In this document: positions 1-64,000 of the stretch, one piece after another
How positions within the stretch are numbered: position 1 is the first letter of the stretch
Layout of the letters: every line of letters begins with the position of its first letter
Assembly (NCBI GenBank): GCA_019056785.1
Contig: DXJV01000029.1
Location: forward strand, 59,615-123,614
Direction: 5' to 3'
DNA length: 64,000 nucleotides
Source: Candidatus Heimdallarchaeota archaeon
GTDB lineage: Archaea; Asgardarchaeota; Heimdallarchaeia; JABLTI01
Notes under the pieces: model-generated
What the model saw: only the letters and a program-made list of their open reading frames with translations
The model's database searches: none
What the model was told of the DNA's origin: nothing
Position numbers and translations under genes: made by a program

Positions 1-641
1 AAATTTCCCAGTTAGGGGTATTACAACGCTCGCTTTTAACAGCCCTACAAGAGAAGAGATTCCCAATCATTGGACGAAACCCTCAAAGCTCTGGTGCCTC
101 GGTTAGAGTAGATGATGTTCCCTGTGATTTCGTGTTAGTAGCGGCATGTAATATTGCTGATGTCCCAAAAATCATCCCCCCACTCCGCTCACGGATCCAA
201 GGAGATGGTTATGAAATTCTCTTGAAAACAACAATGCCAGATAATGAACTAAATCGATTGAAAATCTGCCAATTCATAGCTCAGGAAATTATTAGAGATG
301 ATAAAATACCCCCAATGGACCGGAAAGGAATCTTTGAAATCATCAAATGTGCCAGAATCATCGCCGAAAAAGTCGATAAAGAAGAATCATCTCTAACACT
401 CCGTTTAAGAGAACTTGCAGGAATAATCAAGGTTGCAGGAGATCTTGCAGTTACAGAAGGGGCAGATAGAATAAATAACAAACATGTACGGACCGCTATG
501 GATATTGCAAAACCAATAGAGGAACAAATCTTACAACGCTTCGGTTCATATGAAGAAGCCTTCAAAAGTGAAAGTAGAGGCTTTCCACACCTTCATAGCG
601 ATTCGGAAAATCAGAACCCTTACAATTACTGGAATAGTTAG
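1..641 (+). CDS. lon: ATP-dependent protease LonB, C-terminal part; the 5' end lies upstream of the window
   Basis: Frame 3 is open from position 3. The translation ISQLGVLQRSLLTALQEKRFPIIG...SSGASVRVDDVPCDFVLVAACN matches the archaeal LonB AAA+ sensor/arginine-finger region, followed by a Lon proteolytic-domain-like C-terminus. The ORF track only starts at the internal Met at 132. Confidence 0.8.
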   Translation, partial: ISQLGVLQRSLLTALQEKRFPIIGRNPQSSGASVRVDDVPCDFVLVAACNIADVPKIIPPLRSRIQGDGYEILLKTTMPDNELNRLKICQFIAQEIIRDDKIPPMDRKGIFEIIKCARIIAEKVDKEESSLTLRLRELAGIIKVAGDLAVTEGADRINNKHVRTAMDIAKPIEEQILQRFGSYEEAFKSESRGFPHLHSDSENQNPYNYWNS

Positions 642-685
642 AAAGGAGCAAAAAGTAGCGAATTTTATTGCTCCCGAAAAACAAC

Positions 686-1954
686 CTAAACATTCCCGAT
701 CAAATGGTCCAATTCTTGGAGGGCATCTTTTAGGATTTTAATTTCTTCTTCGGTATTATAAAGATAAATCGATGCACGAGCAGTGCCTTCGCTGGGTTTA
801 ATTCCAAGAGAATAATGGAAAGGATTTGTACAATGTGCACCAGCACGTATCATAATTTTGTATCCGTCGACATCGCTATCAAGATAATTTGCAACATCAT
901 TTGCTGTGTCAATATTCTGTAACTTGAAAGCTACAAGGCTATGGCGGTCCTTGACATTCTTTGGTCCAATAATTTCTATCCCGGGGATGTCTTTTAAGGC
1001 ATTAAAGAGTTTCTGAGTTAAGAGAGTCTCGTGTTTCTCGATATTTTCCATCCCAATACTCTCGAGATAATCTATTGCCGCTCCTGCACCGATTTCCCCG
1101 GCATAATTTTGAAGGCCAGCTTCGAACTTGTGGGGTGGTTCAAGATAGGTAGGAATTATTTCACCATGTTCATATTTTACGTCCTTAATAGTGTCGCCAC
1201 CAACAAGAAAAGAGTCCATTTCTTTCAAGAGATACTCTTTACCATAAAGAAAACCAACTCCTGTTGGTCCAAGGGCTTTGTGCATACTAACGGCAGAGAA
1301 GTCCACATCTGATTTCTGAACATCCATTTTTCGATGGGGGAAGTATTGGGCATCATCTGAAATAACAAGCGCATCATGGTCATGTGCAAGTTTAATGATA
1401 TCCTCGAGTGGGGCAGTTGTTCCGCTCACATTTGAAGTATGAACGATAGAAATCAAGCGTGTTTTTTTGGTAATGGCTTTTTCAAAGTCCTCGAGAGAAA
1501 ACAACCCTTCATCTGATGCGTCCACAATTTTCAGCTTCAAGTTTTTCTTTTTCATTATTTTATGAAAAGGGAGAACGCCGCTATGGTGTTCCAGATTTGT
1601 TGTAATGATTTCTTCGCCCTCTTCAAAATGCAATGAATTTGCAACTAAGTTAATAGCTTCAGTGGTGTTTCGCACCCAAATAATCTCATTTACTGAACGA
1701 CTATTAATATGCTTGGCAATTTTTTCACGTGCAGCATTTCGTAAATCAGTGGTTTCCCGTGCGAGGGCATGAATTGAACGACCCCCACAAGCCCCGAGCT
1801 GTGTGTAATAATAAGTAATTGCGTCGGTTACTTGTTGAGGTTTGAGAGCCATACAAGCACTATCTAAATAAATAATCTCTTTTCCATCGATTTTTCGCTG
1901 CAAAGTGGGAAAATCAGCTCTTATTTTGGACCAGTCAACCATTAAATTCACCAA
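686..1954 (-). CDS. sufS: Cysteine desulfurase, SufS/CsdA-like class V aminotransferase
   Basis: 422 aa. PLP-lysine motif SMHKALGPTGVGFLYGK and active-site Cys motif RAGAHCTNP, as in group II SufS. Confidence 0.85.
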   Translation of the reverse strand: MVNLMVDWSKIRADFPTLQRKIDGKEIIYLDSACMALKPQQVTDAITYYYTQLGACGGRSIHALARETTDLRNAAREKIAKHINSRSVNEIIWVRNTTEAINLVANSLHFEEGEEIITTNLEHHSGVLPFHKIMKKKNLKLKIVDASDEGLFSLEDFEKAITKKTRLISIVHTSNVSGTTAPLEDIIKLAHDHDALVISDDAQYFPHRKMDVQKSDVDFSAVSMHKALGPTGVGFLYGKEYLLKEMDSFLVGGDTIKDVKYEHGEIIPTYLEPPHKFEAGLQNYAGEIGAGAAIDYLESIGMENIEKHETLLTQKLFNALKDIPGIEIIGPKNVKDRHSLVAFKLQNIDTANDVANYLDSDVDGYKIMIRAGAHCTNPFHYSLGIKPSEGTARASIYLYNTEEEIKILKDALQELDHLIGNV

Positions 1955-2045
1955 ATAATTGTTTTGAATTATTGTAGTTGTGTAAACTTTTACATTCTTT
2001 AAAATTGTTTTTACTTATAACCGAAAAACATTTGAGGACTGAAAA

Positions 2046-2249
2046 GTGCTGAAAGGAATAGCAAAATGTGCTCTTTGTGGTCAAACATTCCCTCGAGACG
2101 AACTAATTGTTTATCATTTTCCGACAGGACCTAAATTGGTCTGCAAAGAATGCCTTCAAAAGCTCCCACGTGACCCCTCTAGAACTATAAAACGCCCAAA
2201 TGGCAAAACAAGAAGGCCAACAGATGATTTCTTTCCCCCAGTGGAATAA
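2046..2249 (+). CDS. Small zinc-ribbon protein (CxxC...CxxC)
   Basis: 67 aa with CALCGQ...CKEC. Intergenic placement between divergent genes. Confidence 0.35.
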   Translation: MLKGIAKCALCGQTFPRDELIVYHFPTGPKLVCKECLQKLPRDPSRTIKRPNGKTRRPTDDFFPPVE

Positions 2250-2267
2250 TTAGAGAAATAACAACAA

Positions 2268-4496
2268 TTATTCTTTCAAAAGAGGGGCAATCGTTTCATG
2301 AATTGCTAAAAGTTTCTTATTTTCAGGGTACTGGATTGTTAGGCCCTTGAGTTCCATTGCCAGAGAATTTAGATAAGTAGAGCGCATTAAATTCGATTCC
2401 TCAATAATAATATTAGTTAGGGCACGTGCAAGCTCTATTTGAATGGTTTCATTCTTTGGGAGTGCTTTTAACAACTTACGCAAAGCTTCAAGAAGTTCTT
2501 CCACGAGCTCAAATTTGTTTTGTTTGTAAGCCAAGACGATTACTCGCCGTGTGGAGCGTGCCAACACTTCCTGCACAGACTCTTCTTGTTCAAGAGGGCC
2601 ACATAAAGAGCGCATTTCATTTAACATACTAATACAATGATTAAGGTTAGAATGATTCACTTCTAAACGAATGCTGTGTGCTAACCCCTTTACGAGTTGC
2701 TCCTGAACAACAGTTAAGGAAGGAAAGAGAAGAGTTATTTCACGCAATTCATCAAGATAGAGATTCATCTCATTTACCCGGTCATTTTTTCCAAAAGCGC
2801 TCACAATGTTTACAAGTGCCTTTGCGAAAAGAATTTGCAAATCGAGATTATATTGATCCTCATAGAGCCACTCTTTCAAGTTGATATAGAGACGAGTTAC
2901 TTTTTCCAGGTCACCAATATCACCATACACCTTAATAGCATCAACATAGGCTTTTCCTAATCTGAGTGTGATTTCAATATTTTCAGCACTAGTTTCGAAA
3001 TCCTCAAATCGCGAAAGTAGTGCCTCCATTTCAGGTATTTTTGCTTGTAAACCATAAAAGCGGACGGCATTTACCAGGCATTGAGAATAACTAATAACAA
3101 TACCCTCCTCAATATCAAACCTTTCGGTGAGGGATTCTGCCTTCGACAGATAGGTATTGATAAGCTCCTCTTCATCTGAAATCTCCCCAAGAAGATAAAT
3201 AACGTTCACAAGAGCTTGCGCAAAATATCTGGCAATTTCAACTACTGTTTGGTTTTGAAGATAGAACTCTTCAATCTGTTCGATTACTTTGAGCATGAGC
3301 TTTACATTTGTTGTTGAGATTAATTCTTTAGTAATGTTAAATAGTCCCCGGGTAGCAAGAAGTTTGAAAGAGCGCTCCTCCGGGAAACGTGCAAGAATCT
3401 CATTGACACGATACAATAGATTTATTGTTAAACCAAAATTTCTGAATGAGCAGAGCCAGAGGGCAGCTTGATTGACTCCCATTATTGCCATTGACTGTAT
3501 TTTCTTAATTGTTGGTGATTCATCTGCTAATTTGAGTAATTGATTGACAAGAATTAAAATGCTGGGGAGATCGTTAATCGCGCCACAATAATCAAGGGCA
3601 AGACGAAAACCATCTGCAACAAGAATTTTTAATTCACTGTTGTCTGCGTGTTTCTCAACAATTTCTAGGAGCTCATTTAAAGTCACCATCATTTCATCGA
3701 ACTCTTCTAGTTCCCCAAACCAATGAATGGCACTGATCAATCCTTTTGAATAGTAAAGAGTGAAATCTTCATCAATACATTTCTGCAATCTCGCGTGAAG
3801 TTCTCTCATAATCTTTAAAGAGCGCTTCATAGAATTGGTTTCGTGCATATCACCATAATTTTCAATTTCGATTGCCAACCCTTTGAGTAAGAGCGTTGCT
3901 AAAAAGCCTGAAACTTCAAGAGGAGGCAACAAGCCGCGCAAAATGATATCAAACTCTTTTGCTTTTTCAACATTCCAATCTTCCCCGAATCCTTTTATTG
4001 CAATGATGATTGCCTCAGAAGCAATTGAGCGAATAATATTATTGTCAAGATTCTCGATTGCTTTGTTTACAAGATAAATTACATATTCTTCTAAGATTTC
4101 AAAGGCTTCGTTTCTTACGAAAGTTTCCAAGATAAGAATTATGGGGTCATCTATTGCCATGAGGAAGTTGTTGTCGTCCTGGAATTCTTCGAGAAACGCG
4201 AGTAAAATTTCGAGCAAGTTAATAAAAAAGTCCGGGTCAAAGTCTTCTTCTGCTTTGTGGATGAGTTCTGAGAAGCCGTCCATTAATTGATAAAAGAACT
4301 CGGCATTTTTTCTCTCTGAGTCAAAGAGCGCCAGTAATTGTTCAAGGAATATTGGGAGCTCGCCAATTTTCTCTAATGGCAACTGTTTAATTTCGTCAAT
4401 AAGGTTCTGAATTTGAGAAAAAACCTTCGGTTGAGAAGAAGAAGGAGTTTGCTCTACTTCCTTTTCTTCCGGAAACAAAACTTTTTTCTCAGGCAT
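2268..4496 (-). CDS. Large all-alpha TPR-like helical-repeat protein
   Basis: 742 aa. Recurrent ~40-50 aa repeats carrying [YF]xxALVNx[IV]xxxG (YFAQALVNVIYLLG, YSQCLVNAVRFYG, FAKALVNIVSAFG, LGKAYVDAIKVYG). No catalytic motif seen. Confidence 0.6.
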   Translation of the reverse strand: MPEKKVLFPEEKEVEQTPSSSQPKVFSQIQNLIDEIKQLPLEKIGELPIFLEQLLALFDSERKNAEFFYQLMDGFSELIHKAEEDFDPDFFINLLEILLAFLEEFQDDNNFLMAIDDPIILILETFVRNEAFEILEEYVIYLVNKAIENLDNNIIRSIASEAIIIAIKGFGEDWNVEKAKEFDIILRGLLPPLEVSGFLATLLLKGLAIEIENYGDMHETNSMKRSLKIMRELHARLQKCIDEDFTLYYSKGLISAIHWFGELEEFDEMMVTLNELLEIVEKHADNSELKILVADGFRLALDYCGAINDLPSILILVNQLLKLADESPTIKKIQSMAIMGVNQAALWLCSFRNFGLTINLLYRVNEILARFPEERSFKLLATRGLFNITKELISTTNVKLMLKVIEQIEEFYLQNQTVVEIARYFAQALVNVIYLLGEISDEEELINTYLSKAESLTERFDIEEGIVISYSQCLVNAVRFYGLQAKIPEMEALLSRFEDFETSAENIEITLRLGKAYVDAIKVYGDIGDLEKVTRLYINLKEWLYEDQYNLDLQILFAKALVNIVSAFGKNDRVNEMNLYLDELREITLLFPSLTVVQEQLVKGLAHSIRLEVNHSNLNHCISMLNEMRSLCGPLEQEESVQEVLARSTRRVIVLAYKQNKFELVEELLEALRKLLKALPKNETIQIELARALTNIIIEESNLMRSTYLNSLAMELKGLTIQYPENKKLLAIHETIAPLLKE

Positions 4497-4627
4497 GTTC
4501 TAACACTCGTGATTTTTTTTATGGTGGAGGTCGGCCTACTCTTGAACTTTTTTACCATCAACTAACATTTTACCGCTAAAAAAGATTTTTAGGATGTGGA
4601 TTTTTCAAAAAAAGAAAAAAAGGTGGA

Positions 4628-5047
4628 TTAACGCGCGGTTTTGTTGTTTGCACCCTCTACCGAGAGACGGTAAATGAAGCAATAAATTCCCCCAACAGTT
4701 AGCAACAAACCCACTAATGTATATGAACCAATTCCAAGAAAGATCATAATGATTCCTGTAATTGCCACATCAATTTTCGTCAATAAATTGTAAAATGGTT
4801 TAAAGAATAATTTCAAGCCGGAGAAAAAGGCAAGAAGACCGATGACAATATTAAGTGCCATACCAATATAGTGGAGGTTGGGGGTAAGAAAGGTAAAGAA
4901 ACCAAAACCATCTAGGAATGGCATTAAAGGATTCGTAGCACTAAATGCATAAATAAATGCGCCTAAAATGGAATTTACTACTAAGAGAATTCCACCGAAA
5001 AATAAAAAGAAAAACGCCCATTCTTCAGTTTTTTTCAATTCTAACAT
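4628..5047 (-). CDS. Small integral membrane protein (4 predicted TM helices)
   Basis: 139 aa, almost entirely hydrophobic segments. Confidence 0.45.
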   Translation of the reverse strand: MLELKKTEEWAFFFLFFGGILLVVNSILGAFIYAFSATNPLMPFLDGFGFFTFLTPNLHYIGMALNIVIGLLAFFSGLKLFFKPFYNLLTKIDVAITGIIMIFLGIGSYTLVGLLLTVGGIYCFIYRLSVEGANNKTAR

Positions 5048-5148
5048 TAGTATTCCTCAATGCTCAATTATTTTCTGACCTTCTATGTTAAGCAATTAAG
5101 CGGTTATTAGTTAATAAGATTTTCCAGCAGTAGAGTACAAAAGACAAT

Positions 5149-6318
5149 TCAAGAAGGAGAATAGCTCTCCACTAAGGCAGCTAAAATAGTTTTTGCCGCA
5201 ATTTCCAGGTCTTTCTTTGGAACAAACTCATTTGCTTGATGTAAAACCGCAGGATCACCAGCACCAAAAATAACAAATGGTATGGTTTTTGGTGGGAGTA
5301 AAGCGGCAGCATCTGTAGCATAAGTAAGGCCTATGAAGGATTTTTGATTATTTGTTAGCTTCGTTGCCCATTTGAGCATTTGCTGAACCAAAACGTCATT
5401 TTTATTTGTACTCAAAGCAGGAACCACATGAGTAAAAGTCAAGGAAACATTGAAAGGCTCATTACTCGAGAGCACATCAACAAGTGAGTACAAATCTGCT
5501 TTAAAAGTAGAAATATCTATCTCAGGAATGAGTCGGAAGTCACACTCAAAAGAACATCTCTCTGGAACAATATTAATTTTCGATCCTCCAGCTATTACGC
5601 CTACATTCAAAGTTGTTTTCCTCAAGAGCTCATTTTCAACCTGGGGTAGAGAATCTCTGAAGCCAGTAATGACTTTACACGCACCATAGATGGCATTCAC
5701 TCCTTTTTCAGGCATGCTCCCGTGGGCAGCCTTTCCCTTTACATCTACCCGCACCCACAACGGGCCTTTCTCAGCAATACCAACATGCAAATTTGTTGCT
5801 TCGGTTATCACAAGGCAGGCGGCATTGTCCATATAGCCTTCTTTATTGATTTGAAATGCACCTTTCATTCCGACTTCTTCGTCAGCGGTCCCAATAAATA
5901 GTACTTTATACTCTAAAGGGAGGTCAGCATCGTAAAGAGCTGCCATAACTGCAATAAGAGTTGCCACACCACCTTTCATATCCACTGTCCCTCGACCATA
6001 ATAGCGCCCATTTCTTTCTGTGAAAGAAAGAGGTGGATATTTCCATTTGGATTCATCCCCAACCGGCACAGTATCAAGATGCCCACTTAGAACGAGGGAG
6101 CGGGGCCCAGTGCCAAAAGACAAGAGAACATTTTGTCGTTCGTTATCAAGAGGGACAATTTTTGTTTCAAGACCAAGACTCTTTCCCTCCTCAGCCAAGA
6201 ACTTCGCAATGTGTTTCGTCCGCCCGGGGGGATTTTGGCTATCCATTTCTACTAATGTTTTCGTTAACTCTTTGATAAGAGTAGGATCTACCTTTCTGAG
6301 AATAGAATCTATGTTCAT
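5149..6318 (-). CDS. M20 family metallopeptidase (ArgE/DapE/CPG2-like deacylase)
   Basis: 389 aa. LSGHLDTVP, GTADEE(V)G and GRGTVDMKGG are typical M20 metal-binding and catalytic motifs. Confidence 0.8.
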   Translation of the reverse strand: MNIDSILRKVDPTLIKELTKTLVEMDSQNPPGRTKHIAKFLAEEGKSLGLETKIVPLDNERQNVLLSFGTGPRSLVLSGHLDTVPVGDESKWKYPPLSFTERNGRYYGRGTVDMKGGVATLIAVMAALYDADLPLEYKVLFIGTADEEVGMKGAFQINKEGYMDNAACLVITEATNLHVGIAEKGPLWVRVDVKGKAAHGSMPEKGVNAIYGACKVITGFRDSLPQVENELLRKTTLNVGVIAGGSKINIVPERCSFECDFRLIPEIDISTFKADLYSLVDVLSSNEPFNVSLTFTHVVPALSTNKNDVLVQQMLKWATKLTNNQKSFIGLTYATDAAALLPPKTIPFVIFGAGDPAVLHQANEFVPKKDLEIAAKTILAALVESYSPS

Positions 6319-6373
6319 ATCACATCCCTCAACCTACTTGGAGTTAAAAGAATAAAAAAGTAATCATCAGCTG

Positions 6374-7438
6374 TTAAACTATTGGAAAGGATTTATTGTA
6401 GGTGTCAAGCAATGCTTTGTAGATGTTTTTCTCTTCAAGAGATTCCCAGATCTCTCCGAAGGTTTTGATATAAGGTTTTATTTGGGGTGTAGCATACGGA
6501 TCAGGGTCATTATCTTTTAACCGGAATTGTTCAAATAGGTTGTGTTTGAGATAGCTACACGCCGCATCAACGATTAGCGATAATCGTTCAATATTTCCCA
6601 AAGCAATGGGTTTAACGATTTCATTGTTGAATATATTAGTATTAAGTAAAAATGCACGGCCAACTTCATGGATAATTATTTTGTAATTTTCCAGATCCTC
6701 GCGCTCGTTGGCGATCATTATTTTTTCTGCCAACAAATTTGTTGCAATGGTTGTTGTTGGTTCGACAAGATAAACAACAAACTCCTGATAGGGAAAATCG
6801 AGTTTCAAAATTTTTTTCCAAGCATTTACAATGTTAAGAGGTTTTATTATCTGATTCAGCTGTTGTTGGTGTTGCTCTAAGCGGGGCAGTAAATCGTCAA
6901 ACCAATACTTTTGATAGAAATTAGCCCAAACAATTTGTAATGCGTTTTTCATAAAGTCAAAAGTTTCGAGAATGATTTCATAATTCTCATGTAATTTTTG
7001 AAAGTGGCTTTCAAAGATGCTTTGTGGTGCATAAATTAGAAGATCATCAAAAACACTCCCATAGGTTATCATTAAAGTTTCAAATGACCCTTCCTTTATA
7101 GCCGCACCAATATTATCAAAATTCTGGAGCAACATCTCCAAATCTTCAGCAGGAATATAACTTGGAATTTGGAATAAAACCTCATAGAGTTCAGCGCTAC
7201 AACCTAAAGTCAAGCATTTCTTTGCATGCTTCTCCCAAAGAACATACTCTTCCTCTGTAAGAGTAAAATGATGTTTTAGCCCATAATTAGAATGAAAAAA
7301 TGAGCCATCTATTTCTAAACAAGAAAAGACATGCATTAAAATGTTTGGCGTTAAACTTGAAGAGACGATAACTTCCTGAGGCACTGTTCTCCACTTCACA
7401 AAACAAATTTGTATGACTAAACTTATAGTCATTGGCAA
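6374..7438 (-). CDS. Hypothetical protein
   Basis: 354-aa ORF, same strand as flanking genes. No recognisable motif; HEVGR is not a true HExxH. Confidence 0.45.
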   Translation of the reverse strand: MPMTISLVIQICFVKWRTVPQEVIVSSSLTPNILMHVFSCLEIDGSFFHSNYGLKHHFTLTEEEYVLWEKHAKKCLTLGCSAELYEVLFQIPSYIPAEDLEMLLQNFDNIGAAIKEGSFETLMITYGSVFDDLLIYAPQSIFESHFQKLHENYEIILETFDFMKNALQIVWANFYQKYWFDDLLPRLEQHQQQLNQIIKPLNIVNAWKKILKLDFPYQEFVVYLVEPTTTIATNLLAEKIMIANEREDLENYKIIIHEVGRAFLLNTNIFNNEIVKPIALGNIERLSLIVDAACSYLKHNLFEQFRLKDNDPDPYATPQIKPYIKTFGEIWESLEEKNIYKALLDTYNKSFPIV

Positions 7439-7477
7439 ATAAAGAGTTTATGCTTTTATTCAAAAAAAAGGAACTCT

Positions 7478-7783
7478 TCACGCTTTTTCACTTACAGTTG
7501 TATAACTTAAAATCTCGTTCGTTTCGATACTCACTAAAGCAATTTTCGCATCATTGGATAAAAGGCGGAGATGGTTTTGAATGCATTTTCCATGAACATG
7601 CTTTTTTTCTGTGAGGTCTTCATTAACAAAAATAATCATACAATCTTCTGCTTCTTTGAAACTAAAACCACATAAATAACACTGTTCCTTTTCTTCCGGC
7701 TTTTCAATAATAGGCGCTTTTTGTTCGCTCACAAGTAAGCCAAAGATTTTTTGAGATGACATTTTTGCAATTATAAACTCCAT
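7478..7783 (-). CDS. Small Cys/His-rich hypothetical protein
   Basis: 101 aa. CYLCG...C...HVHGKC suggests a zinc-binding module. Confidence 0.35.
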   Translation of the reverse strand: MEFIIAKMSSQKIFGLLVSEQKAPIIEKPEEKEQCYLCGFSFKEAEDCMIIFVNEDLTEKKHVHGKCIQNHLRLLSNDAKIALVSIETNEILSYTTVSEKA

Positions 7784-7947
7784 TAAATTCTATGATCAAA
7801 GATTTAAAAGTATAAATCTCGTAAATAATTACTAATAAAAATCAAATATAAGCATTCCCAATTAGGAAACAATAGAAAAAAAATGAGAATAAAACTAGAA
7901 TGATTAATATTCGTAATTGAATAGATAAGTTATAAAAATCGATCAGA

Positions 7948-8358
7948 GTGGTAGATGCTATGACTATAAGTACAATCGAGCTCCCATTACTTCTTAAAAA
8001 CCTCAAGAAAGTATTTGGTGAGAAAATTCACGGCCCAGTTAATTCTAATGTTCGAGAATACCAATTAGTTTGCGAACCAGAACATCTTCACCAAATAGCT
8101 AACTTTCTACTTGTTCGAGGTGTAAAGAAACTTGTCGCAATCAACGCCTGGCGAGAGAATCAACAGAAAGTTAAACTCGCCTATTATTTCATTGCAAAAA
8201 TTGGCCCAGATGGTTTGGATTCAAAAATTGCTGTAATTGTTGTTTTGGATCCAGATAAAAAAACACTCGAGTCCCTCACCGATTTATTTGTAAACGCCAG
8301 AATTTTCGAGAGTGAGATTAGTTCTAAACTCGATCTAAAGTTTCAAATAACTAAATAA
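7948..8358 (+). CDS. NuoC / complex I 30-kDa-subunit-like small protein, orphan
   Basis: 136 aa. Segment order REYQLVCEPEHL...LVAINAW...KVKLAYYFIAKI...IAVIVVLDPD...LTDLFVNARIFESEI parallels Nqo5/NuoC-like subunits of complex I and group 4 hydrogenases. No other respiratory subunit is adjacent. Confidence 0.4.
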   Translation: MVDAMTISTIELPLLLKNLKKVFGEKIHGPVNSNVREYQLVCEPEHLHQIANFLLVRGVKKLVAINAWRENQQKVKLAYYFIAKIGPDGLDSKIAVIVVLDPDKKTLESLTDLFVNARIFESEISSKLDLKFQITK

Positions 8359-8519
8359 AATCTCTGTTTTCAAAATAAATTCTACCTAAAATTGAGAAAG
8401 AAAAGTCGCTTTTATACTGCCTTTTGAGTAACATAAATTAATGACTTTTGTCTTTATGTTAATAGATATTATATTAAACAATATATTTCTAACAAACAAA
8501 CCAAAAAGGTTGGTTACTC

Positions 8520-10898
8520 TTGTCTAATGAAAAAAATGAAGAAGTCGAAAAAACAAATTCAGAAGAAAATTTGACAGAAGAACCAGTAGAAGCAAAAGAA
8601 GCAAAAGAACCAAAAGAAGAAGAGATTGAAACAGAAGAAACCAAAGAGGAACTAGAGATACCAGAGATACCACTAGAGGAAAGTTCAGAAGAAGAGATAA
8701 TTGAAGTAGCAACACCAACAGAAGAACCCGAGGTAGAAGAACTCCCAAAAGAAGAATACAGCTTTGAAGCAAAGAAAGCTAAACCTGTCAAAAAGAAGAA
8801 GAAAAAAGGGCCGCCATTTCTACTCAGCACTCTCATTGGTTTAGGCGTGGCCTTATTAATTGAGGTGCTATTCTCCATACCACTTTGGGTTGGAGGTGTT
8901 GGCAGACCAGACCTGTTTTATATAGAACTCGTACTTGTACTTATAGCGATGAGCATCCCCGGATTGTTTACCCGAAGCCTTCAAAAAGGGATCCTTGGGG
9001 CGTTCATGATTTTCATTGTAGCATTTGCTGTTCCATTACTACTCACAGTGCTTGGCTTAAAAGCCATTCTCAGTCCCCTCACACCGCTTTTTGCAAGCAC
9101 TGACTTTTCGCTTGATGCATTTCAGATATTCAAATCGCTTTTCCCTGCATTAGAAAATTTGCCAATAGCACAAATCCAAAAATGGATCTGGATAGTCGAC
9201 CTTGTGCTAATGTTCATCCTGACAATCTTTGTTGTGGTGATTATAACAGCTTTGATCAAAAGCATCACCAAGAAAAAGAAGAAAGTTGGGACATGGATTG
9301 CTATTCCATTGCTAAGTATTGGCTTGATTATTTTTGCAGTGTTCACACCAATTATCTTCTCTTCAACATATGGTATTATTCAAGCAAGTACATCATTTCT
9401 AGCCGGTGCCACAAAAATGCAGGAAGCCTATGGCGTCTTTGAGGGAACAGGTTCCACGCCAAGCACCCAGGCAATGGAATGGATGCAAAACAATTTATCA
9501 GAAGCCAATTATTGGTTAAATATTTCTCGAGTCAATTATAAAGGATTACAAAATATTGGACTAATTAGAATTGCCGTTCTGGTCTCAGGACAATATGGAC
9601 CGTTAATAGAAGCAGGCGATCAGCTGGCCTTAGCAACAATGGCAATGACTGGCATTTTACTGCCACTTTTTACCGGGATTTATGATTTAACTCAAAGTTT
9701 AGAAAATGCCACGAATGACATGGCGAATTTCGGTTCCTCCTCGAGTGCAACGAGTGCAAAAAATGTTCTCACCCAACTTTCAACTAAAAGTTTAGAAGAT
9801 ATAGACCAACTGAAAGAGGACATTATTCGCGCTATTGAAGGGCTTGATAAGGCTGAAAATGCCCTCAATATTATTCAGCAACGAATTGCCCAACAAGATA
9901 TACAAGGATCTTTTGATGAAGTTAAAGCAAAGTTAGAGAGCATTAATATTGCCGAACTTCCAGCCAAGGTGGGCGATATCATAAACGAGATTCGAGTTCG
10001 TTTAGACCAATTCGACGGGCAATTAGAAGGATTTGTAAATTTCATAAGTTATACAGCTGATAACTTGGAACCAACAAAGAAAATCCTCTGGGCGTCTTAT
10101 AATACTATTGTGGGAAATGAATATTTAAAACTCAGACGATTTAAGAATGCTGCAGATGCCTTTACCTATGCTTACCAAAATATTTCAGCAATAAGTGGTA
10201 TTGCCACATACACACCAACCGGCAATCTTACAAACATTTTTGCAGCAGCTATAACGGAAGATTTCACCTTCCTGTTAAATGACCTTATAGGGATAATGTC
10301 ACCACTCTTACAAGAAGAGATTGCATTCGCACAAACCTACGATGAAATAACAAAAATTATGCGGGCCTTTGCAGCTGAAGCGGATATCTCTCAAGTTGAT
10401 TACTCGTCTCTAAGTACACCACTTGCAACAGCAAACAGCACAGATGTCTATGGTGCAATAGCACAAAGTGCTCTCGATGCTTTCAGAACCAAACTTCAAA
10501 ATACAACCTTTGGCTCGATGTTCAACAACATCGGCACACGTTTTGATAAGATTCTCACCGATGACTTTAGACCGCTCGAATTTGGGATCATGACGAAGTT
10601 CATGGGGACAATTGTTGCATATTATTTAACCAGCTGCGAAAGCTATGCTAACCAATATTTCACAGAAGCAATTAACAACATAACAATCGCCGATAATATT
10701 ATGACAAACGATCTTTTACCCATTCTCAACGTCAATGATCCTCGCTATCTTCAAGACTATTATAATAATTGGTCTCTTGCTCTTGGAGAACTTAAGATAA
10801 AAATGGAGACATACAACACTCCCGCAAACTATAGCAATGGGCTTACTGCAATACAGGATACAATTCTAGTCCTTTATGCAAATGTTGAAGAAAAATAA
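8520..10898 (+). CDS. Large polytopic membrane protein: acidic cytoplasmic N-terminus, ~6 TM helices, ~450-aa probably extracellular glycosylated domain
   Basis: 792 aa. Residues 1-90 are extremely Glu-rich, followed by a K6 stretch, then hydrophobic helices. The C-terminal alpha-rich domain carries more than 10 N-x-S/T sequons. Confidence 0.6.
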   Translation: MSNEKNEEVEKTNSEENLTEEPVEAKEAKEPKEEEIETEETKEELEIPEIPLEESSEEEIIEVATPTEEPEVEELPKEEYSFEAKKAKPVKKKKKKGPPFLLSTLIGLGVALLIEVLFSIPLWVGGVGRPDLFYIELVLVLIAMSIPGLFTRSLQKGILGAFMIFIVAFAVPLLLTVLGLKAILSPLTPLFASTDFSLDAFQIFKSLFPALENLPIAQIQKWIWIVDLVLMFILTIFVVVIITALIKSITKKKKKVGTWIAIPLLSIGLIIFAVFTPIIFSSTYGIIQASTSFLAGATKMQEAYGVFEGTGSTPSTQAMEWMQNNLSEANYWLNISRVNYKGLQNIGLIRIAVLVSGQYGPLIEAGDQLALATMAMTGILLPLFTGIYDLTQSLENATNDMANFGSSSSATSAKNVLTQLSTKSLEDIDQLKEDIIRAIEGLDKAENALNIIQQRIAQQDIQGSFDEVKAKLESINIAELPAKVGDIINEIRVRLDQFDGQLEGFVNFISYTADNLEPTKKILWASYNTIVGNEYLKLRRFKNAADAFTYAYQNISAISGIATYTPTGNLTNIFAAAITEDFTFLLNDLIGIMSPLLQEEIAFAQTYDEITKIMRAFAAEADISQVDYSSLSTPLATANSTDVYGAIAQSALDAFRTKLQNTTFGSMFNNIGTRFDKILTDDFRPLEFGIMTKFMGTIVAYYLTSCESYANQYFTEAINNITIADNIMTNDLLPILNVNDPRYLQDYYNNWSLALGELKIKMETYNTPANYSNGLTAIQDTILVLYANVEEK

Positions 10899-10947
10899 AG
10901 AAGATATTACTCTTCTTTTCTTTTTTTTTATACAAGCTTTTTTAGTC

Positions 10948-11766
10948 TTAATCAGTTTCTTCTGCTTCTAGTTCTGTTATGGGGTAGAAATAGCGCCGCT
11001 CTTTAAGGTAACCACCTAAGAGCCCTCCAGTAAATGCCATTATCGAAAACAACAAGAAAAAGAGTATGGAATTGAAGACTAATTCTGTTAGAGTTTCCCA
11101 TTCTCTTGAAAAGAATGCCACAAATAAGACAAAAATCAATATCACTGACACAAAGGAAGCTATTATACCGAATTTCCTTTCTCCGGCAATCAGTCCGCCT
11201 ACAAAACCGGCAATAATAAATCCAATCAACAGGATAATTAAACCAACAATATTACCGCCATTGGGGATAGCGGATTTAATGATGCCAATGAGGAAGTAAT
11301 AGGCAATAAAAAAGAGGCCAATAGTTACCATAGAGGTTATTGCTCCTGAGAGCGTTGAAATCACTGTGCGAGCAGCAACTGTTCCCTTGAGTCGTTCAAC
11401 AAGAACCTCATCAAATGTTCTAAAGGGAGAAACATCTGTTGTGGAATCCTTCAAGATGTCCTCGTATTTTTGTCTAAACATCTTCAGAATGTCAAGAAGA
11501 GTTTTGTTTATAAGAGGTTCGTAGTCCTTGGAATGGCAAATGGCAGCAATAATGAATCGGTCATCTGTTTTATAAGCGAGCTTTCTATCAAGTCCTTCAA
11601 TAGCTGAAATATCAACTAACCCCGCTTCACTTGAGAAATTACGAAAAGCAAGCAAGAGACCAGAAACGAGTTGTTCATCAATGGTTTTTTCTTTAGACTC
11701 GTGATACCAATCATAAATACAAATGCCACTATTTAAATCGATGATCCATACATTTTCAATTGCCAA
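10948..11766 (-). CDS. Membrane protein with N-terminal roadblock/longin-like (profilin-like fold) domain
   Basis: 272 aa. The N-terminal ~115 aa (VWIIDLNSGICIYDW...LVSGLLLAFRNFSSEAG...RFIIAAICHS...) has the beta-alpha-beta-beta-alpha pattern and the hhhxxxSGIxI signature shared with the Roadblock protein at 52590-53054. The C-terminal half is 4-5 TM helices. Confidence 0.45.
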   Translation of the reverse strand: MAIENVWIIDLNSGICIYDWYHESKEKTIDEQLVSGLLLAFRNFSSEAGLVDISAIEGLDRKLAYKTDDRFIIAAICHSKDYEPLINKTLLDILKMFRQKYEDILKDSTTDVSPFRTFDEVLVERLKGTVAARTVISTLSGAITSMVTIGLFFIAYYFLIGIIKSAIPNGGNIVGLIILLIGFIIAGFVGGLIAGERKFGIIASFVSVILIFVLFVAFFSREWETLTELVFNSILFFLLFSIMAFTGGLLGGYLKERRYFYPITELEAEETD

Positions 11767-11980
11767 AAACTTTCAACCACACATTGAAATTTATATAACT
11801 ATTTATAGGTTATTGGCTTTATTTTCTTTTTGGATAAGAACTCTCCTTGAAGATAAGCAGATTGGAGGAGCGCCCAGAGATTCCGACAAAAACTCTGAAA
11901 AGGAAATTACCTCAAACGCAAGCTTATTAATGCGCGAATGAATAGTTCATACAATAAAAAATTGCAGGAGATCACACCCT

Positions 11981-12394
11981 ATGGAATTAATCGAATGTAC
12001 TAAAGTACATATACAAGATGCTTTGAATTCACCAATCCTCCCACAAAATGTTAAGAACGATTTAAAAGATTCCGGAGAAACCTTTCTTTCAGTTTATAGT
12101 AAAAAAAGCAAGTCACTTCGATTTTTCCCCATTAAGGACGAAAATATTTATTGGCTTAAAATTGCGATTGATAGTTTTAACCCTGAAATAAGCGGGAAAA
12201 TCCTCGCAAAATTAAGTAGCCTTATCTCTCAATTTGTTTATTCAACAGGTGTCTGTGTTTCGAAAAGTGAATGCTTTTGGGATGGAATTATTCTCGAGTC
12301 AGCATTTAAGAATTCAAAAGAAAATCTCATCAAAACGCTTGAAGAAATACCCAATGTCATCAATGTCACATTAAAACCGGTCGCCAAAGAATAA
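11981..12394 (+). CDS. Hypothetical protein, possibly ACT-like
   Basis: 137 aa. NPEISGKILAKLSSLISQ...GVCV weakly resembles an ACT ligand-binding fold. Confidence 0.3.
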   Translation: MELIECTKVHIQDALNSPILPQNVKNDLKDSGETFLSVYSKKSKSLRFFPIKDENIYWLKIAIDSFNPEISGKILAKLSSLISQFVYSTGVCVSKSECFWDGIILESAFKNSKENLIKTLEEIPNVINVTLKPVAKE

Positions 12395-12450
12395 AAAGAA
12401 GAAAAAAGGTCTGTAATACGACCTAGTTATTTTATTGCTTTTTTTCGCAA

Positions 12451-12882
12451 CTAAATGTCCATTTCTTTAATTCTATTTACCAAGAAACGATTCATGACAA
12501 TCCAATATTCAACTTCAGCTGTTTTACCTGCATCTATTATCTCGTGAAGCTTTGCAAGGTGATTTGGGTCAGTCGGTTTCGGAATAGAAAGTGTCTCGTA
12601 CGTTTCATTATCCATTACTGACATTTCCTCACCTTCTAAGGAAATTACTTGTGCGTTGCGTTTGTCAATTATTGGTACTTGAACTTTTGCAGTAGAAGGC
12701 ATAACTGGTGATCGCTTCTTTTTATCAAAAAGACCAATAACTTCCATTCTTATTTTCGCATGACCATGTTTGCCGGTTTTTGAGTGGCTCAAATCTAGGA
12801 CCTGACATGGTTCTCCATCAACAAGTATATAACTTCCTCTTTTGATTGAATTTGCATCAGCCGGTCGTGTTGACATTTTCAT
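12451..12882 (-). CDS. eif5a: Translation initiation factor 5A (aIF5A)
   Basis: 143 aa. Hypusine loop SKTGKHGHAK and an OB-fold C-terminus; strong similarity to aIF5A/eIF5A. Confidence 0.9.
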   Translation of the reverse strand: MKMSTRPADANSIKRGSYILVDGEPCQVLDLSHSKTGKHGHAKIRMEVIGLFDKKKRSPVMPSTAKVQVPIIDKRNAQVISLEGEEMSVMDNETYETLSIPKPTDPNHLAKLHEIIDAGKTAEVEYWIVMNRFLVNRIKEMDI

Positions 12883-13071
12883 TCACTTTTTTAATTAATA
12901 TAGTTTGACTTACGAACTTCAGCATTAAAGTTTTTTGTTCTTTTTTACCTTTTCTTCTGAACAAAATAATGCGTAAATTCTGTTTTCAAGCCTTCAAAAG
13001 AACTTTTATTTTTAAGGATAAATATATAACATTTAAATTGATTTATAAAGTGTTAACAAAAGGATTAGAAA

Positions 13072-16002
13072 GTGATTGTTGTGCAGCAAGATGTTTGGCA
13101 AAAACGAACATTTTTCGGAGCTTTCCTCCTAGTTTCAGTAGCTCTTTGTCTAATTGCCACTCAATATACCGCTTGCAACAACATATCAGCTTCCCTTTGG
13201 GATAAAGCACTACCAATGAGAGAGAGGAAAACTACCAATGCATTTCAAATGCTTGGGCCTTATTCTGCTGACAGTTTTATCACTAATGGAGAGGAAAACG
13301 ATGCCAATACCGGCGGTGATGCAGGAGACTCGATTGCTTTTGCAACAAATATCACAGAAGGAACGTATAATGGAACTTTAACCGATGGTGATAAAGACTA
13401 TTACCGATTTAATGTTAAAACAGGGGTTATTATTAATGTTTCAATGATCCCGTTGAATCTTTCAATTAATTTTGATTTGACATTATATTCGCCGGAGTCC
13501 AGCCCACTAATCCATGATTATAAGGATGCCGGCCTTCGCGAAACATTAATCTGGTCGACAGCAAGCTCAGGCAATTTCACCATCTCCATTCTCCCTACTA
13601 CACCAAGTGATATTGGTAATTATAGTTTTACAATTATATTAACAGCACAAAATGACTTCAACACTCAAACAGATGCAGGAAACTCGTTCGGTGATGCCAT
13701 TTTAATTACAAGTGGCTCATCTTATGGAAAATTGGTTGAAACTAGTGATACTAACGACTTTTACAAGATTGCAATCCAAAAAGGACAGATTATCAGCATT
13801 TTACTCGAGTCAGAAAACACAACTAATTTAGACCTTTATCTCCTTGACAAAGAAAGCGTCCAGCTTGATAGCTCGACAAAATTAACCGGGGTCAACGAAT
13901 CAATTTATCATGCCATTAATCAAGAGAACAATTATATTATTCAGATTGTTTTTATTGAATCGTCTATTGGAGAAGTAATTGTCAATTACAATCTCACAAT
14001 CAGTATTACCACCCAAAATGACGGCAATTCTGGCACTGATGCTGGGGACAATGTTGACGATGCTCTTTATATTATCCCCCTAAGCGATTCGAAATTCAAA
14101 GGGCGCGTTGTATATAATGGCGATAGAGCAGATTTTTACAAGTTTGACGTCACAAAGCCTACCAATATTATTGCCGTATTATTAGTTGACGATTTAGTGA
14201 ATCTGGACTTGAAACTTTATGATGTGAACAAAGTATTATTGTATTCTTCAGAGGAAGAGTACCCCGGTGCAACAGAAGCAATTACAGATGTGATCCTCAA
14301 CAATGGAACTTATTACATTTCCATCGAATTTGTTGCTTGGGAAGTGGGGGTTCCACTCACAGCCACTTACACGCTAAATATCGGCTTGTTGCCGCTTGGG
14401 AATAATAATGGAAACCAACACACTGCGGGGGAGATAATTATGATGGTCATAACATATGGTGTATTACCAATTTTTCTCATAGTAATTATTATCCTGTTGC
14501 TCTATGTCTTTACAGACGTTAAAATACCCGGAATCTCTAATTGGCTTAACAAATATCTAAGTAAAGAGAACAAAGGGGAAACAGTCAAATCACTAAAATA
14601 TGCCTTGAAAGTTCGAGAAGAACAAATAAACACACTTCGAGAAGAATCAATACAAAAAGATGCAAAACGCGCCAAGGATTTAGAGACAATTCATCGCTTA
14701 GAAGAGGATCAAAAGTCAAAGGAAAAAGTAATTGAAAAATTGCGAGAAGAGAATAATACAATGAAAAGAGATTTGGACAATCTCGCCGTAGTCAGTGAAG
14801 ATTTAGCGAATATTATTGATAGCACTATTCGAAGGCAACTAGCAAAACAAAATACAAATAAAGTAAAAATCTCCACGATTACATCACTCCTTTGGCTGCC
14901 GGAAGAACGATTGATAAATTATCTCCATTCTGTTAAATTATTAAGTGAGCGTTATATCTTTGATAAAAACAAAAATTACATTATAACTCGAGAGTATGCT
15001 CGTGAAACTGTCCGGCAAGCATACTGGAAGCGGGTTGGAGCAATGCATCTAAAGAAGATAAAGCAGGTTAAAATTTCTAACCTTGCAGATGACACGAACA
15101 TTGATATTGACACTTTGAAAGGAATCATTCGGGAATTAGTCGAACGAAAAGAAATACCTGCACCAATTCACATGGACCGGGTGTCACTCTTATTGTCTAT
15201 TTCAGACGAACTTATTGCCGAGCTTGCTGAGGTTGCACAAAACACCCCGGTAATTTCGCTAAAAGAGCTTTCCGAGTCTTATGATACTTCTTGCGAGAGT
15301 GCGAGAGTTATCCTCCAAAAAATCGCAGAAGAAGAATACACCAAAGGTGAATTTATTAGTGATGATATCTTCATCGTCTACGACCTTTTTGCGAAGAAAA
15401 TTATCAAAGAAGGAAGCATCGAACTTTCAAAATTCATTAAGGAGAACAAACTCGAAAATTTGCTCGAAGAAACCAAGATCATAATCGAAAAATTGATTCA
15501 AGCAGGTCAGCTTGAAGGTGAATATCTAACAGAAGACATGTTCCTCTGCTTCAATAACCTTACAGAGCCCGTAAAGAATCTAATAAAGGAAAGTATTGAA
15601 GACATTCGAAACGGAAATACCCGCAAAGTAGTCTTTGATATCGGGAGTGTTGTTGAATCAATTGTAAAAGAACGCTTAATCTTAGACATCCATGAATTTG
15701 ACGATGTTGATAAACTACCAAAGTATCAAGAAGTAATTGAAGCAAAAGAACTGGGACGTATTTTACGAGCAGCAGAAGACTGTAAGATTACGTTGCCAGC
15801 GAATGTTGAGTTAAAGTCTCTCAACAGATTTTGGGCTCAGAAAATTAAACATACAAAACCTGGAGAACTCCCCTATAACCCAACAATTAAAGAAGCACGT
15901 GAATTCTTGTTTGAAGCTAATAAAGCATTGAATAAACTTCTCGAGCAAAAAATCCCCAAGAATTGGAAGAAGAAAATAGCAGCAAAACTAAGCAAAGATT
16001 GA
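13072..16002 (+). CDS. Secreted/transmembrane protein: signal peptide, 3-4 PPC-like repeats, one TM helix, cytoplasmic coiled coil plus tandem winged-helix-like repeats
   Basis: 976 aa. Repeated motif N(D)xxTGGDAGDxxxxA...DGDKDYYRF / DTNDFYKI / GDRADFYKF matches pre-peptidase C-terminal (PPC) domains. Many NxS/T sequons. TM helix IIMMVITYGVLPIFLIVIIILLLYVF. The C-terminal ~470 aa have coiled-coil heptads and repeated ~70-aa helix-turn-helix/winged-helix-like units. Confidence 0.6.
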   Translation: MIVVQQDVWQKRTFFGAFLLVSVALCLIATQYTACNNISASLWDKALPMRERKTTNAFQMLGPYSADSFITNGEENDANTGGDAGDSIAFATNITEGTYNGTLTDGDKDYYRFNVKTGVIINVSMIPLNLSINFDLTLYSPESSPLIHDYKDAGLRETLIWSTASSGNFTISILPTTPSDIGNYSFTIILTAQNDFNTQTDAGNSFGDAILITSGSSYGKLVETSDTNDFYKIAIQKGQIISILLESENTTNLDLYLLDKESVQLDSSTKLTGVNESIYHAINQENNYIIQIVFIESSIGEVIVNYNLTISITTQNDGNSGTDAGDNVDDALYIIPLSDSKFKGRVVYNGDRADFYKFDVTKPTNIIAVLLVDDLVNLDLKLYDVNKVLLYSSEEEYPGATEAITDVILNNGTYYISIEFVAWEVGVPLTATYTLNIGLLPLGNNNGNQHTAGEIIMMVITYGVLPIFLIVIIILLLYVFTDVKIPGISNWLNKYLSKENKGETVKSLKYALKVREEQINTLREESIQKDAKRAKDLETIHRLEEDQKSKEKVIEKLREENNTMKRDLDNLAVVSEDLANIIDSTIRRQLAKQNTNKVKISTITSLLWLPEERLINYLHSVKLLSERYIFDKNKNYIITREYARETVRQAYWKRVGAMHLKKIKQVKISNLADDTNIDIDTLKGIIRELVERKEIPAPIHMDRVSLLLSISDELIAELAEVAQNTPVISLKELSESYDTSCESARVILQKIAEEEYTKGEFISDDIFIVYDLFAKKIIKEGSIELSKFIKENKLENLLEETKIIIEKLIQAGQLEGEYLTEDMFLCFNNLTEPVKNLIKESIEDIRNGNTRKVVFDIGSVVESIVKERLILDIHEFDDVDKLPKYQEVIEAKELGRILRAAEDCKITLPANVELKSLNRFWAQKIKHTKPGELPYNPTIKEAREFLFEANKALNKLLEQKIPKNWKKKIAAKLSKD

Positions 16003-16034
16003 GAGAAAAAATTGTAAGGGGCAAAAGTGCCCAA

Positions 16035-18503
16035 TTACGAATAAATGTAAGTTAATTTTCGGCGGTTCTGTAAACGCATAAGAAGCCGCTCAATAAATGA
16101 GAGGGACGGTTTATAAAGAAGAGCAATAGTATCCTCATATAGATAGAGAAATTCTATGCGGTTCAATTTTATTTCCATGATCTCATCAAGCGTTTGTAAA
16201 ATAAGTGAATCTTCTTTTACATCGGTAACGATCCCTTTAGCAAGAGTATCGAGGTCATCCTTAGTCTGAAATGCAGCCGGTTTCCCTTTAAGATACTCAA
16301 TAAGCGAACGCTGCTCCTTTTCATGGTCTTTTTTAATATAAACATCAAAAGGTTTGAATGCTACAATAAATTCATTACCAGCGAAGGTTTCAGAGCGTTT
16401 GCCAGTCACAATCAATTTCGAATCACCGAAATTCTTTTCAGCAAATTCTATGGCAGTTAATTCAGCTAGACGTGTGATGCCCTTTTGTGCAAAGAGTATA
16501 GCTTTCCCTTCGACAGATTTTAGATAGGAAAGAGGAATGCCAGGAACTGAGAAGTCTTTTATTTCCAGACCATTATTAGAAGTGAGCTCTGCTGTGAAAG
16601 CGAATTTTCCTTTTTTAGTGGTGATTTCTTTAATAGTAACAATCAGACCATTTTTCAAAACCTGTTTCTGACCTACTGCCATTTCAAAAATGTTGTAATC
16701 ACTTAACAAGAGTTCTTTGGGCCCCTCCGGAGTTTCAAGAGTCAAAGTGAGAGGAGAAGTGATCATATTCGAAAGAGCAATTTTCTTCACTTTTCCGGTA
16801 TAAAAGATTGCCTTGTCTGTTTTTGAAATTGCTACAACATCTTTCTTTTCAAAATATTTGTATTGATAAGAAAGATGAGACAATTTGTCATAATTTTTAA
16901 TGCCTGTTTTTGGATATTGCTCATTAAAGGTCGCATTTATGATTGGTGCAACTTTGGAACGGACAGCTTGAAGCTCTTTAACAAAACGTTTTCGCACACC
17001 AGGTAAGATCAATAGAAAAGGTAAAATTGCTGCTTTAAATGGTCGAAGTTTTTCTTGCTCTGTAAGTGCAACCACGCGATAGGCAGATTTAGGATGGCTG
17101 GCAATGAGATTAATGAAGTTCTCCGTCCAGCTGGGGTGGATATAATTTTGATACATATTTCGTCCGGCATCACCTAAAAAGCGTAATTTTTCTGCTGAAG
17201 TTTGTTCTTTGTTAGTTAAGAGATAAACACTTAGACCCATTTCGCTGGCAATGCCTTGATAAAAGCCATCAAGTTTGATTAGCGATTTTGCCAGTGCAGA
17301 ACCAAAACCAGCTCGCATAGTATAATTGTCTGCTCGCCCTTCTAGGAAGCGGATAAAGACATAGGAAAAGGCCAGCAAAGCGATATTATAAAGATAATAC
17401 CAAAGGAAGTCCAAACCAACATTTGGATTAAAAATATAGTCAAGTGGGGTTGCAGGAAGTTGTATGGCTTTGGTGATAGCAAACGTAACAGCCGAAATAA
17501 CCATTAGCCAGAGAGTATGGACACGCTTTGAATGAGCCAACTCATGACCGGCAATACCACGGATGTCATCATCACTGAAATTGCTGAGATCTTTAGCCAT
17601 GAAGGCAATGCGTTTATCAAAGAAAGCACCAAAGGCAAAAGCATTCAAAATTGGCGCTTTAACTTCCCCAACGCGCACCTTTCCACGAATGTTTAATTTG
17701 GTCTTTACTTCTTCTACCAACTTTAAAATGCGCTCGTCTTTAACTTTCTTAACACCAAAAAAAACATGTAACAACGGACCCGAGACGAGATATAATAGAA
17801 TATTTGTACAAATCATGATCTCGTAGGTTCCAAAAGAAGCGAACAAAACACGTTTTCCAACTTCTTCGGGCACACCCGGAAAGCTAAAGTTAAGCCCCTT
17901 AGCACCTGCAAAACGATAGAGGATGAAATAGGATAAAGCAAACAAAAACAAATATATGACTTGAGGGGAGGTCAGCCGAGAGACCAGGAGGAATCGTCGC
18001 CCAAAGAAAATCAAACAAAGAATGATAAAGACATAAATGAAAATATTCCAAGAAATGCCAAACCACTGCTGTCCGGTAAGACCCCAATAAGGCACTTGCT
18101 TAGGATGAGTAACCCAGGGAAAGTGTGTCCGGGCATGCCATTCTAACACAACCATAATAAAACGGCCACCTAAAACCACCATATAAGAGATGAGGGAGGC
18201 CAGCATTAATTCTCGCCAGACAGGACTTTGACGAATGGTCCAGAGCGAGTAAATCATAAGCCAACAGAGAGCTGCCAAGATGGCAAGGAGTGCATCCCGA
18301 GTGATTCCTTGAATCAGTCCACCTATGACACCTGCAAGAAGCATCATGAAAAGGTCCGGTTCATTCTTCTGAGTGAGAATAGAATATAATTCAGTTAACA
18401 TAAAAATGCCACAAAAAATAGCTATGGCATAACCCGTCAATGCAGGCAAATTTTCACGTGAAAACCAGCCACTTAAAACATCCATGAAAGCATTAAGATA
18501 CAT
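16035..18503 (-). CDS. M48-family zinc metalloprotease (HtpX/Ste24-like) embedded in a large polytopic membrane protein with a ~400-aa C-terminal extension
   Basis: 822 aa. HELAHSKRVH (HExxH), a downstream Glu, and many TM helices on both sides. Confidence 0.6.
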   Translation of the reverse strand: MYLNAFMDVLSGWFSRENLPALTGYAIAIFCGIFMLTELYSILTQKNEPDLFMMLLAGVIGGLIQGITRDALLAILAALCWLMIYSLWTIRQSPVWRELMLASLISYMVVLGGRFIMVVLEWHARTHFPWVTHPKQVPYWGLTGQQWFGISWNIFIYVFIILCLIFFGRRFLLVSRLTSPQVIYLFLFALSYFILYRFAGAKGLNFSFPGVPEEVGKRVLFASFGTYEIMICTNILLYLVSGPLLHVFFGVKKVKDERILKLVEEVKTKLNIRGKVRVGEVKAPILNAFAFGAFFDKRIAFMAKDLSNFSDDDIRGIAGHELAHSKRVHTLWLMVISAVTFAITKAIQLPATPLDYIFNPNVGLDFLWYYLYNIALLAFSYVFIRFLEGRADNYTMRAGFGSALAKSLIKLDGFYQGIASEMGLSVYLLTNKEQTSAEKLRFLGDAGRNMYQNYIHPSWTENFINLIASHPKSAYRVVALTEQEKLRPFKAAILPFLLILPGVRKRFVKELQAVRSKVAPIINATFNEQYPKTGIKNYDKLSHLSYQYKYFEKKDVVAISKTDKAIFYTGKVKKIALSNMITSPLTLTLETPEGPKELLLSDYNIFEMAVGQKQVLKNGLIVTIKEITTKKGKFAFTAELTSNNGLEIKDFSVPGIPLSYLKSVEGKAILFAQKGITRLAELTAIEFAEKNFGDSKLIVTGKRSETFAGNEFIVAFKPFDVYIKKDHEKEQRSLIEYLKGKPAAFQTKDDLDTLAKGIVTDVKEDSLILQTLDEIMEIKLNRIEFLYLYEDTIALLYKPSLSFIERLLMRLQNRRKLTYIYS

Positions 18504-18684
18504 ATCGTCTGCACCTTGTATAACGATTACAAGTTTCGTTCTTGTTCAAACTACTTTAACAAAAATAAAAAGCATTACTCATAAACATTTCTTTCAAGTA
18601 ACAAAATTCACAGAAGTGAAGATTGTTGTAGAAAAAGGGAGAAAGAAACGACTAAAAAAGACCACTTTGTTAATCGCCAGTTTT

Positions 18685-19986
18685 TCAAGTGCGCTTGAAA
18701 GTTACCTGCATTGCATGTGCTGAACAAGAGATACAGGGGTCATAAGAACGAACAAGCATATTAAGAAAGAGCTCGATTTCCTCATCCTTCTTATCGGCAA
18801 GGAGAGGGGCAAATTTCTTAGCATCATCTTCGATCTTGTTAACATTGTGAGCCGTGGGAGTGATAACGTCTGCTCTTAAGATAACCCCTTCATGATTTAC
18901 ATCATACGAATGATTTAACAATCCTCGCGGGGCTTCGGTTGCAATTGTTCCTGTTCCAGCTCGAATCTTGAACTTTTTGTTGTCATCCTTAGGTGGAGTT
19001 TCGATGTATTTATCAACAATGGCTATTGCTTCGTCTACGCAATGCATCAATTCAATTACACGAGCCAAATTATTGGCGAAGGGATTGAAGCTGGGAAGTT
19101 TGAGACCAAATTGAATGATAAGTGCTTTTGCATCATCTGAGAGAAAGTCGTGATTAATATTCACTCGCGCAAGTGGCGAAACATAATAAACAACATCGCC
19201 GTTCAACGTGGAAAATTTCGCTGTCGAATAGGCACGAACATCTTCAACAATGAAGTCTTTTTTATAATCATCCGCCGGCTGAACTTTGCCACTGAGCAAG
19301 CATTTAAGATCTCCCTCGAGAAAAGGATAGCTTTTACCATCATAAACAGCTACTTGTTCCGTCTTGTTTTCGTATTGGGGCATTTCTAAAAAGGTATACA
19401 AGTCAGCAAGCACTTGGGTACCATCTTTAAATTCAAGGAGCTTCTTTTTCATCTCCTCAAGTTGGTGAGTGGTTGGATAAAGGCCAAACCCACCTGGCTT
19501 GATGTTTACAGGATGGATTTCACGCCCGCCTATTAATGCTTGTAAGTCGTTTGCAATGCGCTTCATCCTAAGCACTAATTTCACTTCATTGGGGTAATCG
19601 GTGGCCATTTGAATAGCACCATCATAACCCAGAAAGTCCGGTAATGCTAACATACCCACATGGAGTATATGAGATTGTAAGTTTTCACCGTGATCCAACA
19701 GAACCCGAAATTCTTGCACTTGGTCGCTTGGTTTAATGCCAACAGAGCGCTCGAGAGCAGAAACCGCTGATAATTGGTGAGAAACACTGCAAATCGCACA
19801 AATTCTCGACATGATGTTAATTGCTTCGTCATATTTTCTTCCGACAGCAAAACCTTCGAAAAAGCGCGCGCCTTCAACAACTTGCATCTCAACCTTTTTC
19901 ACAGTTTCACCATCCATCTCAACGAGCAAATTTCCATGTCCTTCAACACGACAAATGTGTTCAATGTGATAGGTTTTTTTCGTCAT
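18685..19986 (-). CDS. hydA: [NiFe] hydrogenase large (alpha) subunit, group 3
   Basis: 433 aa. N-terminal RVEGHG and RICAICSVSH (CxxC), C-terminal DPCISCSAH (DPCxxCxxH), which are the Ni-Fe ligand motifs. Confidence 0.9.
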   Translation of the reverse strand: MTKKTYHIEHICRVEGHGNLLVEMDGETVKKVEMQVVEGARFFEGFAVGRKYDEAINIMSRICAICSVSHQLSAVSALERSVGIKPSDQVQEFRVLLDHGENLQSHILHVGMLALPDFLGYDGAIQMATDYPNEVKLVLRMKRIANDLQALIGGREIHPVNIKPGGFGLYPTTHQLEEMKKKLLEFKDGTQVLADLYTFLEMPQYENKTEQVAVYDGKSYPFLEGDLKCLLSGKVQPADDYKKDFIVEDVRAYSTAKFSTLNGDVVYYVSPLARVNINHDFLSDDAKALIIQFGLKLPSFNPFANNLARVIELMHCVDEAIAIVDKYIETPPKDDNKKFKIRAGTGTIATEAPRGLLNHSYDVNHEGVILRADVITPTAHNVNKIEDDAKKFAPLLADKKDEEIELFLNMLVRSYDPCISCSAHAMQVTFKRT

Positions 19987-20001
19987 TTTTCATTCCACCA
20001 A

Positions 20002-20814
20002 TTATTCAATAAAGTACTCCATTTTCTTCCCTTGTTCTTTCCATTTCTCTCGAAGGAAAGCTTTGAGTTGTTCGTCCTCAGCAGTGTATTTTAGCAAATG
20101 TCTGGTTATGTCTTCAATAGAGGCTCCTTTTTCAAGCATCAAATCAACTTGTTGCTGATAAGCAGCTTGCAAGATCGAGCCACGACAACCATCACAAGGC
20201 AAATTATGGCTTGGACAGAGAGCACCACAACCAGCTTGCATTACAGGACCCATACAGAGAATGCCATCCTCGAGGAAAATGCAGCGATTGCCTTTTTCTT
20301 TGCACTGCTGGCATACGGGTATATTCGGCAATTTTGGTGCCCCACCGGCTAAAACATACTTCACAAAATTAAGAAAGTCATATTTATTCACGGGGCATTC
20401 TAATAAATAGTGATCAACTTTTACAACTTGATTAAGAGGTTTCACTTTAATAACAGGATGCTTTTTCGCTCCTTCGGTTCCATATTGCCGTACGCGAACT
20501 TGTTCGTCGTTCATGAAATTGCGTAATGCTTGCACGCCACCAAAAACTGCACACGTACCAATTGCCACAAGGATCTTAGCCTTCTTACGCAGCTCTTTTA
20601 ACTCTTCTTCTTGTTTTTCATTGACAATACTGCCTTCAACAAAGAGAATATCGTAAGGACCTTCTTTATTACCTGTCATTGCCATTCTGAAATCGATGAT
20701 GTCAACAAGTTGCAACAAATCAAGGAGTTCATCCTCTAAATCAAGAATACTTAATTGACAACCCGCACAACCAGTAAAGCCAACAATGCCAATTTGAGGT
20801 TTTGCTGTAGCCAT
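20002..20814 (-). CDS. hydD: [NiFe] hydrogenase small (delta) subunit, group 3
   Basis: 270 aa. N-terminal GFTGCAGCQ plus the distal cluster cysteines CQQC...C...C, typical of the group 3 small subunit. Confidence 0.85.
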   Translation of the reverse strand: MATAKPQIGIVGFTGCAGCQLSILDLEDELLDLLQLVDIIDFRMAMTGNKEGPYDILFVEGSIVNEKQEEELKELRKKAKILVAIGTCAVFGGVQALRNFMNDEQVRVRQYGTEGAKKHPVIKVKPLNQVVKVDHYLLECPVNKYDFLNFVKYVLAGGAPKLPNIPVCQQCKEKGNRCIFLEDGILCMGPVMQAGCGALCPSHNLPCDGCRGSILQAAYQQQVDLMLEKGASIEDITRHLLKYTAEDEQLKAFLREKWKEQGKKMEYFIE

Positions 20815-20816
20815 TT

Positions 20817-21680
20817 TTAAAGCGCCTCCAAAAGCCCTTGAATCTCTTCAAGCGAAAAGACCGGTCCATCAAGGCAAACAAATTTGTCGCCAATACCACA
20901 ATGGCAACATTTTCCAACCCCACATTGCATTTTTCGCTCGAGAGAAAGGTAGATATTTTCGGGTTTAATCTTCAACTTTTCCAATTCCATCACCACAAAC
21001 TTGTACATAATTGGTGGCCCACAGATCATTGCAACAGTGTTAGCTGGGTCAATTTCATCTTTAATGAAGGGGAAAAGCGTAGTCACAACACCAATGTTTC
21101 CATCCCAGCAACGATCGTCGTCTCTATCCACGGTCTGATGAAAGATGATTTCTTTTTGTTGTTTATATTCATCTTTTTCTTCTGCAAAGAGCACATCTGT
21201 TGGACAACGGTCGCCATAAAGAATGAAAATTTTCCCAAAATCTGCTTTCTTTGCCACAGCTTCTCTAAAAGCAGAGCGGAGTGGTAAATAACCAATTCCC
21301 CCAGCAACAAAGAGAAGATCTTTCCCTTTATTTTCCTCAACAGGGAACCCATTTCCATAAGGACCACGAATACCAACGAGGTCGCCTTTTTTCAATTGGT
21401 GTATTTTTGTCGTAACATTCCCCACCATTCGGATGCCTAATTGAAATAAGCCTTTTTTATGAGGAGAAGAGGCAATACTGATTGGAACCTCACCAACACC
21501 AAAAACAGAGAGTAAAACAAATTGCCCGGGTTTATAGGTAAAACGTTCATTCAATTGAGAATCAGTAAACTGCAGCTCAAAAAGCTTGGTGTTATCAGTT
21601 AAAGACCGAATATCAACTATTTTTGCAGTTTGGGGTGTACAGTCTCCAAAATCATTATATTTTGCGATTGTCTTAGTCAA
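20817..21680 (-). CDS. hydG: Hydrogenase gamma subunit (FAD/NAD(P)-binding oxidoreductase with C-terminal Fe-S cysteines); start uncertain
   Basis: Ferredoxin-NADP reductase-like fold: KPGQFVLLSV..., GGIGYLPLRSA, C-terminal CGVGKCCHCG. The longest ATG ORF (to 21767) would overlap the beta subunit by 91 nt. A TTG at 21680-21678 overlaps the beta stop codon in a TTGA arrangement and is the more plausible start. Confidence 0.7.
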   Translation of the reverse strand: MTKTIAKYNDFGDCTPQTAKIVDIRSLTDNTKLFELQFTDSQLNERFTYKPGQFVLLSVFGVGEVPISIASSPHKKGLFQLGIRMVGNVTTKIHQLKKGDLVGIRGPYGNGFPVEENKGKDLLFVAGGIGYLPLRSAFREAVAKKADFGKIFILYGDRCPTDVLFAEEKDEYKQQKEIIFHQTVDRDDDRCWDGNIGVVTTLFPFIKDEIDPANTVAMICGPPIMYKFVVMELEKLKIKPENIYLSLERKMQCGVGKCCHCGIGDKFVCLDGPVFSLEEIQGLLEAL

Positions 21681-22762
21681 TTTGATACACCTCGAATCAT
21701 TTTCAAAACATCTCGGACATCTATATTTGCTGGGCAGTAAGTGATACAACGGCCACACCCAACACAACCTTCTAAATTATATCTTCTTGGGATGTCCACA
21801 AATTTATGCAAGTAGCGGTAGCGAAACCGCTGAGATTGGTGCTCACGGAAATTATGCCCGCCGGCAACCAAAGCAAATTCAGGGTAGTAGCAAGAATCCC
21901 AATCACGGATTCGTTCGCCCGTTTTCAAATCAATTGAGAGATTATCTTTAGTGCTAAAGCAATAACAGGTCGGACAAACGAAAGTGCAGGAGCCACAGAA
22001 AAGACATTTCTTGGTGAATTCTTCCCAAACTGAAGACTCAAAATTGTCCTCAATCTCGCTTGCGAGCCCTTCGACTGGAAACTCACTCTTAAAGTTCAGT
22101 CGTTTTTGTTCCAAAGCCTTAAGATATGCTTGGTGATCCTTGGTAGTAACCTCTTGGAATATTTCGCCATGTGTTCGGAGAAGAGCCTTCCCTTTATCAG
22201 AATTGGGAACAGCAATTAATTTTGTTTTTGAGATGGGCGTTAGCATAATATCATAACCGCTTTTTGGATCGTTCGAGTGCATCGTTTCACAGAAACAATT
22301 CTCATAGCAATGATCCAAACAATTCATACCAATTATCACAGTCCGATCACGAATCTGCGAGAAAAGAGCATCAGTATAATACTCATGGAAAATGCGATTC
22401 AAAACATTGACACCTGTGATGTCACATGGGCTTGCTCCGAAAACAAGAATTTTTTTCTCAGCTACTCTGGCAGCTAATTCTTCACAGCTTTCTGTTACAC
22501 CTTCAGAAAGGCTGTATTTAAAGACCGTTTGTTGGGATGGGAGGAAGATTTTTTTTAGTGGAATCATGGGGAGCTTTTCATTAAAAAGAATTGAGAATTC
22601 CACTTCTTCCGAGGATCGTACTTCCGAAAACGTTGGAACGTTCTTAGCCTTTGTGGGAGCAACGACAATGTGATCATTTACAAGTTCGTCTACAAGTTTA
22701 GGCAAATCTTTTTGTAAGATGATCTTTGAATACATATTTGTTTTCCCCGGTTTTAACTTCAA
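21677..22762 (-). CDS. hydB: Hydrogenase beta subunit (4Fe-4S ferredoxin-like, HydB/sulfhydrogenase-type)
   Basis: 361 aa. Several Cys clusters (CLFCGSCTFVCPTCYC, CVGCGRCITYCP) typical of the Fe-S beta subunit of group 3b hydrogenase. Gene order beta-gamma-delta-alpha. Confidence 0.8.
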   Translation of the reverse strand: MKLKPGKTNMYSKIILQKDLPKLVDELVNDHIVVAPTKAKNVPTFSEVRSSEEVEFSILFNEKLPMIPLKKIFLPSQQTVFKYSLSEGVTESCEELAARVAEKKILVFGASPCDITGVNVLNRIFHEYYTDALFSQIRDRTVIIGMNCLDHCYENCFCETMHSNDPKSGYDIMLTPISKTKLIAVPNSDKGKALLRTHGEIFQEVTTKDHQAYLKALEQKRLNFKSEFPVEGLASEIEDNFESSVWEEFTKKCLFCGSCTFVCPTCYCFSTKDNLSIDLKTGERIRDWDSCYYPEFALVAGGHNFREHQSQRFRYRYLHKFVDIPRRYNLEGCVGCGRCITYCPANIDVRDVLKMIRGVSN

Positions 22763-22887
22763 ATTAAAATGTGCGAGTTGTTTCGAAAGAGCCCATATTT
22801 AATTATTGTCATAGCGGTTTAATTATAAAAAAACAATGCTTCAAATAAAAGGCAAAAAAAAGAACGAGCTAAAAAGGATGAAAAAAA

Positions 22888-23676
22888 TCATTCGATCAGG
22901 TGACTTTCTCGCAAGTGCAAAAGTAAATTCGCTAAATCAGGCAAAACAAGATCTGCTTGTTCAGCTAGTGCTGCTGAAGAAGCGATGGATTCTTTGGTTA
23001 ACTCACGAGTGATAAACACAGAACGAATCCCCATCCGTTTTGAAAGCGAGATTTCAGTTGTGGAGTTACCAATAAATAAACAATCCTCAGCTTTTGCACC
23101 AACAAGTTGAAGCATTTTTTTGTAGTAAAGGATGTCACTTTTCACAGCGCGTGTGTTTTCAAGGCCAACGATCGTAGTAAAATAGGGGAGTAAATGACAA
23201 CCTGCCAAGATACCAAAAGTATGGCGAGTATGAGCAGAAGAGGCAATATGAAGTGTAGCAGCTTGCTCTTTGAAAGCACAGATTTCAGCCAGTACCTCAG
23301 GATAGCGGCAACAAATTTGGGAGGGGACAGTATATTCCAGGAATTCTGCCAGTTGCCGATAGTCGCCTTGAAAGTGATCTTTAACCAAGCTTTGTGCCCA
23401 AACTTCATTAGCATGCTCATAATTGGCAATAATTACCTCAGGCGGGAGACCTTTTGCTTTATCCCAGAAACGAACCCATTTGCGATTAGCCTCTTCCACA
23501 GCACGAGAAGCATCTTTTTTGGGAATTCCAAATTGCTTTTCGAGAAAGGTAATAACTTTCTGGTCATATTTTTTACTCAATTCTTTTTTCGAAACAAGAA
23601 CGCCGTGAAGGTCAAAAAGAATGTGTGCTTTTGCAATAGGAATGGGCTTTTTTTCTCGAAGATCAAATTTGCTCAA
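22888..23676 (-). CDS. HAD-superfamily hydrolase
   Basis: 262 aa. N-terminal ILFDLHGVLV (variant DxDG/T motif) and HAD-like C-terminal motifs. Confidence 0.6.
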   Translation of the reverse strand: MSKFDLREKKPIPIAKAHILFDLHGVLVSKKELSKKYDQKVITFLEKQFGIPKKDASRAVEEANRKWVRFWDKAKGLPPEVIIANYEHANEVWAQSLVKDHFQGDYRQLAEFLEYTVPSQICCRYPEVLAEICAFKEQAATLHIASSAHTRHTFGILAGCHLLPYFTTIVGLENTRAVKSDILYYKKMLQLVGAKAEDCLFIGNSTTEISLSKRMGIRSVFITRELTKESIASSAALAEQADLVLPDLANLLLHLRESHLIE

Positions 23677-23757
23677 TTATAGCACCACTTTTTAGACTAA
23701 TACCAGCCAATTGTTTCAATTGCTTTTTCTCCGTCATTTTAAAAGTTTTACTCGAGA

Positions 23758-24843
23758 TTACTCCTGTTGTTTATAAAACCAGCTTGGCTTTAGAAGCGTC
23801 TTTTGGGGATCGAGATACTCCAAACCTGTGAGGATGGCCTCCTTAGGGTGGACTGAGAATTTAAATCCTAATTGTAACAATCGTTCAGAATTAAAGTAAA
23901 AACTACGGCCAATATAATGCGAAGTTGTTGGTGAGAGAGCCACTTTAAGTAAGTTGATACGCGGAAAGATTTTGTGAAGCAAAACAATGAATGGACGAAG
24001 GATTTTGAAAAACCAAAAAGTAATTGAGAATTTTGGCGGACGGCGATGGTAATATTCAGAAACTGTCTCGAGTATTTCTCGGAAGGTGATAAAACCTTGA
24101 GCAATATTGAAAATCGATTCTTGTAACATTCCACTTTGTTCTGCTAGGAAAACCTGTGCGCGAGCAATGTCAATTGGGGATGTCAAAGACATGATATATT
24201 TCCCTCTGTTGATCAATTTGGGGATGAATCGATAACTTAGAAGCTGAATAATAGTAGGTAAAAATTGTCTATCACCTGGTCCCAGAATAGGCCCCAGTCG
24301 AGTGATGATAAATCTCTTTTCAGGATAATCTTTTTGATAACTTTTAACCATCGCTTCTGCAAGGCGTTTTGTTACTGCATAAGCAAGACCTTCGGTCGGA
24401 CCAATAGGAAAGTCTTCATCAATCTGTAATTCTTTCTCTTTCTTTGACTCTGTGTCGTACACAGCTATTGAACTTGTATAAATAAAGCATTGAGCTTTTG
24501 AATTAACGAAAGCGTCAAGTATAATCCTGGTCCCAAGAACATTCGTAGGGTACATTTCCTCATATGAATGATTAACATTGATATCTGCAGCAATATGAAA
24601 GACAAATTGAATGCCATTGTTCATTGCTTCAGAAATAGTGTCACTTGCAAGAAGGTCGCCTTCAACAACATCTATCCCTAAATCAATTAACTCTTGTGCT
24701 TTGCCGGGATTTCGAATTAAGCAGGCAATGTCTAGTGGGCTCTCAACACCAAGTTTTTTCTCTTTAAGTAAATAATTGACTAGCTGTCTTCCAACTTGAC
24801 CTGTTGCACCTGTGATGAAAATTTTTGCCATTTGACTATCCAA
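23758..24843 (-). CDS. NAD(P)-dependent epimerase/dehydratase (extended SDR)
   Basis: 361 aa. N-terminal Rossmann motif IFITGATGQVGRQL and a YxxxK-type catalytic region. Confidence 0.8.
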   Translation of the reverse strand: MDSQMAKIFITGATGQVGRQLVNYLLKEKKLGVESPLDIACLIRNPGKAQELIDLGIDVVEGDLLASDTISEAMNNGIQFVFHIAADINVNHSYEEMYPTNVLGTRIILDAFVNSKAQCFIYTSSIAVYDTESKKEKELQIDEDFPIGPTEGLAYAVTKRLAEAMVKSYQKDYPEKRFIITRLGPILGPGDRQFLPTIIQLLSYRFIPKLINRGKYIMSLTSPIDIARAQVFLAEQSGMLQESIFNIAQGFITFREILETVSEYYHRRPPKFSITFWFFKILRPFIVLLHKIFPRINLLKVALSPTTSHYIGRSFYFNSERLLQLGFKFSVHPKEAILTGLEYLDPQKTLLKPSWFYKQQE

Positions 24844-24920
24844 CGTTTCAAATTCTTGACAAGAGAACGATTTTTCTTGTCATAATACCGATGCTTCTCT
24901 ACTTACAGCTTAGTGAGTTA

Positions 24921-25967
24921 TTAATTTTTTCTCTTGACCCAAGGTAAATTATGAATTGTTTCAATAACAAAATCAATGTCCTCTTTTTCAATGCCAAAGT
25001 GTGTTACTAGTCTGAAAGTCGTTTCCCACCGGCTGCTGACAAGGATGTTGTGTTTTGCCAATGCAGCTTTAAACTCTTTACCGCTAATGCCCAAGCCACT
25101 GATATCGATGAAAAGAATATTTGTATAACAATCATGCGTCGTTATTCCTGGGATATCCTCTAAACCCTTTTTGAGTCTTTGGGCATTCTTATGGTCCTCT
25201 GCAAGACGATCGATCATTTTTTCAAGAGCGATTAATCCCGGAGCGGCAATGATACCAGCTTGACGCATGCCCCCTCCCAGCATTTTACGAACCCGTAAAG
25301 CCTCCTCAATGAACTCTTGACTACCTGCAATAATTGAACCAATAGGGCAAGCTAGACCTTTGCTTAAACAAAACATAACTGAATCAGCATCTTTCGTCAG
25401 CTCTTGTGCAGAAACTCCCAAACTAATGGCAGCATTGAAAATGCGTGCCCCATCGATGTGCACTTTTAGATCGTGTTTCCGGGCGGCTGATATTAGTTGC
25501 CGAGTCTCTGAGACAGTCCAGGGAATCCCTCCGGCCATATTGTGAGTGTTTTCAATGGCAACTAAAGAGCTGATGGGATAATGCACATCTTTTCCTCTTA
25601 CTGCTTCTTGTAAAATCTCAGGCGTAATTAAATAGCCATTTTTTCCTACGACAGTTCGTGCTTGAAGAGAACCAATAACCGCAGAGGCGGCAACCTCATG
25701 TAAGAAGATATGGGAGGTTTGTTCCAGAATAATCTCATCGCCCCGATTTGTTTGGCTGACAACACCACAAATATTGCCCATCGTTCCTGAACAAACAAGC
25801 AGAGCTGCTTCCTTTCCCACTTTCTTTGCAGCTTTTTCTTGTAATTCATTAACCGTCGGGTCCTCTTTGTAAACATCATCACCCAATTTAGCCGTTCGAA
25901 TTGCTTCCAGCATCTCTTCAGAGGGAAGCGTAACAGTATCGCTTCGCAAATCTATTTTCTTCATCAA
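24921..25967 (-). CDS. ltaE: Low-specificity L-threonine aldolase (PLP-dependent beta-eliminating lyase family)
   Basis: 348 aa. IDLRSDTVT N-terminal signature and a PLP Lys region (CLSKGLACPIGS). Confidence 0.85.
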   Translation of the reverse strand: MMKKIDLRSDTVTLPSEEMLEAIRTAKLGDDVYKEDPTVNELQEKAAKKVGKEAALLVCSGTMGNICGVVSQTNRGDEIILEQTSHIFLHEVAASAVIGSLQARTVVGKNGYLITPEILQEAVRGKDVHYPISSLVAIENTHNMAGGIPWTVSETRQLISAARKHDLKVHIDGARIFNAAISLGVSAQELTKDADSVMFCLSKGLACPIGSIIAGSQEFIEEALRVRKMLGGGMRQAGIIAAPGLIALEKMIDRLAEDHKNAQRLKKGLEDIPGITTHDCYTNILFIDISGLGISGKEFKAALAKHNILVSSRWETTFRLVTHFGIEKEDIDFVIETIHNLPWVKRKN

Positions 25968-26120
25968 TTATGCCAGCACAAATTGTTTTAGAAAATGCTC
26001 TTCCTCTCAAAATTTAAAGGTTTTAATATGAATGTTTTTTTAGAGTAAAATGGGAGAAAAGACTTTAAAAAGAATGAAATTAATATCATACAAAAATAAA
26101 AAGTTTGAGGGCACTTTATA

Positions 26121-26783
26121 ATGCATAAACTCGATAAGACAGATTTAAGGATTTTATCTACACTTCTCGAAGATTCAAGGACAAGTTATGCAGCTCTTGC
26201 ACGAGAAACCAACTTGACTATTCCCTCAATTAAAACTAGAATCCAGAAATACATTGATTCCGGCTTAATTGAGAAATTCACCATCATCCTAGACACACAA
26301 ATGATTATGCGAGGAACCTCGATGACATTTTTAATGAAGGTTAAACCGAGCGACTTGGATCAAATTGCAAAAGACATTTACGATAGCCCGTTTATAGCCA
26401 ATATGACTATTACTTCAGGTCATTATAATTTACTAATTGTCACTCATCCAATGAGCGATAAAGATAAGCTTGAATTTATTAAGAAAATTAACTCCATCCC
26501 GGGAGATTCAGTAATGGAACTTGCTTCCTCAATTAACTTGGAAACATTTATGTGCAAACCCATTGAATTGCCAAATACGCCAATCAATCTTTTAATCCGT
26601 TGTGATTATTGCCATCGAGAATTCTCCGGCGAGATTTTTTCGAAAGCAATTTTAGGAAGAAAGAGGTATTTCTGCAGTCCTTTATGCCAAGAAAAATACG
26701 AGGATCGGGCAGAAAAGTATATCAAAGGCGAATTATTCACTCACCCAGACAAGGAAGCAAAAAAAGCCGAAACGAAGGATTAG
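26121..26783 (+). CDS. Lrp/AsnC-family transcriptional regulator with C-terminal TRASH zinc-binding domain
   Basis: 220 aa. N-terminal LDKTDLRILSTLLEDSRTSYAALARETNLTIPSIKTRI is an HTH_AsnC; C-terminal CDYCHREF...FCSPLCQEKY is a TRASH-like Cys motif. Confidence 0.8.
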   Translation: MHKLDKTDLRILSTLLEDSRTSYAALARETNLTIPSIKTRIQKYIDSGLIEKFTIILDTQMIMRGTSMTFLMKVKPSDLDQIAKDIYDSPFIANMTITSGHYNLLIVTHPMSDKDKLEFIKKINSIPGDSVMELASSINLETFMCKPIELPNTPINLLIRCDYCHREFSGEIFSKAILGRKRYFCSPLCQEKYEDRAEKYIKGELFTHPDKEAKKAETKD

Positions 26784-26845
26784 CATCTCAAACCTTTAGT
26801 TAAAAAGCGAAAAGCTTGTTCGGTTAACAAACAGGAGAAATAGTA

Positions 26846-27550
26846 TTGGTCAATGATAGAGAAATTTTAGCAGTTCTGTTTGATTTGGATGATACATTAT
26901 TCAATAGCAGCATGATGAGTTTGCGAGCACGAAGAAATAGCATTCGAGCAATGATTGAAGCGGGATTAGAAATCGAGGAAGAAGAAGGGCTTCAGAAACT
27001 TTTGGCAATCGTGGAAAAATACGGGTCAAATTATGGGCAACATTTTAATCGGCTCCTTGATAAGCTAGGAGTAAAGGAACAGCCAAAACTTATTGCGGCA
27101 GCTATTGTTGCGTACCATTCTACCAAACAAGCCTTACTACGACCATACCCTGGAGTAATTACCACATTATTAACATTAATGAAAAAAGTAAAGATCGGCA
27201 TTGTTTCCGATGGAGTGAAAATAAAACAATGGGAAAAACTAACTTATTTGGGCTTACAACACTTTTTTGATGTCGTTATAGTAAACGAGAAAAAAAACGA
27301 GTGGAAACCCGCAAAGGATGGATATGAGAAGGCATTGAAACAATTGAGGATAACAGAGCCAGAACGGGTCATCTATGTTGGAAATAAAATTGAAACAGAT
27401 ATTCTGGGAGCAAATAACCTGGGTATAATAAGTGTGCTATTTGATCCCCAGAAAAAATACTCTACAACAAAGGAAAAAGACAATCGAAAACCCGACTTCG
27501 TAGTACACCACTTTAAAGCCATCCTCAAGTTGTTAGAAATTAAAGGATGA
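26846..27550 (+). CDS. HAD-superfamily hydrolase
   Basis: 234 aa. Motif I LFDLDDTLF, plus downstream S/T and K...GD(xxx)D-like motifs. Confidence 0.75.
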   Translation: MVNDREILAVLFDLDDTLFNSSMMSLRARRNSIRAMIEAGLEIEEEEGLQKLLAIVEKYGSNYGQHFNRLLDKLGVKEQPKLIAAAIVAYHSTKQALLRPYPGVITTLLTLMKKVKIGIVSDGVKIKQWEKLTYLGLQHFFDVVIVNEKKNEWKPAKDGYEKALKQLRITEPERVIYVGNKIETDILGANNLGIISVLFDPQKKYSTTKEKDNRKPDFVVHHFKAILKLLEIKG

Positions 27551-27674
27551 AAGGAAAAAGAAGCCAAGAAAAAAGAAAGTCGTTTAGTTGAAAGGATAGG
27601 AGGAAAGAGGAGGAAAAAATTCCCCCAGATCAATTTCCAAATCAAATAGAATTTAAAAGGGAAAAAAGAAAGAA

Positions 27675-27956
27675 TTAAGCCTTACTAATGAAAGGCTTGG
27701 CTTTTTCACCATTTGAGCAAGTTGGAATATCTTTAGTGGAACCACAAGTCTTGTCGTGACAAACGAGTTTGTCACCTTCAAGCTCCATTAGCTCTCCACA
27801 GCAAACAGGCCAATCGATAATTGTGCCATCGTCGCATTTGAACACGAGTTTCATTTCCGCTTCTTGAGCTTTGGTATGTGTTTCTTTCAATTTTACACCT
27901 TTTAAAGCATCTTCGGATATTTCAATTTCTTTGTCAGACATTGGTTTTAACACCAT
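27675..27956 (-). CDS. Small cysteine-rich, putatively metal-binding protein; start moved to an internal Met
   Basis: The ORF track gives 133 aa, but the N-terminal 40 aa look non-genic. MVLKPMSDKEI...VCCGELMEL...CHDKTCG...C contains a desulforedoxin-like CCGE motif, though the first CxxC is missing. Confidence 0.4.
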   Translation of the reverse strand: MVLKPMSDKEIEISEDALKGVKLKETHTKAQEAEMKLVFKCDDGTIIDWPVCCGELMELEGDKLVCHDKTCGSTKDIPTCSNGEKAKPFISKA

Positions 27957-28065
27957 CCTCTTTTGTAGATGGATTTGCTTCCTATTTAATATTACGTTAG
28001 AGACATTCCAAATATAAATTTGATTCTCTAGCCACAGGCTAAAGCAAAAGAAAAGAAAGCAAAGC

Positions 28066-29265
28066 CTATTTGGCAAGATAGTTCCAAGCAGTTAAAGCCA
28101 GAACTGCACTGCCAACAGGCAAGGCATCTTCATCGACATCGAATTTGGGGCTGTGACCAGGATATTTAATACCTTTTTCTTCGTTTCGTGTTCCAAGCCA
28201 AAACATGGAGACGGGGATACGATAATTGTCACTGAAATCGTAGAAATCTTCAGCGCCCATTGTAGGTTCCTCTTCAATTACGAGTTGGTCCTCACCAAAC
28301 AAGTCTATCACAGCATTTTTGATATGTTGATTCAAAGAAGGATCATTAAACCCCGGATTGTAGCCAAGGTCAATTTTTGTAGCAATTGTTGCACCAAAAC
28401 TTTTAGCAACACCTTCTGTGATTTGTTTTATTTGTTCCCAGGTGGCTTCGCGAACATCTTGCTTCAAGGCACGAATTGTTCCTGAGAGGTGAGCGGTTTC
28501 AGGGATAATATTATAGGCAGAACCCGCATGAAATGTTCCGACAGTTACAACTACCGGGTCAACAGGGTCCGTACTTCGAGAGGCAACTGTTTGGAGAGCA
28601 ACAACAAGATGTGAAGCAACAACAATGGGGTCCACCGTTTCGTGTGGGGCAGCAGCATGACCACCTTTTCCAGTAATATCGATATAGAATTTATCAGCAC
28701 TGGCAGTAAAGCTGCCATCTTTGATAACAACTTTTCCAGTGTCATATTCATCAAAGACATGCAATGCTATAACAGCGGAAACCTCTGGGTCAGCTAAAGC
28801 TCCGGCTTCAACCATCGGTCGAGCACCACCAAGCCCCTCTTCTGCTGGTTGGAAGAAGAATTTAACATTCCCTGGTAATTGTTCCTTTAGCCGGCTGAGA
28901 ATCTTTGCCACACCTAAGAGGATAGCAGTGTGCGCATCATGTCCACACATATGAGCTTTCCCATCGTGTTTTGATTTGTAAGAAACATCATTTTCCTCCT
29001 GGATGGGCAGCGCATCCATATCAGCACGGATTCCTATTGTTTTTCCAGTACCCCCTTTGCCTTTTAATAAAGCAATGACACCTGTTTTTGCCACACCTAT
29101 TTTCACTTCGAGTCCCAGTTCTTTCAACTTCTTTGCAACATAAGCTGCCGTTTGATGTTCTTCAAAACCCAATTCTGGGTACATATGAAAATGTCGTCTA
29201 TCTGTGACCAGTTCCTCTTTTATTTCATTTGCAATTTTCCAGATTTCTTTTTTCATGTTTTTCAA
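28066..29265 (-). CDS. M20D-family amidohydrolase (aminoacylase/hippurate hydrolase-like)
   Basis: 399 aa. GHDAHTA, IRADMDALP and the overall M20D metal-site pattern. 4-nt overlap with the upstream MazG-like gene suggests an operon. Confidence 0.8.
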   Translation of the reverse strand: MKNMKKEIWKIANEIKEELVTDRRHFHMYPELGFEEHQTAAYVAKKLKELGLEVKIGVAKTGVIALLKGKGGTGKTIGIRADMDALPIQEENDVSYKSKHDGKAHMCGHDAHTAILLGVAKILSRLKEQLPGNVKFFFQPAEEGLGGARPMVEAGALADPEVSAVIALHVFDEYDTGKVVIKDGSFTASADKFYIDITGKGGHAAAPHETVDPIVVASHLVVALQTVASRSTDPVDPVVVTVGTFHAGSAYNIIPETAHLSGTIRALKQDVREATWEQIKQITEGVAKSFGATIATKIDLGYNPGFNDPSLNQHIKNAVIDLFGEDQLVIEEEPTMGAEDFYDFSDNYRIPVSMFWLGTRNEEKGIKYPGHSPKFDVDEDALPVGSAVLALTAWNYLAK

Positions 29266-29582
29266 CGGCCTTTTTTCTCGGGAGTAGTAATGACGTCTCT
29301 CTTTTTATATTTCTTGATACTCTTTAGAATCGCTTTTTCAGGGTTTAAATCCAACCCCCGACCTAAAGCTATGACTGCAAAAAGCAAGTCACCAAATTCC
29401 TCGAATAATTTTTCCCTGCTGGTTGTTTTGTTGGGGTGCAATCCAGCGCTAATTTGTAATTCCTTAGAAAATTCACCCAATTCCTCAATCACTGGTTCTA
29501 TCAGCCATTCCTTTTGCCAATAGCCACCCAGTGAGGTTATCAAATTGTCAATTTCAAAACAAATTTCCATAAAGTCAACCAT
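29262..29582 (-). CDS. MazG-like nucleotide pyrophosphohydrolase domain protein
   Basis: 106 aa. EEFGDLLFAVIALGRGLDLNPEKA matches the MazG EExxE/D helix. Confidence 0.65.
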   Translation of the reverse strand: MVDFMEICFEIDNLITSLGGYWQKEWLIEPVIEELGEFSKELQISAGLHPNKTTSREKLFEEFGDLLFAVIALGRGLDLNPEKAILKSIKKYKKRDVITTPEKKGR

Positions 29583-29621
29583 TGTCCTCGCAAAAAGAGA
29601 GGAGATTATCCAAAAAAAAGG

Positions 29622-31673
29622 TTACGAAGACAAGCGGAGAAATTGGTCCCGCTGATGTTCGGATGCACTTACCAACCAAAAAGTTTCCCGTAAGAAGGAA
29701 ATCGCTTCCTCAAGGAGAGCCTGTTTTTGAAGTTTCAAAGCATCCTCAGACAAAGTAGGTTGCTTTTCTTGAATTTTTTGTATTTCTATAAGGTCAGTTT
29801 GAATTGTTTGCTCAAAGGTTTCCATACCCAGATCTTTTGCCAAGTCGATTGCTTCAGTGAGCTCTTCGGAAGCCTCTTTGAAGTTATCTTTATAGAGCAA
29901 AATTTTCGCAAGCACTTTTTTCGTGTACATCGTTAGTGGTAAAAATTCCAGATCGAGGGAGATAAATAACATGTCGTCTAAGTTTTGCATTACTTCTTCG
30001 AGAATCGTTTGGTCCTCTTGTACCAAATATTTCAATAATAAAACAGTTGTCTTTTCAATCAAAACAAGAGCCGGCGTTAAGGCAGAGGGGAAGTCCTGCA
30101 CTTGCTCGTACATATTGGAAAGAAGCTTTTCTGCTTTCAGCAGCTCTTTCTTTTGTATCTGGAACCTAATCCGAGAAATTATTGCTTGGGCATTTTCTTC
30201 CTGGTTGGCATGAATAGAAGCGAAAAGATCGGCACGATTAATGTAGGATTCGGCAAGCGAAAATTTGCCCAGCGCAGTTGAAATTTCGAACAACCAGTTC
30301 AGAATATCAAAATAAATTTCATCCTTCTTGTTCAATTTGGTGCAAATATGTAATGCTTTTTCAAATTCATCAAAAGCAGTTGTTAAATTACCGACAATGG
30401 CATTTAGCTGCCCCAGTTTGATATGGTCCATTAGGAGTTCTTCTGGAGGGGCGTGGTATTTCACTTTAAACTCCAGGGCATTTGTACGTGTTTCCACTGC
30501 TTCTTTAAAATTTCCAGCGATGAAATTAACATAAGACAAACCATCAAAGATGGGTGTAAGAAGAATAGTGAAGCTATGATTCTGAGCGATTTCAAGGGCA
30601 GTTTGATAATTGGTCAATGCTTCTGCATACTTTCCTTTTCGCGCCAACAGCTTAGCAATATTAGTTAAGGCAATCACTTTATTGTAATCATCAGTTAAAT
30701 TTGTCGCTTGTTCGAGCAGTTCAAAGAAATATTCCTCTGCTTTGGTAAATTGTTGTTGACTTTCAGAAACAAAAGCAAGATTTTTTATGCAATTTACAAC
30801 GCCAATTTGATCCTTAAGAGCAACATAGGTTTTTCGTGCTTCTAAATAATTTTTCTCTGCATGCTCATAATCTCCCAATGCGGCTTCCCAATCTCCACGC
30901 AAGCAAATGGCTTTTGCCTTCAGTGCTTTGAAATTAAATGATTGGAAGATGACAGAAACCTCTTCAAATAACAATTCTAGCTCCTGAAAGTTCTTCTGGA
31001 CGATGGAATAATGGATTAAATCCAAAAGGAATTGAGTCATAAAATAGGGTTCTTCTAATTGTTTTGTTAATTGATAGAGCGTTTTCGTTTCTTCAATGAG
31101 AGCAAGAGTAACAATCTCAGCTGCTTTGACATGCGAAAGGACAAGATAAGCAAGTAAAAAAAAATGATCAAAATCCGGAAGAGAGGCATTCTTCTCTTGA
31201 AACGAATGAATCTTCTCCACCACAGTTTTAAGGTTCTCTTTATTTTTATAACCACTTCTAAACAATATTTGAGCAAGAGCGCCCAAACATTCGATGTAGA
31301 CCATCGGGTCAGAAGTCTCTGAAATCTCTTTCTCAACTTGTTCTAAAAGCTCAATTGCATTTGAGATTTCTCCTTGTTGGGCCTCTGCCAGAGCAAACCA
31401 AACTTTCGCCCCGGCGTTTGTCTGAATTTCTTTGGCAAACTCATTCAAATAAGCATAATCTGCCAGCATATACGCGATTTTTGCTGCGAGGTAACGTAAT
31501 TCATGATCGTCTTCTGGAAGGGTAGGGGATTTCGAAATGCGCAGAAATCGTTTGAAAAAAACCTTCGGATCTTTTGAGTCTAACGCAAGACGATCGAATT
31601 GAAATTCAATTGCATCTAGGGACTCTTGAGAGAGACGACTTTCATGCGTTTTAAATGCTGTTGGGAGGACCAC
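29622..31673 (-). CDS. TPR-repeat protein
   Basis: 683 aa. Many 34-aa repeats with the W-LG-Y-A-F-A-P-like pattern (e.g. AEALTNYQTALEIAQ, AEKNYLEARKTYVAL). Confidence 0.75.
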   Translation of the reverse strand: MVLPTAFKTHESRLSQESLDAIEFQFDRLALDSKDPKVFFKRFLRISKSPTLPEDDHELRYLAAKIAYMLADYAYLNEFAKEIQTNAGAKVWFALAEAQQGEISNAIELLEQVEKEISETSDPMVYIECLGALAQILFRSGYKNKENLKTVVEKIHSFQEKNASLPDFDHFFLLAYLVLSHVKAAEIVTLALIEETKTLYQLTKQLEEPYFMTQFLLDLIHYSIVQKNFQELELLFEEVSVIFQSFNFKALKAKAICLRGDWEAALGDYEHAEKNYLEARKTYVALKDQIGVVNCIKNLAFVSESQQQFTKAEEYFFELLEQATNLTDDYNKVIALTNIAKLLARKGKYAEALTNYQTALEIAQNHSFTILLTPIFDGLSYVNFIAGNFKEAVETRTNALEFKVKYHAPPEELLMDHIKLGQLNAIVGNLTTAFDEFEKALHICTKLNKKDEIYFDILNWLFEISTALGKFSLAESYINRADLFASIHANQEENAQAIISRIRFQIQKKELLKAEKLLSNMYEQVQDFPSALTPALVLIEKTTVLLLKYLVQEDQTILEEVMQNLDDMLFISLDLEFLPLTMYTKKVLAKILLYKDNFKEASEELTEAIDLAKDLGMETFEQTIQTDLIEIQKIQEKQPTLSEDALKLQKQALLEEAISFLRETFWLVSASEHQRDQFLRLSS

Positions 31674-31880
31674 TTTTTTCCCTCGAGTTCTTCTTATTTA
31701 GCTAATTATTTTTCCCTGCATTCTAAAAACAAATTCCTAATATGTGGATAGTTTTTTACTCGTTTTTAATAAAAGATTATTAGTTAAATCTTTTTTAAAG
31801 GTTATTTTTAAGGGATTTTGGGGTTTTGACTGTTTTTTGGGATAGAAACAACAAAATACCCTACTTCAATAAATCTTTTG

Positions 31881-31935
31881 TCATTACTAAAAAGTAATAA
31901 GTGAGTTTAACAGCTTTTTTCTCCAAGAAAAAGCT
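31881..31935 (+). promoter_or_regulatory. Two short palindromic hairpins upstream of the coiled-coil gene
   Basis: ATTACTaaaaAGTAAT at 31881-31900 (6-bp stem). AGCTTTTT..AAAAAGCT at 31912-31935 (8-bp stem). A TATA-like TATTAAAATG follows. Confidence 0.25.
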
Positions 31936-31979
31936 TTTTGTATTAAAATGCTTAAAATTTGACCAAATGGTGAGAGTCT

Positions 31980-33428
31980 ATGAGTCAACATGGAACCAGT
32001 AATCTAAATCCGAAACAACTCGAAAAATTAGCCGAAAAAGCAAAAGAACTAGGATATGACAATCTGAGGTTTTTTGTCGATGATATTGACATGTTGTTGC
32101 GCCCGGCTGTTCTTTTGAAACAAAAAGATATGAAATATTTCGAGTTGGAAAACCTCATTTCCTTGCTAACGAGTAAAAATATTAGCCTGGGAATGGCGCC
32201 CCGGATGTTAAGTATGGTATCAAAATACGCTGAAAGAAATGAAGAATTAGAAGCAGAAAACGCAGAATTAAAGCAATCAAATATAACTATGCGAAGTAAA
32301 TACCAAACTGCTGAAGCCCAGGTAAAAGAATATCAAAAGCAACTTAAAGAACTCTCTGTTGGCGTCCAAGCTGATGCTAAAATCCGAGAAGAGAATATAA
32401 AACTTAGTGAAGAGAATAAGTATCTAAAAATCACAAATGAATCTCTCACCGGAGAACTAAAGAAAACCAAAGAAAAACTCGACGAGAAAATTGAAGAAGC
32501 AAATGATCTTGAAGTTGAAAATAGCCAGTTAGAATTAAAGATTAAAGACCTCCAGAGAGAATTGAAAGAATTGGAGTTGGAATATGAAGAACTAAAACGA
32601 GAAGGTATTGGTACCGATAAGACAAAACGACTCGTTGAGGACTTAATTGATGAAGTAGATGAAGCCTATAGTACTGTAGACGACCCCTTTAAGAAGGAAT
32701 TCTTGGCATTTATGGGTGTGGAATTGAGCGAAATCGTTGAGGGACGAACTATTACAAAACAAAAAATTCTCAATCAAATAGCGATTCATGCACACGAAAT
32801 TGAAAAAAAATTCGAGCCAAAAATAGCAGCTTTGCAACAAATGCCTGCCCGCAGTGCTACACCTCAACCGGTAATCAAAGAACCAAGAGAGGTTATGAAG
32901 AAAGAAGTTATTCCTGAACCCGTGAAAAAAACCGCTCCAGTTGCAGTTAAAAAAGGACAACCTGCTGAAGCGCCTTCAAAACAAAAGGCCAAGGAAGAAA
33001 CCGAAGACCATTATGTGAAACCAAGTGAATTCTTGAAGAAAAAAGGCATCATCGTAAGTAGTGGAAAAGAACCTGCAAAAACAGAAGAAGCGAAAGAAAA
33101 AGGTGAAGAACACGCAGAAAAAACACCTGCAAAACCCGCTACCACTGTTTCACGTTCCAAACGTAAATTTAAGAAGAAAGTGGAAATCGACCGCACACCA
33201 AGCCCTGAATTGATTCAGGTCTTTGACGTATTTATAAAATATCTTGAAGCTATAACTGACAATAAATCATTTAATGACCTGTGCGACAAAATAATCGAGC
33301 AACTTTATGAACACATTGGCTCTCCCGGCATGACACAAGTTTACAAAATAAAAAGTAGTGGCGTGAAAAGAAAACAATTATTGATCGACCTAATAAAACA
33401 GTGGAAAGTGAGACTGCCTGACCTCTAA
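31980..33428 (+). CDS. Long coiled-coil protein with a K/E/P-rich linker and a small C-terminal globular domain
   Basis: 482 aa. Residues ~95-230 are heptad-rich (ELEAENAELKQ...LELKIKDLQRELKELELEYEELKRE). Low-complexity P/K/E linker. C-terminal ~90 aa helical domain. Confidence 0.6.
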   Translation: MSQHGTSNLNPKQLEKLAEKAKELGYDNLRFFVDDIDMLLRPAVLLKQKDMKYFELENLISLLTSKNISLGMAPRMLSMVSKYAERNEELEAENAELKQSNITMRSKYQTAEAQVKEYQKQLKELSVGVQADAKIREENIKLSEENKYLKITNESLTGELKKTKEKLDEKIEEANDLEVENSQLELKIKDLQRELKELELEYEELKREGIGTDKTKRLVEDLIDEVDEAYSTVDDPFKKEFLAFMGVELSEIVEGRTITKQKILNQIAIHAHEIEKKFEPKIAALQQMPARSATPQPVIKEPREVMKKEVIPEPVKKTAPVAVKKGQPAEAPSKQKAKEETEDHYVKPSEFLKKKGIIVSSGKEPAKTEEAKEKGEEHAEKTPAKPATTVSRSKRKFKKKVEIDRTPSPELIQVFDVFIKYLEAITDNKSFNDLCDKIIEQLYEHIGSPGMTQVYKIKSSGVKRKQLLIDLIKQWKVRLPDL

Positions 33429-33475
33429 GAACTGAGGAAGGACCAGCTCACCTCTCGTTTTTTTCAAATGATTAT

Positions 33476-34123
33476 TTATAAGATAATCTGGATTTTCTGA
33501 TGGATCGCGTAAGAAGACATACCACCTGAATCGAAGCGAAGACGAATCAATTTAGACTTGTCTTGTCCGTGAATAGCAATGACTTTTCCGGTGACCTTAG
33601 TCTCACTTTCAGGATATTTTAAAATGAATTTTTTACCTATCAATGTCTTATGGTTATAGTCATCCAAAACTCTTGCAATTGCTTGATTGGTTTTTTGAAG
33701 CCTTTTGTCTCGTCGATAGCTAGTTATAATTGCGCTAATAAATTTGACTTTCTTTGATTTTGGTTTAGTGGTTGGCTTGGGTTTGGTTGTAGTGGAGGTC
33801 TTTGACTTTGTGCGTGTGCTTTTCTTTGTAGCGGTTGTTTTTACTTTTGGGGTGGTCTTTTTAGCCGTCGTTGGTTTTTTAGCTGCAGTGGTCTTTTTAG
33901 TTGTAGCCGGTTTTTTTGTTGTAGAAGTCTTTTTGGCTGGTGAAGTGCTCTTTTTAGTGGTAGTGGCTTTTTTTGTCGTTGTGGAAGTTTTAGTGGAAGA
34001 TTTTTTCGCGGGTGTTTTTTTAGTGGAGGTTTGTTTTGTAGATGCTTTTTTGGTTGTGGTTGTTTTAGCAGCAGGTTTCTTTGCAGAGGTGCTTTTTGAA
34101 GTGGTTTTTTTCTTTTCTGGCAT
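33476..34123 (-). CDS. rpl35ae: Ribosomal protein L35Ae with a ~125-aa N-terminal Lys/Thr/Ala-rich low-complexity extension
   Basis: The C-terminal 90 aa (IITSYRRDKRLQKTNQAIARV...GKVIAIHGQDKSKLIRLRFDSGGMSSYAIHQKIQIIL) align with archaeal and eukaryotic L35Ae (SYRR, GK(I/V)xxxHG, RxRFxxxxPxxAIGxxIxV). The N-terminal part is (T/S/A)KK(P/T) hexapeptide-like repeats. Confidence 0.75.
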   Translation of the reverse strand: MPEKKKTTSKSTSAKKPAAKTTTTKKASTKQTSTKKTPAKKSSTKTSTTTKKATTTKKSTSPAKKTSTTKKPATTKKTTAAKKPTTAKKTTPKVKTTATKKSTRTKSKTSTTTKPKPTTKPKSKKVKFISAIITSYRRDKRLQKTNQAIARVLDDYNHKTLIGKKFILKYPESETKVTGKVIAIHGQDKSKLIRLRFDSGGMSSYAIHQKIQIIL

Positions 34124-34201
34124 AACAAATCACTCTAAGTTATTATTCGATAGGTAGAGGACAAAAGATGTCATTCAAAAATCTTTTCTCTGTGATTAAT
34201 T

Positions 34202-35605
34202 TTATTTTGCTATTTTCTTGTCCTCTACTGCAAGAAGGACACTCTCCAGCGAAATTAGAAAGTTCTCTATCTCACTTTTTTCAACAGTAATCAGTCGCCC
34301 GGGTTGATGAACGAGAATATTCCGTTTTTTCCGGACATTATTAATAGCTTCCTCTTGTTCTTTAGTTAAGAGGTCACGCTCGCGTAAGAATTGCAAGATC
34401 ATATTAAAATTGGTATAAATCTCCACAGGAGCACCGAAGCGTTCTATAAGGCTTTTGAATAATTGCTCTGCAGAACGGAAAAGAAAAACCAAAGCGGTAG
34501 CACGTTCTTCCTCTGAAATTTCGTCCCAATGTTTAAGACGGTTTTTGACATACTCAATATCCGTCTTTAAGGAAACGACCTCATGTTCGTAACTGAATAC
34601 ATGCCGAGCAATATCATAAAACGGGCTTTCAAAGAACCGGTCCTTTATTACGGCAGTTTGTTTTGCCGAAACTTTTAATTGGTCCAAAATCGGCTTGTAA
34701 ATGCGCCATGCTTGTTGTTTCGCAACAAAATTGTTGGCGTAATTTCTCAGCGCCTCTGATAAAGGTTCCTCGTATTCTTGCTGATAGATAGGATCAATCC
34801 GACGAGCGAAACGTCTGAGAGTGGTCTCTCCAACTAACCCTTCTATTGGGAATTGGCTAACAGCACGAATGTAGTTGTTTCTATTCAGCCGTTCTTCTTC
34901 ATTTGGCGGCATAACTATAGGCAATGTCTCAAGGATCAGTTTTCTTAATCTACCGATAGAATAGAAAGCAAGAAGGTCGCTGAGAAAAGTAAGAACAGTA
35001 AATAGAATAGTGAAAATGATAACATTCACAATATTATCAATTTTATCAAGAACTAAAAAGTCTAGAACAATTGGCCTGAAATGTAAATAGATAATGCCAA
35101 TCAAATCTGCCAAAGATAAAATGGACCAAATAATTGAAAAGAGAAACAAAGTCTCAAAACTACTTAAGAGGTTATTTTTTCTATTAACCTGGCTTTGGCT
35201 AATATATGAATCAATATATAGCTCACGCACACGGGCCACAAGCGGGGGAACAAGCTCCTTTTCAATGGCAGCACGAATCTTTTCTTTTTGGGTTCTTGTA
35301 AGGCTTGCTTCATCATCTGAGAAGATAAAAAGCTCGTCGATATTTTCTTTTAATTTTGACTCGTAATGTTTTCCAACGCCACTAATAAAGTAGATTAACA
35401 TTGGAGAAATCATGTAGATAAAAAGTGCAGGTGCAATCAACATTAAAGCCCAGAGAATAAAGCCCCAGTTGGGGGTTATTCCTTTTGCCAGAAGATAAAT
35501 AGCATAGACAATAAATTCCAGCACAATAGGAGCGTAGACTCCAAGAAGAAAGCGTTGATTGAATAAAGCATTGGTTATTTTCGACCGCCAGTTATTGGTT
35601 CCCAT
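34202..35605 (-). CDS. 4-TM membrane protein with C-terminal HEPN-like domain (Rx4H motif; DUF4145-like)
   Basis: 467 aa. Two TM hairpins (residues ~20-75 and ~150-215). The C-terminal helical domain contains NNVRKKRNILVHQPG, which matches R-x4-6-H of HEPN RNase-like domains. Confidence 0.5.
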   Translation of the reverse strand: MGTNNWRSKITNALFNQRFLLGVYAPIVLEFIVYAIYLLAKGITPNWGFILWALMLIAPALFIYMISPMLIYFISGVGKHYESKLKENIDELFIFSDDEASLTRTQKEKIRAAIEKELVPPLVARVRELYIDSYISQSQVNRKNNLLSSFETLFLFSIIWSILSLADLIGIIYLHFRPIVLDFLVLDKIDNIVNVIIFTILFTVLTFLSDLLAFYSIGRLRKLILETLPIVMPPNEEERLNRNNYIRAVSQFPIEGLVGETTLRRFARRIDPIYQQEYEEPLSEALRNYANNFVAKQQAWRIYKPILDQLKVSAKQTAVIKDRFFESPFYDIARHVFSYEHEVVSLKTDIEYVKNRLKHWDEISEEERATALVFLFRSAEQLFKSLIERFGAPVEIYTNFNMILQFLRERDLLTKEQEEAINNVRKKRNILVHQPGRLITVEKSEIENFLISLESVLLAVEDKKIAK

Positions 35606-35733
35606 GAAAAAGCACCTTTTATTACCTTAAAGCGAAGAACTATTTTTAATACATCTTAGTGTTATTAGGTTAAATAGTCTTTGATGATTAATAAAAGTGG
35701 AACTGTGAGGGATAGGCCATCCAGCAACAAAAA

Positions 35734-37113
35734 GTGATCAAAAACGAAGAAACACTCATTAATATAGAAAAAGACCCCTTAATTAAAAGGGGAAGAAAAC
35801 TACTCCTCGAGCTAATCGCCACTGGCATTCAAGCAGCAGACCCTTTTAAAGCCGTACAAAAACATGTCAAATTGGAAGGAAGAACAATAAGAATCGCTAC
35901 CAAATGGGAACGAGATATCTCTTCTTTTGAGAATGTAATTATTGTAGGAGCCGGGAAGGCCTCAGCCAAAATGGCTTTGGCTCTTGAAAAAATTCTGGGA
36001 GAGGAAAACATCACAAAAGGCTTAGTAAATGTTCCATCAGAAACCGTGAGCAATTTAACTGGAACATCAAAAATAAGATTCCATCCCGCCGGACATCCCG
36101 TGGCTACTAAGGCTTCTCTCGAGGGGACTAAGGAAATCATTAAATTAATTTCAGGATTAACACGAAATGACCTTGTCATTTGTGTGATTAGTGGAGGCGG
36201 TTCTGCCATGCTGGAGCTGCCGATAGCAGGTATCACTCTCAACGATTTTTCCACTGTTTTTAATTTATTGACACAGAAAGGGGCAACTATTTATGAATTG
36301 AATGCCTTTCGCAAACATTTATCACAAGTGAAAGGAGGGCGATTGGCAAAAATAGCCCGGCCAGCGGAGGTTGTTTCACTAATAATAAGCGATGTTGTCG
36401 GCGATGACCTATCGACCATTGCTTCTGGACCCACTGCTCCAGATAAAACAAGCTGGCATGATCTAATGACAATTATGAAAAAATATGCTCTTACAGCGGC
36501 ACTTCCACAAACAGTAATACAGCTGATTGAAAAGGGCGTTAAAAGAGAGCTTGCAGAGACCCTTAGAGCAACCGACCCGGTTTTTATGCGGGTATATAAT
36601 TTCTTAATTGCATCTAATACACTTTCCTGTCATGCGATAAAACAGGCTGCCTTAGGAAAAGGTTTTACAGCGAGAATTGTTTCGACAACACTAACAGGTG
36701 AAGCCCGGTTAGTAGGAGAAAAGTTAGCCGAAGAACTCCTCCATAGTGAGAAAAACAATGTGCTAATTGCGGGAGGGGAAACTACAGTAACCATTACCGG
36801 AAAAGGAATTGGCGGACGAAATCAAGAGCTGGCCTTAGCCGCAGCAACACATTTGAGCAACAAGGAAGGGATTTTTTTTGCAGCGGTTGGTTCTGATGGA
36901 AAAGATGGGCCGACAGATGCCGCAGGAGCAATCATCGACTATCAGACAATCTTAAAAGGAGTGAAGAAAGGATTGAGGGCTGAAACCTTTTTACTTGATA
37001 ATAATTCTTACGCTTTTCTAAAGGAAACAAATTCATTAATACTTACAGGACCCACCGGCACAAATGTGAGTGACCTCTTTCTGGGCGTACACCTGGCCCG
37101 AAAAGCCGAATAA
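35734..37113 (+). CDS. Glycerate kinase, MOFRL family (glycerate 2-kinase/hydroxypyruvate reductase-like)
   Basis: 459 aa. N-terminal IIVGAGKASAKMA (DUF4147) and C-terminal MOFRL motifs GGETTVTITGKGIGGRNQE and GSDGKDGPTDAAGA. Confidence 0.85.
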   Translation: MIKNEETLINIEKDPLIKRGRKLLLELIATGIQAADPFKAVQKHVKLEGRTIRIATKWERDISSFENVIIVGAGKASAKMALALEKILGEENITKGLVNVPSETVSNLTGTSKIRFHPAGHPVATKASLEGTKEIIKLISGLTRNDLVICVISGGGSAMLELPIAGITLNDFSTVFNLLTQKGATIYELNAFRKHLSQVKGGRLAKIARPAEVVSLIISDVVGDDLSTIASGPTAPDKTSWHDLMTIMKKYALTAALPQTVIQLIEKGVKRELAETLRATDPVFMRVYNFLIASNTLSCHAIKQAALGKGFTARIVSTTLTGEARLVGEKLAEELLHSEKNNVLIAGGETTVTITGKGIGGRNQELALAAATHLSNKEGIFFAAVGSDGKDGPTDAAGAIIDYQTILKGVKKGLRAETFLLDNNSYAFLKETNSLILTGPTGTNVSDLFLGVHLARKAE

Positions 37114-37218
37114 AAAAGTTCTCGAATTTATTTCCAGAGTTTTAAATGAGAATTAACAAGCATTTAAGTAGTTTCTAAAGACAAAGCTTTACAGAAGAGC
37201 CTTAATTGCAATAAATGG

Positions 37219-37230
37219 TAAATATATAAG
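37219..37230 (+). promoter_or_regulatory. Putative TATA box/BRE upstream of vps4
   Basis: AAATATATAAGG about 27-36 nt upstream of the ATG at 37255, consistent with an archaeal promoter for a leaderless or short-leader transcript. Confidence 0.35.
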
Positions 37231-37254
37231 GTAGTTCTTAAAATAGAATATCGA

Positions 37255-38448
37255 GTGTGTTTAAAGTTGTCGAATTCGTCGTTGTATCAATATGCCTCTA
37301 AATATGCACAAAAAGCCTATGAACAAGATAAAGCTGGAAATTACAAAGCAGCACATCAAAATTATTTGAAAGCTGCAGAAGTGTTGCAACAGCTCATCCA
37401 ATTCACAAGCAATCCCCAATTAAAAAACATGTACTATGTTAAAGCAAAAGAATATCTTGCTCGCGCAAAGGAGCTAAAAGATATGGGAATGCAACCGGTA
37501 GAAGGGGGGAGACGGAGAAGCTCAAGAAAGGGCAGCCGGGGAGGTGACAGTGGAGGGGATGAAGAAGAGGATGAACTTGAAGAGGCTATCTCGGAAATTA
37601 TCATCGTGGAAAAACCCAACGTGAAAATGAGCCAGGTGGCAGGATTAGAAGAAGCAAAGAGAGCCTTGCGAGAAGCAATCATCCTACCAATGAAACGACC
37701 CGACCTTTTTAAAGGCGCTCGAAACCCATGGCGAGGCATCTTACTTTTTGGCCCACCAGGTACCGGGAAAACATTATTAGCAAGAGCAGTTGCAACAGAA
37801 GTAGATGCAACCTTTTTTAACGTGAGTGCCTCAAGTATTATCTCGAAATGGCTGGGAGAATCGGAGAAACTGGTTCAACAGCTGTTTGAAACAGCCCAGG
37901 AAAAACAACCCTCGCTCATTTTCATAGATGAAGTAGATAGCATTGCTTCTGCAAGAGGTGGAAGCGAACATGATGCAATGCGCCGTGTGAAAACAACTTT
38001 GATGACCCAGATGGACGGAGTAACAACAAAGAAATCAGACCGGATTGTAGTTATAGGTGCAACTAACCTCCCATGGGAACTCGACCCGGCCTTTCGAAGC
38101 AGATTTGAAAAGCGCATCTATATTAATTTGCCTGATTTTCCTGCACGAGCGAAAATTTTTGAAATCCACACAAAAGGAGTAGAAATCGACCAGACAGTCG
38201 ATTGGAACCTCCTTGCTGAGGTAAGCGAGGGCTATTCAGGAAGAGACATTCAGCTGCTCTGTAGAGAAGCAGTAATGATGCCGGTAAGAGAACTTGATAT
38301 TGCAGGTGCTTTGGACAATCCCGACATTAAAGCCAGGGCAGTAACAATCGACGACTTTATGTTAGCAATGGAGAAAATCAAACCCAGCGTTGCTCCTGAA
38401 GAACTTCTGAAGCACAGAGACTGGGCAGAAGAATTTGGAAGCGTCTAG
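37255..38448 (+). CDS. vps4: Vps4-like AAA+ ATPase (MIT domain + AAA ATPase + Vps4_C); ESCRT/Cdv ATPase
   Basis: 397 aa. N-terminal MIT three-helix bundle (YASKYAQKAYEQDKAGNYKAAHQNYLKAAEVLQQL...YVKAKEYLARAKELK), Walker A GPPGTGKT, Walker B LIFIDEVD, SRF second region of homology, C-terminal Vps4_C helix. Confidence 0.9.
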   Translation: MCLKLSNSSLYQYASKYAQKAYEQDKAGNYKAAHQNYLKAAEVLQQLIQFTSNPQLKNMYYVKAKEYLARAKELKDMGMQPVEGGRRRSSRKGSRGGDSGGDEEEDELEEAISEIIIVEKPNVKMSQVAGLEEAKRALREAIILPMKRPDLFKGARNPWRGILLFGPPGTGKTLLARAVATEVDATFFNVSASSIISKWLGESEKLVQQLFETAQEKQPSLIFIDEVDSIASARGGSEHDAMRRVKTTLMTQMDGVTTKKSDRIVVIGATNLPWELDPAFRSRFEKRIYINLPDFPARAKIFEIHTKGVEIDQTVDWNLLAEVSEGYSGRDIQLLCREAVMMPVRELDIAGALDNPDIKARAVTIDDFMLAMEKIKPSVAPEELLKHRDWAEEFGSV

Positions 38449-38570
38449 AGAAAAGATGCTCATAATTCTTACCAAACAAATAATTAATGAGGAAAAACAG
38501 TTAAGTAAAAACTACAACCAAAGTCTTAGTTACAATTGGCTACTGAAAAAGCAAACATGTGGGATAACAT

Positions 38571-39407
38571 ATGTCAGTAAAACAAAAGAAGAAGAAAACG
38601 AAAGCAAAAACAAAAAAGAAGACAACGCAAAAAGAGCAGACAGTACAAGAGGAGCAGCCGTTACAACAACAAGAACTGCAAGAAGAGAAAACACAACCTG
38701 CGAAATCCACCTTAGAGAGCAAACCGCCTCGCGAAGCAACTGTAACTATTTCCTTGATAGAAAACCCAGTCACAACAGAAGATAAGATTTACAATGCATT
38801 ATTACGGATAGAGCAGCTAATACAATCAGATGTAGCTATTTCCCGTGAGGATCTTTTTGACTTAGGAGAGGATGTTGAAAGACAGCTTTTGGAAATTCTT
38901 CCGGAATGGATTAATAAACCCTGGATGTATGTCACCCCCGAACACCAGAAACAACTCGATTCCTGGTGTGCAGATTGGTCCAATTTCATTATGGAATATG
39001 CCCGCATTAATATTAAACACATTATTCACATCGAAGAAGAACGAGCGAAATATCCATTCAATAATAAACAAATAAAGAAACGATTAGACAGAAAGCAATT
39101 TCAAACGATAGGTGATTATATAGTCGCCCAGGAGATGGGCATTTGGTGGGATAAGAAAAAAATTCGCCTCCGTCTCTATTGGCGAACATTGGATGAATGG
39201 GCGGACATTATTTATGAGTGGAGTTTGAAAACAGGGCGTGCGGCCGGCCCCGAAAGAGTCATGACTTTGCTAGATATTCAAGAGGCAGGCCAACCATGGA
39301 GCACCATACCGGTCGAGGACCTGAAACGAATTTTTGAGATCATGAAAGAAAAAGGATATATTGAATGGGCTGATAAAAAGAAAACAGCTATTGCTTTTAT
39401 TATCTGA
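38571..39407 (+). CDS. vps25: ESCRT-II subunit Vps25/EAP20 homolog (tandem winged helix) with Lys/Gln/Glu-rich N-terminal extension
   Basis: 278 aa. HQKQLDSWCADW...PFNNKQIKKRL...GIWWDKKKIRLRLYWRTLDEWADIIYEWSLKTG aligns with human Vps25 (RQKQLAAWCSLV...PLFNNVKLQRKL...LEWLDKSKSSFLIMWRRPEEWGKLIYQWVSRSG). The first ~60 aa are a charged low-complexity extension. Confidence 0.8.
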   Translation: MSVKQKKKKTKAKTKKKTTQKEQTVQEEQPLQQQELQEEKTQPAKSTLESKPPREATVTISLIENPVTTEDKIYNALLRIEQLIQSDVAISREDLFDLGEDVERQLLEILPEWINKPWMYVTPEHQKQLDSWCADWSNFIMEYARINIKHIIHIEEERAKYPFNNKQIKKRLDRKQFQTIGDYIVAQEMGIWWDKKKIRLRLYWRTLDEWADIIYEWSLKTGRAAGPERVMTLLDIQEAGQPWSTIPVEDLKRIFEIMKEKGYIEWADKKKTAIAFII

Positions 39408-39414
39408 GCGCAGT

Positions 39415-41613
39415 TCACTTTCTTTTTTCGTTTTTTATTGCAATGGTTTCAAAAGAGAGCTTTGGTTGATGGGTTACTGGCAAGCAATTAACAGTTTGAA
39501 GCGAGAGATGGGGATACAGCTGGATAGTGGGTATTCCAGATGAAAAACTGACACTAATTTTATTTATTGCTTGGTGAGGGGACGGAGCACTAGCAGAGCT
39601 TGGCGGCATGGTCTGTTCAATAGTAGTATTACTCAGCCATTCAAAAACATTGACTAAAAAGTCCAAGTTATTTGTAGACGAGTATTTTCCATTCACACCC
39701 CAATTGTCAGCCATAAAATTGGAACCCGAAACAATAACACGACCAGAGGAATTTGTTGCAGATTCATACGCTGCAACTGCAATGTTAGTAGAAGTCTGAT
39801 ACCAAGCGATACCTTTGGAATTGTTGCCAGAAAGAGCTAGCTTCGCACCTAAAAAGTCGAAGTTAGTTAAATCGGCAGTCACAGGATGAGTCGAATCCAT
39901 ATCGGTAATTAAAACAACATTGTAGGAGTCGGTTTCTTCGTCATAAATAATCTGCGAGGGAATAGAATCATTTGTGAAAGTGATATTGAAGTTCTTGGTT
40001 AATCTGTTGGTTTCATTTAATGCAGCAGTACCGCTCCAAGCCCCAAGAACAAACAACCCATGACCAGATTCCACAAAATTGACAATATTTGTTATAGTTT
40101 GGTTTGTAAAAGGAATATAATAATTGACGAGTTCTTGATCAGTTCTCATTGCTAAGCCAAAAGTATTTGGATCAGCAATAACAAGAGCATCAAAGTTTTC
40201 CAAGTGAGTGAAATTATCAGGATGAGTTAATTCCACAAAAGTAATCCCTTCATCGGCAAGCTTTAAGCGAAACTCGAGAAATTGCCCGAAGAGATGATCA
40301 ATAGACCATGCTGAGTGGAAAATATCAAAACCAACACGAACTTTTGGTGGGGCAATATTGACTGAGACATCTATTGCAAATGACTCGCCTAAACTACTCT
40401 CAACGATGATTGACTCTTCGTGCACCCCAAGAGGAAAGTTACTCGAGATATTAAAGAGACAATCGACAACACCACTCTGGTTAATGAGAACACTATTGGG
40501 GGTCTGAACAAGAGAGTCGCCTAAGGTATTAGTAGTGAAAGTGAATGTTTGTTGAAGGGGGCTAATAATTGTTATTGGAAAATGCCAGATGTCACCTTGA
40601 AAAGCAGTTGGCATGGAAAAAGGCAACTTATCAGGAAAAATAAAGCTCACTAAAGGCCAACCATTGCTCTTCGGTGCTTGAGTGATAATTGTTTTTGCCA
40701 CCTCAACATCGGCTATGCCAGCACCCATTGAATAAGGCGGGTAGGGGTAGTCAAAAGAAGCGCTTTGCATTAGAGCGGCTTTCAACAAGCCGGGAGAGGT
40801 TTTGTAGCCTTGAGCTCTGCACCAAGAGAGGAGGACGGCCGCTTTTCCAGAAACTTTTGGGGCTGAAAAACTGGTACCAATGGCGATTAATGTAAAGCCG
40901 GAATCCAACAAATCAGGTTTTATACGATGATCCTTTAAAGGGCCAATGCTACTATAGGCAGCCACGCCCTCAACCGTGGAGGCGCCAACAGTAATCGCTT
41001 GTAATGCATCACCGGGAGAATCAATGGTAGAAAGTGCATAACCGGTTTCATCGCCACTATTTCCAGCAGAAACAACAGTCAAAACGCCTTTTTCAAATGC
41101 AATGCGATTAATGAGTTCCACAATGGTATTATTACTTATAATTGGCCCACCAATTGAGAGATTAATAATGTCTGCATCGGCTTCATATGCAGCCCAGTAA
41201 ATAGCAGCGTAAATCGCTGGGTAGGTGGCAGAGCCTTCTGAATCAGCACACCGAGCAATGATAAGCTTTGCTTGAGGCGCAATGCCAAACGAACGGCTGG
41301 CAATTTGCAAAGCTACTAAAGTACCATGATGATAGGGAGTATCATCAACAATTGAAGCGTTATTAGCATAACCAAATTCTGTTGTCACGAAACTTTTTGT
41401 AGTGATAATAGAACCCTGCAATTCTCGTGAAACTTTGTAGCCGGCAATACGAGCAGTCATGTCGATGCCTGAATCCAAGACAGCAATTTTTACGCCCTCA
41501 CCGCCTTCCCGCGGAGGAATCCAAACCGAAACAAACACAAGTGCTCCGATAGAAGAAACAACAATAATAATGACAATCGCCCAGATCGCCGTTCGCAGAT
41601 TTTTTTCAGCCAT
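39415..41613 (-). CDS. Subtilisin-like serine protease (peptidase S8), N-terminally membrane-anchored or secreted
   Basis: 732 aa. Catalytic triad motifs AVLDSGID (Asp), HGTLVA (His), GTSFSAP (Ser). N-terminal TM/signal segment. Large C-terminal beta-rich extension. Confidence 0.85.
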   Translation of the reverse strand: MAEKNLRTAIWAIVIIIVVSSIGALVFVSVWIPPREGGEGVKIAVLDSGIDMTARIAGYKVSRELQGSIITTKSFVTTEFGYANNASIVDDTPYHHGTLVALQIASRSFGIAPQAKLIIARCADSEGSATYPAIYAAIYWAAYEADADIINLSIGGPIISNNTIVELINRIAFEKGVLTVVSAGNSGDETGYALSTIDSPGDALQAITVGASTVEGVAAYSSIGPLKDHRIKPDLLDSGFTLIAIGTSFSAPKVSGKAAVLLSWCRAQGYKTSPGLLKAALMQSASFDYPYPPYSMGAGIADVEVAKTIITQAPKSNGWPLVSFIFPDKLPFSMPTAFQGDIWHFPITIISPLQQTFTFTTNTLGDSLVQTPNSVLINQSGVVDCLFNISSNFPLGVHEESIIVESSLGESFAIDVSVNIAPPKVRVGFDIFHSAWSIDHLFGQFLEFRLKLADEGITFVELTHPDNFTHLENFDALVIADPNTFGLAMRTDQELVNYYIPFTNQTITNIVNFVESGHGLFVLGAWSGTAALNETNRLTKNFNITFTNDSIPSQIIYDEETDSYNVVLITDMDSTHPVTADLTNFDFLGAKLALSGNNSKGIAWYQTSTNIAVAAYESATNSSGRVIVSGSNFMADNWGVNGKYSSTNNLDFLVNVFEWLSNTTIEQTMPPSSASAPSPHQAINKISVSFSSGIPTIQLYPHLSLQTVNCLPVTHQPKLSFETIAIKNEKRK

Positions 41614-41734
41614 ATTTTAAACACCGATTGTAGCTTTTTAGCAATTAATTTTTTAAGAAGGTTTTCCTATTTAAAAAAGATACTCATCTCATTAAAAGCT
41701 ATTGTAATGAACATAATTCGCGAGGGTTTAAAAA

Positions 41735-42193
41735 GTGGAAGATTGTTTTGAAATAGTCCCAATTGGGTTGGTGAAAAAAACTGAAACAGCTACGTGGCTT
41801 GAGGTTTTCGAAAAATATCAAAAGGGATTATTACGCCTCGAGGAATTTTCACATGTTAAAACGCACTGGTGGACAAGTGGACGCGACTCAAAAAAGGACC
41901 GACAAAAATTACGCGTGTACCCTCGTGTAAAACTAGGACCCAAGCAACATAAAGTGGACACACCTCTTTGTGGGGTGTTTGCAACACGAGCGCCCGTTCG
42001 CCCCAATCCGATTGGTTTAACAATCGCTAAAATTTCCCACATTGAGAAAAATCGTGTTTTCATTGATCGACATGATGCCTTTAATGATACGCCACTTATC
42101 GATTTAAAACCCTATATCCCAAAATCCGATAGCATAGAAAATGTGAAATTACCAACTTTTTTCAGAGGACTGGCGGAAAAAAGAGAAAGATAA
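41735..42193 (+). CDS. tsaA: TsaA/YaeB (TrmO)-family SAM-dependent tRNA methyltransferase
   Basis: 152 aa. RPNPIGLTIAKI...ID(R)HD...TPLIDLKPYIP matches the TsaA-like beta-barrel domain signature. Confidence 0.8.
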   Translation: MEDCFEIVPIGLVKKTETATWLEVFEKYQKGLLRLEEFSHVKTHWWTSGRDSKKDRQKLRVYPRVKLGPKQHKVDTPLCGVFATRAPVRPNPIGLTIAKISHIEKNRVFIDRHDAFNDTPLIDLKPYIPKSDSIENVKLPTFFRGLAEKRER

Positions 42194-42221
42194 AAAAGAA
42201 AAGAAAAAAAAGAGGGGGAAT

Positions 42222-45071
42222 TTACATGAAAGTTAGGGCAATGCCCGGCCGTCCTGGCTCCGCCGCACGAGCTTTTGCATGATCTGATTTGGAGGCCAAC
42301 ATCACGACCACTTCTTTTGCTTTGAATTCTCGTTTGTAGTACTCAAGTGCATCTGTTATAGCTGCTAGTTCTGCTCTCTGGCTAAGAGTTGAGTCGTAGC
42401 CGGGGTTTTTCATAAGTTTTTGGGCATATTTTGCAGCAGCATTGCCTGCTTTCCGGATGGTCTCCTCTTGCATTATTTTTGCAATGAGATTGTCAGGTTT
42501 TTGCCGGCGAATGGAGAGCACTTTGTACATCCATTTCGGTGCGATAAAAATCTCGATTTTTTCCAATGCTTTCTTTTGCCGTTTCTTAATAGCATTAAAA
42601 ATGCCTTCAATATCTTCTCGTACATTTCGAATTAGGCGTTCTTCTTCTTCGAGTTTCTTGTTAATCAATCGTTTATTGGGCTTCGGGAAGGGTCGATGAC
42701 AAGCAAAAGTCTTTGCTTTCCTGACTTTTTCATTTATTTCTTCAGCAAAATGAGGTATAATGGGGGTCATGAGGTCTACCAAAGTTAAGAGTGCGGTTCT
42801 GTAGCCCGGTCCTCGAATTGCACCGGAACGTGCTTCGTACCATTTTAAGTCATTTAAAATGTCAAAGAAGCCCGAACTAATAGCACTTCGAGTTCGCTGA
42901 TTTTGATAATGATTAGCAGTATCGGCAATGCGTGTTTGTAATTTGCTCAAAATCCAGCGGTCAATCTGTCGTTCTTCGTCCGAGAATTTCCCCTTGGTCA
43001 ATTCGTGGAAGATCATTGACATGCGTTTCTTCGCAGCTTCAACATCAGCATAACGGAAACTGGCATCCGTGTATCCTTCACCACAATAAGCTAAACCGAA
43101 CCTTGAAGCATCAGCACCAAAACGTTGGACGATTTCGTCTAAGGAGATAGTATTGCCAGCGCTTTTACTCATTTTATCACCTTCAACTTGAATCATCCCA
43201 TTAGCTTCAATTTCAAGTGGGTAGTGCCCTTTCGGAAAGACAGCCAAGTGCTGAAAGATGTAGAATGTTAAGTGGTTAAAGATCAATTCTTTTGCACTTG
43301 CGCGATAATCAGGGGGGTAGAAATATTCGAACTCTTCTTTCATTTCTTTGATCAAAGCCATGTCCAGCCCTGATTTCTTCTGAGCTTCTTCTAAGGTTGC
43401 TTTGTTCCGGAAGATATAATCGAATAATTCATTGGGTAATTGTTCAGGAGTTAAATTGTGCTCATTAACGATACGGGCGATGGTATAAAATGCCATGTAA
43501 ATGGTACTATCTGAAAGAGTTTCCACAATCCATTCTGGGTCCCATGGCAAGGGGGTGCCTAAACCGCTCTTTCTCGCACAAGCCTTATCTTGCAACCAAT
43601 CGATGGTATATTCAAATGATTGTCGAGCTTCGGGGGGATAGATTGTCATCTTTTTCGCTAAGTGATTACGAGCCCGTTGTTTCCATTTCTCATTGCCATA
43701 TGTGATGAACCATTGATCCTTGAGAATTTTTATATGATTTTTCGTTTGACAACGGCAAATGACAGGTGAGGCGGTTTCCCACATTGAGGAGGAGATCTTT
43801 TGCGCTTTAAGATCCTTTATCAAGTGCTCTTTAATTTCACTTACTTTAATGCCGGCGTATTTGCCGCAATTTTCACGCATCACACCGGAATGGAACTCTT
43901 TCTTGTAAATTTCCTGAGTTGCTTCCTCGGTTTTAGGATCATTTTGCGTTTGGATGCCCATCTTCTCAATGATATCTTTAGCTGGGTGTTCTCCCAGTCC
44001 TTCTGTTTTAATCATAGAGATCAATTGAATATCAGCAGCAAAATCTCCAGGCAAACCGTATTTCGTAAGCATTTCTGGCTTTGTCCACAAATCACGTAAA
44101 GCGACATAATCAAAGGGAGCATGACTGGGAACACTCATCACAACACCGGTCGTGTGATCAACCTCTACAAAAGTTGCCGGCAAAATTTTAATGTCAACTT
44201 CTCGAATAGGAGCATGACAAGTTTTTCCAATGAGTTCTAACCCTTTGAATTTTCGAATAACTTTTACTTTATGCAGCTGATCCTCTAACTTCAAGACAGT
44301 CGGTTCTGAAACAAACCATTTCTCGCCATCGACTTCGGCTTCCACATAATCGCCATCAGGGTTTATCCACATATTAGTAACACCAAAGATGGTTTCAGGG
44401 CGTAAAGTTGCCGGGACAAGATACCCATCCTCGAAGGGGAATTTTAGTAAGATGAACTCTACAGGTGAAACGCCTTCACCTTTTAATCGGTCGTGGTCGC
44501 CTGTGGGGCTTTGACAGTGACTGCACCAAACAACAGGGTGTGTGCCTTTTTTCACGTAACCTAATTTCCGCAGAGTTTCATATTGCCATTCGATAAACCG
44601 GCTGAAAGGGGGGCAGAGAGTAGTGGTGACAAATTCACGTCGCCAGTCAATACTCATCCCAAATTTGGTAAAAGTTTTTTTCGCCAGAATTTTGTAATAG
44701 TTTGAGATGTGGAGGGGGTCAGTGAACTTTTTCATCTCCGATTCAGGGACACCACTTTGTTTCAAGATTCGAATTTGCACTGGGTCGCCTTTCTTCACTC
44801 GTTCAGCCACGCCTTGTATGGGTTGCCCGGTCGCATGCCAGCCTTGAGCGAAAAAGACATTGTACCCCTGCATTCGTTTATAACGGGCATATACATCCAC
44901 TTTCATGGAGGTATAGCCATGCCCTACATGGATCTTCCCATTAAGATAGACGATGGGGAAAGAAACCAAGAATTTCTTTCGGGATTGGTCAACATTGGCT
45001 TCGTAAATTTTCGCCTTAGCCCATCGTTTTTGCCATTTTGCTTCAACTGCAAATGCATCGTATTCGTTCAT
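42222..45071 (-). CDS. leuS: Leucyl-tRNA synthetase, archaeal/eukaryal type
   Basis: 949 aa. HIGH motif HVGHGYT, KMSKS motif DKMSKSAGN, CP1 editing-domain insertion. Size is typical of archaeal LeuRS. Confidence 0.9.
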   Translation of the reverse strand: MNEYDAFAVEAKWQKRWAKAKIYEANVDQSRKKFLVSFPIVYLNGKIHVGHGYTSMKVDVYARYKRMQGYNVFFAQGWHATGQPIQGVAERVKKGDPVQIRILKQSGVPESEMKKFTDPLHISNYYKILAKKTFTKFGMSIDWRREFVTTTLCPPFSRFIEWQYETLRKLGYVKKGTHPVVWCSHCQSPTGDHDRLKGEGVSPVEFILLKFPFEDGYLVPATLRPETIFGVTNMWINPDGDYVEAEVDGEKWFVSEPTVLKLEDQLHKVKVIRKFKGLELIGKTCHAPIREVDIKILPATFVEVDHTTGVVMSVPSHAPFDYVALRDLWTKPEMLTKYGLPGDFAADIQLISMIKTEGLGEHPAKDIIEKMGIQTQNDPKTEEATQEIYKKEFHSGVMRENCGKYAGIKVSEIKEHLIKDLKAQKISSSMWETASPVICRCQTKNHIKILKDQWFITYGNEKWKQRARNHLAKKMTIYPPEARQSFEYTIDWLQDKACARKSGLGTPLPWDPEWIVETLSDSTIYMAFYTIARIVNEHNLTPEQLPNELFDYIFRNKATLEEAQKKSGLDMALIKEMKEEFEYFYPPDYRASAKELIFNHLTFYIFQHLAVFPKGHYPLEIEANGMIQVEGDKMSKSAGNTISLDEIVQRFGADASRFGLAYCGEGYTDASFRYADVEAAKKRMSMIFHELTKGKFSDEERQIDRWILSKLQTRIADTANHYQNQRTRSAISSGFFDILNDLKWYEARSGAIRGPGYRTALLTLVDLMTPIIPHFAEEINEKVRKAKTFACHRPFPKPNKRLINKKLEEEERLIRNVREDIEGIFNAIKKRQKKALEKIEIFIAPKWMYKVLSIRRQKPDNLIAKIMQEETIRKAGNAAAKYAQKLMKNPGYDSTLSQRAELAAITDALEYYKREFKAKEVVVMLASKSDHAKARAAEPGRPGIALTFM

Positions 45072-45590
45072 TTTCTCTTTAGACTCCTTTACATCGACTG
45101 TTTTCTATTGATTCTTCCGAGGAATTAGCTGCTTGTAAACAAATGGAGGTATAGCACAAATTCGCTTTAAAATTCTTCTGACTAGCAATGAAATGCCCTC
45201 TCAGGGGGGGTGAAGAAACAAAGATTGTCTGAGACTCATACCACGAGCCAGTAGAACTAACAGTAAAACTGGCAGGATAGTGACAAACATCGGCGCGTGG
45301 AGAAGAAAAAGCAATTCGGGCAATCATGCCTTCTTTCCAATAACTAAAACGAGAAGAGAATCTGTTATTAGGTAAGAAGAACACTATTCCTCATTTAAAA
45401 TTCCTCGAATTATTCTACCCACCTATTCTTTTAAAGGTTTCTTAATTTCTGTGAGTAGGTTGAGCGGTAAAAAAAAGGGTCGAACCAGAAGAGAAAAACT
45501 GAAGAAAATTTGCCGAAAAAAGGATGTTTTAATATGGAAGATGAGCTGTTTAGTTAAACCCTACAGTTTGGAAAGGAGTTTGTAGACAAA

Positions 45591-46331
45591 ATGCTTGTTG
45601 ATATGCATATCCACACCAATGTTAGCTATGACTCAAAAATCAAAGTAGGGTTGCTAGTACGTAAGTTGAAAGAATTGCGAATTGCTGGATGTGCAATCAC
45701 AGATCATAACTCTTTGGATGCAATTGCAAAAGCAAAGGAAATAGGGAAAAAATACAACATCAAAATCTTCGCCGGTGTGGAAATATCAACACGAGAAGGG
45801 CATATTTTGGCCTATGGACTGACTGAGCGACCACCGGACCATCGCGCTGTTGCTGAAACAATCGAATGGGTGCATGAGCATGGAGGAGTTACTTGTTGTG
45901 CTCACCCTTTCAGAAAATACGAACATAGTGTAGGGGATAATGTCTACCATTATCATTTTGATGCGATCGAAATCAACGGCAGGAGCTTTTTCTCCCAAAA
46001 CAGAGCAGCAGAACTGGCTAGCAAATTAATGAACGTAAGCTTAATTGGTGGAAGCGATGCTCATTACCTCCAAAAAGTTGGTAGAGTGACGACAAACTTC
46101 TACGACGAGATCGAAACTGAAGATCAATTAATCGAAGCAATCAGGAAAGGAGCATGTGAAGTACAATATGACATACAAAAAAGCTACAAACCAGAGCTAA
46201 TACAGGCGATACCAAAAGACGAACTAAACATACTGGAGAGGTTTATAGAAATAAGAAGAGAACCACAAGCAGCAATCATTGAATCGGTCGGGAAACGGAT
46301 ACGCTTTATCGATGCCAACTTGCAGAAATAA
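45591..46331 (+). CDS. PHP-domain metal-dependent phosphoesterase
   Basis: 246 aa. N-terminal MLVDMHIHTNVSYDS (HxH) and downstream His/Asp/Glu PHP motifs (CAHP..., GGSDAH). Confidence 0.8.
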   Translation: MLVDMHIHTNVSYDSKIKVGLLVRKLKELRIAGCAITDHNSLDAIAKAKEIGKKYNIKIFAGVEISTREGHILAYGLTERPPDHRAVAETIEWVHEHGGVTCCAHPFRKYEHSVGDNVYHYHFDAIEINGRSFFSQNRAAELASKLMNVSLIGGSDAHYLQKVGRVTTNFYDEIETEDQLIEAIRKGACEVQYDIQKSYKPELIQAIPKDELNILERFIEIRREPQAAIIESVGKRIRFIDANLQK

Positions 46332-46410
46332 TGGCACTCACAAACAATAAAAAAACGCCTTTTTCTATTTAAAAAAGAGTAATGCAAGATATACCACATT
46401 TTGCGAAAGC

Positions 46411-46432
46411 TTTAAAATAAGAAGTTAAAAAA
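46411..46432 (+). promoter_or_regulatory. Putative BRE/TATA promoter of the tRNA-Gly gene
   Basis: TTTAAAATAAGAAGTTAAAAAA lies 17-38 nt upstream of the tRNA 5' end, with TTAAAAAA near -24. Confidence 0.4.
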
Positions 46433-46448
46433 GGAAATTCAGAACATT

Positions 46449-46523
46449 GCACCGATAGTCTAGTGGCTAGGACCCATGCCTGCCTAGTATGGAACGCGGG
46501 TTCGAATCCCGCTCGGTGCACCA
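46449..46523 (+). tRNA. tRNA-Gly(GCC), genomically encoded CCA
   Basis: Hand-folded cloverleaf. Acceptor GCACCGA/TCGGTGC; D arm GTCT-AGTGGCTA-GGAC; anticodon arm CATGC-CTGCCTA-GTATG (anticodon GCC; an unusual U at position 37 lowers the certainty of the isotype); T arm GCGGG-TTCGAAT-CCCGC; discriminator A + CCA. Confidence 0.75.
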
Positions 46524-46860
46524 CAATTATTTTCTCGCCCCATCTTTTTTGTCAGCAATTTTTTTAGTCGACTCAGCTTAAAGCATGAATTAAATGAACC
46601 AACCGCGATAGAAAAATTCTCAGAATAAAGGGCTGGTAATCCGAAAACAAGGTAAATTATCCCCAAAGCAAATAGAATGAAGAGAAGAAAAACATTGTTT
46701 CTGTCTTGATTTACAAGTCATTTTCGATTAAGAAAACAGCTAAAAATACAAGCAGTTTAAGACAATCGTCTTTTATTAGAATTATAAATCAAATAGAAAG
46801 ACTTCATAAACTGAAAGATAATGAAATAGAGGGTCATTGTAGCTATACGTTTGGAAATAG

Positions 46861-46896
46861 AAAAAAAGCCAGCCATAGAGTAGATCTAGGCTTGGC
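46861..46896 (-). terminator. Hairpin plus oligo-T terminator-like element downstream of the LVIVD gene
   Basis: On the minus strand, 9 nt after the stop: GCCAAGCC-(loop)-GGCTGGC imperfect 7-8 bp stem, followed by TTTTTTT. Confidence 0.4.
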
Positions 46897-46905
46897 AATT
46901 AGGCG

Positions 46906-48231
46906 TTATTTATTTAGAATAATGTCCCTCAAAATTTTCTCTTTTTTCTTATTTTGTCTCCTAGTATAAATGATTGGCAGAATGAAAATCGACCCAATTA
47001 TGGTAATGTAAACTATTGTTTTGATATATGGCATCCAATACCCAGGAGGTTTACCACTATAGAAAGTCAGATTTAGAATACAGATCCCGTCTATAAAGGT
47101 TTGCAAATAGATATAACTTTCATGCGAAAAAACACCAACAGCACAACTAGAGGCCACTAAATTCTGTTCTAATAATTTTGGTTTAGAAGGGTCACTAGCA
47201 TCGAGAACATAAAAACCGTTCATATCGGTTGCTTCGAAAACATATTTCCCATTGACAGCAATATCCCAAATATTTTCAGTCGTATAACGATAACCTACTG
47301 GATAATCCTTTTCCCCATAATAATGACCGATTCTTATGGGGCTGGTGCTGTTTTTTGTGATATCAAGTATAAAGAGACCGTGACACCCGGTGCCAAGATA
47401 TACATATGAACCATTTATTGTGACACTAAACCCATATATGTCTGTATACATCTTATCTTCAAAATAGCCAACAATAACAGGATTTAGAGGATCACTTATG
47501 TTAATAATCTTTAGAGGAGGGCCTGTATTATCTGTCACATAAGCAAGGGAACCCTTAATTGCAAGATCCCAAACTTCCCCAAATATATCAAATTGTTCAA
47601 CCATTATAGGTTGAGTTGGATCACTGATATTAACAATGACTAACCCGCCTCTATGAGCAGCTAAGTAAGCATAGTCACCTTGAAGAGCAATAGTTTGAAC
47701 ATTACCGGGAGTAGGACAGTGTCCTATGAACGTGATATTTTCAAGATCACTGATATTTAGGATCGTTAAGCCAGTTTTACCAGCAACATACAAGTAGTTA
47801 TCTCGTAAAGCGAGGGTTTCCAGACTATAATTGTCAAAAGAATACTCTGCAACAAATGTTGGTGAAGCCGGATTACTCACATCAATTATTGTAGGGTTAC
47901 GCCCGATAATGCTAAAGATGTAGTTATCTTGCATGGCAAATCCCAAGCCTCTTTTTACTTCATCAGGGGGGTAATATGCTAGCAATGTAGATACAGTATA
48001 GTCATTAATTTGCATAGGCGGGTCAACTTTTGGATTAATGGCTCGTTGGAAATTATTCACTGTCAAAGGCGGAGCTGTAAAAATAGGCACTATTGAAAAA
48101 GTCATTACTAAAAGGAGAAAAACGGAACAGAAGATAGAAGTGATTTTTGTCAAAGAAAAAAGGATACTTATCGAACAAAAATTTCTGTTCTTGGTTAAGC
48201 GATTTTTTTTATTTGTCATTTTTTCTCCCAT
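46906..48231 (-). CDS. Secreted LVIVD-repeat beta-propeller protein with C-terminal TM anchor
   Basis: 441 aa. N-terminal signal/TM. Repeated units of the LVIVD repeat family (GLTILNISDLENITFIGH, GGLVIVNISDPTQPIMV, PPLKIINISDPLNPVIVGYF). C-terminal hydrophobic helix followed by a basic tail. Confidence 0.75.
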   Translation of the reverse strand: MGEKMTNKKNRLTKNRNFCSISILFSLTKITSIFCSVFLLLVMTFSIVPIFTAPPLTVNNFQRAINPKVDPPMQINDYTVSTLLAYYPPDEVKRGLGFAMQDNYIFSIIGRNPTIIDVSNPASPTFVAEYSFDNYSLETLALRDNYLYVAGKTGLTILNISDLENITFIGHCPTPGNVQTIALQGDYAYLAAHRGGLVIVNISDPTQPIMVEQFDIFGEVWDLAIKGSLAYVTDNTGPPLKIINISDPLNPVIVGYFEDKMYTDIYGFSVTINGSYVYLGTGCHGLFILDITKNSTSPIRIGHYYGEKDYPVGYRYTTENIWDIAVNGKYVFEATDMNGFYVLDASDPSKPKLLEQNLVASSCAVGVFSHESYIYLQTFIDGICILNLTFYSGKPPGYWMPYIKTIVYITIIGSIFILPIIYTRRQNKKKEKILRDIILNK

Positions 48232-48594
48232 TTTATTATCAACTAGAACTTAAAGATAAAAACATATTTAGTTAAAAATAAATAAGTTCGAATATATTTT
48301 TATACCTTTGCTTTTCTTAAAACAATAGACACTTTTGTAGAAGAAAAAAACAATGGGAAAAATAAAGAATGCTTCTTCTCTCCTCTTTTACCTTAAACAA
48401 AACAATCTACTGTAATTGGGGGTCTTTTGCTGAAATTTCTTTTCAGAAAGATGAATTAAAAATTAGAGATACCAAAAATTCGTTAGGAATAACTACCACA
48501 AAATTAGGGGAACTTCTCAGAACAGATTATATACAATAAAAGTAACATTTAAAAAACAAAACAAACAGCACAACACTGGATGAGAACTAACATT

Positions 48595-48700
48595 GGGCGT
48601 ATGGCTCAGCCAGGTAGAGCGGAGGACTCTTAAGAGAAAAAGAGGTTCTTCACTCAGAAATATCCTTAAGTCGGGGGTTCGAATCCCCCTACGCCTACCA
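48595..48700 (+). tRNA. tRNA-Lys(CUU) with a 29-nt intron at the canonical 37/38 position; encoded CCA
   Basis: Acceptor GGGCGTA/TACGCCT (G1-U72); D arm GCTC-AGCCAGGTA-GAGC; anticodon stem GAGGA...TCCTT interrupted after the loop CTCTTA by AGAGAAAAAGAGGTTCTTCACTCAGAAAT; intron AAGAG can pair with anticodon-loop CUCUU, as in bulge-helix-bulge substrates; T arm GGGGG-TTCGAAT-CCCCC. Confidence 0.7.
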
Positions 48701-48822
48701 TTTCTTCTCTTTCTAATGTTTTATTTGCTCATGATAAAAATAGAAGAAAATTGACCGTTTGTTTTTTTAAGAAAACTTTTTCTTTCGAGAAGGCGATAGT
48801 TTAGTAATGAATAAGCACGCAG

Positions 48823-49068
48823 TTGTTTAGGAGTTTCTTACTAATGGTTGAGCCTAAATGTCCGGAATGCGGCAACAATGAATTTGAGTATCGTTATATT
48901 TTTCCCGAAGGGAAAACGCAGGAGTGGAAAGAGCGGAGGATCCAGTTTAAAGCCGACGGTCGTAATGACCAATGGATTGAAGACATTAAGAAGCAATTCA
49001 ATGAAGCGCATCCTTGTGCCATTGTTTTTTGCACTAAGTGTGGTCATATTATTGGTGCCGCCAAATAA
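48823..49068 (+). CDS. Small zinc-ribbon protein
   Basis: 81 aa. CPECG...CTKCGH (two CxxC pairs). Confidence 0.45.
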   Translation: MFRSFLLMVEPKCPECGNNEFEYRYIFPEGKTQEWKERRIQFKADGRNDQWIEDIKKQFNEAHPCAIVFCTKCGHIIGAAK

Positions 49069-49195
49069 ATTATGCTTTCATGTTATGCTAACGTTATCAC
49101 ATCACCTTTCAGCCTCTTCTCTTTTACGTTATTTTCATTTTACCACAAGAGATAAAAAGAGGGGAACAGCCTAAAGTTCTTTAGAAGTAGAAAAA

Positions 49196-49741
49196 ATGCA
49201 GGAGGAAAATCCAACGCCCTCTGAGAAAGTTGCTGCTCTGCGGCAATTCTTTGTTTCACCACCCCCGAAAAAAGGCAAACATCATCGTATTCTTGTTTTT
49301 GGTACTTTTGATATTATTCATCCTGCTCATTTACGCTTTCTTACTGAAGCCCGAGTTGCGACAAACTGTCCTGACTGTGAGCTTGTTGTCGTTCTTTCAC
49401 GTGACAGCTCCATCGAGCGCATTAAAGGCCGGAAACCCATTTTTAGTGAAGAGCAACGCTTAAAACTCATCAGTGGCTTACGGCTGGTAGATTATGCCTG
49501 CTTGGGCAATGAAGGAACGGACCATTTCCGAATCATCCTTGATATTGAACCGGATTACATCGTCCTTGGTTATGACCAGCTTCTGGAGGAACGGCCATTA
49601 CTCGAGTTCATTCAACGGCATCAACTCCAAACAAAGGTTCTACGATTACCGAAATTTGAGAGTGGGGACCTCTGTAGCTCTTCTGAAGTGCGGAAAAAAG
49701 TCCTTCAAATGTATAACTCGGAAAAAGAAAAAGCAATTTAA
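49196..49741 (+). CDS. ribL: Archaeal FAD synthetase RibL (cytidylyltransferase-like nucleotidyltransferase)
   Basis: 181 aa. GTFDIIHPAH (HxGH-type), and GRKPIFSEEQRLKLISGLRLVDYACLG / PDYIVLGYDQ closely parallel M. jannaschii RibL. Confidence 0.8.
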   Translation: MQEENPTPSEKVAALRQFFVSPPPKKGKHHRILVFGTFDIIHPAHLRFLTEARVATNCPDCELVVVLSRDSSIERIKGRKPIFSEEQRLKLISGLRLVDYACLGNEGTDHFRIILDIEPDYIVLGYDQLLEERPLLEFIQRHQLQTKVLRLPKFESGDLCSSSEVRKKVLQMYNSEKEKAI

Positions 49742-49887
49742 CGGAAGTCTAATTAAAAGTAATTTTTCTATGCTTTAGAATTACCTCAATCTTTTTTTTA
49801 TCAGCATGAGTCTAATTTCCTGTTTAGGAGGTTGTTACCATCACTTGCACTTTTTCTTTTTTTCCCATTTGCCCTATAATGGAAATG

Positions 49888-51231
49888 TTAGTCCAATATA
49901 TCGCTTGGGATTTTCAGGTTGCTGAGTTGCTTGAATTCTCTTTTTTCGAAATTGGCGATCTTTTTCAGAAGATTTTTCCTATCTTCGTTTGTTATGATAC
50001 ACTCATCGCTTTGAGCATATTCTGCCAATTCGTTGAGTAAGCTTTGATACTCTTCAATTAAATGTTCGTCATTAGCATAATTACCTTCAATCGATAGTTC
50101 TTTTAGGAGTTCAATAATTGGTTTATCTTTCTTAGTAATTTCACCAATTATGAAGGCATCACGATCGAGAGGATTATTATGTTGATAGAAGCGCTCAATG
50201 ATTGCTATATTATCATCCACTTCTCGAGCAGTAATACGTTTCTCTTTTATGGAATTCCGTAGCATCAGATAGGGTAGGGTCAGAGCATATTCACCGAGTT
50301 TTGAAAAATCACCAATACGCCAGAGCTTTGGTGGTCGAAATGTGGAACCAGTGCGTTCAATATATCCTTCATGCAAGACCTCCAGTAGCGATTTTCCGAG
50401 ATGATCCTTTTGTGAGAGTATCTCTTCGGCTGTCACTTCTTGTAAATAATTCTCAGAATAGAGATACGAATCGATGTTTTTTGCGAAAGAAGAAGTGATA
50501 ACATCAATGCTACTCACCACCGGATAGTAGTAATTTGCCTGTGAAATGCCATGGGTTGCAACCATCAAATTCCAGTAAAATGTTGAACCTTCTGTGGTCT
50601 TAATTTCGCTCCAATAATTCTTTAAATTCTCGTTTAAGAGGTCTTGGTAGGCACTAAATTGGGGCCCGCCATTTACGATAATATGTAATGCCATCTTCCG
50701 CTCGTCTAAAATATTTTTCTTGAACAACTCTGCATGCCCGCAGCTTTTATTTTTTATTAACCAATTTAGCGCCAAATATTCTATTACTGTTTTAAGGAAG
50801 GTTTCTACAAAGAGTTTTGGATATTGGTATCGTAATTGAAGGGCTTTACTGACATATTGCCAATTTGATGAATCAAGGGTTTTTCCCAGTTCATAAAGTT
50901 TTTTCCCTTCAAGAATAGAGGTTTCTTGAAGGAGTTTAAATTGCTCTTTTGGCTCGAGTCTAAAAAGAGTCATTTTTATTGAATCATTTCGCAATAAACT
51001 TGCGAAAAATTTCTTAGCGAGTCTATTATCCAATTTGTTTTTTCCTTTCGTTTTTGCTTCCATTGGCATACCAATTAAATTGACAATGTGTTCCGAATTT
51101 AGCAAATTGTGTATTAAAAGTTTAATTTCATTTTCTTTTTCAATAGATAAAACACCGACAACAATGTCTTTTCCGATTTTCCCAGCTTCCGCAACTCCCA
51201 AACTTAAATTGCAGTCTATATTTTCGCTCAA
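49888..51231 (-). CDS. Hypothetical protein
   Basis: 447-aa ORF with typical coding composition. No motif recognised by eye. Confidence 0.45.
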   Translation of the reverse strand: MSENIDCNLSLGVAEAGKIGKDIVVGVLSIEKENEIKLLIHNLLNSEHIVNLIGMPMEAKTKGKNKLDNRLAKKFFASLLRNDSIKMTLFRLEPKEQFKLLQETSILEGKKLYELGKTLDSSNWQYVSKALQLRYQYPKLFVETFLKTVIEYLALNWLIKNKSCGHAELFKKNILDERKMALHIIVNGGPQFSAYQDLLNENLKNYWSEIKTTEGSTFYWNLMVATHGISQANYYYPVVSSIDVITSSFAKNIDSYLYSENYLQEVTAEEILSQKDHLGKSLLEVLHEGYIERTGSTFRPPKLWRIGDFSKLGEYALTLPYLMLRNSIKEKRITAREVDDNIAIIERFYQHNNPLDRDAFIIGEITKKDKPIIELLKELSIEGNYANDEHLIEEYQSLLNELAEYAQSDECIITNEDRKNLLKKIANFEKREFKQLSNLKIPSDILD

Positions 51232-51374
51232 AGTTTGACCCTCTCCAGGAGGATAACTGCTATTTTAAATGCTTTTTAAATTACTAAATACGCTCTTTTC
51301 TTTATTAGTATTCTTCTCAAAAGAGCGTTTCATTATGGAAAAAATGGTGCGGGGAGCGGTTTTGATAAGAAAGA

Positions 51375-52061
51375 TTATTTGGTTTTCGAGAGTTTTTTAT
51401 ATTCATCCAATTTTATCGAGAGCTTGATCATTGCATCGTTTAGTTCAAAAGCTTGGAAGGCAGTAATCAAGTCGGTTCGGGTTCGATTGACCAGATTCCT
51501 GGCAGAATCCAATTTTGTTCGCAATGGTCCCACCAACATTTTTGTGTAATCGACAGTGATCAATTCTGAGAACAAAAAATCCATGTAATTAAAGGCTCGT
51601 TGAGCATTTTCCATATCTCTCCGTCGCAACGAATCAAGCAGATACCGTCTTAACTCTCCTATCGTATCACTTGCAGCCAACATGTAACTTGTAAAGGAAA
51701 TCTCACATTCTTCCACTGAAGGGATCTCGTCGTAACGAATGATAGAGTTTATCATTATTGCCTCCCCTAATTCTTGTGCAGCATCATCTAATCCCCGCCA
51801 GCACTCGAGACTTTTTGTTCCTTCGACTCTTTTGCTCATCTCCTTAAAGAGCTTCTTTGCTTCCTTTATTTTTTCATCAGCAATTTTGAATTCTTGCCGG
51901 TGAACAGATTTTATCGCTTCACTACAGATTCTTATTAATCGTCGTTGCTTAGTAAGGATGATATCTCGAGACTTGTCCTCCTCTTCTAGGAGAAGTTTTA
52001 TATGATTCATTGATTCTTCAAATTTCTCTGTCTTCAATTTGGACAACTCTACTTTATTCAC
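51375..52061 (-). CDS. Translin-family protein
   Basis: 228 aa (the same length as human translin), all-alpha. AASDTIGELRRYLLDSL...AFNYMDFLFSEL resembles translin GVADLTGELMR...FINELDSGF. Confidence 0.55.
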   Translation of the reverse strand: MNKVELSKLKTEKFEESMNHIKLLLEEEDKSRDIILTKQRRLIRICSEAIKSVHRQEFKIADEKIKEAKKLFKEMSKRVEGTKSLECWRGLDDAAQELGEAIMINSIIRYDEIPSVEECEISFTSYMLAASDTIGELRRYLLDSLRRRDMENAQRAFNYMDFLFSELITVDYTKMLVGPLRTKLDSARNLVNRTRTDLITAFQAFELNDAMIKLSIKLDEYKKLSKTK

Positions 52062-52264
52062 TCTTTTATTAAATTTAAATTAATCTTTTAAATGAAGAAT
52101 TTTTTTCCCGTTTTGCCTCCTCCCGATTATTTTCAGTTATCTCCGGTGATTTTTTGTTGTTTAAAGAGCACAAATATCTGTAGTAAGTCAATAGTTTCAC
52201 CAATCACTCTCAACTTTTTATATAACCGATACAATAATTAGTAGTAGTATGGAGCGCGATTTAG

Positions 52265-52573
52265 ATGGAACGTAAGCGAAGATTGATACAGAAAGTGAAA
52301 ATCGAAACAGTGCAAGCGAAAGTTTTACTCGAACTGAAGCCTTGCCCTGAATGTGGCAGCGAAATGAGTTTTTATTTAGATTGCCCTTTTGGTAACGGTA
52401 ATATTGTCAATCCTGAGATTTGTTCTGAGCGATGCAATGTTAGCTGTGAAGCATTAATTTATTGCGAACAATGTGACTATGAAGAATTTGTCGAAATCTT
52501 TCCACTTTCCGGTCTACCAATTAAGGAACGGCTTTCAAAACGTGAGTTTCAGGAAAAACCGAAGTGGGAATGA
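52265..52573 (+). CDS. Small zinc-ribbon protein
   Basis: 102 aa. CPECGSEM...CEQCDYEE. Confidence 0.4.
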   Translation: MERKRRLIQKVKIETVQAKVLLELKPCPECGSEMSFYLDCPFGNGNIVNPEICSERCNVSCEALIYCEQCDYEEFVEIFPLSGLPIKERLSKREFQEKPKWE

Positions 52574-52589
52574 GAATGGGTGGAGAGCG

Positions 52590-53054
52590 CTAATCTTCTT
52601 CGTCAGGCAGGTCTGGAATTATTAAATTCTCATCGAAGTCTTCATCCCAATCAGGAAGATATTTATCTCCGGGAGGCAATAAACTTGGATTTTTAGCGAG
52701 AATTCGTTCTATCTTTTGGGCAATAAACACCAAAGTGATTGCTTGTGAAACATATGATTCTCCTTCCAACACAGCCATAACCAAGGCATTTTTTCCAGCA
52801 CTTACAGCAACGATGTGTCGATCACCCGGCACATTGATTTGGATATCTCTGACACCTTCAAATTTGAGCAAATCAGAAACATATTCTGAAATATGGACAA
52901 TACCGGAGGCAGCAGCACTGAGAGCTTCTTTAATATCCTCAGAATCGTTTGGTGCAAATGTTTGAATTGGAATGCCCGATCTCGAAGCAACGACGATTGT
53001 GTTTACACCTGTTGATTGTGAAAAATCATTCAGGATGGTTTCAATATCTTCCAT
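52590..53054 (-). CDS. Roadblock/LC7 (MglB-like) domain protein with acidic C-terminal tail
   Basis: 154 aa. TGVNTIVVASRSGIPIQTF...ALSAAASGIV...HIVAVSAGKNALVMAVLEG is the Roadblock/LC7 fold pattern. C-terminal DWDEDFDENLIIPDLPDEED. Confidence 0.7.
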   Translation of the reverse strand: MEDIETILNDFSQSTGVNTIVVASRSGIPIQTFAPNDSEDIKEALSAAASGIVHISEYVSDLLKFEGVRDIQINVPGDRHIVAVSAGKNALVMAVLEGESYVSQAITLVFIAQKIERILAKNPSLLPPGDKYLPDWDEDFDENLIIPDLPDEED

Positions 53055-53162
53055 TTTTACCTACTCTAAATGGTAACTGTTTTAGGTTATTTATTTTACT
53101 GTTTAGACTATTTTTAAGAGCTTTTTGAGTTTTTTTTGACAGAAAAAAATGTCAGTAAGCGT

Positions 53163-53888
53163 TTATTTTAGCGCTTGGAAAGTGTCTGAGAGGACCTTAG
53201 GATTATTTGTAATGAGTGTTTGGACGCCCATTTTTGCTAATTTTACTGCTAAATCAGGTTTGTCCACCGTCCAAGTGCGCGTTATTAAGCCAAATTGTGC
53301 GGCACGGGATAACAGTCTTTTTGTGACTATTGACTTATGAGGATGTATCCCTTCACAGTGAAGAGATTTTCTAACTTTTTTTAGACTCGTAAAGGGATTA
53401 GTGAATAGGAGAGCTGTAGGAATACTCGCGTTTAGTTCCTTAACTTTCCGTAATGTTTCTGGGATAAAGGAGGAAATTACCAGCCTTTTGGTAATTTTCA
53501 GATCGGTTAACATATCCACTAATGTTTTTTCGAGCCTTTTTTCTTTAATTTCTATGTTCAACCAATATGTATTCCCAAAAAGTTTGAGAACTTCTTCTAG
53601 AGTGGGGATTTTTTCGCCATGACCAAAATCAAATTTCCGGAGCTCGGTTAGCGTTAATTCTTTTACAATTCCAGTACCATTTTTAATTGTTCTATCAACT
53701 GTACTATCATGAATGATAACAATTTCCCCGTTTATCGTTGCTCGGATATCAAATTCCAAACCATCAGCACCATCATGAAATGCTCTGGAAAAAGCTGCAA
53801 GTGTATTTTCGGGCTCAACGGCAGAAGCTCCTCGATGGGCAAAAATAAGAGGTTTTAGTAGGGGGTATTCCATGACAATCAGCAACAA
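53163..53888 (-). CDS. Glycerophosphodiester phosphodiesterase (GDPD)
   Basis: 241 aa. HRGASAVEPENTLAAF...LEFDIRAT...IIHD. Confidence 0.85.
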   Translation of the reverse strand: MLLIVMEYPLLKPLIFAHRGASAVEPENTLAAFSRAFHDGADGLEFDIRATINGEIVIIHDSTVDRTIKNGTGIVKELTLTELRKFDFGHGEKIPTLEEVLKLFGNTYWLNIEIKEKRLEKTLVDMLTDLKITKRLVISSFIPETLRKVKELNASIPTALLFTNPFTSLKKVRKSLHCEGIHPHKSIVTKRLLSRAAQFGLITRTWTVDKPDLAVKLAKMGVQTLITNNPKVLSDTFQALK

Positions 53889-53989
53889 ACAAAATTATTT
53901 ATTAACCAGCTATTGAAATTTTATTCTCATCTAATAAATTATATTGCTTAAAAACAACTTTAAAACCATCGATTTGTTTGTGATTCGAC

Positions 53990-55072
53990 ATGGAGCTAAA
54001 ATTAGCATTCAAAAAAACGATAGACAACGTTCAGAGGGAACTGAAGAAACTCTTTAAAAAAAATGGCTCAAAGACAGTATTATTGGGTGACTTTAGTGGT
54101 ATTTTCTATGACTCTTTAGACGAGTATCTCACCCATGGCGGCAAACGCATTCGCCCTTTTCTTGTTCAGACGGCTTTCGATGCAGTGGGAGGCGACCATT
54201 CGAAGGGAAATATTGTTCGGGCCTCGCTGGCACTTGAATTGCTACATAATGGATCCCTCCTTCATGATGATGTAATAGACAAAGACGAAACGCGCCGTGG
54301 TAAACCTGCATTCTACGTTAAATTCAGAAATTTCTACCAACAACAAGTAAACAACGAGTCTTTTGACAAGGCAAATGATTTTGGTGAAGCGATGGCTATT
54401 TTTGCCGGAGACCTTTGTTTTCCCTACGCCATTGAATGCATTATTAATAGTGGTTTTCCAATGGAAGCAAGGATTAAGGCTTTACAAGCATTTGCAGATG
54501 CTTTTCGAGAAGTTATTAATGGTGTTATTATTGAAACCGGCGATGCCACATTAAACACGGGTACTGAGAAGTCTTATTATCGAATGGTTAATTTGAAAAC
54601 TGGGGCCTTAATTCGCAAAGCAGTTGAAATTGGTGCCATTCTCGGTGGCGGATCAGAAGCGCAAAGAAATGCGTTAGTTACCTATTGTAAGGAAATCGGC
54701 ATAGCCTTCCAAATACAAGATGATATTCTAGGTATTTTTGGTGACCCAGAAAAACTGGGAAAACCCATCGGAGGGGACATCAGAGAGAATAAACAAACGA
54801 TTTTAAGAATTTATGCGATGGCAAATGGCTCTAGTGAACAAGTGAATCGTCTTAGCGAATTGATGGGTTCGGATGACATTACAGAAGCCGAAGTCGAAGA
54901 AGTGCGAAAAATTTTCCGAGACACAGGTGCATTGGCTTTTGCCCGTGAGAAAATTAAGGAAGCAACAGAAAAAGCGATCCAAGCATTAGAAACAGCAAAA
55001 CCACCGCTTAAGGAAAAACCAAAGAAATTGTTCATTGCACTGGCAAAATATCTAGAAGAACGGAAAAAGTAG
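53990..55072 (+). CDS. Polyprenyl (geranylgeranyl) diphosphate synthase
   Basis: 360 aa. First Asp-rich motif LLHDDVIDKDETRRG and second FQIQDDILG. Confidence 0.85.
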   Translation: MELKLAFKKTIDNVQRELKKLFKKNGSKTVLLGDFSGIFYDSLDEYLTHGGKRIRPFLVQTAFDAVGGDHSKGNIVRASLALELLHNGSLLHDDVIDKDETRRGKPAFYVKFRNFYQQQVNNESFDKANDFGEAMAIFAGDLCFPYAIECIINSGFPMEARIKALQAFADAFREVINGVIIETGDATLNTGTEKSYYRMVNLKTGALIRKAVEIGAILGGGSEAQRNALVTYCKEIGIAFQIQDDILGIFGDPEKLGKPIGGDIRENKQTILRIYAMANGSSEQVNRLSELMGSDDITEAEVEEVRKIFRDTGALAFAREKIKEATEKAIQALETAKPPLKEKPKKLFIALAKYLEERKK

Positions 55073-55157
55073 CCTTTTCTCGTCTTTGCTCCAAGAATAT
55101 TGCCTTTTTTATACTTCTTTTTGAATTTTCTTTTATAACAGGATGAGATGAATGTGA

Positions 55158-55502
55158 ATGGTTGAAACAGGCGAGAACAATACTCCAGGAAAAACGGCTG
55201 TAAATACGCGAGAAATGCTTGAGAATGATGTTCGCTCAAACCTCCGCTATTGCTGGCAACGAGCAATGGTTTTTGCCATCCAATACAAACCAACGATTCA
55301 AGAAGTGCTGGACGAACTTGTTAAGGGGTTTTTAGTCTTTATACCAAAATATCACCCAAAAAGAGAGGCTTTTCGACAAGCACTTGTGGAGGTGTTCCAT
55401 GAAATGCTGGGAAAATTCTTCTCGACAGAAGATATTTCTGGAGAGATGCTCGAAAACCACTTTATAGAAAAAGCCATTGACAAGATAAAGCAATTGCTCT
55501 GA
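55158..55502 (+). CDS. Hypothetical small protein
   Basis: 114-aa ORF co-directional between two + strand genes. Confidence 0.3.
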   Translation: MVETGENNTPGKTAVNTREMLENDVRSNLRYCWQRAMVFAIQYKPTIQEVLDELVKGFLVFIPKYHPKREAFRQALVEVFHEMLGKFFSTEDISGEMLENHFIEKAIDKIKQLL

Positions 55503-55579
55503 ATTCTCCACCTTAATAAAAAAGTTAATTTGTCTTCAAGTAGAGATAAAAAAACTGGAAAAACTCGGAGGAAAAACCA

Positions 55580-56653
55580 ATGGATGTTCTCGTAATAGGT
55601 GGTAGTCGGTTTAGTGGTAGAAAATTGGTTGAATTACTTGCCAAAAGAGAACACTCTGTTATGGTGATTAATCGCGGAAAATCAGAAAAAGCGGCCCCGC
55701 CCTTTATTCAGCCAGAGAAATACCAATATCCTGAAGGTGTGGAAGTTCTCCATGCTGATCGTAAAAATACCAGAGAGTTTGCGCGAATCCTTCGAAAAAG
55801 CACTTTTGAAGCGATTATCGATACCTGTGCGTATACAGAACCAGATGTCCGGACAATTTTGCAAAACACCCCAAAAGGATTAGAACATTATGTTATGGTC
55901 AGTACAGCCAGTGTATATGATGAGAAAAAATTAAGAATGTTTCCTATTGCAGAAGAAGCCCCTATCGGTTCAATGGGTGATGATGAGCAACTCCTTTATA
56001 GTAGAGATAAACGCAAAGCAGAGGCAGCACTAAAAACTGCCTATCAAGAGACCGGCTTCCCCATGACTATTATCCGCCCAACATATATTTATGGGCCAAA
56101 CAATCCACTCTACCGAGAGTATTATTTTTTTGACAGGCTTCTTGACAAGCGCCCCATTTTTCTTCCGGGCAGTGGTGACTTTATTATTGACTTTGTTTTT
56201 GTCTCTGATGTTGCATGGCTATTAGCCGCGCCACTTGAAAGTAAAAAAGCTAAAGGGGAAGTCTACAATGCCACCGGCGAAGGTGGGCTCACACTCAACA
56301 GCTATATTGATATTCTAGCTGAAATCGTTGGGGTTAAACAGCCTGAAGTTATTCATTATAACCCAGAAATTTTACAGCAAAAAGAGCTGCAGCCAAAAAC
56401 AATGATGCAAATGTTTCCTTTTAGCTATAGTGAGCATCTGCTTTTAAGCCGAGAAAAAGCTGTGAAAGACTTTGGTTATAAACCAACCCCCTTCTATACA
56501 GGAGTACGCATAACGTTTCAATGGTACGAAAAACGACGCAACCGCGACTGGCAACCTGATTACTCGCTGGATGAAAAAATCAGAAAATATCTCGAGAAAA
56601 AAAATACAACAATGACTAATTATAAGCGAAACCTTGATTTTTCAGCAAAATAA
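55580..56653 (+). CDS. NAD-dependent epimerase/dehydratase family protein
   Basis: 357 aa. N-terminal VLVIGGSRFSGRKLV Rossmann motif; SDR-extended architecture. Confidence 0.75.
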   Translation: MDVLVIGGSRFSGRKLVELLAKREHSVMVINRGKSEKAAPPFIQPEKYQYPEGVEVLHADRKNTREFARILRKSTFEAIIDTCAYTEPDVRTILQNTPKGLEHYVMVSTASVYDEKKLRMFPIAEEAPIGSMGDDEQLLYSRDKRKAEAALKTAYQETGFPMTIIRPTYIYGPNNPLYREYYFFDRLLDKRPIFLPGSGDFIIDFVFVSDVAWLLAAPLESKKAKGEVYNATGEGGLTLNSYIDILAEIVGVKQPEVIHYNPEILQQKELQPKTMMQMFPFSYSEHLLLSREKAVKDFGYKPTPFYTGVRITFQWYEKRRNRDWQPDYSLDEKIRKYLEKKNTTMTNYKRNLDFSAK

Positions 56654-56671
56654 TAATTATTCTGGAGAAAC

Positions 56672-57367
56672 TTGATGAACGAGCGGAAACTGCAGGAAGA
56701 AAAAGAGAATCTTATTGCACATTACAAAATGAATGGATATATAAAATCCCCAGAAGTGGTCCGAGCTTTTCGTATGGTTCCCCGTGAGGAATTTATCGAG
56801 AAAAACCTCAAACGAATGGCCTACCTAGACCGCCCTCTCCCCATTCTAGCCGGGCAAACAATTTCCGCCCCCCATATGGTGGCAATGATGGTTAGCAAGG
56901 ACATTCTCAACTTGCAAGTAGGAGATAAATGTCTCGAGGTGGGTGCAGGCTCCGGCTATCATGCTGCTGTTATTGCTGAAATTGTTGCTCCCACAGGAAC
57001 CGATGAGAAAACGCGGGGGCATGTCTACACTATTGAGCGTATAAAAGAGTTAGTTGACTTTGCAAAAGCAAACCTTGAACGCACAGGGTATGCTAACCGC
57101 GTCACTGTGATTCACGGGGATGGCTCCATGGGTTACCCCGAGAAAGCACCTTATGATAAAATTACCGTCGCTTGTGCGGCCCCGGATATTCCTCCTCCAC
57201 TCCTCAAACAGTTAAAACCAGGCGGTCGGCTTGTCATTCCTGTTGCCGGCGGAGGATATTTTCAAGAATTAAAGGTTATATTCAAACGAAAGGATGGTTC
57301 TATTAAAAGCGAAACAAAATGTGGTGTTGCTTTCGTACCCTTAATCGGAAAGTATGGTTACAAATAA
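56672..57367 (+). CDS. pcm: Protein-L-isoaspartate O-methyltransferase
   Basis: 231 aa. TISAPHMVA, SAM motif LEVGAGSGY, and the C-terminal PIMT pattern. Confidence 0.85.
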   Translation: MMNERKLQEEKENLIAHYKMNGYIKSPEVVRAFRMVPREEFIEKNLKRMAYLDRPLPILAGQTISAPHMVAMMVSKDILNLQVGDKCLEVGAGSGYHAAVIAEIVAPTGTDEKTRGHVYTIERIKELVDFAKANLERTGYANRVTVIHGDGSMGYPEKAPYDKITVACAAPDIPPPLLKQLKPGGRLVIPVAGGGYFQELKVIFKRKDGSIKSETKCGVAFVPLIGKYGYK

Positions 57368-57378
57368 AACTGTTGTTC

Positions 57379-60300
57379 TTATGCTGCTTCTCCAAAAAAT
57401 TCTGTTAAACTTCGCTGAGTTTTCTTTTCTTGTATAAAATATTCATTAATCGCTTCATTGAATAGCTCCAACCGTTGTTTCAAATAATTAGAAAGATTGT
57501 AATCTTCCATTAATTTCTTTGCAGTCTCATAATATTTGGTAATGGTCTTTTTATGTACCGTCAAAATAATTTTCCCGCCATCTGGACAATTGGTACATTT
57601 TCCAGTGAGGGGCATTCGTCGATATTTTGTATTACATTTAACACAGCGGAAAGTTTGGGCACCAAAGGCACGGAGACAACCGATCATGTCCGGGAAGAAA
57701 TGTTTATTGATTACGCGTTCTGCCACATCCTCAAGGTCCACTGCTCGAATCATTTTTGCTATTTTTAACTGCGCCTCGAGTTTATCGACCATTTTCCCCA
57801 GCCGGGAGTAGATGGTAGATGGCGGTCCGAGGGCAATATCGCTTGTTTCATGCGTATAATGGAAGTTTTCGAATTGCTCTAGTGTATCTAAACGATTAGC
57901 AATAAGGTCAATAATTTGAGCGATTTTTTTCGAGTCTATAAAATCATAAGAACGTTCGTAGAATTCCAGCGGGTAGCGTTTAACACAATCAACAGCATGA
58001 GATTCGTCATCCACTTCATTTGGGTTAATGACTGTTCCGAGAGTAAGAGGGGCGTCCATTGAACCTCCGCGTGTAACGGGGAGGAACTGTTTGGAAAAAT
58101 CGAGAAAGCCCTCAAGCATGAGAATAATGGCATCTTCATCCCCATCACAATTTCGCCTTTTTGCCGCATGCCAATAAGGATGTGCGAGATTCCCTTTGAC
58201 AGTTGTAAAACCGACTATTCTACCGGTTATTCCTGAGGAAGTGTGAGGAGCTAACCCTATGACTAGATGCCCGATGAGATCAGATATCTTCTTAATGTTA
58301 TAAAATCTCGGGAGACCATAAACAGACTCGAGTAAATCATCTACATACCGGGCCACCCGCACTAAAAATTCACCATTGTCGATATTAAGAACGACATCCT
58401 GTATTTTCAATTCCAGAATCTGGTTATCAGTAGTGAGTGGTTGCCCTCGGATGTCTTTTGTATAACCAATTGCTCGCAATTGTTCCACTGAAGCACTTAC
58501 TTCCTTGGGTTTAAAATGCATTAGAGGAATATCGGTGGAATCAAAACGGATTGTTCCGTCTTTATAGACGTTCAAATCATGTCGTGCCCTTAAAAAGCCT
58601 TTTTCGAGAAGCTCGGGAATCTTGTTGCGATTCATTAGTTTCTTGACACCTTTAGTGTTTGCCGGAATGGACCCCCCTAAGGTTTTTTTCACTCGAGTAA
58701 TATCTTTACTAAGATCCACCATGCGTGTTGTATAGGGGACGGGATAACGATTGCATTGCTCACAAAAATCATTTTCAGCCAACTCCCGCCCACAAGAAGG
58801 ACAACTTGTTAGGATTTTTGTGGGGATGGCACATTTCGGACACAAGGAAAGATGTGTAATTGTATTGCATTTTGGACATTCTCTTTGAACAACAGTAATC
58901 TCGATCGTCTTCTTTTTTGCTGCCTCCAGAATTAAACGACTATTACCATTTCCTTCCATTTCGAGTGGAAAGAGAGAATGCACCGGGGGCTTCATTTTGC
59001 GTTCTTTCGCCTTTTCTGGTCGCCCCATCCTTGCACCCGAATAGATTGGGATTTTCATTTTAATCTCGAATGGCACAAGATGCTTGAAAGGAGGACGTAC
59101 GTCTCGCTCGATTTCTTCGGGGTGTAAGGTAGTGTTTTTCAATTGCATGCAATGTTCAAGGATTAAATTACATTCATCAATGATGATATAACCGTCTTTA
59201 ATTTTATGAGGAAGTCCAATGCGCTCTAACAGAACTTTTGCATTAAAGGATGGATCAAGAACAAGAGCATCTCGCTTTTTCGCAAGATTAATTATGAGTT
59301 CTTTGTCAGTCACACGAGCACGTAAAATTTTGTCGCGCAGCTCAAAAAATTCATCAAAGGTTATATCATGCCAGGCATAGGTATAATAGGGATGAAGGGG
59401 AATCATCAACTCATAACTAAAACTTAAAGCCTCGAGTTGGGTAGGCTTGGTTGTTATTGGGTTGCTAAGAAACTCTTGTAATCGCTCTGGCGACATGCCC
59501 AACAGCTTAGCTGCAATTTGCAAATCGTTATTGCATTTTGATTTAAGCCGCGACTCGAGATAGAGAACCCACCATTCTTCCACAAAACCCGAAGGAATTA
59601 AGGGATGGTTATTTTCCAGAAACTCACCAAAACCGACTAGTAAATCCCCTAGAAAAAGGATTTTAGCAATACGCTTCTGGAGTTTTATCGCTTGTCCATA
59701 GGTCTCGATTTTCACCACAGAACCATCTTTCAACAAAACGGTGGGCCCTTCTATCGAATCCACTGGCATGACAACACTGCCTTTGCCGGGGCGTTCTGTC
59801 CGGATGTGTGTTCCTGGTGCCAAGAAATCCATGAGAACTTTCATCGTAGCAGGGTGGATGCCAATTCCTGCTAAACCAGTATTCCTTGAGTGTCCATAGC
59901 GTATACGAAATCCCCCTGCTTTGGAAGGGTGCGCGAAAATTGGCCGTCCACCGATGATATCCTTAATATAGCCATAAGAGGGTTGTGTTTTAGCCTTAAA
60001 ATCTTCTTTCTCTTTTTGTGCTTGTTTCTCGGAGATGGCTACTTTGAGTGATTTTAACCAATCCCATCCCGACAAACCAACGGTTTTGACTGTCTTCAAG
60101 ATTTTCATTGCCCGGCCAACAATACCATCATTTAAGACCAGGCATGCTCCCCCTCGTAAGGTATTTGTCTCGACACGCGGGAGGTCCCGAAAAGCAGACA
60201 CTTCATCGGGGTTTGTGCTTTCTCCTGTGACTTCTACAGGCAAATTTTGAACGGCAAACTCGATCTGTTCTGCAGTTGTAGGAATTTGTAAATGTACAAC

Positions 60301-60882
60301 GCGTTTATAGAGATCTATCTCCTCCACAAAGCGCATCATTTCTTGTCGTGTGGCTTTGTAACGAGATAACTTCAAAACCTTCCGGACATGGTCCGATATG
60401 AGAACGGTTAAAGCTGCTTCCGTACCCCCTGCAGAACGTATTGGCCCCGCAAAATAAACCGCAAGATACTTGGTATTATCATCATTTGATTTAATCTTTA
60501 CTTTTGCGATTCCTTCCAATGGAGCAGCTGTAACTCCTTCTGTAAGAATGGCCAGCGCGGTCCGGATAGCTATGTCGGCTTTCTTTTCGTCTGAGGAGCT
60601 GGGATCAATGAACCGTCCCTGAGCAATTTCTTCGGCAATTTTGAACGCAACATTCTCTCGATCCATTGTTGTACTTAAATGTCGGATCTGCTCCGCTATT
60701 CCTGGCAACCCCATCAACCCTTCCACTTTGCCGGCAACATCTTTTGCCAGGTGGATCTCTACTTCTGGTTCTGGGTCCAAGCCTTTTCGACGCGCTTCTT
60801 GTGCCACCTGATAAATCCGGCGCACTTCCTCTTCAAGTGCATTGAAATAAGATTTCATCTGATCTGAAGTTGCCAGTTCCAC
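57379..60882 (-). CDS. polD2: DNA polymerase D (PolD/Pol II) large catalytic subunit DP2
   Basis: 1167 aa. Conserved DP2 blocks including the NCDGDEDA catalytic acidic motif and C-terminal Cys clusters (CPKC...CPKC, CVKC...C). No intein. Confidence 0.9.
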   Translation of the reverse strand: MELATSDQMKSYFNALEEEVRRIYQVAQEARRKGLDPEPEVEIHLAKDVAGKVEGLMGLPGIAEQIRHLSTTMDRENVAFKIAEEIAQGRFIDPSSSDEKKADIAIRTALAILTEGVTAAPLEGIAKVKIKSNDDNTKYLAVYFAGPIRSAGGTEAALTVLISDHVRKVLKLSRYKATRQEMMRFVEEIDLYKRVVHLQIPTTAEQIEFAVQNLPVEVTGESTNPDEVSAFRDLPRVETNTLRGGACLVLNDGIVGRAMKILKTVKTVGLSGWDWLKSLKVAISEKQAQKEKEDFKAKTQPSYGYIKDIIGGRPIFAHPSKAGGFRIRYGHSRNTGLAGIGIHPATMKVLMDFLAPGTHIRTERPGKGSVVMPVDSIEGPTVLLKDGSVVKIETYGQAIKLQKRIAKILFLGDLLVGFGEFLENNHPLIPSGFVEEWWVLYLESRLKSKCNNDLQIAAKLLGMSPERLQEFLSNPITTKPTQLEALSFSYELMIPLHPYYTYAWHDITFDEFFELRDKILRARVTDKELIINLAKKRDALVLDPSFNAKVLLERIGLPHKIKDGYIIIDECNLILEHCMQLKNTTLHPEEIERDVRPPFKHLVPFEIKMKIPIYSGARMGRPEKAKERKMKPPVHSLFPLEMEGNGNSRLILEAAKKKTIEITVVQRECPKCNTITHLSLCPKCAIPTKILTSCPSCGRELAENDFCEQCNRYPVPYTTRMVDLSKDITRVKKTLGGSIPANTKGVKKLMNRNKIPELLEKGFLRARHDLNVYKDGTIRFDSTDIPLMHFKPKEVSASVEQLRAIGYTKDIRGQPLTTDNQILELKIQDVVLNIDNGEFLVRVARYVDDLLESVYGLPRFYNIKKISDLIGHLVIGLAPHTSSGITGRIVGFTTVKGNLAHPYWHAAKRRNCDGDEDAIILMLEGFLDFSKQFLPVTRGGSMDAPLTLGTVINPNEVDDESHAVDCVKRYPLEFYERSYDFIDSKKIAQIIDLIANRLDTLEQFENFHYTHETSDIALGPPSTIYSRLGKMVDKLEAQLKIAKMIRAVDLEDVAERVINKHFFPDMIGCLRAFGAQTFRCVKCNTKYRRMPLTGKCTNCPDGGKIILTVHKKTITKYYETAKKLMEDYNLSNYLKQRLELFNEAINEYFIQEKKTQRSLTEFFGEAA

Positions 60883-60969
60883 TACTTTTTCACGACACCG
60901 TTTAAGTTCTTATTAATTTTATATCGAAGTATTTATTTAATAACACTAGTATGATGCTTCTGATTTTTT

Positions 60970-62571
60970 TTATGATAGAAGGAAGGAAGCATTACTAATA
61001 ATTGGTGCTCCAACGAGTGATGGTACCAATCCCAAGACGATTATTCCAAGGGCAATAACAATATTAATGAAATTTATGAAACTCAAATCCGCGCCTATAC
61101 CCTTTGGTTGTATAAATGTTGCTTGTGCTGGGGGATTGTCAAAAACAAATTGCTTGAGGAGAGAAAGAAAACCGACTAACAAAAGCAAAAGAACAAAGAT
61201 CAATGCAATAACAACGCCGATGAACTCGAGTTTGACTAAGGAAAAAAGAAGGAGATAGATATTCACCCCACCAAATGTTGGAAGAAGACCAATAAGAGAA
61301 GCAAGGCCGATGAGAAAAGTGAAGACAGTGAGAGGATATTCTTTACCAATGCCCTGATAGTTAATTACTTCTTCTTGTGCAGGCCTTTTCGACAAGAGAT
61401 GCTCTTTCGCTGTCAATGCAAGATAGCCGGCAAAAAAGACATTAACAATCTGCAGAGCAGTAAAGCCTAAAGATTCTTGCAAAAGCCCCGATTGCATTAC
61501 AATAGTACTACTGTCTACAATCATTCCCGTTGCAAACCCTGTAAGAACAATCCCGAGATTTGTAATAAGTGCAAAGATGACAATTTTCGAAAAGGTTTCT
61601 GCGGTTTTCTTTTTCTTAGCAACTTGATAAGAAAATAAGAATACACCTTGAAATGCTGTTAGCAATCCTATAATTAAAAGGACAAACGAATAACCATTGT
61701 TTGTAAGGACGGTCGGGGAAAAAACTACATACACAACCTTAATGATAGCCAAAAGGGCCAGACCACCTGTGATACTTGCGAAGGTTTGTTGAATAGTAGC
61801 AGAGCTGCCGCTAATGGCCTTTGGCATCCAAAGATTTAGAGTGATAAGATTCGCAAATAAGCCAAACCCAACGATAAATAAAGCAATTATAAGATAGATC
61901 GCAAACAAGCCATTTTGCGCTTTTACCGCCAGAAGTAGTTCTGGATGGTTTTTAATGTAATCAAGATTTACCGACCCTAGAAAGCCATAGCTCAAAATTA
62001 CTCCTAAGAGGAGAAAGAAGAGTGCTAATGCGATAAGCAGATATGCTTTAACTACTTCTTGTCGTAAAAGCAGTTTATTTTGTTCGTTTGCCAGTAATAG
62101 TATAAGAGAAATACCAACTATCGCCCAGGCTAAAAATATAGTGAAAAGATCATTGGCAATGATTGAAAAATTCATGCCGATGCTAAAGAAGAGAAGAGAA
62201 AGCAATGAAGACAATTGCCGTCGCTGCTCTCTTCTTTTTGTTGTTTCATAAACGAACATTAATATCAGCAAAGTGTTGATAATGATAAGCAACCAACCAC
62301 TGAAACCATTAACCTTCATTTGAACACTGGTAGAAGGGCTATAACCTATTCCTATAGTACTGTTGTAAAAACCATAGAGAGTTTTTGTAGGGGAAGCCTT
62401 CACTTTGAAATTTACTGCAGCAAAAATAGCAGTATTAATTATCATATTTCCTGTGGCCAGTTCTGCTGCAAAATTACTCAGCCATTTTCGCAAACCAAAA
62501 AGGATGATAGCAATGAAGAAGGTTAGAAACATCGGAGAGAGCAACAAGAAATTGATTGAGACTTCAGCCAT
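60970..62571 (-). CDS. Mrp/complex-I antiporter-like membrane subunit (NuoL/M/N, MnhD family), divergent
   Basis: 533 aa, about 14 TM helices. LWMPKAISGSSATIQQTFASITGG is positionally equivalent to the WLPDAxxGPTPVSALIHAATMV motif, but conserved residues are replaced. Confidence 0.55.
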   Translation of the reverse strand: MAEVSINFLLLSPMFLTFFIAIILFGLRKWLSNFAAELATGNMIINTAIFAAVNFKVKASPTKTLYGFYNSTIGIGYSPSTSVQMKVNGFSGWLLIIINTLLILMFVYETTKRREQRRQLSSLLSLLFFSIGMNFSIIANDLFTIFLAWAIVGISLILLLANEQNKLLLRQEVVKAYLLIALALFFLLLGVILSYGFLGSVNLDYIKNHPELLLAVKAQNGLFAIYLIIALFIVGFGLFANLITLNLWMPKAISGSSATIQQTFASITGGLALLAIIKVVYVVFSPTVLTNNGYSFVLLIIGLLTAFQGVFLFSYQVAKKKKTAETFSKIVIFALITNLGIVLTGFATGMIVDSSTIVMQSGLLQESLGFTALQIVNVFFAGYLALTAKEHLLSKRPAQEEVINYQGIGKEYPLTVFTFLIGLASLIGLLPTFGGVNIYLLLFSLVKLEFIGVVIALIFVLLLLLVGFLSLLKQFVFDNPPAQATFIQPKGIGADLSFINFINIVIALGIIVLGLVPSLVGAPIISNASFLLS

Positions 62572-62572
62572 T

Positions 62573-64000
62573 TTAACCGAGACCTCCTACTAAGATTAAG
62601 ACTGAGGTTAAAACCACCAGTGAAAGTATTGCCCAAATTATGCTGGCAAAGATGGACTTTAGCCGTATCCAAGCAAAAAACCTTTGAAGAAAATTAAGCG
62701 GCTTTCGCAGGAATATTTCGCTTGTTTTATGAAGGTAATAGCCATTATTGATAAGCCGTTCAATACTCACGACAAACTTAGTTGCAGCAAGTTTAAGGAG
62801 AAACGGTCGCTCTGGCTTCCAGTAAAGCACAAAGGCGGCAACAAAAACACTAACAGTAAGTACCAAAAGTATAGGGGAAAGGACAATGTCACTAAAGAAG
62901 ACTATAGGATAGTCCAAAGCATAGATTTTATTCAAAAGACCTGAAAAGAGGAAACTCTCCGGATAATTATAAAAGAGCAGGAAAATTCCAGCCACAAGCG
63001 ACCAGCCTAGAGAGAGGAAGAGAGAAGAGAGAGAGGTTTTACTTATACCTCGGACTACATAATCGCTTGATAATTCTCTCTGCATTACTTTTTGAAAAGC
63101 ACGTACAGTTAAAAATGTCAATACGAAGAAGCATACAATGGCCACAACGAGTATCCCTTTCATAGTGGGGACCCGACTAGTTTTAAGAGCAGTAAAAAGC
63201 ATATCACGACTAAAATAAAGGCTTGTTGGGAAAATACCTGCAAAATTTACAATGGCTATTATACCAAGTATAAACAATACCCGATGCTCTTGCTTCATTC
63301 CTGCAACTTTTGGCAAATCAGCCACACGTAACGACTCGAGTATTGCCCCAAAAACAAATGCTACAACAAAGAGAGATGGTAACCCAACGATAAGATTGAA
63401 GATTGCTGCGACATAACCAACAGTAGACCCCGTACTAAAAGCAAGGAACGAGAAGCTTTGTTGTGCTATAGCTAAACCAATTAAAAGACGATTGATATTT
63501 TTTGTAGCAAAAAGTGTAAGAACGATAAAAAGGAGGGTGATCGCCGCAAACCAACCAATTAACTGTAATACCGAAGCAGAAAACAAAGGCGTTGCTGTTC
63601 CAACTTCTGCTGCACGAGAGTAAAAGAATGGTTTGAATACTAACAATAAGAAAAGCCCACTACTACCAATAGTTGTTGTCGTAAGCAACATCGAAGCAGG
63701 TAAAGGTGTTTTTGTAAGGTCGTTATCTTGCTGTTCGCTTGTTAATGGCCAGAAGAGGAAAGGGACTTGCGCACCTTTTATTAAAGCACCAAGCGCTAAG
63801 AGCATTCTTATGAGAAGTCGCGTATTGGAACTTGAGCCTAAAAGTATCTTTTCCGGTGGAGTCGGCCACAAAGTCAAAAGGTCAGCCAAATTGGCACTCT
63901 TAAAGGAAACAATCATAAAACTAAAACTGAGAAGGATGAGAATGTCAGAGCAAAAATTGATAATCAGGTATCGCTTAGCAGCACTCGCGGCTTTTTGCCC
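62573..64000 (-). CDS. Mrp/complex-I antiporter-like membrane subunit; the 5' end lies beyond the window
   Basis: KGAQVPFLFWPL resembles K-x-AQ-x-PFH-x-WLPDA of NuoL/M/N, but occurs only ~45 aa into the ORF-track protein, so the N-terminal TM helices must lie upstream of position 64000. The stop is 1 nt from the downstream gene start. Confidence 0.5.
   Translation of the reverse strand, partial: GQKAASAAKRYLIINFCSDILILLSFSFMIVSFKSANLADLLTLWPTPPEKILLGSSSNTRLLIRMLLALGALIKGAQVPFLFWPLTSEQQDNDLTKTPLPASMLLTTTTIGSSGLFLLLVFKPFFYSRAAEVGTATPLFSASVLQLIGWFAAITLLFIVLTLFATKNINRLLIGLAIAQQSFSFLAFSTGSTVGYVAAIFNLIVGLPSLFVVAFVFGAILESLRVADLPKVAGMKQEHRVLFILGIIAIVNFAGIFPTSLYFSRDMLFTALKTSRVPTMKGILVVAIVCFFVLTFLTVRAFQKVMQRELSSDYVVRGISKTSLSSLFLSLGWSLVAGIFLLFYNYPESFLFSGLLNKIYALDYPIVFFSDIVLSPILLVLTVSVFVAAFVLYWKPERPFLLKLAATKFVVSIERLINNGYYLHKTSEIFLRKPLNFLQRFFAWIRLKSIFASIIWAILSLVVLTSVLILVGGLG

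Follow-up and report, generated by a model that had tools for sequence, protein, structure and literature searches.

A divergent homolog of ribosomal protein eL33 in Heimdallarchaeia with a long lysine- and threonine-rich N-terminal extension

Heimdallarchaeia are the nearest known archaeal relatives of eukaryotes, and their ribosomes have eukaryote-sized expansion segments. Here, we show that these archaea have a homolog of the ribosomal protein eL33 (L35Ae) that is overlooked by standard models, a result that corrects the inventories of ribosomal proteins on which comparative studies rely. The gene lies in the window, by which we mean the whole 64-kb stretch of DNA that was analyzed, and encodes a 215-aa polypeptide in which a divergent eL33 domain follows a long tail dominated by lysine and threonine (Table 1). 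N-terminal additions to eL33 that are predicted to bind nucleic acids were found in two designs in sister clades, the low-complexity tail of the window and a set of folded helix-hairpin-helix (HhH) domains. We consider it fairly probable that the protein is the eL33 of the large ribosomal subunit in this clade and that its tail is an rRNA-binding arm near the expansion segments ES39 and ES7.

The gene is located outside any ribosomal-protein operon, as judged from its neighborhood. Genes for Vps4 and an ESCRT-II subunit were found 3-5 kb away from it, in line with an Asgard genome. A scan with Rfam detected no RNA element at the eL33 gene and no rRNA within the window.

Table 1. Features of the tailed eL33 gene and its upstream region (positions in the window)
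Feature	Coordinates	Strand	Basis
Tail-bearing eL33/L35Ae homolog, complete CDS	33476..34123	-	ORF list: 215 codons, ATG start
TAA stop codon of the 215-aa ORF	33476..33478	-	
N-terminal extension, residues 1-126	33746..34123	-	Composition; pLDDT <50; same-composition tails in relatives
eL33 (L35Ae) beta-barrel domain, residues 127-215	33479..33745	-	Pfam/NCBIfam matches below cut-off, PDB sequence matches, AlphaFold2 and Foldseek
Degenerate 18-nt (6-codon) tandem repeat within the tail	33852..33972	.	TRF; KK spacing 6
Degenerate 15/30-nt repeat, N-terminal part of the tail	33988..34071	.	TRF; KK spacing 10/10/10/5
SD-like GAGTGAT, 6-12 nt 5' of the long-ORF ATG	34129..34135	-	GTGAT in 9/9 ortholog upstream regions
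GAAAAGATTTTTGA block, BRE/TATA-like, candidate promoter, 52-65 nt 5' of the ATG	34175..34188	-	Kept in 9/9 loci

An eL33 domain of divergent sequence

Standard models recognized the C-terminal domain only at low scores. Pfam family PF01247 aligned with residues 128-213 and covered positions 2-94 of its 95-position model. The whole sequence scored 21.8 bits and the isolated domain 25.7 bits, both below the gathering cut-off of 27. The equivalog model PRK04337 of NCBIfam gave an E value of 4.4e-8 and 33.1 bits, as opposed to a cut-off of 85. When the PDB was searched by sequence, all matches at E ≤ 0.024 (the top six) were eL33/L35A chains, the best at 9.3e-6. The closest of these were the eL33 proteins of Pyrococcus and Thermococcus (Thermococcales; E ~1e-5), and the alignment began by pairing residue 129 of the window protein with residue 3 of the 87-aa Thermococcales protein.

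In an AlphaFold2 model of the 215-aa protein, built from four family members, residues 126-215 had pLDDT values of 75-91 and formed six strands and a short helix. The top 50 matches of a Foldseek search of the PDB were all eL33 chains from archaeal and eukaryotic ribosomes. P. furiosus 9qf4_Bc was the best of them (E 4.5e-6, TMt 0.75), and archaeal eL33 chains gave TMt values of 0.75-0.76. The domain has also kept the SYRR...Q.TNQ and HG...R.RF segments, which align with canonical eL33. By modeled fold and homology, residues 127-215 form a complete, though divergent, eL33 beta-barrel. The original prediction had called this C terminus an unambiguous L35Ae, and the Foldseek and PDB matches support that assignment, whereas the sequence scores fall under every curated cut-off.

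Existing annotations do not identify the protein. NCBI lists the Heimdall forms as "hypothetical protein" or "helix-hairpin-helix domain-containing protein", and a table in a 2023 review has the entry "distribution unknown" for eL33 in Heimdallarchaeota (PMC9932298), which fits a domain scoring under the Pfam cut-off. Searches of the literature on eL33/L35Ae in Asgard archaea, on its combination with HhH domains and on H1-like extensions in archaea turned up no description of the tailed protein.

Composition and translation of the tail

Residues 1-125 comprise 42 threonines, 41 lysines, 15 serines, 12 alanines and 10 prolines, with a single acidic residue. K/T/S/A/P account for 96% of the tail, and its net charge is +41. 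Almost the whole tail had pLDDT <50 in the AlphaFold2 model and is therefore predicted to be disordered. These values bear out the basic, low-complexity extension of ~125 aa noted in the original prediction. Two (S/T)PxK motifs occur in the protein, and no other ORF of the window was found to carry a K/T-rich tail.

The DNA beneath the tail is a degenerate repeat. TRF reported a period of 18 nt, with 6.6 copies and 70% matches, in one segment and periods of 15 and 30 nt in a second. These periods match the spacing of KK dipeptides, which recur every 6 residues over residues 51-88 and at 10/10/10/5 residues nearer the N terminus. The ~18-nt tandem repeat described earlier is thus correct for the central third of the tail, but the N-terminal part has the 15/30-nt period.

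The tail had also been likened to that of histone H1, and the resemblance is one of composition and not of homology. Neither H1-like model came near its cut-off: NF038053 (hist_H1_lk_Burk) scored 17.4 bits where 80 are required, and NF038052 (Hc2) scored 9.5 bits where 135 are required. A Pfam scan at E ≤ 1 found no H1/H5 winged-helix domain, the sole matches being L35Ae and a spurious channel family; at E 0.1, no family besides L35Ae was left. Precomputed PF07382 flags on some orthologs are compositional. Without a globular domain and with the H1-like models far under their cut-offs, homology of the tail to histone H1 was rejected.

We evaluated whether the tail is translated. Its coding strand contains 51% A and 10% T, and two other frames, one sense and one antisense, are nearly or entirely free of stops across it. 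Since such a T-poor strand leaves other frames open, an open frame alone is no proof of coding here. Stronger evidence comes from start codons. No in-frame ATG, GTG or TTG was found in the window between codons 1 and 153, and codon 153 is 26 residues into the eL33 domain; the complete domain can therefore be made only together with the tail. Most orthologs likewise have no internal start ahead of the domain.

The upstream DNA points to the same start. In 9 of 9 ortholog upstream regions, GTGAT was found ~6-10 nt before the ATG, its register shifting by 1-2 nt, and GAAAA..TTTT.GA was invariant ~52-65 nt before the ATG. The latter block is arranged like an archaeal BRE/TATA element, and no other block of this kind lies near the gene; a search inside the tail found no TATA-like motif. 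SD-like motifs precede ~10 of the 44 ORF starts in the window, compared with a background of 3.7%. From the consensus, we infer that the two motifs serve as SD sequence and promoter. The internal start or promoter that could have separated the domain from its tail was thus not encountered, either as an in-frame start before codon 153 or as a TATA-like motif within the tail.

The exact 215-aa product is encoded in 5-6 other assemblies (including loci L001 and L004-L007). The contigs with the identical protein belong to GCA_003662935.1, three ENA assemblies and GCA_054388195.1. These five DNA sequences are identical to one another and differ from the window at two synonymous third positions, both in the tail. 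Some of these assemblies may share reads, yet together with the window they represent at least two sequence variants, whose tails are equally long. This recurrence of the same protein speaks against misassembly of the repeat. The variation in repeat length between strains that the original prediction had raised was not seen either, both variants encoding 215 aa.

It could be argued that the long ORF is an artefact, in which a misassembled repeat or an untranslated leader precedes a short real product. The annotation of GCA_054388195.1 in fact calls only a 63-aa protein, starting from an internal TTG, and an antisense ORF of 137 aa over the repeat, and the open alternative frames noted above would allow such calls. 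However, an intact 215-aa ORF is present on that very contig, and a 63-aa product would lack strands one and two of the domain. Other assemblies contain the identical ORF, and ~60 orthologs that differ in tail length have conserved the reading frame, the start motif and the upstream signals. That so many orthologs keep the ATG, the tail and the domain in one frame is more than chance openness would give. We regard an artefact of assembly or annotation as highly improbable and, given the identical ORF elsewhere and its conservation among orthologs, as essentially excluded. On this comparative evidence, the 215-aa polypeptide is read as a single product from the ATG at 34123, and the tail is not an artefact.

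Orthologs and a sister family with other N-terminal domains

A homolog search with the single sequence returned only 4 matches, as it relies on a word index; a broad alignment and an exhaustive profile search were needed. The exhaustive search of 1.8 billion representatives yielded 22 proteins at E < 1e-3, which marks the family as narrow. The ortholog set analyzed here consisted of P0002-P0006, seven loci of GTDB species representatives and ~50 further clusters at 90% identity. Its members share a microsynteny in which a MOFRL/DUF4147 gene, a gene for a 467-aa membrane protein and the eL33 gene are followed by a convergent gene for a 482-aa coiled-coil protein. Given this strict gene order, the tailed loci are positional orthologs.

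All of the ~60 syntenic orthologs had the same kind of tail, and no tail-less member was found among them. The tails spanned 11 to ~125 aa, with most at 38-89 aa and the shortest at 11, 14 and 16 aa. The tail in the window was the longest of all, followed closely by that of locus L010 at ~120 aa. For canonical eL33 proteins from the same search, 0-7 residues lie ahead of the first strand. The ortholog tails consist of K/T/S/A/P at 81-97%, are almost devoid of acidic residues and are in frame with the domain, and they begin with the consensus MS(E/Q/K/R/D)K..KK.

The named matches of the tailed type were all labeled Candidatus Heimdallarchaeota or "Asgard group", with the exception of L010. This locus is labeled Bathyarchaeia, yet it has the same synteny, with neighbors ~64-72% identical, and its label is probably wrong. 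No canonical short eL33 labeled Heimdallarchaeota or Asgard was present among the matches of the broad alignment. A lineage-specific N-terminal extension on an Asgard eL33 homolog had been predicted from the window alone, and the relatives confirm it: every syntenic ortholog found has the tail, and all named ones but L010 carry a Heimdallarchaeota or Asgard label.

To assess selection on the tail, we compared five close orthologs over their alignable first 36 codons. All 14 lysine positions were invariant. Among the differing codons, 33-62% were synonymous, and the replacements interchanged T, S, A and P. This pattern indicates, at the level of sequence, purifying selection on the charge of the tail and looser selection elsewhere.

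The strongest rival to a functional arm holds that the tail is largely neutral. Replication slippage in the A/C-rich DNA of the repeat would then lengthen and shorten the exposed N terminus of eL33, the tail would have no specific role, and selection would forbid only stops, frameshifts and acidic residues. The spread of tail lengths among syntenic orthologs (11 to ~125 aa), the degenerate tandem repeat in the underlying DNA and the free exchange of T, S, A and P, with about half of the differing codons nonsynonymous, all agree with this explanation. A tenfold range in length also suggests that any precise contact is weakly constrained. However, neutral drift would have to be reconciled with the absence of tail-less orthologs and with the conservation of the lysine positions and of the first 7 residues. 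It would also have to maintain 81-97% K/T/S/A/P, with hardly any acidic residue, over ~60 proteins. Finally, the sister lineage carries folded domains of a nucleic-acid-binding type in this position, as if something were wanted there. We consider neutral baggage unlikely; were it correct, the finding would be reduced to an annotation fix.

The sister lineage is represented by P0007-P0020, proteins of 321-605 aa that ranked above all canonical eL33 in the exhaustive profile search and are the nearest relatives of the domain. Each is a fusion of 1-4 HhH domains (PF14520), a K/E/P-rich linker with conserved motifs and a C-terminal eL33-like domain. Two of them are labeled Heimdallarchaeota. Comparison of the HhH-fused and K/T-tailed domain families with hhalign gave a probability of 98.5% and an E value of 1.6e-15. 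Both families have YPD(S/T)E, GKxxSK and, right ahead of the domain, a KPR/KPK motif. An AlphaFold2 model of one HhH member had a confident C-terminal barrel and N-terminal HhH helices, and the best PDB matches of this barrel were eL33, with a TMt of 0.80 to P. furiosus. The relatives scored 19-26 bits with PF01247, and both Heimdall forms were under the cut-off. In another archaeon, a 146-aa protein combines HhH with a near-canonical L35Ae.

Both forms are thus extended at the N terminus, but the extension of the HhH form is made of folded domains and is not of low complexity. The gene neighborhoods of the two forms differ as well. An Ogt-type DNA_binding_1 gene adjoins the HhH-eL33 gene in 2 of the 3 distinct loci examined. 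No assembly with both forms was found among the few that were looked up by locus-tag prefixes and accessions. When the domain of the HhH family served as the query, most of the matches were fragments at contig edges. On the basis of these alignments, the N terminus of eL33 is a recurrent site for added modules that are predicted to bind nucleic acids.

Another rival is a non-ribosomal paralog with the eL33 fold, recruited to the nucleoid or to chromatin, where its tail would behave like that of H1 on DNA, or serving as a general RNA chaperone. The composition of the tail is H1-like, with a weak, compositional match to NF038053 (E 0.004) and PF07382 flags in some orthologs. The domain itself is divergent and scores under the cut-off, and the gene lies outside the ribosomal-protein operons. 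The HhH domains of the sister family, a type that usually binds DNA, and the Ogt-type gene adjoining it in 2 of 3 loci are further points in favor of a role on DNA. This explanation has to contend, however, with the retention of the whole eL33 domain, including both conserved segments, in a protein that has no globular domain of a linker histone. Moreover, no Heimdall-labeled canonical eL33 was seen that could take the ribosomal role. A dedicated nucleoid paralog appears to us quite unlikely, and moonlighting of the protein on DNA is possible.

A proposed ribosomal role and comparison with known systems

In yeast, eL33 belongs to a cluster at domain II and domain VI that also includes eL6, eL14, uL13 and eL20; its contacts are with ES7, domain VI and ES39, and 60S assembly requires it at an early stage (PMC9700599). 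Penev et al. reported that ES39 spans 115-132 nt in Heimdallarchaeota (a value for the group and not for this particular clade), compared with 45 nt in P. furiosus (PMC7594248). In the same study, ES39 adjoins ES7, uL13, eL14 and "aL33", which we read as eL33, and in eukaryotes segments of ES39 are held by alpha-helical extensions of uL13 and eL14 (PMC7594248). Among archaea, L35Ae is a non-ubiquitous ribosomal protein that has been lost independently several times (PMC3353972).

We propose the following for the tailed protein as an eL33 with an rRNA-binding arm. The eL33 domain would dock at the usual eL33 site of the 50S subunit. The tail would have grown through in-frame duplication of 15-18-nt units, and selection would hold it basic and free of acidic residues. 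It would then form a polycationic arm that lies on, or sweeps, the rRNA surface near the eL33 site, where the probable target is the enlarged ES39/ES7. By neutralizing backbone charge, the arm could help to fold or hold ES39/ES7 during assembly and possibly also in the mature subunit. Such an arm would parallel, in a prokaryote, the way in which ES39 is held by eukaryote-specific extensions of uL13 and eL14. The proposal predicts that structures of Heimdall ribosomes should display extra density from the eL33 N terminus along ES39/ES7.

A broader version of this model, which we regard as doubtful, is that the N terminus of eL33 in Heimdallarchaeia is a dedicated holder of the enlarged ES39/ES7, built as a K/T tail or as HhH arrays depending on the clade. 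If true, extensions of prokaryotic ribosomal proteins would have coevolved with expansion segments, independently of eukaryotes, which use eL6 together with extended eL14 and uL13. The eL33 that is listed as of unknown distribution in Heimdallarchaeota would also be supplied.

The nearest known system is the archaeal eL33 of Pyrococcus and Thermococcus (PDB 1SQR, 4V6U, 9QF4 and 6SKG). It has the same beta-barrel over the full domain, and its SYRR..Q..N and HG...R.RF segments align with those of the window protein. However, these proteins are 86-95 aa long and begin at the first strand, whereas the Heimdall protein adds 126 N-terminal residues. The two domains are ~30% identical, and in the Heimdall domain the HG loop is longer and GMSSYA replaces the canonical LPGQA.

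The original prediction had regarded the tail as unlike that of any eukaryotic L35Ae, which proved too strong. RpL35A/eL33 of Drosophila melanogaster (4V6W chain Cf, 157 aa) also has a lysine-rich, low-complexity N-terminal extension (AKSTTAPKAAKAQKAPKAVKAPKAEK...). The fly extension is ~50 aa long and K/A/P-rich, whereas the Heimdall tail is K/T-rich and ~126 aa long, and the two are evidently of independent origin. Kinetoplastid eL33 chains, found among the Foldseek matches, are also longer than canonical ones, at 132-144 aa. Together with the HhH-Heimdall form, these examples imply that the N terminus of eL33 tolerates extensions.

H1-like extensions have been described on RpL22 and RpL23a of flies and on RpL23a and RpS6 of mosquitoes (PMC1934995, PMC11764897), and the fly L23a that bears such an extension supports ribosome biogenesis in yeast (PMC1934995). 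These insect tails are likewise lysine-rich, of low complexity, lineage-specific, variable and tolerated in working ribosomes, but they are A/P-rich and are attached to other ribosomal proteins in eukaryotes. With a ribosomal-protein domain and a clade-wide, lysine-rich, disordered extension of variable length, Heimdall eL33 belongs descriptively to the same class, where its grouping with insect RpL23a and RpS6 and with fly eL33 is one of analogy and not of descent. The C-terminal domain of histone H1, Hc2 and NF038053 share with the Heimdall tail a composition of about one-third lysine, disorder and, presumably, binding to polyanions. H1 tails, however, are rich in alanine and proline, whereas the Heimdall tail is threonine-rich and comes without a globular H1 domain.

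The literature searched contained no example of an archaeal ribosomal protein with an H1-like tail, and an archaeal case now joins the H1-like ribosomal-protein tails so far known from insects. Lysine-rich tails of ribosomal proteins are thus a known phenomenon, and what is new here is a tail that is archaeal, threonine-rich, up to 126 aa long and attached to eL33.

Gene neighborhood of the tailed eL33 gene

The eL33 gene lies 3-5 kb from the Vps4 and ESCRT-II subunit genes in the window, within a syntenic block that reads S8 peptidase, ESCRT-II, Vps4, MOFRL, 467-aa protein, eL33 and 482-aa protein. The full block, from S8 peptidase to the 482-aa protein, is conserved wherever the fetched locus was long enough, namely, in the window and in four other loci (L001, L002, L004 and L017). 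Synteny of the inner block, from MOFRL to the 482-aa protein, was kept at all K/T-family loci (the syntenic Heimdall/Asgard orthologues). Both genes flanking eL33 are invariant neighbors, and their products are each 62-72% identical across the clade. Neither product received a confident family assignment; the 467-aa protein gave weak HEPN-like matches at its C terminus (E of about 0.02-0.05).

Features of the window and of related loci
Feature	Coordinates	Strand	Details
Vps4 and ESCRT-II subunit	window 37255-38448 and 38571-39407	both +	Vps4: MIT + AAA + Vps4_C
467-aa membrane protein	window 34202-35605	-	eL33 neighbor
482-aa coiled-coil protein	window 31980-33428	+	eL33 neighbor; K/E/P-rich linker
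Second tRNA	window 48595-48697	+	103 nt; Rfam, 57.9 bits
Antisense F/V-rich ORF over the repeat	L001:5511-5924 (window 33744-34157)	- (window +)	137 aa; GCA_054388195.1 public annotation
Fragment with internal TTG start	L001:6001-6192 (window 33476-33667)	+ (window -)	63 aa; GCA_054388195.1 public annotation
HhH-eL33 family	L015:8001-8966, L016:8001-9818, L020:8001-9290		proteins P0007-P0020, P0026
P0010	L019:5001-5441		146 aa; one HhH domain (HHH_5) fused to L35Ae domain; archaeon

Annotation and taxonomic labels

In the public annotation of GCA_054388195.1, the antisense ORF and the 63-aa fragment replace the 215-aa gene, which is intact on the same contig (L001). The 172-kb contig DATKZI010000052.1 (L010) encodes a Heimdall-type tailed eL33 of 209 aa, with a tail of about 120 aa. 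This record is labeled Candidatus Bathyarchaeia, yet its microsynteny is that of the K/T-family, with neighbors about 64-72% identical; either the contig was probably misbinned or its taxonomic label is in error. The second tRNA in the window was absent from the ARAGORN output; it probably contains an intron.

eL33 domains fused to helix-hairpin-helix domains

Heimdallarchaeota also encode HhH-eL33 proteins of 321-605 aa, in which one to four N-terminal helix-hairpin-helix domains are followed by a K/E/P-rich linker and a divergent C-terminal eL33 domain. The linker contains the conserved motifs GIPTKKKRGVQI, GW.V.A.ELS and ITR.IP.PP.PVKAIK. Three distinct loci were examined, and at two of them, L015 and L016, an Ogt-type DNA_binding_1 gene adjoins the HhH-eL33 gene. 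The L35Ae domain of the short fusion P0010 is near-canonical (37 bits, above the Pfam cutoff), and the surrounding genes include PCNA, primase, TFS, Trm1 and FtsJ. NCBI names the HhH-eL33 proteins "helix-hairpin-helix domain-containing" or hypothetical; they apparently form a second Heimdallarchaeota family without prior description.

Follow-up and report, generated by a model that had tools for sequence, protein, structure and literature searches.

HEPN RNases are mostly familiar as toxins and immune effectors, and archaea of the Heimdall supergroup are the archaea closest to eukaryotes. On a 64,000 nt stretch of Candidatus Heimdallarchaeota archaeon DNA (contig DXJV01000029.1, the whole of which is called the window here), a gene at 34202–35605 on the reverse strand encodes a membrane protein with a C-terminal R-x4-H motif, which the first-pass annotation had read as a HEPN signature and set against a background of abortive infection and toxins. 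The locus thus raises the questions of whether the C-terminal domain is a HEPN domain, and whether such a protein acts as a toxin or defence effector or as an RNase with a role in the normal life of the cell.

Gene context and membrane topology

The ORF list contains the gene with exactly these boundaries, encoding 467 aa from an ATG startcodon, and together with the homologues it defines a protein consisting of four transmembrane (TM) helices, a linker and a HEPN domain. Direct reading of the sequence showed a GGTG at 35613–35616, preceding the ATG with a spacing of 7 nt, within an AT-rich intergenic region of 128 bp (35606–35733, −), which is shared with a divergently oriented glycerate kinase-type gene with DUF4147 and MOFRL domains (35734–37113, +). 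Downstream lies an L35Ae-like ORF (33476–34123, −) which matched Pfam Ribosomal_L35Ae with E = 2e-4, under the gathering score, and these two flanking genes are those between which the first-pass annotation had placed the membrane-HEPN gene. The nearest notable neighbours, missing from that annotation, are Vps4 (37255–38448) and an ESCRT-II subunit (38571–39407), located 1.6–3 kb from the gene. The genes around it in the window are metabolic or housekeeping genes, its GC content is unremarkable, and an Rfam search of the 30–40 kb region gave no match.

A hydropathy scan identified four strongly hydrophobic segments, at residues ~18–40 (TM1, 35486–35554), ~48–75 (TM2, 35381–35464; hydropathy peak 2.3, and a helix in the AF2 model), ~146–176 (TM3, 35078–35170) and ~191–217 (TM4, 34955–35035; hydropathy peak 2.35), with these and all protein features given below being on the reverse strand. 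TM2 and TM3 are separated by a helical insert of residues 76–145 (35171–35380), predicted to be cytoplasmic, which contains 12 Lys and Arg residues, while the short loops on the outside have 1 and 2. This distribution fits a topology with both termini inside and the TM helices arranged in two pairs, and it bears out, together with the hydropathy, the earlier description of two TM-helix pairs with a cytoplasmic helical domain. TM3 and TM4 are joined by a short outer loop or β-hairpin of residues 177–190 (35036–35077; strands at 179–181 and 184–186 in the AF2 model), and the four-helix module has almost no external surface. A cytoplasmic stretch of ~120 residues connects the membrane module to the HEPN domain (34589–34954), and comprises a juxtamembrane linker (residues 218–285, modelled with low confidence) and three helices (residues 287–336) preceding the HEPN core.

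Conservation was assessed in 58 full-length HEPN-bearing members of the family, spanning 22 clusters at 45% identity. The conserved positions of the membrane module include P26 (56/58, the remaining two being gaps) and Y37 (55/58) in TM1, the invariant Y130 in the cytoplasmic insert, E151 at the cytoplasmic end of TM3 (58/58), and D187 (56/58) and I189 (58/58) in the outer loop. The region preceding the HEPN core carries an AKxxAWRxY motif, with W300 conserved in 50/58 and Y303 in 56/58 members.

The HEPN domain and its conserved motifs

The HEPN core spans residues 340–466 (34208–34588), as supported by the AF2 model, Foldseek and the Pfam HEPN-clan matches of relatives. The AF2 model of residues 286–467 had a pLDDT of 87.8, and its best 20 Foldseek matches in the PDB were all HEPN proteins, including the HepT toxins 7ae6, 5yep, 6m6w and 7bxo, AF_0298 (2hsb), YutE (1ylm), 1wty, TM0613 and Csm6'. 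Foldseek probabilities were 0.89–1.0 and TM-scores on the target 0.50–0.71 in 19 of the 20 matches (0.77 and 0.22, respectively, for Csm6'), with modest E-values of 0.04–0.5. The window protein itself matched only HEPN families in Pfam at residues 380–461, all below threshold (HepT-like 0.015, RiboL-PSP 0.032, Swt1 0.051), and had no DUF4145 match at E ≤ 1. Among 26 family members, the recurrent C-terminal Pfam matches were to HEPN families without exception (HepT-like in 11, DUF4145 in 10 when counted at E ≤ 0.1, RiboL-PSP in 7, Swt1 in 3 and HEPN in 1), with best E-values of 8.4e-7 for DUF4145 and 1.5e-4 for HepT-like. The sole recurrent non-HEPN match was Dynein_AAA_lid (5/26), which lies at residues 131–167 in the window protein. 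The only relevant match in an NCBIfam scan was HepT_toxin (E = 0.061), and HMMER placed the motif of the family profile in register with the RNIAVH of HepT SO_3166. Searches of PDB sequences with full-length and C-terminal profiles gave nothing significant (HepT at E 0.4–0.6), and matches to CNTF and eS17 (E 0.07–0.3) were judged to be due to chance. As the Pfam matches of the window protein are sub-threshold and the Foldseek E-values modest, the identification of the C-terminal domain as a HEPN domain, modelled as a four-helix up-down bundle, rests on the convergence of these results rather than on a single decisive score. The profile searches proposed along with the first-pass annotation (HEPN clans and DUF4145) led to HEPN-clan families, and not to a family outside the superfamily.

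The C-terminal sequence of the protein is NNVRKKRNILVHQPG, and the predicted catalytic motif is R425-K-K-R428-N429-I-L-V-H433 (RKKRNILVH, 34307–34333). In shuffled versions of the window protein, Rx4H was found in 33%, Rx4-6H in 70% and RNx3H in 2%, so the bare motif is unremarkable, and what makes it real is its conservation and its position inside a confidently modelled HEPN domain: R425-x2-R428-N429-x3-H433 is invariant in 58/58 members, down to ~21% identity. Both the signature originally proposed and the conservation of its R/H pair were thus upheld. A second motif, E380-Q-L-F-K384 (Ex3[KR], 34454–34468), has E380 in 55/58 and Lys or Arg at position 384 in 54/58 members. The superfamily was defined by Rx4-6H with a polar residue (N/D/H) following the Arg, plus Ex3[KR] (PMC3710099), and both motifs are present in the family as R428-N429-x3-H433 and E380/K384, giving the full signature of metal-independent HEPN endoribonucleases (R-N-x3-H and E-x3-K/R). 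The second position after the His is Ser or Pro in 50/58 members and is followed by Gly in 50/58, with no Tyr present. The sequence R334-x6-H341 (RHVFSYEH) was rejected as catalytic motif, being kept in the close clade only and not family-wide.

Family, synteny and alternative explanations

Homologue searches yielded 35 close homologues at 59–99% identity and 48 representatives in a 50%-clustered library, from a search space of 1.84 billion proteins. All members with a taxon name are Asgard archaea, except for two labels resembling binning errors, and where the label of a HEPN-bearing member is informative, it is Gerd-, Heimdall-, Kari- or Hodarchaeal. With only 48 representative clusters and, those two labels aside, only Asgard names, nothing points to horizontal spread; the gene is conserved, vertically inherited and restricted to Heimdall-supergroup Asgard archaea, and is present as one copy per genome in 10 GTDB representative genomes. 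A contig scan of genomes with a family alignment returned close relatives only, a scan of metagenomes detected 3 loci, and a second homologue search with a broad alignment was dominated by close relatives, with P0057 as sole addition. One metagenomic copy (L024) was split into two ORFs, which suggests that the gene is perhaps dispensable in some strains, or that the split is an assembly error. The distant relative P0075 has an HhH nucleic acid-binding domain following the HEPN domain, consistent with a nucleic acid substrate. In a distant sister subfamily (P0080, P0088 and P0076), the HEPN domain is replaced by a trypsin-like protease (Trypsin_2) or lost; such head swapping and loss is common in conflict systems and counts against a housekeeping reading.

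The gene is located in the same syntenic block in 13/13 related loci, where the genes follow each other in the order LeuRS, S8 peptidase, ESCRT-II, Vps4, glycerate kinase, membrane-HEPN gene, L35Ae, coiled-coil protein and TPR protein, with glycerate kinase missing from one locus (L003). The identity to the window in these loci was 59–72% for the membrane-HEPN gene, 62–76% for LeuRS, 46–50% for glycerate kinase and 39–60% for the S8 peptidase, and by this comparison the gene is about as conserved as LeuRS. Its neighbours in distant lineages included the L32e-L19e-L18-S5-L30-L15 operon, L40e, DnaJ, PAC2 (twice) and GatDE, with no defence genes among them, a translation and proteostasis signal that comes from only ~9 independent contexts. 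No operonic partner was conserved across the whole family, making any prediction of RNA targets guesswork.

We consider it unlikely that the protein is an abortive infection or toxin effector, in which the 4TM module would sense perturbation of the envelope by a virus and release the HEPN RNase, leading to arrest or death of the cell. This possibility draws on HEPN domains often being toxins, on membrane-associated HEPN proteins being predicted signal-dependent RNases (PMC3710099), and on the same 4TM module carrying Trypsin_2, HEPN plus HhH or no head in the sister subfamily, as is typical of swapping in conflict systems. In structure, the C-terminal domain is likewise matched best by toxins, namely HepT (DUF86, PF01934; 5yep, 6m6w, 7bxo, 7ae6) of the HepT-MntA type VII toxin-antitoxin system, which also provides the most frequent Pfam match in the relatives and has its R-N-x3-H in register. 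However, HepT is a soluble protein of ~130 aa whereas the protein described here is embedded in the membrane, and the MNT antitoxin AMPylates the Tyr of the HepT Rx4HxY motif, which is missing from the H-(Q/E/R/K)-(S/P)-G of the membrane-HEPN family. No family match was found with PADLOC (PADLOC-DB v2), even at E ≤ 10, two scans found no copies on viral contigs, and no MNT, antitoxin or defence gene was seen beside the gene in ~23 loci, with no neighbouring nucleotidyltransferase in the window or in any locus with annotated flanks, in agreement with the earlier remark that the window shows no obvious antitoxin or MNT partner. Moreover, instead of lying in a variable or defence island, the gene has a fixed position in a housekeeping block in 13 genomes with LeuRS-like conservation, and the members of its few clusters that carry a taxon name are Asgard archaea apart from the two probable binning errors. 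A role as toxin or in abortive infection, as framed by the first-pass annotation, or in phage defence more widely is therefore not supported. A non-catalytic HEPN domain, which would regulate another function of the membrane module, for example as a channel, transporter or scaffold, through binding of RNA, nucleotides or a protein partner, is quite improbable. MtlR and nucleotidyltransferase C-termini are such non-catalytic binders, and the charged residues E151 and D187 suggest that the membrane module does more than anchoring, but non-catalytic HEPN domains usually lose Rx4-6H (PMC3710099), while here R-N-x3-H is invariant and E380 and K/R384 are kept in nearly all members.

Two further explanations concern the neighbours and the topology. 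Proximity to Vps4 and ESCRT-II in the window, repeated in all 13 related loci and closest in L003, where the gene is directly divergent from Vps4, could indicate an ESCRT accessory, for instance one that degrades RNA where membranes are being remodelled or packs it into vesicles. This linkage is confined to one clade (≥59% identity) in which synteny extends over the entire block, LeuRS and glycerate kinase included, and no ESCRT gene was found in L020 (Kariarchaeaceae), L014, L016, L021, L022 or L023 within at most 10 kb on each side, while a published survey of ESCRT neighbourhoods names no such component (PMC10936438). On the clade-limited linkage and the absence from this survey, we reject membership in the Asgard ESCRT system and consider an accessory role very improbable. 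We give almost no credence to an ion-driven stator like MotA, ExbB or ZorA, which would link the HEPN head to the energy or perturbation of the membrane: the order of TM1-TM2, a large cytoplasmic insert, TM3-TM4 and a cytoplasmic tail resembles that of MotA/ExbB/TolQ, there is an invariant Glu near the membrane, and the full-length model gave a weak Foldseek match to MotA/PomA (8ucs_C, E = 0.36, probability 0.54). The likeness is nevertheless one of topology only, as TM-scores were 0.16–0.25, Pfam MotA_ExbB matched 0/26 members, PADLOC, which is expected to hold Zorya models, gave no match, and none of the loci contained a MotB/ExbD/ZorB-like partner gene. Similarity to the MotA/PomA stator was rejected on these scores and for lack of profile support.

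A predicted membrane-tethered RNase

[quoted passage not shown] Since HEPN active sites are composite and formed across a dimer, the HEPN domains would have to be brought together in at least two subunits; we propose that at least two membrane-anchored subunits juxtapose their HEPN domains, with the pair cleaving RNA at the cytoplasmic face. The 4TM module would thereby serve as anchor and oligomerisation device, and possibly as a sensor of membrane state. Given that it is a single-copy gene under strong constraint, inherited vertically and without an antitoxin, its role most likely lies in RNA processing or decay, as a housekeeping or stress-regulated activity tied to membrane-proximal translation and proteostasis, and not in suicide or defence.

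The protein is a new architecture inside a known superfamily, and a literature search on transmembrane HEPN proteins in Heimdallarchaeota found no paper. Its 4TM module was previously undescribed, and is joined to other enzymatic heads in distant relatives. DUF4145 (PF13643) gives the strongest Pfam score in the family, although the window protein is under the threshold, and a bacterial 'WP' group of membrane-associated DUF4145 proteins with a single TM helix was described by Anantharaman et al. 2013 (PMC3710099). These share with the Asgard protein a predicted cytoplasmic HEPN domain on an inner-membrane anchor, and an RNA-degrading activity triggered by a signal has been proposed for them (PMC3710099). 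The bacterial DUF4145 groups carry only one or two TM helices, other N-terminal modules and restriction-modification or Abi contexts, in contrast to the 4TM module, 70-residue insert and 120-residue linker of the Asgard-restricted family and its housekeeping contexts.

In eukaryotes, the principle of membrane-tethered RNA cleavage is established for Ire1 at the ER, whose catalytic residues R1056, N1057 and H1061 have the same spacing as R-N-x3-H of the membrane-HEPN family. Like the eukaryotic membrane-tethered HEPN RNases, Ire1 with its KEN domain (also present in the soluble RNase L) and C6orf70, the Asgard protein is anchored in the membrane and has a cytoplasmic HEPN domain with R-N-x3-H, and it would share with them a proposed logic of oligomerisation-gated RNA cleavage at the membrane (PMC3710099). 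Unlike Ire1, the protein has neither a kinase domain nor a lumenal or external sensor domain, and neither a KEN (Ribonuc_2-5A) Pfam match nor a kinase or pseudokinase fusion was found in the window protein or its 26 relatives. A relationship to Ire1, RNase L and C6orf70 is supported at the superfamily level only, and direct ancestry is not supported. The family could be a Heimdallarchaeial functional counterpart of Ire1/C6orf70-type RNases, although we regard this as distinctly unlikely; stress on the membrane or on membrane-protein folding would be sensed by the 4TM module, which would drive oligomerisation, and the HEPN heads would cut ribosome-associated or membrane-localised RNAs and so relieve load. 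Such a counterpart would agree with the recurrent neighbourhood of ribosomal protein operons, PAC2 proteasome chaperones and DnaJ, and with a distribution limited to those archaea that are most closely related to eukaryotes.

In contrast to the usual toxin and effector HEPN proteins, this family is a strongly constrained, vertically inherited and partner-less membrane protein found in the Heimdall supergroup only, and its soluble domain offers clear catalytic-residue mutants. If it is an active RNase, membrane-tethered RNA cleavage would exist in Heimdall archaea, and the family would be a tractable candidate for membrane-linked control of RNA and proteostasis in Asgard cells. Should the Ire1-like reading be correct, a pathway of stress-gated RNA decay at the membrane would be older than the endomembrane system.

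Protein architecture and HEPN identity

The gene under study (34202–35605, minus strand; here termed the HEPN-4TM gene) encodes a protein of 467 aa from an ATG startcodon, with a GGTG sequence 7 nt 5′ of the ATG, within a 128 bp AT-rich intergenic region. Hydropathy analysis identified four strongly hydrophobic segments (residues ~18–40, 48–75, 146–176 and 191–217), and the distribution of Lys and Arg (12 in the loop of residues 76–145, versus 1 and 2 in the two short loops) points to an N-in/C-in topology, which would place the 76–145 insert and everything after residue 218 in the cytoplasm. The outside-exposed part predicted from the sequence is only ~7 and 14 residues. The ORF is real and encodes a membrane-anchored protein, as the first-pass annotation had proposed. 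Between its stopcodon and the start of the L35Ae-like gene lies a short inverted repeat (AAAAGAT…ATCTTTT, 34162–34186, minus strand) which includes a T5 run; this may be an archaeal terminator, implying separate transcription of the two genes.

The annotation had also called the C-terminus HEPN-like, from an Rx4H motif within RKKRNILVH (34307–34333, minus strand). By itself an Rx4H motif is uninformative; shuffles of the protein contained Rx4H in 33%, Rx4-6H in 70% and RNx3H in 2% of cases. The window protein alone gave sub-threshold Pfam matches to HepT-like (E=0.015), RiboL-PSP (0.032) and Swt1 (0.051), all at residues 380–461, with two non-HEPN matches falling outside these residues, and NCBIfam matched HepT_toxin at 0.061. 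Homologs were collected in two steps (35 close ones, then 48 representatives obtained by searching all of 1.84 billion cluster representatives with a profile), and 26 diverse members were scanned against Pfam one by one. Every recurrent C-terminal match was to a HEPN-clan family (HepT-like in 11, DUF4145 in 10 with a best E of 8.4e-7, RiboL-PSP in 7, Swt1 in 3 and HEPN in 1), and the sole recurrent non-HEPN match, Dynein_AAA_lid (5/26 members), corresponded to residues 131–167 of the window protein.

For the whole protein AlphaFold gave a mediocre model (pLDDT 67.7), but even so the HEPN structures 2hsb and 7bxo_F were among its Foldseek matches, at a probability of 0.99–1.0. A model restricted to residues 286–467 and based on an alignment of 26 sequences was confident (pLDDT 87.8, pTM 0.72), and its best 20 PDB matches were all HEPN proteins, comprising the HepT toxins 7ae6, 5yep, 6m6w and 7bxo, as well as AF_0298 (2hsb), YutE (1ylm), 1wty, TM0613 (1o3u) and Csm6′. 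The E-values of these matches were modest (0.04–0.5), with probabilities of 0.89–1.0 and target TM-scores of 0.50–0.71 for 19/20, and weaker values for Csm6′ (0.77 and 0.22). Comparison of the family profile with HepT SO_3166 placed R-N-x3-H exactly on RNIAVH of HepT. In 58 full-length HEPN-bearing members, representing 22 clusters at 45% identity, R425, R428, N429 and H433 were each invariant, with E380 and D349 both present in 55/58 and K/R384 in 54/58, so that the Arg/His pair of the first-pass annotation is conserved throughout. Catalytic HEPN domains are defined by an Rx4-6H motif with a polar residue following the Arg, and an Ex3[KR] motif (PMC3710099), and these conserved residues (R425/R428/N429/H433 and E380/K/R384) correspond to both. 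From this converging evidence, and not from one decisive score, we conclude, in agreement with the first-pass annotation, that the C-terminus is a HEPN domain whose catalytic signature is intact.

Bacterial membrane-associated HEPN proteins of three architectures, having one or two TM helices, were predicted earlier, and for the eukaryotic examples, Ire1 and C6orf70, a role in RNA processing at membranes was proposed (PMC3710099). In contrast to the bacterial proteins, the HEPN-4TM family has four TM helices and is Asgard-specific, and represents a new architecture of membrane-associated HEPN protein. No description of it was found in surveys of ESCRT (PMC10936438) and of archaeal immunity (2026; PMC12988326), or by full-text literature search.

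The membrane module and its sister subfamily

None of the 26 members had a Pfam match in the N-terminal 230 residues. Within the 4TM module, Y130, E151 (at the inner end of TM3) and I189 were each conserved in 58/58 members, D187 in 56/58, P26 in 56/58 (the remaining two being gaps) and Y37 in 55/58. Foldseek also gave weak matches to the MotA/PomA stators (probability 0.54, TM-score 0.25 or less), which reflect a common topology and no credible fold match. The family profile at residues ~169–251 (~34853–35101) weakly resembles the eukaryotic ribosomal protein eS17 (PDB 6xu6_AR, E=0.07), sharing the strings LDF, GRLR and EEERxxRxNY; this is curious beside ribosomal-protein neighbours, and probably due to chance, since the region includes TM3 and TM4.

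A distant sister subfamily combines the same 4TM module with other C-termini, such as HEPN plus helix-hairpin-helix in P0075 (HHH_5, E=8.9e-8) and a trypsin-like peptidase in P0080 and P0088 (Trypsin_2, E=4.6e-6), while P0076, labelled Odinarchaeota, is without a HEPN domain. An RNSFAHRAY-type HEPN also occurs among the C-termini of this subfamily (P0075, P0076, P0080/P0088 and P0081). The module thus behaves like a self-contained anchor or sensor.

Distribution and genomic neighbourhoods

Nearly all taxon-named members are Asgard archaea, and all HEPN-bearing members with an informative label belong to the Heimdall supergroup, including Gerdarchaeota (RLI69503.1, which shares a 90% cluster with the window protein), Heimdallarchaeota LC_3 (OLS16422.1), Kariarchaeaceae and Hodarchaeales; a few carry a generic Asgard label only. 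Three discordant labels (one "Thorarchaeota", one "Zixibacteria" and one "Bathyarchaeia"), all on near-identical sequences, look like binning errors. The gene was found in 10 GTDB representative genomes, as a single copy in each, and no copy was found in the IMG/VR viral contigs scanned. One metagenomic copy (L024) is split into ORFs of 270 and 229 aa (7902–8714 and 8727–9416, plus strand), which points either to a pseudogene (frameshift or stop) or to faulty assembly; the gene is intact on the near-identical contig L023.

All 13 related loci syntenic with the window have the order LeuRS, S8 peptidase, ESCRT-II, Vps4, glycerate kinase, HEPN-4TM, L35Ae-like, 480-aa coiled-coil and TPR; in locus L003 glycerate kinase is missing, leaving HEPN-4TM directly divergent from Vps4. 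Identity of the HEPN-4TM protein to that of the window is 59–72%, compared with 62–76% for LeuRS, 80–87% for Vps4, 77–89% for ESCRT-II, 46–50% for glycerate kinase, 39–60% for the S8 peptidase and 35–51% for the TPR protein. Such constraint is the level expected of a core gene, unlike a fast-evolving defence gene. GC content is ordinary, and the wider window contains metabolic and housekeeping genes. The Vps4 homolog (MIT, AAA and Vps4_C; 37255–38448, plus strand) and the ESCRT-II subunit (38571–39407, plus strand), located 1.6–3 kb from HEPN-4TM, indicate that the genome is Asgard (Gerdarchaeota-like); the ORFs scanned around them included no ESCRT-III or ESCRT-I gene. The L35Ae-like ORF (33476–34123, minus strand; Pfam Ribosomal_L35Ae E=2e-4, below gathering score) has a K/T/S/P-rich N-terminal extension of ~125 aa, which is much shorter or missing in relatives (105 aa in L001). 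The 482-aa coiled-coil protein (31980–33428, plus strand), whose middle part is rich in K/E/P and whose C-terminal domain is conserved, had no significant Pfam match, and is a constant neighbour at 56–66% identity in 13/13 syntenic loci.

In distant lineages the ESCRT linkage is gone and no one partner is conserved. Locus L021 has an L32e-L19e-L18-S5-L30-L15-L40e ribosomal-protein cluster immediately downstream on the same strand (11685–15544, plus strand) and L020 has L40e 1 kb upstream, so that, counting L35Ae of the window clade, three lineages have ribosomal-protein neighbours. DnaJ is directly downstream in L017, and the others include SurE and GatDE (L016), GDPD (L022), and an HTH regulator with MBL hydrolases (L014). 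In two different sub-clades a co-oriented PAC2-family (proteasome assembly chaperone-like) gene adjoins HEPN-4TM, directly upstream in L023/L024 (L023 7130–7924, plus strand) and directly downstream in L019 (3892–4296, plus strand), which may indicate a functional link to proteostasis; the L023 and L019 proteins gave no mutual tblastn match, being too divergent. Translation or proteostasis genes recur in ~6/9 independent contexts, a hint, from a small sample, of translation or quality control close to the membrane. Neither a nucleotidyltransferase or antitoxin nor a recognisable defence gene was present in the distant loci (L014, L016, L017 and L019–L024).

Predicted function

The most economical model is that of a membrane-tethered, metal-independent endoribonuclease, in which HEPN heads would have to pair to create the active site, with the 4TM module anchoring and oligomerising the protein and possibly gating it. 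The target would be RNA at the inner membrane face, in a housekeeping or stress-regulated function. The first-pass annotation had mentioned abortive-infection and toxin contexts, and two observations speak for a role in defence or as a toxin, namely that the sister subfamily swaps its effectors and that the closest structural relatives are toxins; this is nevertheless unlikely, and the context a misfit, given the constraint of a core gene, the housekeeping synteny, and the lack of antitoxin, nucleotidyltransferase or defence neighbours and of IMG/VR viral copies. It is more doubtful still that the HEPN domain is non-catalytic, as its catalytic residues are invariant. An accessory role in the ESCRT system is improbable, with the linkage confined to one syntenic clade, and a MotA-like motor, which is without support, can practically be dismissed.

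The HEPN-4TM protein is thus best read as a conserved, predicted membrane RNase of Heimdallarchaeia, and not as an abortive-infection toxin. More speculatively, it may be a stress-gated enzyme of membrane RNA decay resembling Ire1, in the archaea most closely related to eukaryotes.

Follow-up and report, generated by a model that had tools for sequence, protein, structure and literature searches.

An isolated vps4-vps25 gene pair in Gerdarchaeales, best read as the remnant of a dispersed ESCRT operon

Introduction

The vps25 gene of Asgard archaea usually runs in the same direction as vps4 and the ESCRT-III genes (PMC10936438), and published ESCRT loci from Heimdall-, Hel-, Odin- and Lokiarchaeota are clustered (PMC9192718, PMC10936438). 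The locus studied here raises the question of what a vps4 and a vps25 gene are doing side by side with no ESCRT-III gene next to them. The pair lies in a window of 64,000 nucleotides, the whole stretch of DNA analysed, and the original prediction had read it as a minimal ESCRT module. The source is a metagenome-assembled genome (MAG) of Gerdarchaeales (Asgard, Heimdallarchaeia) from the Guaymas Basin: Vps25 is identical to RLI63034.1, RLI69500.1 and RLI72003.1, and Vps4 to RLI69501.1 and RLI72002.1, all deposited from Guaymas Basin MAGs named 'Candidatus Gerdarchaeota/Heimdallarchaeota archaeon'.

Results

The pair encodes Vps4 and Vps25

Both reading frames were recovered where the original prediction had placed them, and its naming of the products as Vps4 (MIT + AAA) and Vps25 (ESCRT-II) held up. 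The features are:

37255 to 38448, forward strand: vps4 gene, 397 aa, GTG start at 37255
37288 to 37479, forward strand: MIT domain, Vps4 aa 12-75 (Pfam PF04212, E 4.1e-13)
37738 to 38127, forward strand: AAA core, Vps4 aa 162-291 (Pfam PF00004, E 4e-45)
38098 to 38100, forward strand: Ser282 codon, at the position of the yeast Vps4 arginine finger R288
38314 to 38439, forward strand: Vps4_C, C-terminal oligomerisation helix region, aa 354-395 (PF09336, E 4.2e-9)
38449 to 38570, forward strand: AT-rich vps4-vps25 spacer, 122 bp
38571 to 39407, forward strand: vps25 gene, 278 aa
38571 to 38720, forward strand: Lys-rich, sequence-variable, predicted-disordered N-terminus, Vps25 aa 1-50
38721 to 38882, forward strand: clade-conserved N-terminal segment, Vps25 aa 51-104 (81-94% identity)
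38883 to 39404, forward strand: tandem winged-helix core, Vps25 aa 105-278 (AF2 pLDDT >95)

Some annotations place the vps4 start 12 nt further downstream, which gives a protein of 393 aa.

A Vps4 should have one AAA cassette in which the Walker A and B motifs, pore loop 1 (KW[LM]G) and the sensor-1 Asn are all present, and this protein has them: Walker A is GPPGTGKT (aa 166), the pore loop SKWLGE (197), Walker B IFIDEVD (aa 222) and sensor-1 GATN (268). Pfam also matched AAA_lid_3, and human VPS4B (7l9x_A) aligned collinearly over the full length (aa 8-350 against 7-361, 327 bits). Judged by its sequence, the 397-aa frame is a genuine Vps4. Across the Gerdarchaeales clade its MIT domain is 82-95% identical, the conservation level of the ATPase core, and its identity to other lineages (36-49%) compares with 32-45% among those lineages themselves. 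Because the MIT is conserved like the ATPase core and has diverged no faster from other lineages, constraint on this partner-binding domain evidently persists. The protein is apparently the sole Vps4 of its genome, since one Vps4 is listed for each of seven Gerdarchaeota genomes (supplement of PMC10936438).

The 278-aa frame matched the Pfam ESCRT-II family (PF05871) with 70.3 bits, where 27 is the cut-off, and its PDB sequence matches were Odin Vps25 (7pb9) at E 1e-21 and human VPS25 (3cuq_C) at E 3e-9. The top Foldseek match of its AF2 model, a tandem winged helix, was the 7pb9 crystal structure from Odinarchaeota (target-normalised TM-score 0.84, rmsd 1.7), followed by human 3cuq_C and yeast Vps25 1xb4. 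Profile match and predicted fold together identify it as the ESCRT-II subunit Vps25.

Vps25 carries a long N-terminal extension

An N-terminal extension of Vps25, absent from the eukaryotic protein, had been estimated at about 60 aa. The extension is real, but it is about 105 aa long and it is no peculiarity of this Vps25: N-terminal additions are general among Asgard Vps25 (PMC10936438), the Odin Vps25 structure required removal of residues 1-58, and confidence is low over the initial 80 aa of the AB_125 Vps25 model (both PMC9192718). The conserved part (aa 51-104) contains an invariant KPPREATxTISLIENPVTTE, after which a helix is predicted at aa 69-87. The KPPREAT motif was not shared by 149 Vps25 relatives from a representative search: a regular expression matched two, of which one was a Gerdarchaeales-type fragment and the second matched poorly. 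On inspection of the sequence, the N-terminal helix did not fit the canonical MIM1, (D/E)xxLxxRLxxL(K/R). Eukaryotic Vps25 binds Vps22/Vps36 through N-terminal PPXY motifs, as seen in ESCRT-II structures, whereas the whole Gerdarchaeales sequence contains no PPXY.

The pair is isolated from other ESCRT genes

The two genes are adjacent and run in the same direction, with a Shine-Dalgarno-like GTGGGA, conserved, at 38559-38564 within the spacer. The spacer is 71-323 bp long in Gerdarchaeales relatives and 9-42 bp in AB_125, the Borrarchaeum-type genome and Hodarchaeales. Pfam confirmed the flanks, a glycerate-kinase-type gene (DUF4147+MOFRL) upstream and a convergent subtilisin-type Peptidase_S8 gene downstream.

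The absence of an adjacent ESCRT-III, Vps22/36 or ESCRT-I gene, as originally predicted, was borne out by every search made at the locus. A Pfam scan of all 55 window ORFs of at least 70 aa, tblastn with nine AB_125 Ub-ESCRT proteins, and six custom HMMs (ESCRT-IIIA, ESCRT-IIIB, EAP30, Vps28, UEV, Ub) run on every six-frame ORF of 40 aa or more found no Vps22/EAP30, Vps28, UEV, ubiquitin or E1 gene near the pair. The best custom HMM match had E 0.6, against 1e-41 to 1e-132 at positive-control loci, and neither tblastn nor these HMMs found an ESCRT-III gene at any Gerdarchaeales locus compared. No Snf7-family ESCRT-III gene occurred within 10 kb of vps4/vps25, here or at 8 other Gerdarchaeales loci. 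An ESCRT-III or Vps22 gene just outside the window had been named beforehand as the finding that would overturn the prediction; in precomputed Pfam annotation of the same contig, 4.9 kb past the left end and 8.5 kb past the right end, neither turned up. In all, about 77 kb (the window and both flanks) yielded no detectable ESCRT-III, Vps22, Vps28, UEV, ubiquitin or E1 gene.

The layout is conserved across the order

The order TPR / coiled-coil / L35Ae-like / TM-HEPN / glycerate kinase / Vps4 / Vps25 / S8 / TrmO / LeuRS is repeated in 9 more genomes at species level and in several assemblies besides. Altogether, more than 12 independent Gerdarchaeales assemblies share it, on independent contigs of 12-443 kb from different samples (NCBI, JGI, ENA, Logan); one carrier contig, which carries MGC9778996.1, is listed at 1.55 Mb. 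Vps4 (82-87% identity) and Vps25 (76-87%) are the best-conserved genes of the neighbourhood, with the neighbours at 47-76%. Tetranucleotide composition did not separate Gerdarchaeales loci from other Asgard loci.

The whole 20-kb neighbourhood is collinear across the order, LeuRS, TrmO and a PHP phosphoesterase included, so conserved adjacency alone defines no module, and the original description of the pair as a functional unit was overstated.

Related loci keep the cluster in part or in full

ESCRT-III, Vps4 and Vps25 stay together in other Heimdallarchaeia, which upholds the predicted departure from published Asgard loci (PMC9192718, PMC10936438). The order is Snf7-Snf7-Vps4-Vps25 | EAP30, UEV-Vps28, ThiF, Ub in AB_125 (L014) and EAP30-Snf7-Snf7-Vps4-Vps25 in Hodarchaeales (L021, L030, L031); on the Kari-like contig (L029), Vps25-Vps4 is divergent from Snf7-Snf7. 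All 5 lineages compared have vps25 next to vps4 and in the same direction, while two have lost the adjacency to ESCRT-III.

The AB_125/Heimdallarchaeaceae Ub-ESCRT cluster (Hatano et al. 2022, PMC9192718) resembles the Gerdarchaeales locus in having vps4 followed by a co-directional vps25, in domain architecture, and in a Vps25 with a Lys-rich N-terminal extension and an LPxW..PWMY entry into WH1; its Vps4 is 58% and its Vps25 about 35% identical to the Gerdarchaeales proteins. It differs in having two Snf7 genes directly upstream and EAP30, UEV-Vps28, E1 and ubiquitin directly downstream, none of which occurs within about 33-42 kb of the Gerdarchaeales pair, and in its spacer (17 bp against 122 bp) and arginine-finger motif (RRR against RSR).

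The Borrarchaeum-type locus (GCA_019058535.1, L020) comes closer: Vps4-Vps25 with no Snf7/ESCRT-III within 10 kb upstream, and a glycerate-pathway enzyme gene (phosphoglycerate-mutase-type) directly upstream of vps4. The arrangement is thus not unique to the Gerdarchaeales lineage. This Vps4, 62% identical overall and 69% over the ATPase core, is among the nearest to the Gerdarchaeales protein from beyond the clade, but the locus has EAP30, VPS28, UEV, JAB, ubiquitin and RING genes 5-10 kb downstream, a spacer of 9 bp and the motif RRR.

Eukaryotic Vps4 (7l9x, 5uie) shares the MIT, single AAA and C-terminal helix, and eukaryotic Vps25 (3cuq, 1xb4) the tandem winged-helix fold. Eukaryotic Vps25, however, has about 8-10 aa ahead of the conserved W..PW motif, against about 112 aa in Gerdarchaeales. 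Eukaryotic ESCRT genes are not clustered. Extra Vps4-family paralogues described in 2024 likewise sit away from ESCRT-III, but they are fast-evolving and fall outside the main Asgard clade, unlike the highly conserved, Vps25-paired and apparently sole Gerdarchaeales Vps4 (PMC10936438). The TACK CdvABC cell-division system also has an MIT-AAA homologue of Vps4, CdvC; the NCBIfam CdvC model (NF041006) matched the Gerdarchaeales Vps4 with E 1e-95 and 320.8 bits, far under its equivalog cut-off of 650, and Pfam found no CdvA or CdvB/Snf7-type gene in the window. The partner gene here encodes an ESCRT-II protein of the Vps25 type, which to our knowledge is lacking in TACK archaea.

Searches for a Gerdarchaeales ESCRT-III elsewhere

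A protein search with AB_125 ESCRT-IIIB gave 61 matches, from Heimdallarchaeaceae, Kari-like and Hodarchaeales genomes and two eukaryote-like sequences, with no Gerdarchaeales sequence among them. Two candidate groups were rejected as Gerdarchaeales: one belonged to Hodarchaeales (full cluster with Yip1 and Rab), and the other to Kariarchaeaceae, its neighbour proteins clustering with Kariarchaeaceae-named sequences. Metagenomes were scanned with two motifs conserved in the Heimdall, Kari and Hod lineages, NKxGA[RKQ][QA]AL and Q[LM]A[QEA]LE[AL]E, and among the matches listed only Heimdall, Kari and Hod loci appeared, with no Gerdarchaeales ESCRT-III; viral contigs gave no match in the ESCRT-III motif scan. 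An alignment of diverse Vps25 proved too variable to serve as a seed for such scans. No entry for a Gerdarchaeales ESCRT-III was retrieved from the supplements of Hatano 2022, Makarova 2024, Souza 2025 or Eme 2023. The negative outcome of the protein search and the metagenome scan carries little weight, because both also missed the ESCRT-III of Loki-, Thor-, Odin- and Helarchaeota.

An arginine finger is replaced across the clade

Yeast Vps4 has two adjacent arginine fingers, R288 and R289 (PMC5413351, PMC5392032). The Gerdarchaeales protein does not have both: its motif is F-R281-S282-R283-F, with S282 aligned with yeast R288. All 52 Gerdarchaeales-clade Vps4 proteins have RSR, and all 77 other Asgard Vps4 proteins compared have RRR. 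Since the equivalent of R289 and the Arg before the substitution are both kept, activity may be preserved.

Discussion

Most probably, these are ordinary Gerdarchaeales Vps4 and Vps25 proteins whose ancestral gene cluster has been broken, with the partner genes elsewhere in the chromosome. The ancestral Asgard operon would have had the order ESCRT-III - ESCRT-III - vps4 - vps25, of which Gerdarchaeales would retain only the vps4-vps25 adjacency, the ESCRT-III, Vps22, ESCRT-I and ubiquitin genes having come to lie at other places in the chromosome. By homology, the winged-helix core of Vps25 would dock on the Vps22 dimer and nucleate ESCRT-IIIB on the membrane, and the Vps4 MIT would recognise ESCRT-III tails, with the polymer disassembled using ATP. 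Because other Heimdallarchaeia keep the cluster and the Borrarchaeum-type locus is also without adjacent ESCRT-III, the pair is best understood as the part of the ancestral operon that has lasted longest within a dispersed ESCRT system; it looks like a known system in a layout specific to the lineage rather than a new system.

The same isolation could be taken to mean that Vps4 and Vps25 act autonomously, with no canonical ESCRT-III, their substrate being a strongly diverged ESCRT-III or something else, a reading we consider unlikely. It would draw on the isolation of the pair over about 77 kb and order-wide, on the lack of a Gerdarchaeales ESCRT-III from the protein search and among the matches listed in the metagenome motif scan, on the clade-fixed R to S change at the R288 position, on the invariant Gerdarchaeales-specific motif of Vps25, and on a vps4-vps25 adjacency that outlives ESCRT-III adjacency in two lineages. 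Vps25 might then recruit Vps4 directly via its clade-specific N-terminal segment, although sequence inspection found no readable MIM1 in the helix there. We know of no organism with an MIT-Vps4 and without ESCRT-III, which counts against autonomy, as do the MIT and winged-helix core, constrained as in ESCRT-III-bearing lineages, and the insensitivity of the ESCRT-III searches across orders. The literature, moreover, has every major ESCRT component in most Asgard lineages (PMC10936438), and for Gerdarchaeia it records both ESCRT-I and ESCRT-II proteins: a UEV-Vps23 that is not clustered with ubiquitin (bioRxiv 10.1101/2023.07.25.550441) and the ESCRT-II-type NHJ49798.1 from Gerdarchaeota (supplement of PMC10936438). 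Equally improbable, for us, is a rewired ESCRT core in which a sole Vps4 minus one arginine finger (S282) and a Vps25 with the clade-invariant motif are directly coupled and, with no canonical ESCRT-III, act on one that is highly diverged or on a different substrate; if true, it would be a natural 'ESCRT-II + Vps4 only' system.

A composite system of the pair with its conserved neighbours (glycerate-kinase-type enzyme, membrane HEPN-like, coiled-coil and S8 protease) is very unlikely. These neighbours are syntenic in all Gerdarchaeales loci, some archaeal ESCRT genes have coiled-coil and HEPN proteins encoded nearby (PMC10936438), and the phosphoglycerate-mutase-type gene next to the Borrarchaeum-type vps4 recurs 6 kb upstream in AB_125. 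The synteny, however, reflects general genome conservation, because the entire 20-kb region is equally collinear, and these neighbours are spread over both strands and, at 47-72% identity, fall well short of the conservation of Vps4 and Vps25. Nor does the coiled-coil neighbour qualify as ESCRT-III-like: its profile similarity to ESCRT-IIIB amounted to an hhalign probability of 1.2%. That a chimeric contig split the pair from a real cluster, as the metagenomic source might suggest, is next to impossible, because replicate assemblies from different samples repeat the order.

The operon-remnant reading leaves the current picture of Asgard ESCRT unchanged; both genes were already deposited and annotated, and the literature already notes that Gerd-, Kari- and Heimdallarchaeia have their ESCRT and ubiquitin genes dispersed. 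What the comparison adds is that vps4-vps25 adjacency is the most persistent link of the ESCRT locus across the five Asgard lineages compared. Since it outlasts the departure of the ESCRT-III genes in Gerdarchaeales and the Borrarchaeum-type genome, it suggests that selection keeps Vps4 co-expressed, or directly cooperating, with the ESCRT-II subunit by which ESCRT-III is nucleated.

The Gerdarchaeales pair is nevertheless no carbon copy of the canonical Vps4-Vps25, given the clade-fixed arginine-finger loss and the long, variable spacer, which is a point against the operon-remnant reading, as is, with little weight, the lack of a Gerdarchaeales ESCRT-III among the search matches. The replacement of R288 by Ser throughout the clade is a new detail of the present analysis, and it offers a naturally occurring variant with which the firing of Vps4 hexamers can be studied.

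Identity of the two proteins

The pair consists of two genes:
37255-38448, + strand: vps4, 397-aa product
38571-39407, + strand: vps25, 278-aa product

The 397-aa protein carried the Pfam domains MIT (aa 12-75), AAA (aa 162-291), AAA_lid_3 and Vps4_C (aa 354-395) and aligned end to end with the human VPS4B and yeast Vps4 structures. Its score against the NCBIfam CdvC equivalog model (320.8 bits) was far under the cut-off of 650, ruling out a TACK CdvC-type identity and indicating that the protein is Vps4-type. The 278-aa protein scored 70.3 bits against the Pfam ESCRT-II/Vps25 profile (threshold 27) and matched the sequence of the Odinarchaeota Vps25 crystal structure (7pb9, E = 1e-21), human VPS25 (E = 3e-9) and another ESCRT-II subunit entry, 9uyv. 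AlphaFold, given 83 homologues as input, predicted a tandem winged helix at aa 105-278 (pLDDT >95), and the top structural match of the model was 7pb9 (target-normalised TM-score 0.84), followed by human and yeast Vps25. In an exhaustive HMMER search, Gerdarchaeales Vps25 formed a single 50%-identity cluster, with a nearest relative 38% identical.

Both genes were deposited and annotated before this analysis. Their products match, residue for residue, GenBank entries derived from Guaymas Basin MAGs that carry the label Candidatus Gerdarchaeota or Heimdallarchaeota; Eme et al. list these MAGs (B5_G9, B18_G1, B33_G2) as Gerdarchaeales. A 98%-identical Vps25 homologue bears the NCBI name 'vacuolar protein-sorting-associated protein 25', clade homologues have the equivalent label at JGI, and Gerdarchaeales Vps4 sequences are already placed in published trees.

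The pair stands apart from other ESCRT genes

The original prediction placed the pair, with no adjacent ESCRT genes, between a glycerate kinase and a convergent subtilisin. Pfam recovered both flanks, a convergent subtilase gene downstream of vps25 and, upstream of vps4:
35734-37113: DUF4147+MOFRL glycerate-kinase-type gene

A Pfam scan of all 55 window ORFs of at least 70 aa gave zero matches to Snf7 (the ESCRT-III family), EAP30 (Vps22), VPS28, UEV/UQ_con, ubiquitin or ThiF (E1). We also ran tblastn with nine Ub-ESCRT proteins of the canonical Heimdallarchaeota AB_125 cluster, and six HMMs built from Heimdall, Kariarchaeaceae-type, Hodarchaeales and Borrarchaeum-type homologues, against the window, two same-contig loci that add 8.5 kb on the right and 4.9 kb on the left, and eight other Gerdarchaeales loci; the HMMs were applied to all six-frame ORFs of 40 aa or longer. 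The best HMM E-value was 0.6, whereas the same models reached 1e-41 to 1e-132 on non-seed control loci and picked up the other ESCRT-III paralogue at 1e-7. ESCRT-III or Vps22 just outside the window, which would have refuted the isolation, was thus found on neither side, and any further ESCRT gene lies at a distance of more than ~42 kb upstream of the pair and of more than ~33 kb downstream. The predicted isolation was correct and reproducible.

Scanning one genome per species yielded nine further loci with the pair, and more pair-bearing contigs were found in NCBI, JGI, ENA and Logan. All showed one order (TPR, coiled-coil, L35Ae-like, membrane HEPN-like, glycerate kinase, Vps4, Vps25, S8 protease, TrmO, LeuRS), which excludes an assembly artefact as the cause of the layout. 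The best-conserved genes of the stretch were vps4 and vps25, with identities across loci of 82-87% for Vps4, 76-87% for Vps25 and 66-76% for LeuRS.

Other genes of the window included:
31980-33428, + strand: coiled-coil protein, 482 aa, no Pfam family, syntenic in all Gerdarchaeales loci
33476-34123, - strand: L35Ae-like protein, 215 aa, L35Ae-like C-terminal domain (Pfam E = 2e-4, below threshold)
34202-35605, - strand: transmembrane and HEPN-like protein, 467 aa, conserved in all Gerdarchaeales loci
51375-52061, - strand: Translin-like helical protein (E = 5e-4)
52590-53054, - strand: Roadblock/LC7-like protein (Pfam E = 1e-4, just below threshold)

In the coiled-coil protein a Pro/Lys-rich linker joins two conserved domains, one N-terminal and one C-terminal (~80 aa); hhalign ruled out an ESCRT-III-like identity. 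A ~125-aa Lys/Thr/Ser/Pro-rich low-complexity N-terminus is fused ahead of the L35Ae-like domain, with tail length 144-215 aa among relatives. The 467-aa protein combines N-terminal transmembrane helices with a C-terminal HEPN-like domain bearing an R-x4-H motif (RNILVH); its Pfam matches (HEPN_RiboL-PSP, HepT-like, DUF4145) were weak, yet consistent in 7-8 of nine orthologues. The adjoining Translin-like and Roadblock/LC7-like proteins are typical low-scoring Asgard 'eukaryotic signature' candidates. On a divergent Gerdarchaeales-like JGI contig (L019), Vps25 (1798-2661) carries a 13-aa tandem duplication (TPEHQQQLDSWCS x2) at the start of winged helix 1 and Vps4 is missing ~33 aa, Walker B included; these may reflect assembly error or a degenerate copy.

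The vps4-vps25 link persists in other Asgard lineages

Published work finds the tightest linkage of ESCRT-III and Vps4 to be with Vps25 (PMC9192718), and vps25 typically co-directed with vps4 and ESCRT-III (PMC10936438). AB_125 has Snf7-Snf7-Vps4-Vps25, then EAP30, UEV-Vps28, E1 and ubiquitin on the opposite strand, while three Hodarchaeales loci (L021, L030, L031) read Ub, E1, Yip1, Rab, UEV, Vps28, EAP30, Snf7, Snf7, Vps4, Vps25. The Kariarchaeaceae-like contig L029 has UEV, Vps28 and EAP30, then Vps25-Vps4 divergent from Snf7-Snf7. In the Borrarchaeum-type locus (L020), a phosphoglycerate-mutase-type gene precedes Vps4 and Vps25, with EAP30, VPS28, UEV, JAB, Ub and RING 5-10 kb downstream of the pair and no Snf7 within 10 kb upstream. 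Thus vps4 and vps25 were adjacent and co-directional in five of five lineages, and ESCRT-III adjacency was lost in two. What this adds to the literature is that upon breakage of the link ESCRT-III departs and vps4-vps25 stays, a persistence that is one of two points worth pursuing.

The Gerdarchaeales spacer between the genes is AT-rich and 71-323 bp long (window 38449-38570; equivalents in loci L004-L019), compared with 9-42 bp in AB_125, Borrarchaeum-type and Hodarchaeales loci; its only conservation is a Shine-Dalgarno-like GTGGGA/GCGGGGA just ahead of the vps25 ATG. The L029 order is another reshuffle of the same core, and on a Kariarchaeaceae contig (L023, 1-1271) two Snf7 genes are followed by opposite-strand TFE-alpha instead of vps4. 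Three lineages (Gerdarchaeales, Borrarchaeum-type and AB_125) have a gene for a glycerate-pathway enzyme next to or near vps4, perhaps as a relic of ancient synteny, perhaps by chance; in the latter two it is a phosphoglycerate-mutase-type gene (Metalloenzyme/PhosphMutase):
L020 8628-9833: Borrarchaeum-type, directly upstream of vps4
L014 2714-3943: AB_125, 6 kb upstream of vps4

A dispersed ESCRT system is favoured

The isolation had been read either as a dispersed ESCRT system or as a Vps4-Vps25 sub-module that may act on another substrate. For a module independent of ESCRT-III, one could point to our failure to find a Gerdarchaeales ESCRT-III: none was among the 61 matches of a protein search seeded with AB_125 ESCRT-IIIB, two non-Heimdallarchaeaceae archaeal groups considered as candidates proved to be Hodarchaeales and Kariarchaeaceae, and a motif-based metagenome scan gave only Heimdallarchaeaceae, Hodarchaeales and Kariarchaeaceae among the matches listed. 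ESCRT-III of Loki-, Thor-, Odin- and Helarchaeota escaped the same searches entirely, however, so the negative carries little weight. Within the clade, MIT identity (82-95%) was like that of the ATPase core (86-92%; linker 37-57%), and the MIT domain diverged from other lineages no more than lineages with adjacent ESCRT-III diverge among themselves. According to the literature, Gerdarchaeia have a UEV-Vps23 that does not cluster with ubiquitin (bioRxiv 10.1101/2023.07.25.550441); an ESCRT-II-type protein from Gerdarchaeota and one Vps4 apiece in seven Gerdarchaeota genomes are on record (Makarova supplement, PMC10936438), and ESCRT subunits are described as near-universal across Asgard genomes (PMC12962969; Eme supplement). 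On this indirect evidence we favour a normal, dispersed ESCRT system and consider the ESCRT-III-independent module weakly supported. The original interpretation was thus partly right: the pair is best seen as an isolated remnant of the known operon, the other ESCRT genes of this lineage being apparently dispersed, and it adds a member or an arrangement to a system already known.

The Vps25 N-terminal extension

An N-terminal extension of ~60 aa had been predicted for Vps25; the extension is present, but is ~105 aa long. Residues 1-50 are Lys-rich, sequence-variable and predicted to be disordered, whereas aa 51-104 are as conserved as the winged helices (81-94% identity across the clade) and include an invariant KPPREATxTISLIENPVTTE, with one predicted helix at aa 69-87 (pLDDT ~66-81). 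Neither a PPXY motif nor a canonical MIM1 was found in the extension. The Lys-rich start also occurs in Vps25 of AB_125 and of Borrarchaeum-type, Hodarchaeales and Kariarchaeaceae-type lineages, and in 31 Vps25 relatives with a recognisable W..PW motif a median of 81 aa preceded it. Extra N-terminal subdomains, some steadiness-box-like, have been described in Asgard Vps25 (PMC10936438); residues 1-58 of Odin Vps25 were removed for crystallisation, and the AB_125 model has low confidence over its first 80 aa (PMC9192718). An N-terminal extension is thus normal for Asgard Vps25, and only the conserved motif is Gerdarchaeales-specific.

An altered arginine finger in Gerdarchaeales Vps4

The second point worth pursuing is a change in the arginine-finger motif of Vps4:
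38098-38100, + strand: Ser282 codon, arginine-finger motif R-S-R

Residues 280-287 of clade Vps4 read F-R-S-R-F-E-K-R, with R-S-R in 52 of 52 clade sequences and R-R-R in all 77 other Asgard Vps4 examined. From the match to yeast Vps4 5uie_A, which spans chain residues 250-353, Ser282 can be placed at yeast R288, assuming an inferred one-residue length difference in the loop that precedes sensor-1 N277. Two arginine fingers, R288 among them, coordinate ATP across the subunit interface (PMC5413351), and the double mutant R288A/R289A fails both to oligomerise and to hydrolyse ATP (PMC5392032). Since the equivalent of R289 and the arginine before Ser282 are kept, and Gerdarchaeales Vps4 is under strong purifying selection, the enzyme is presumably active, possibly with altered kinetics or regulation.
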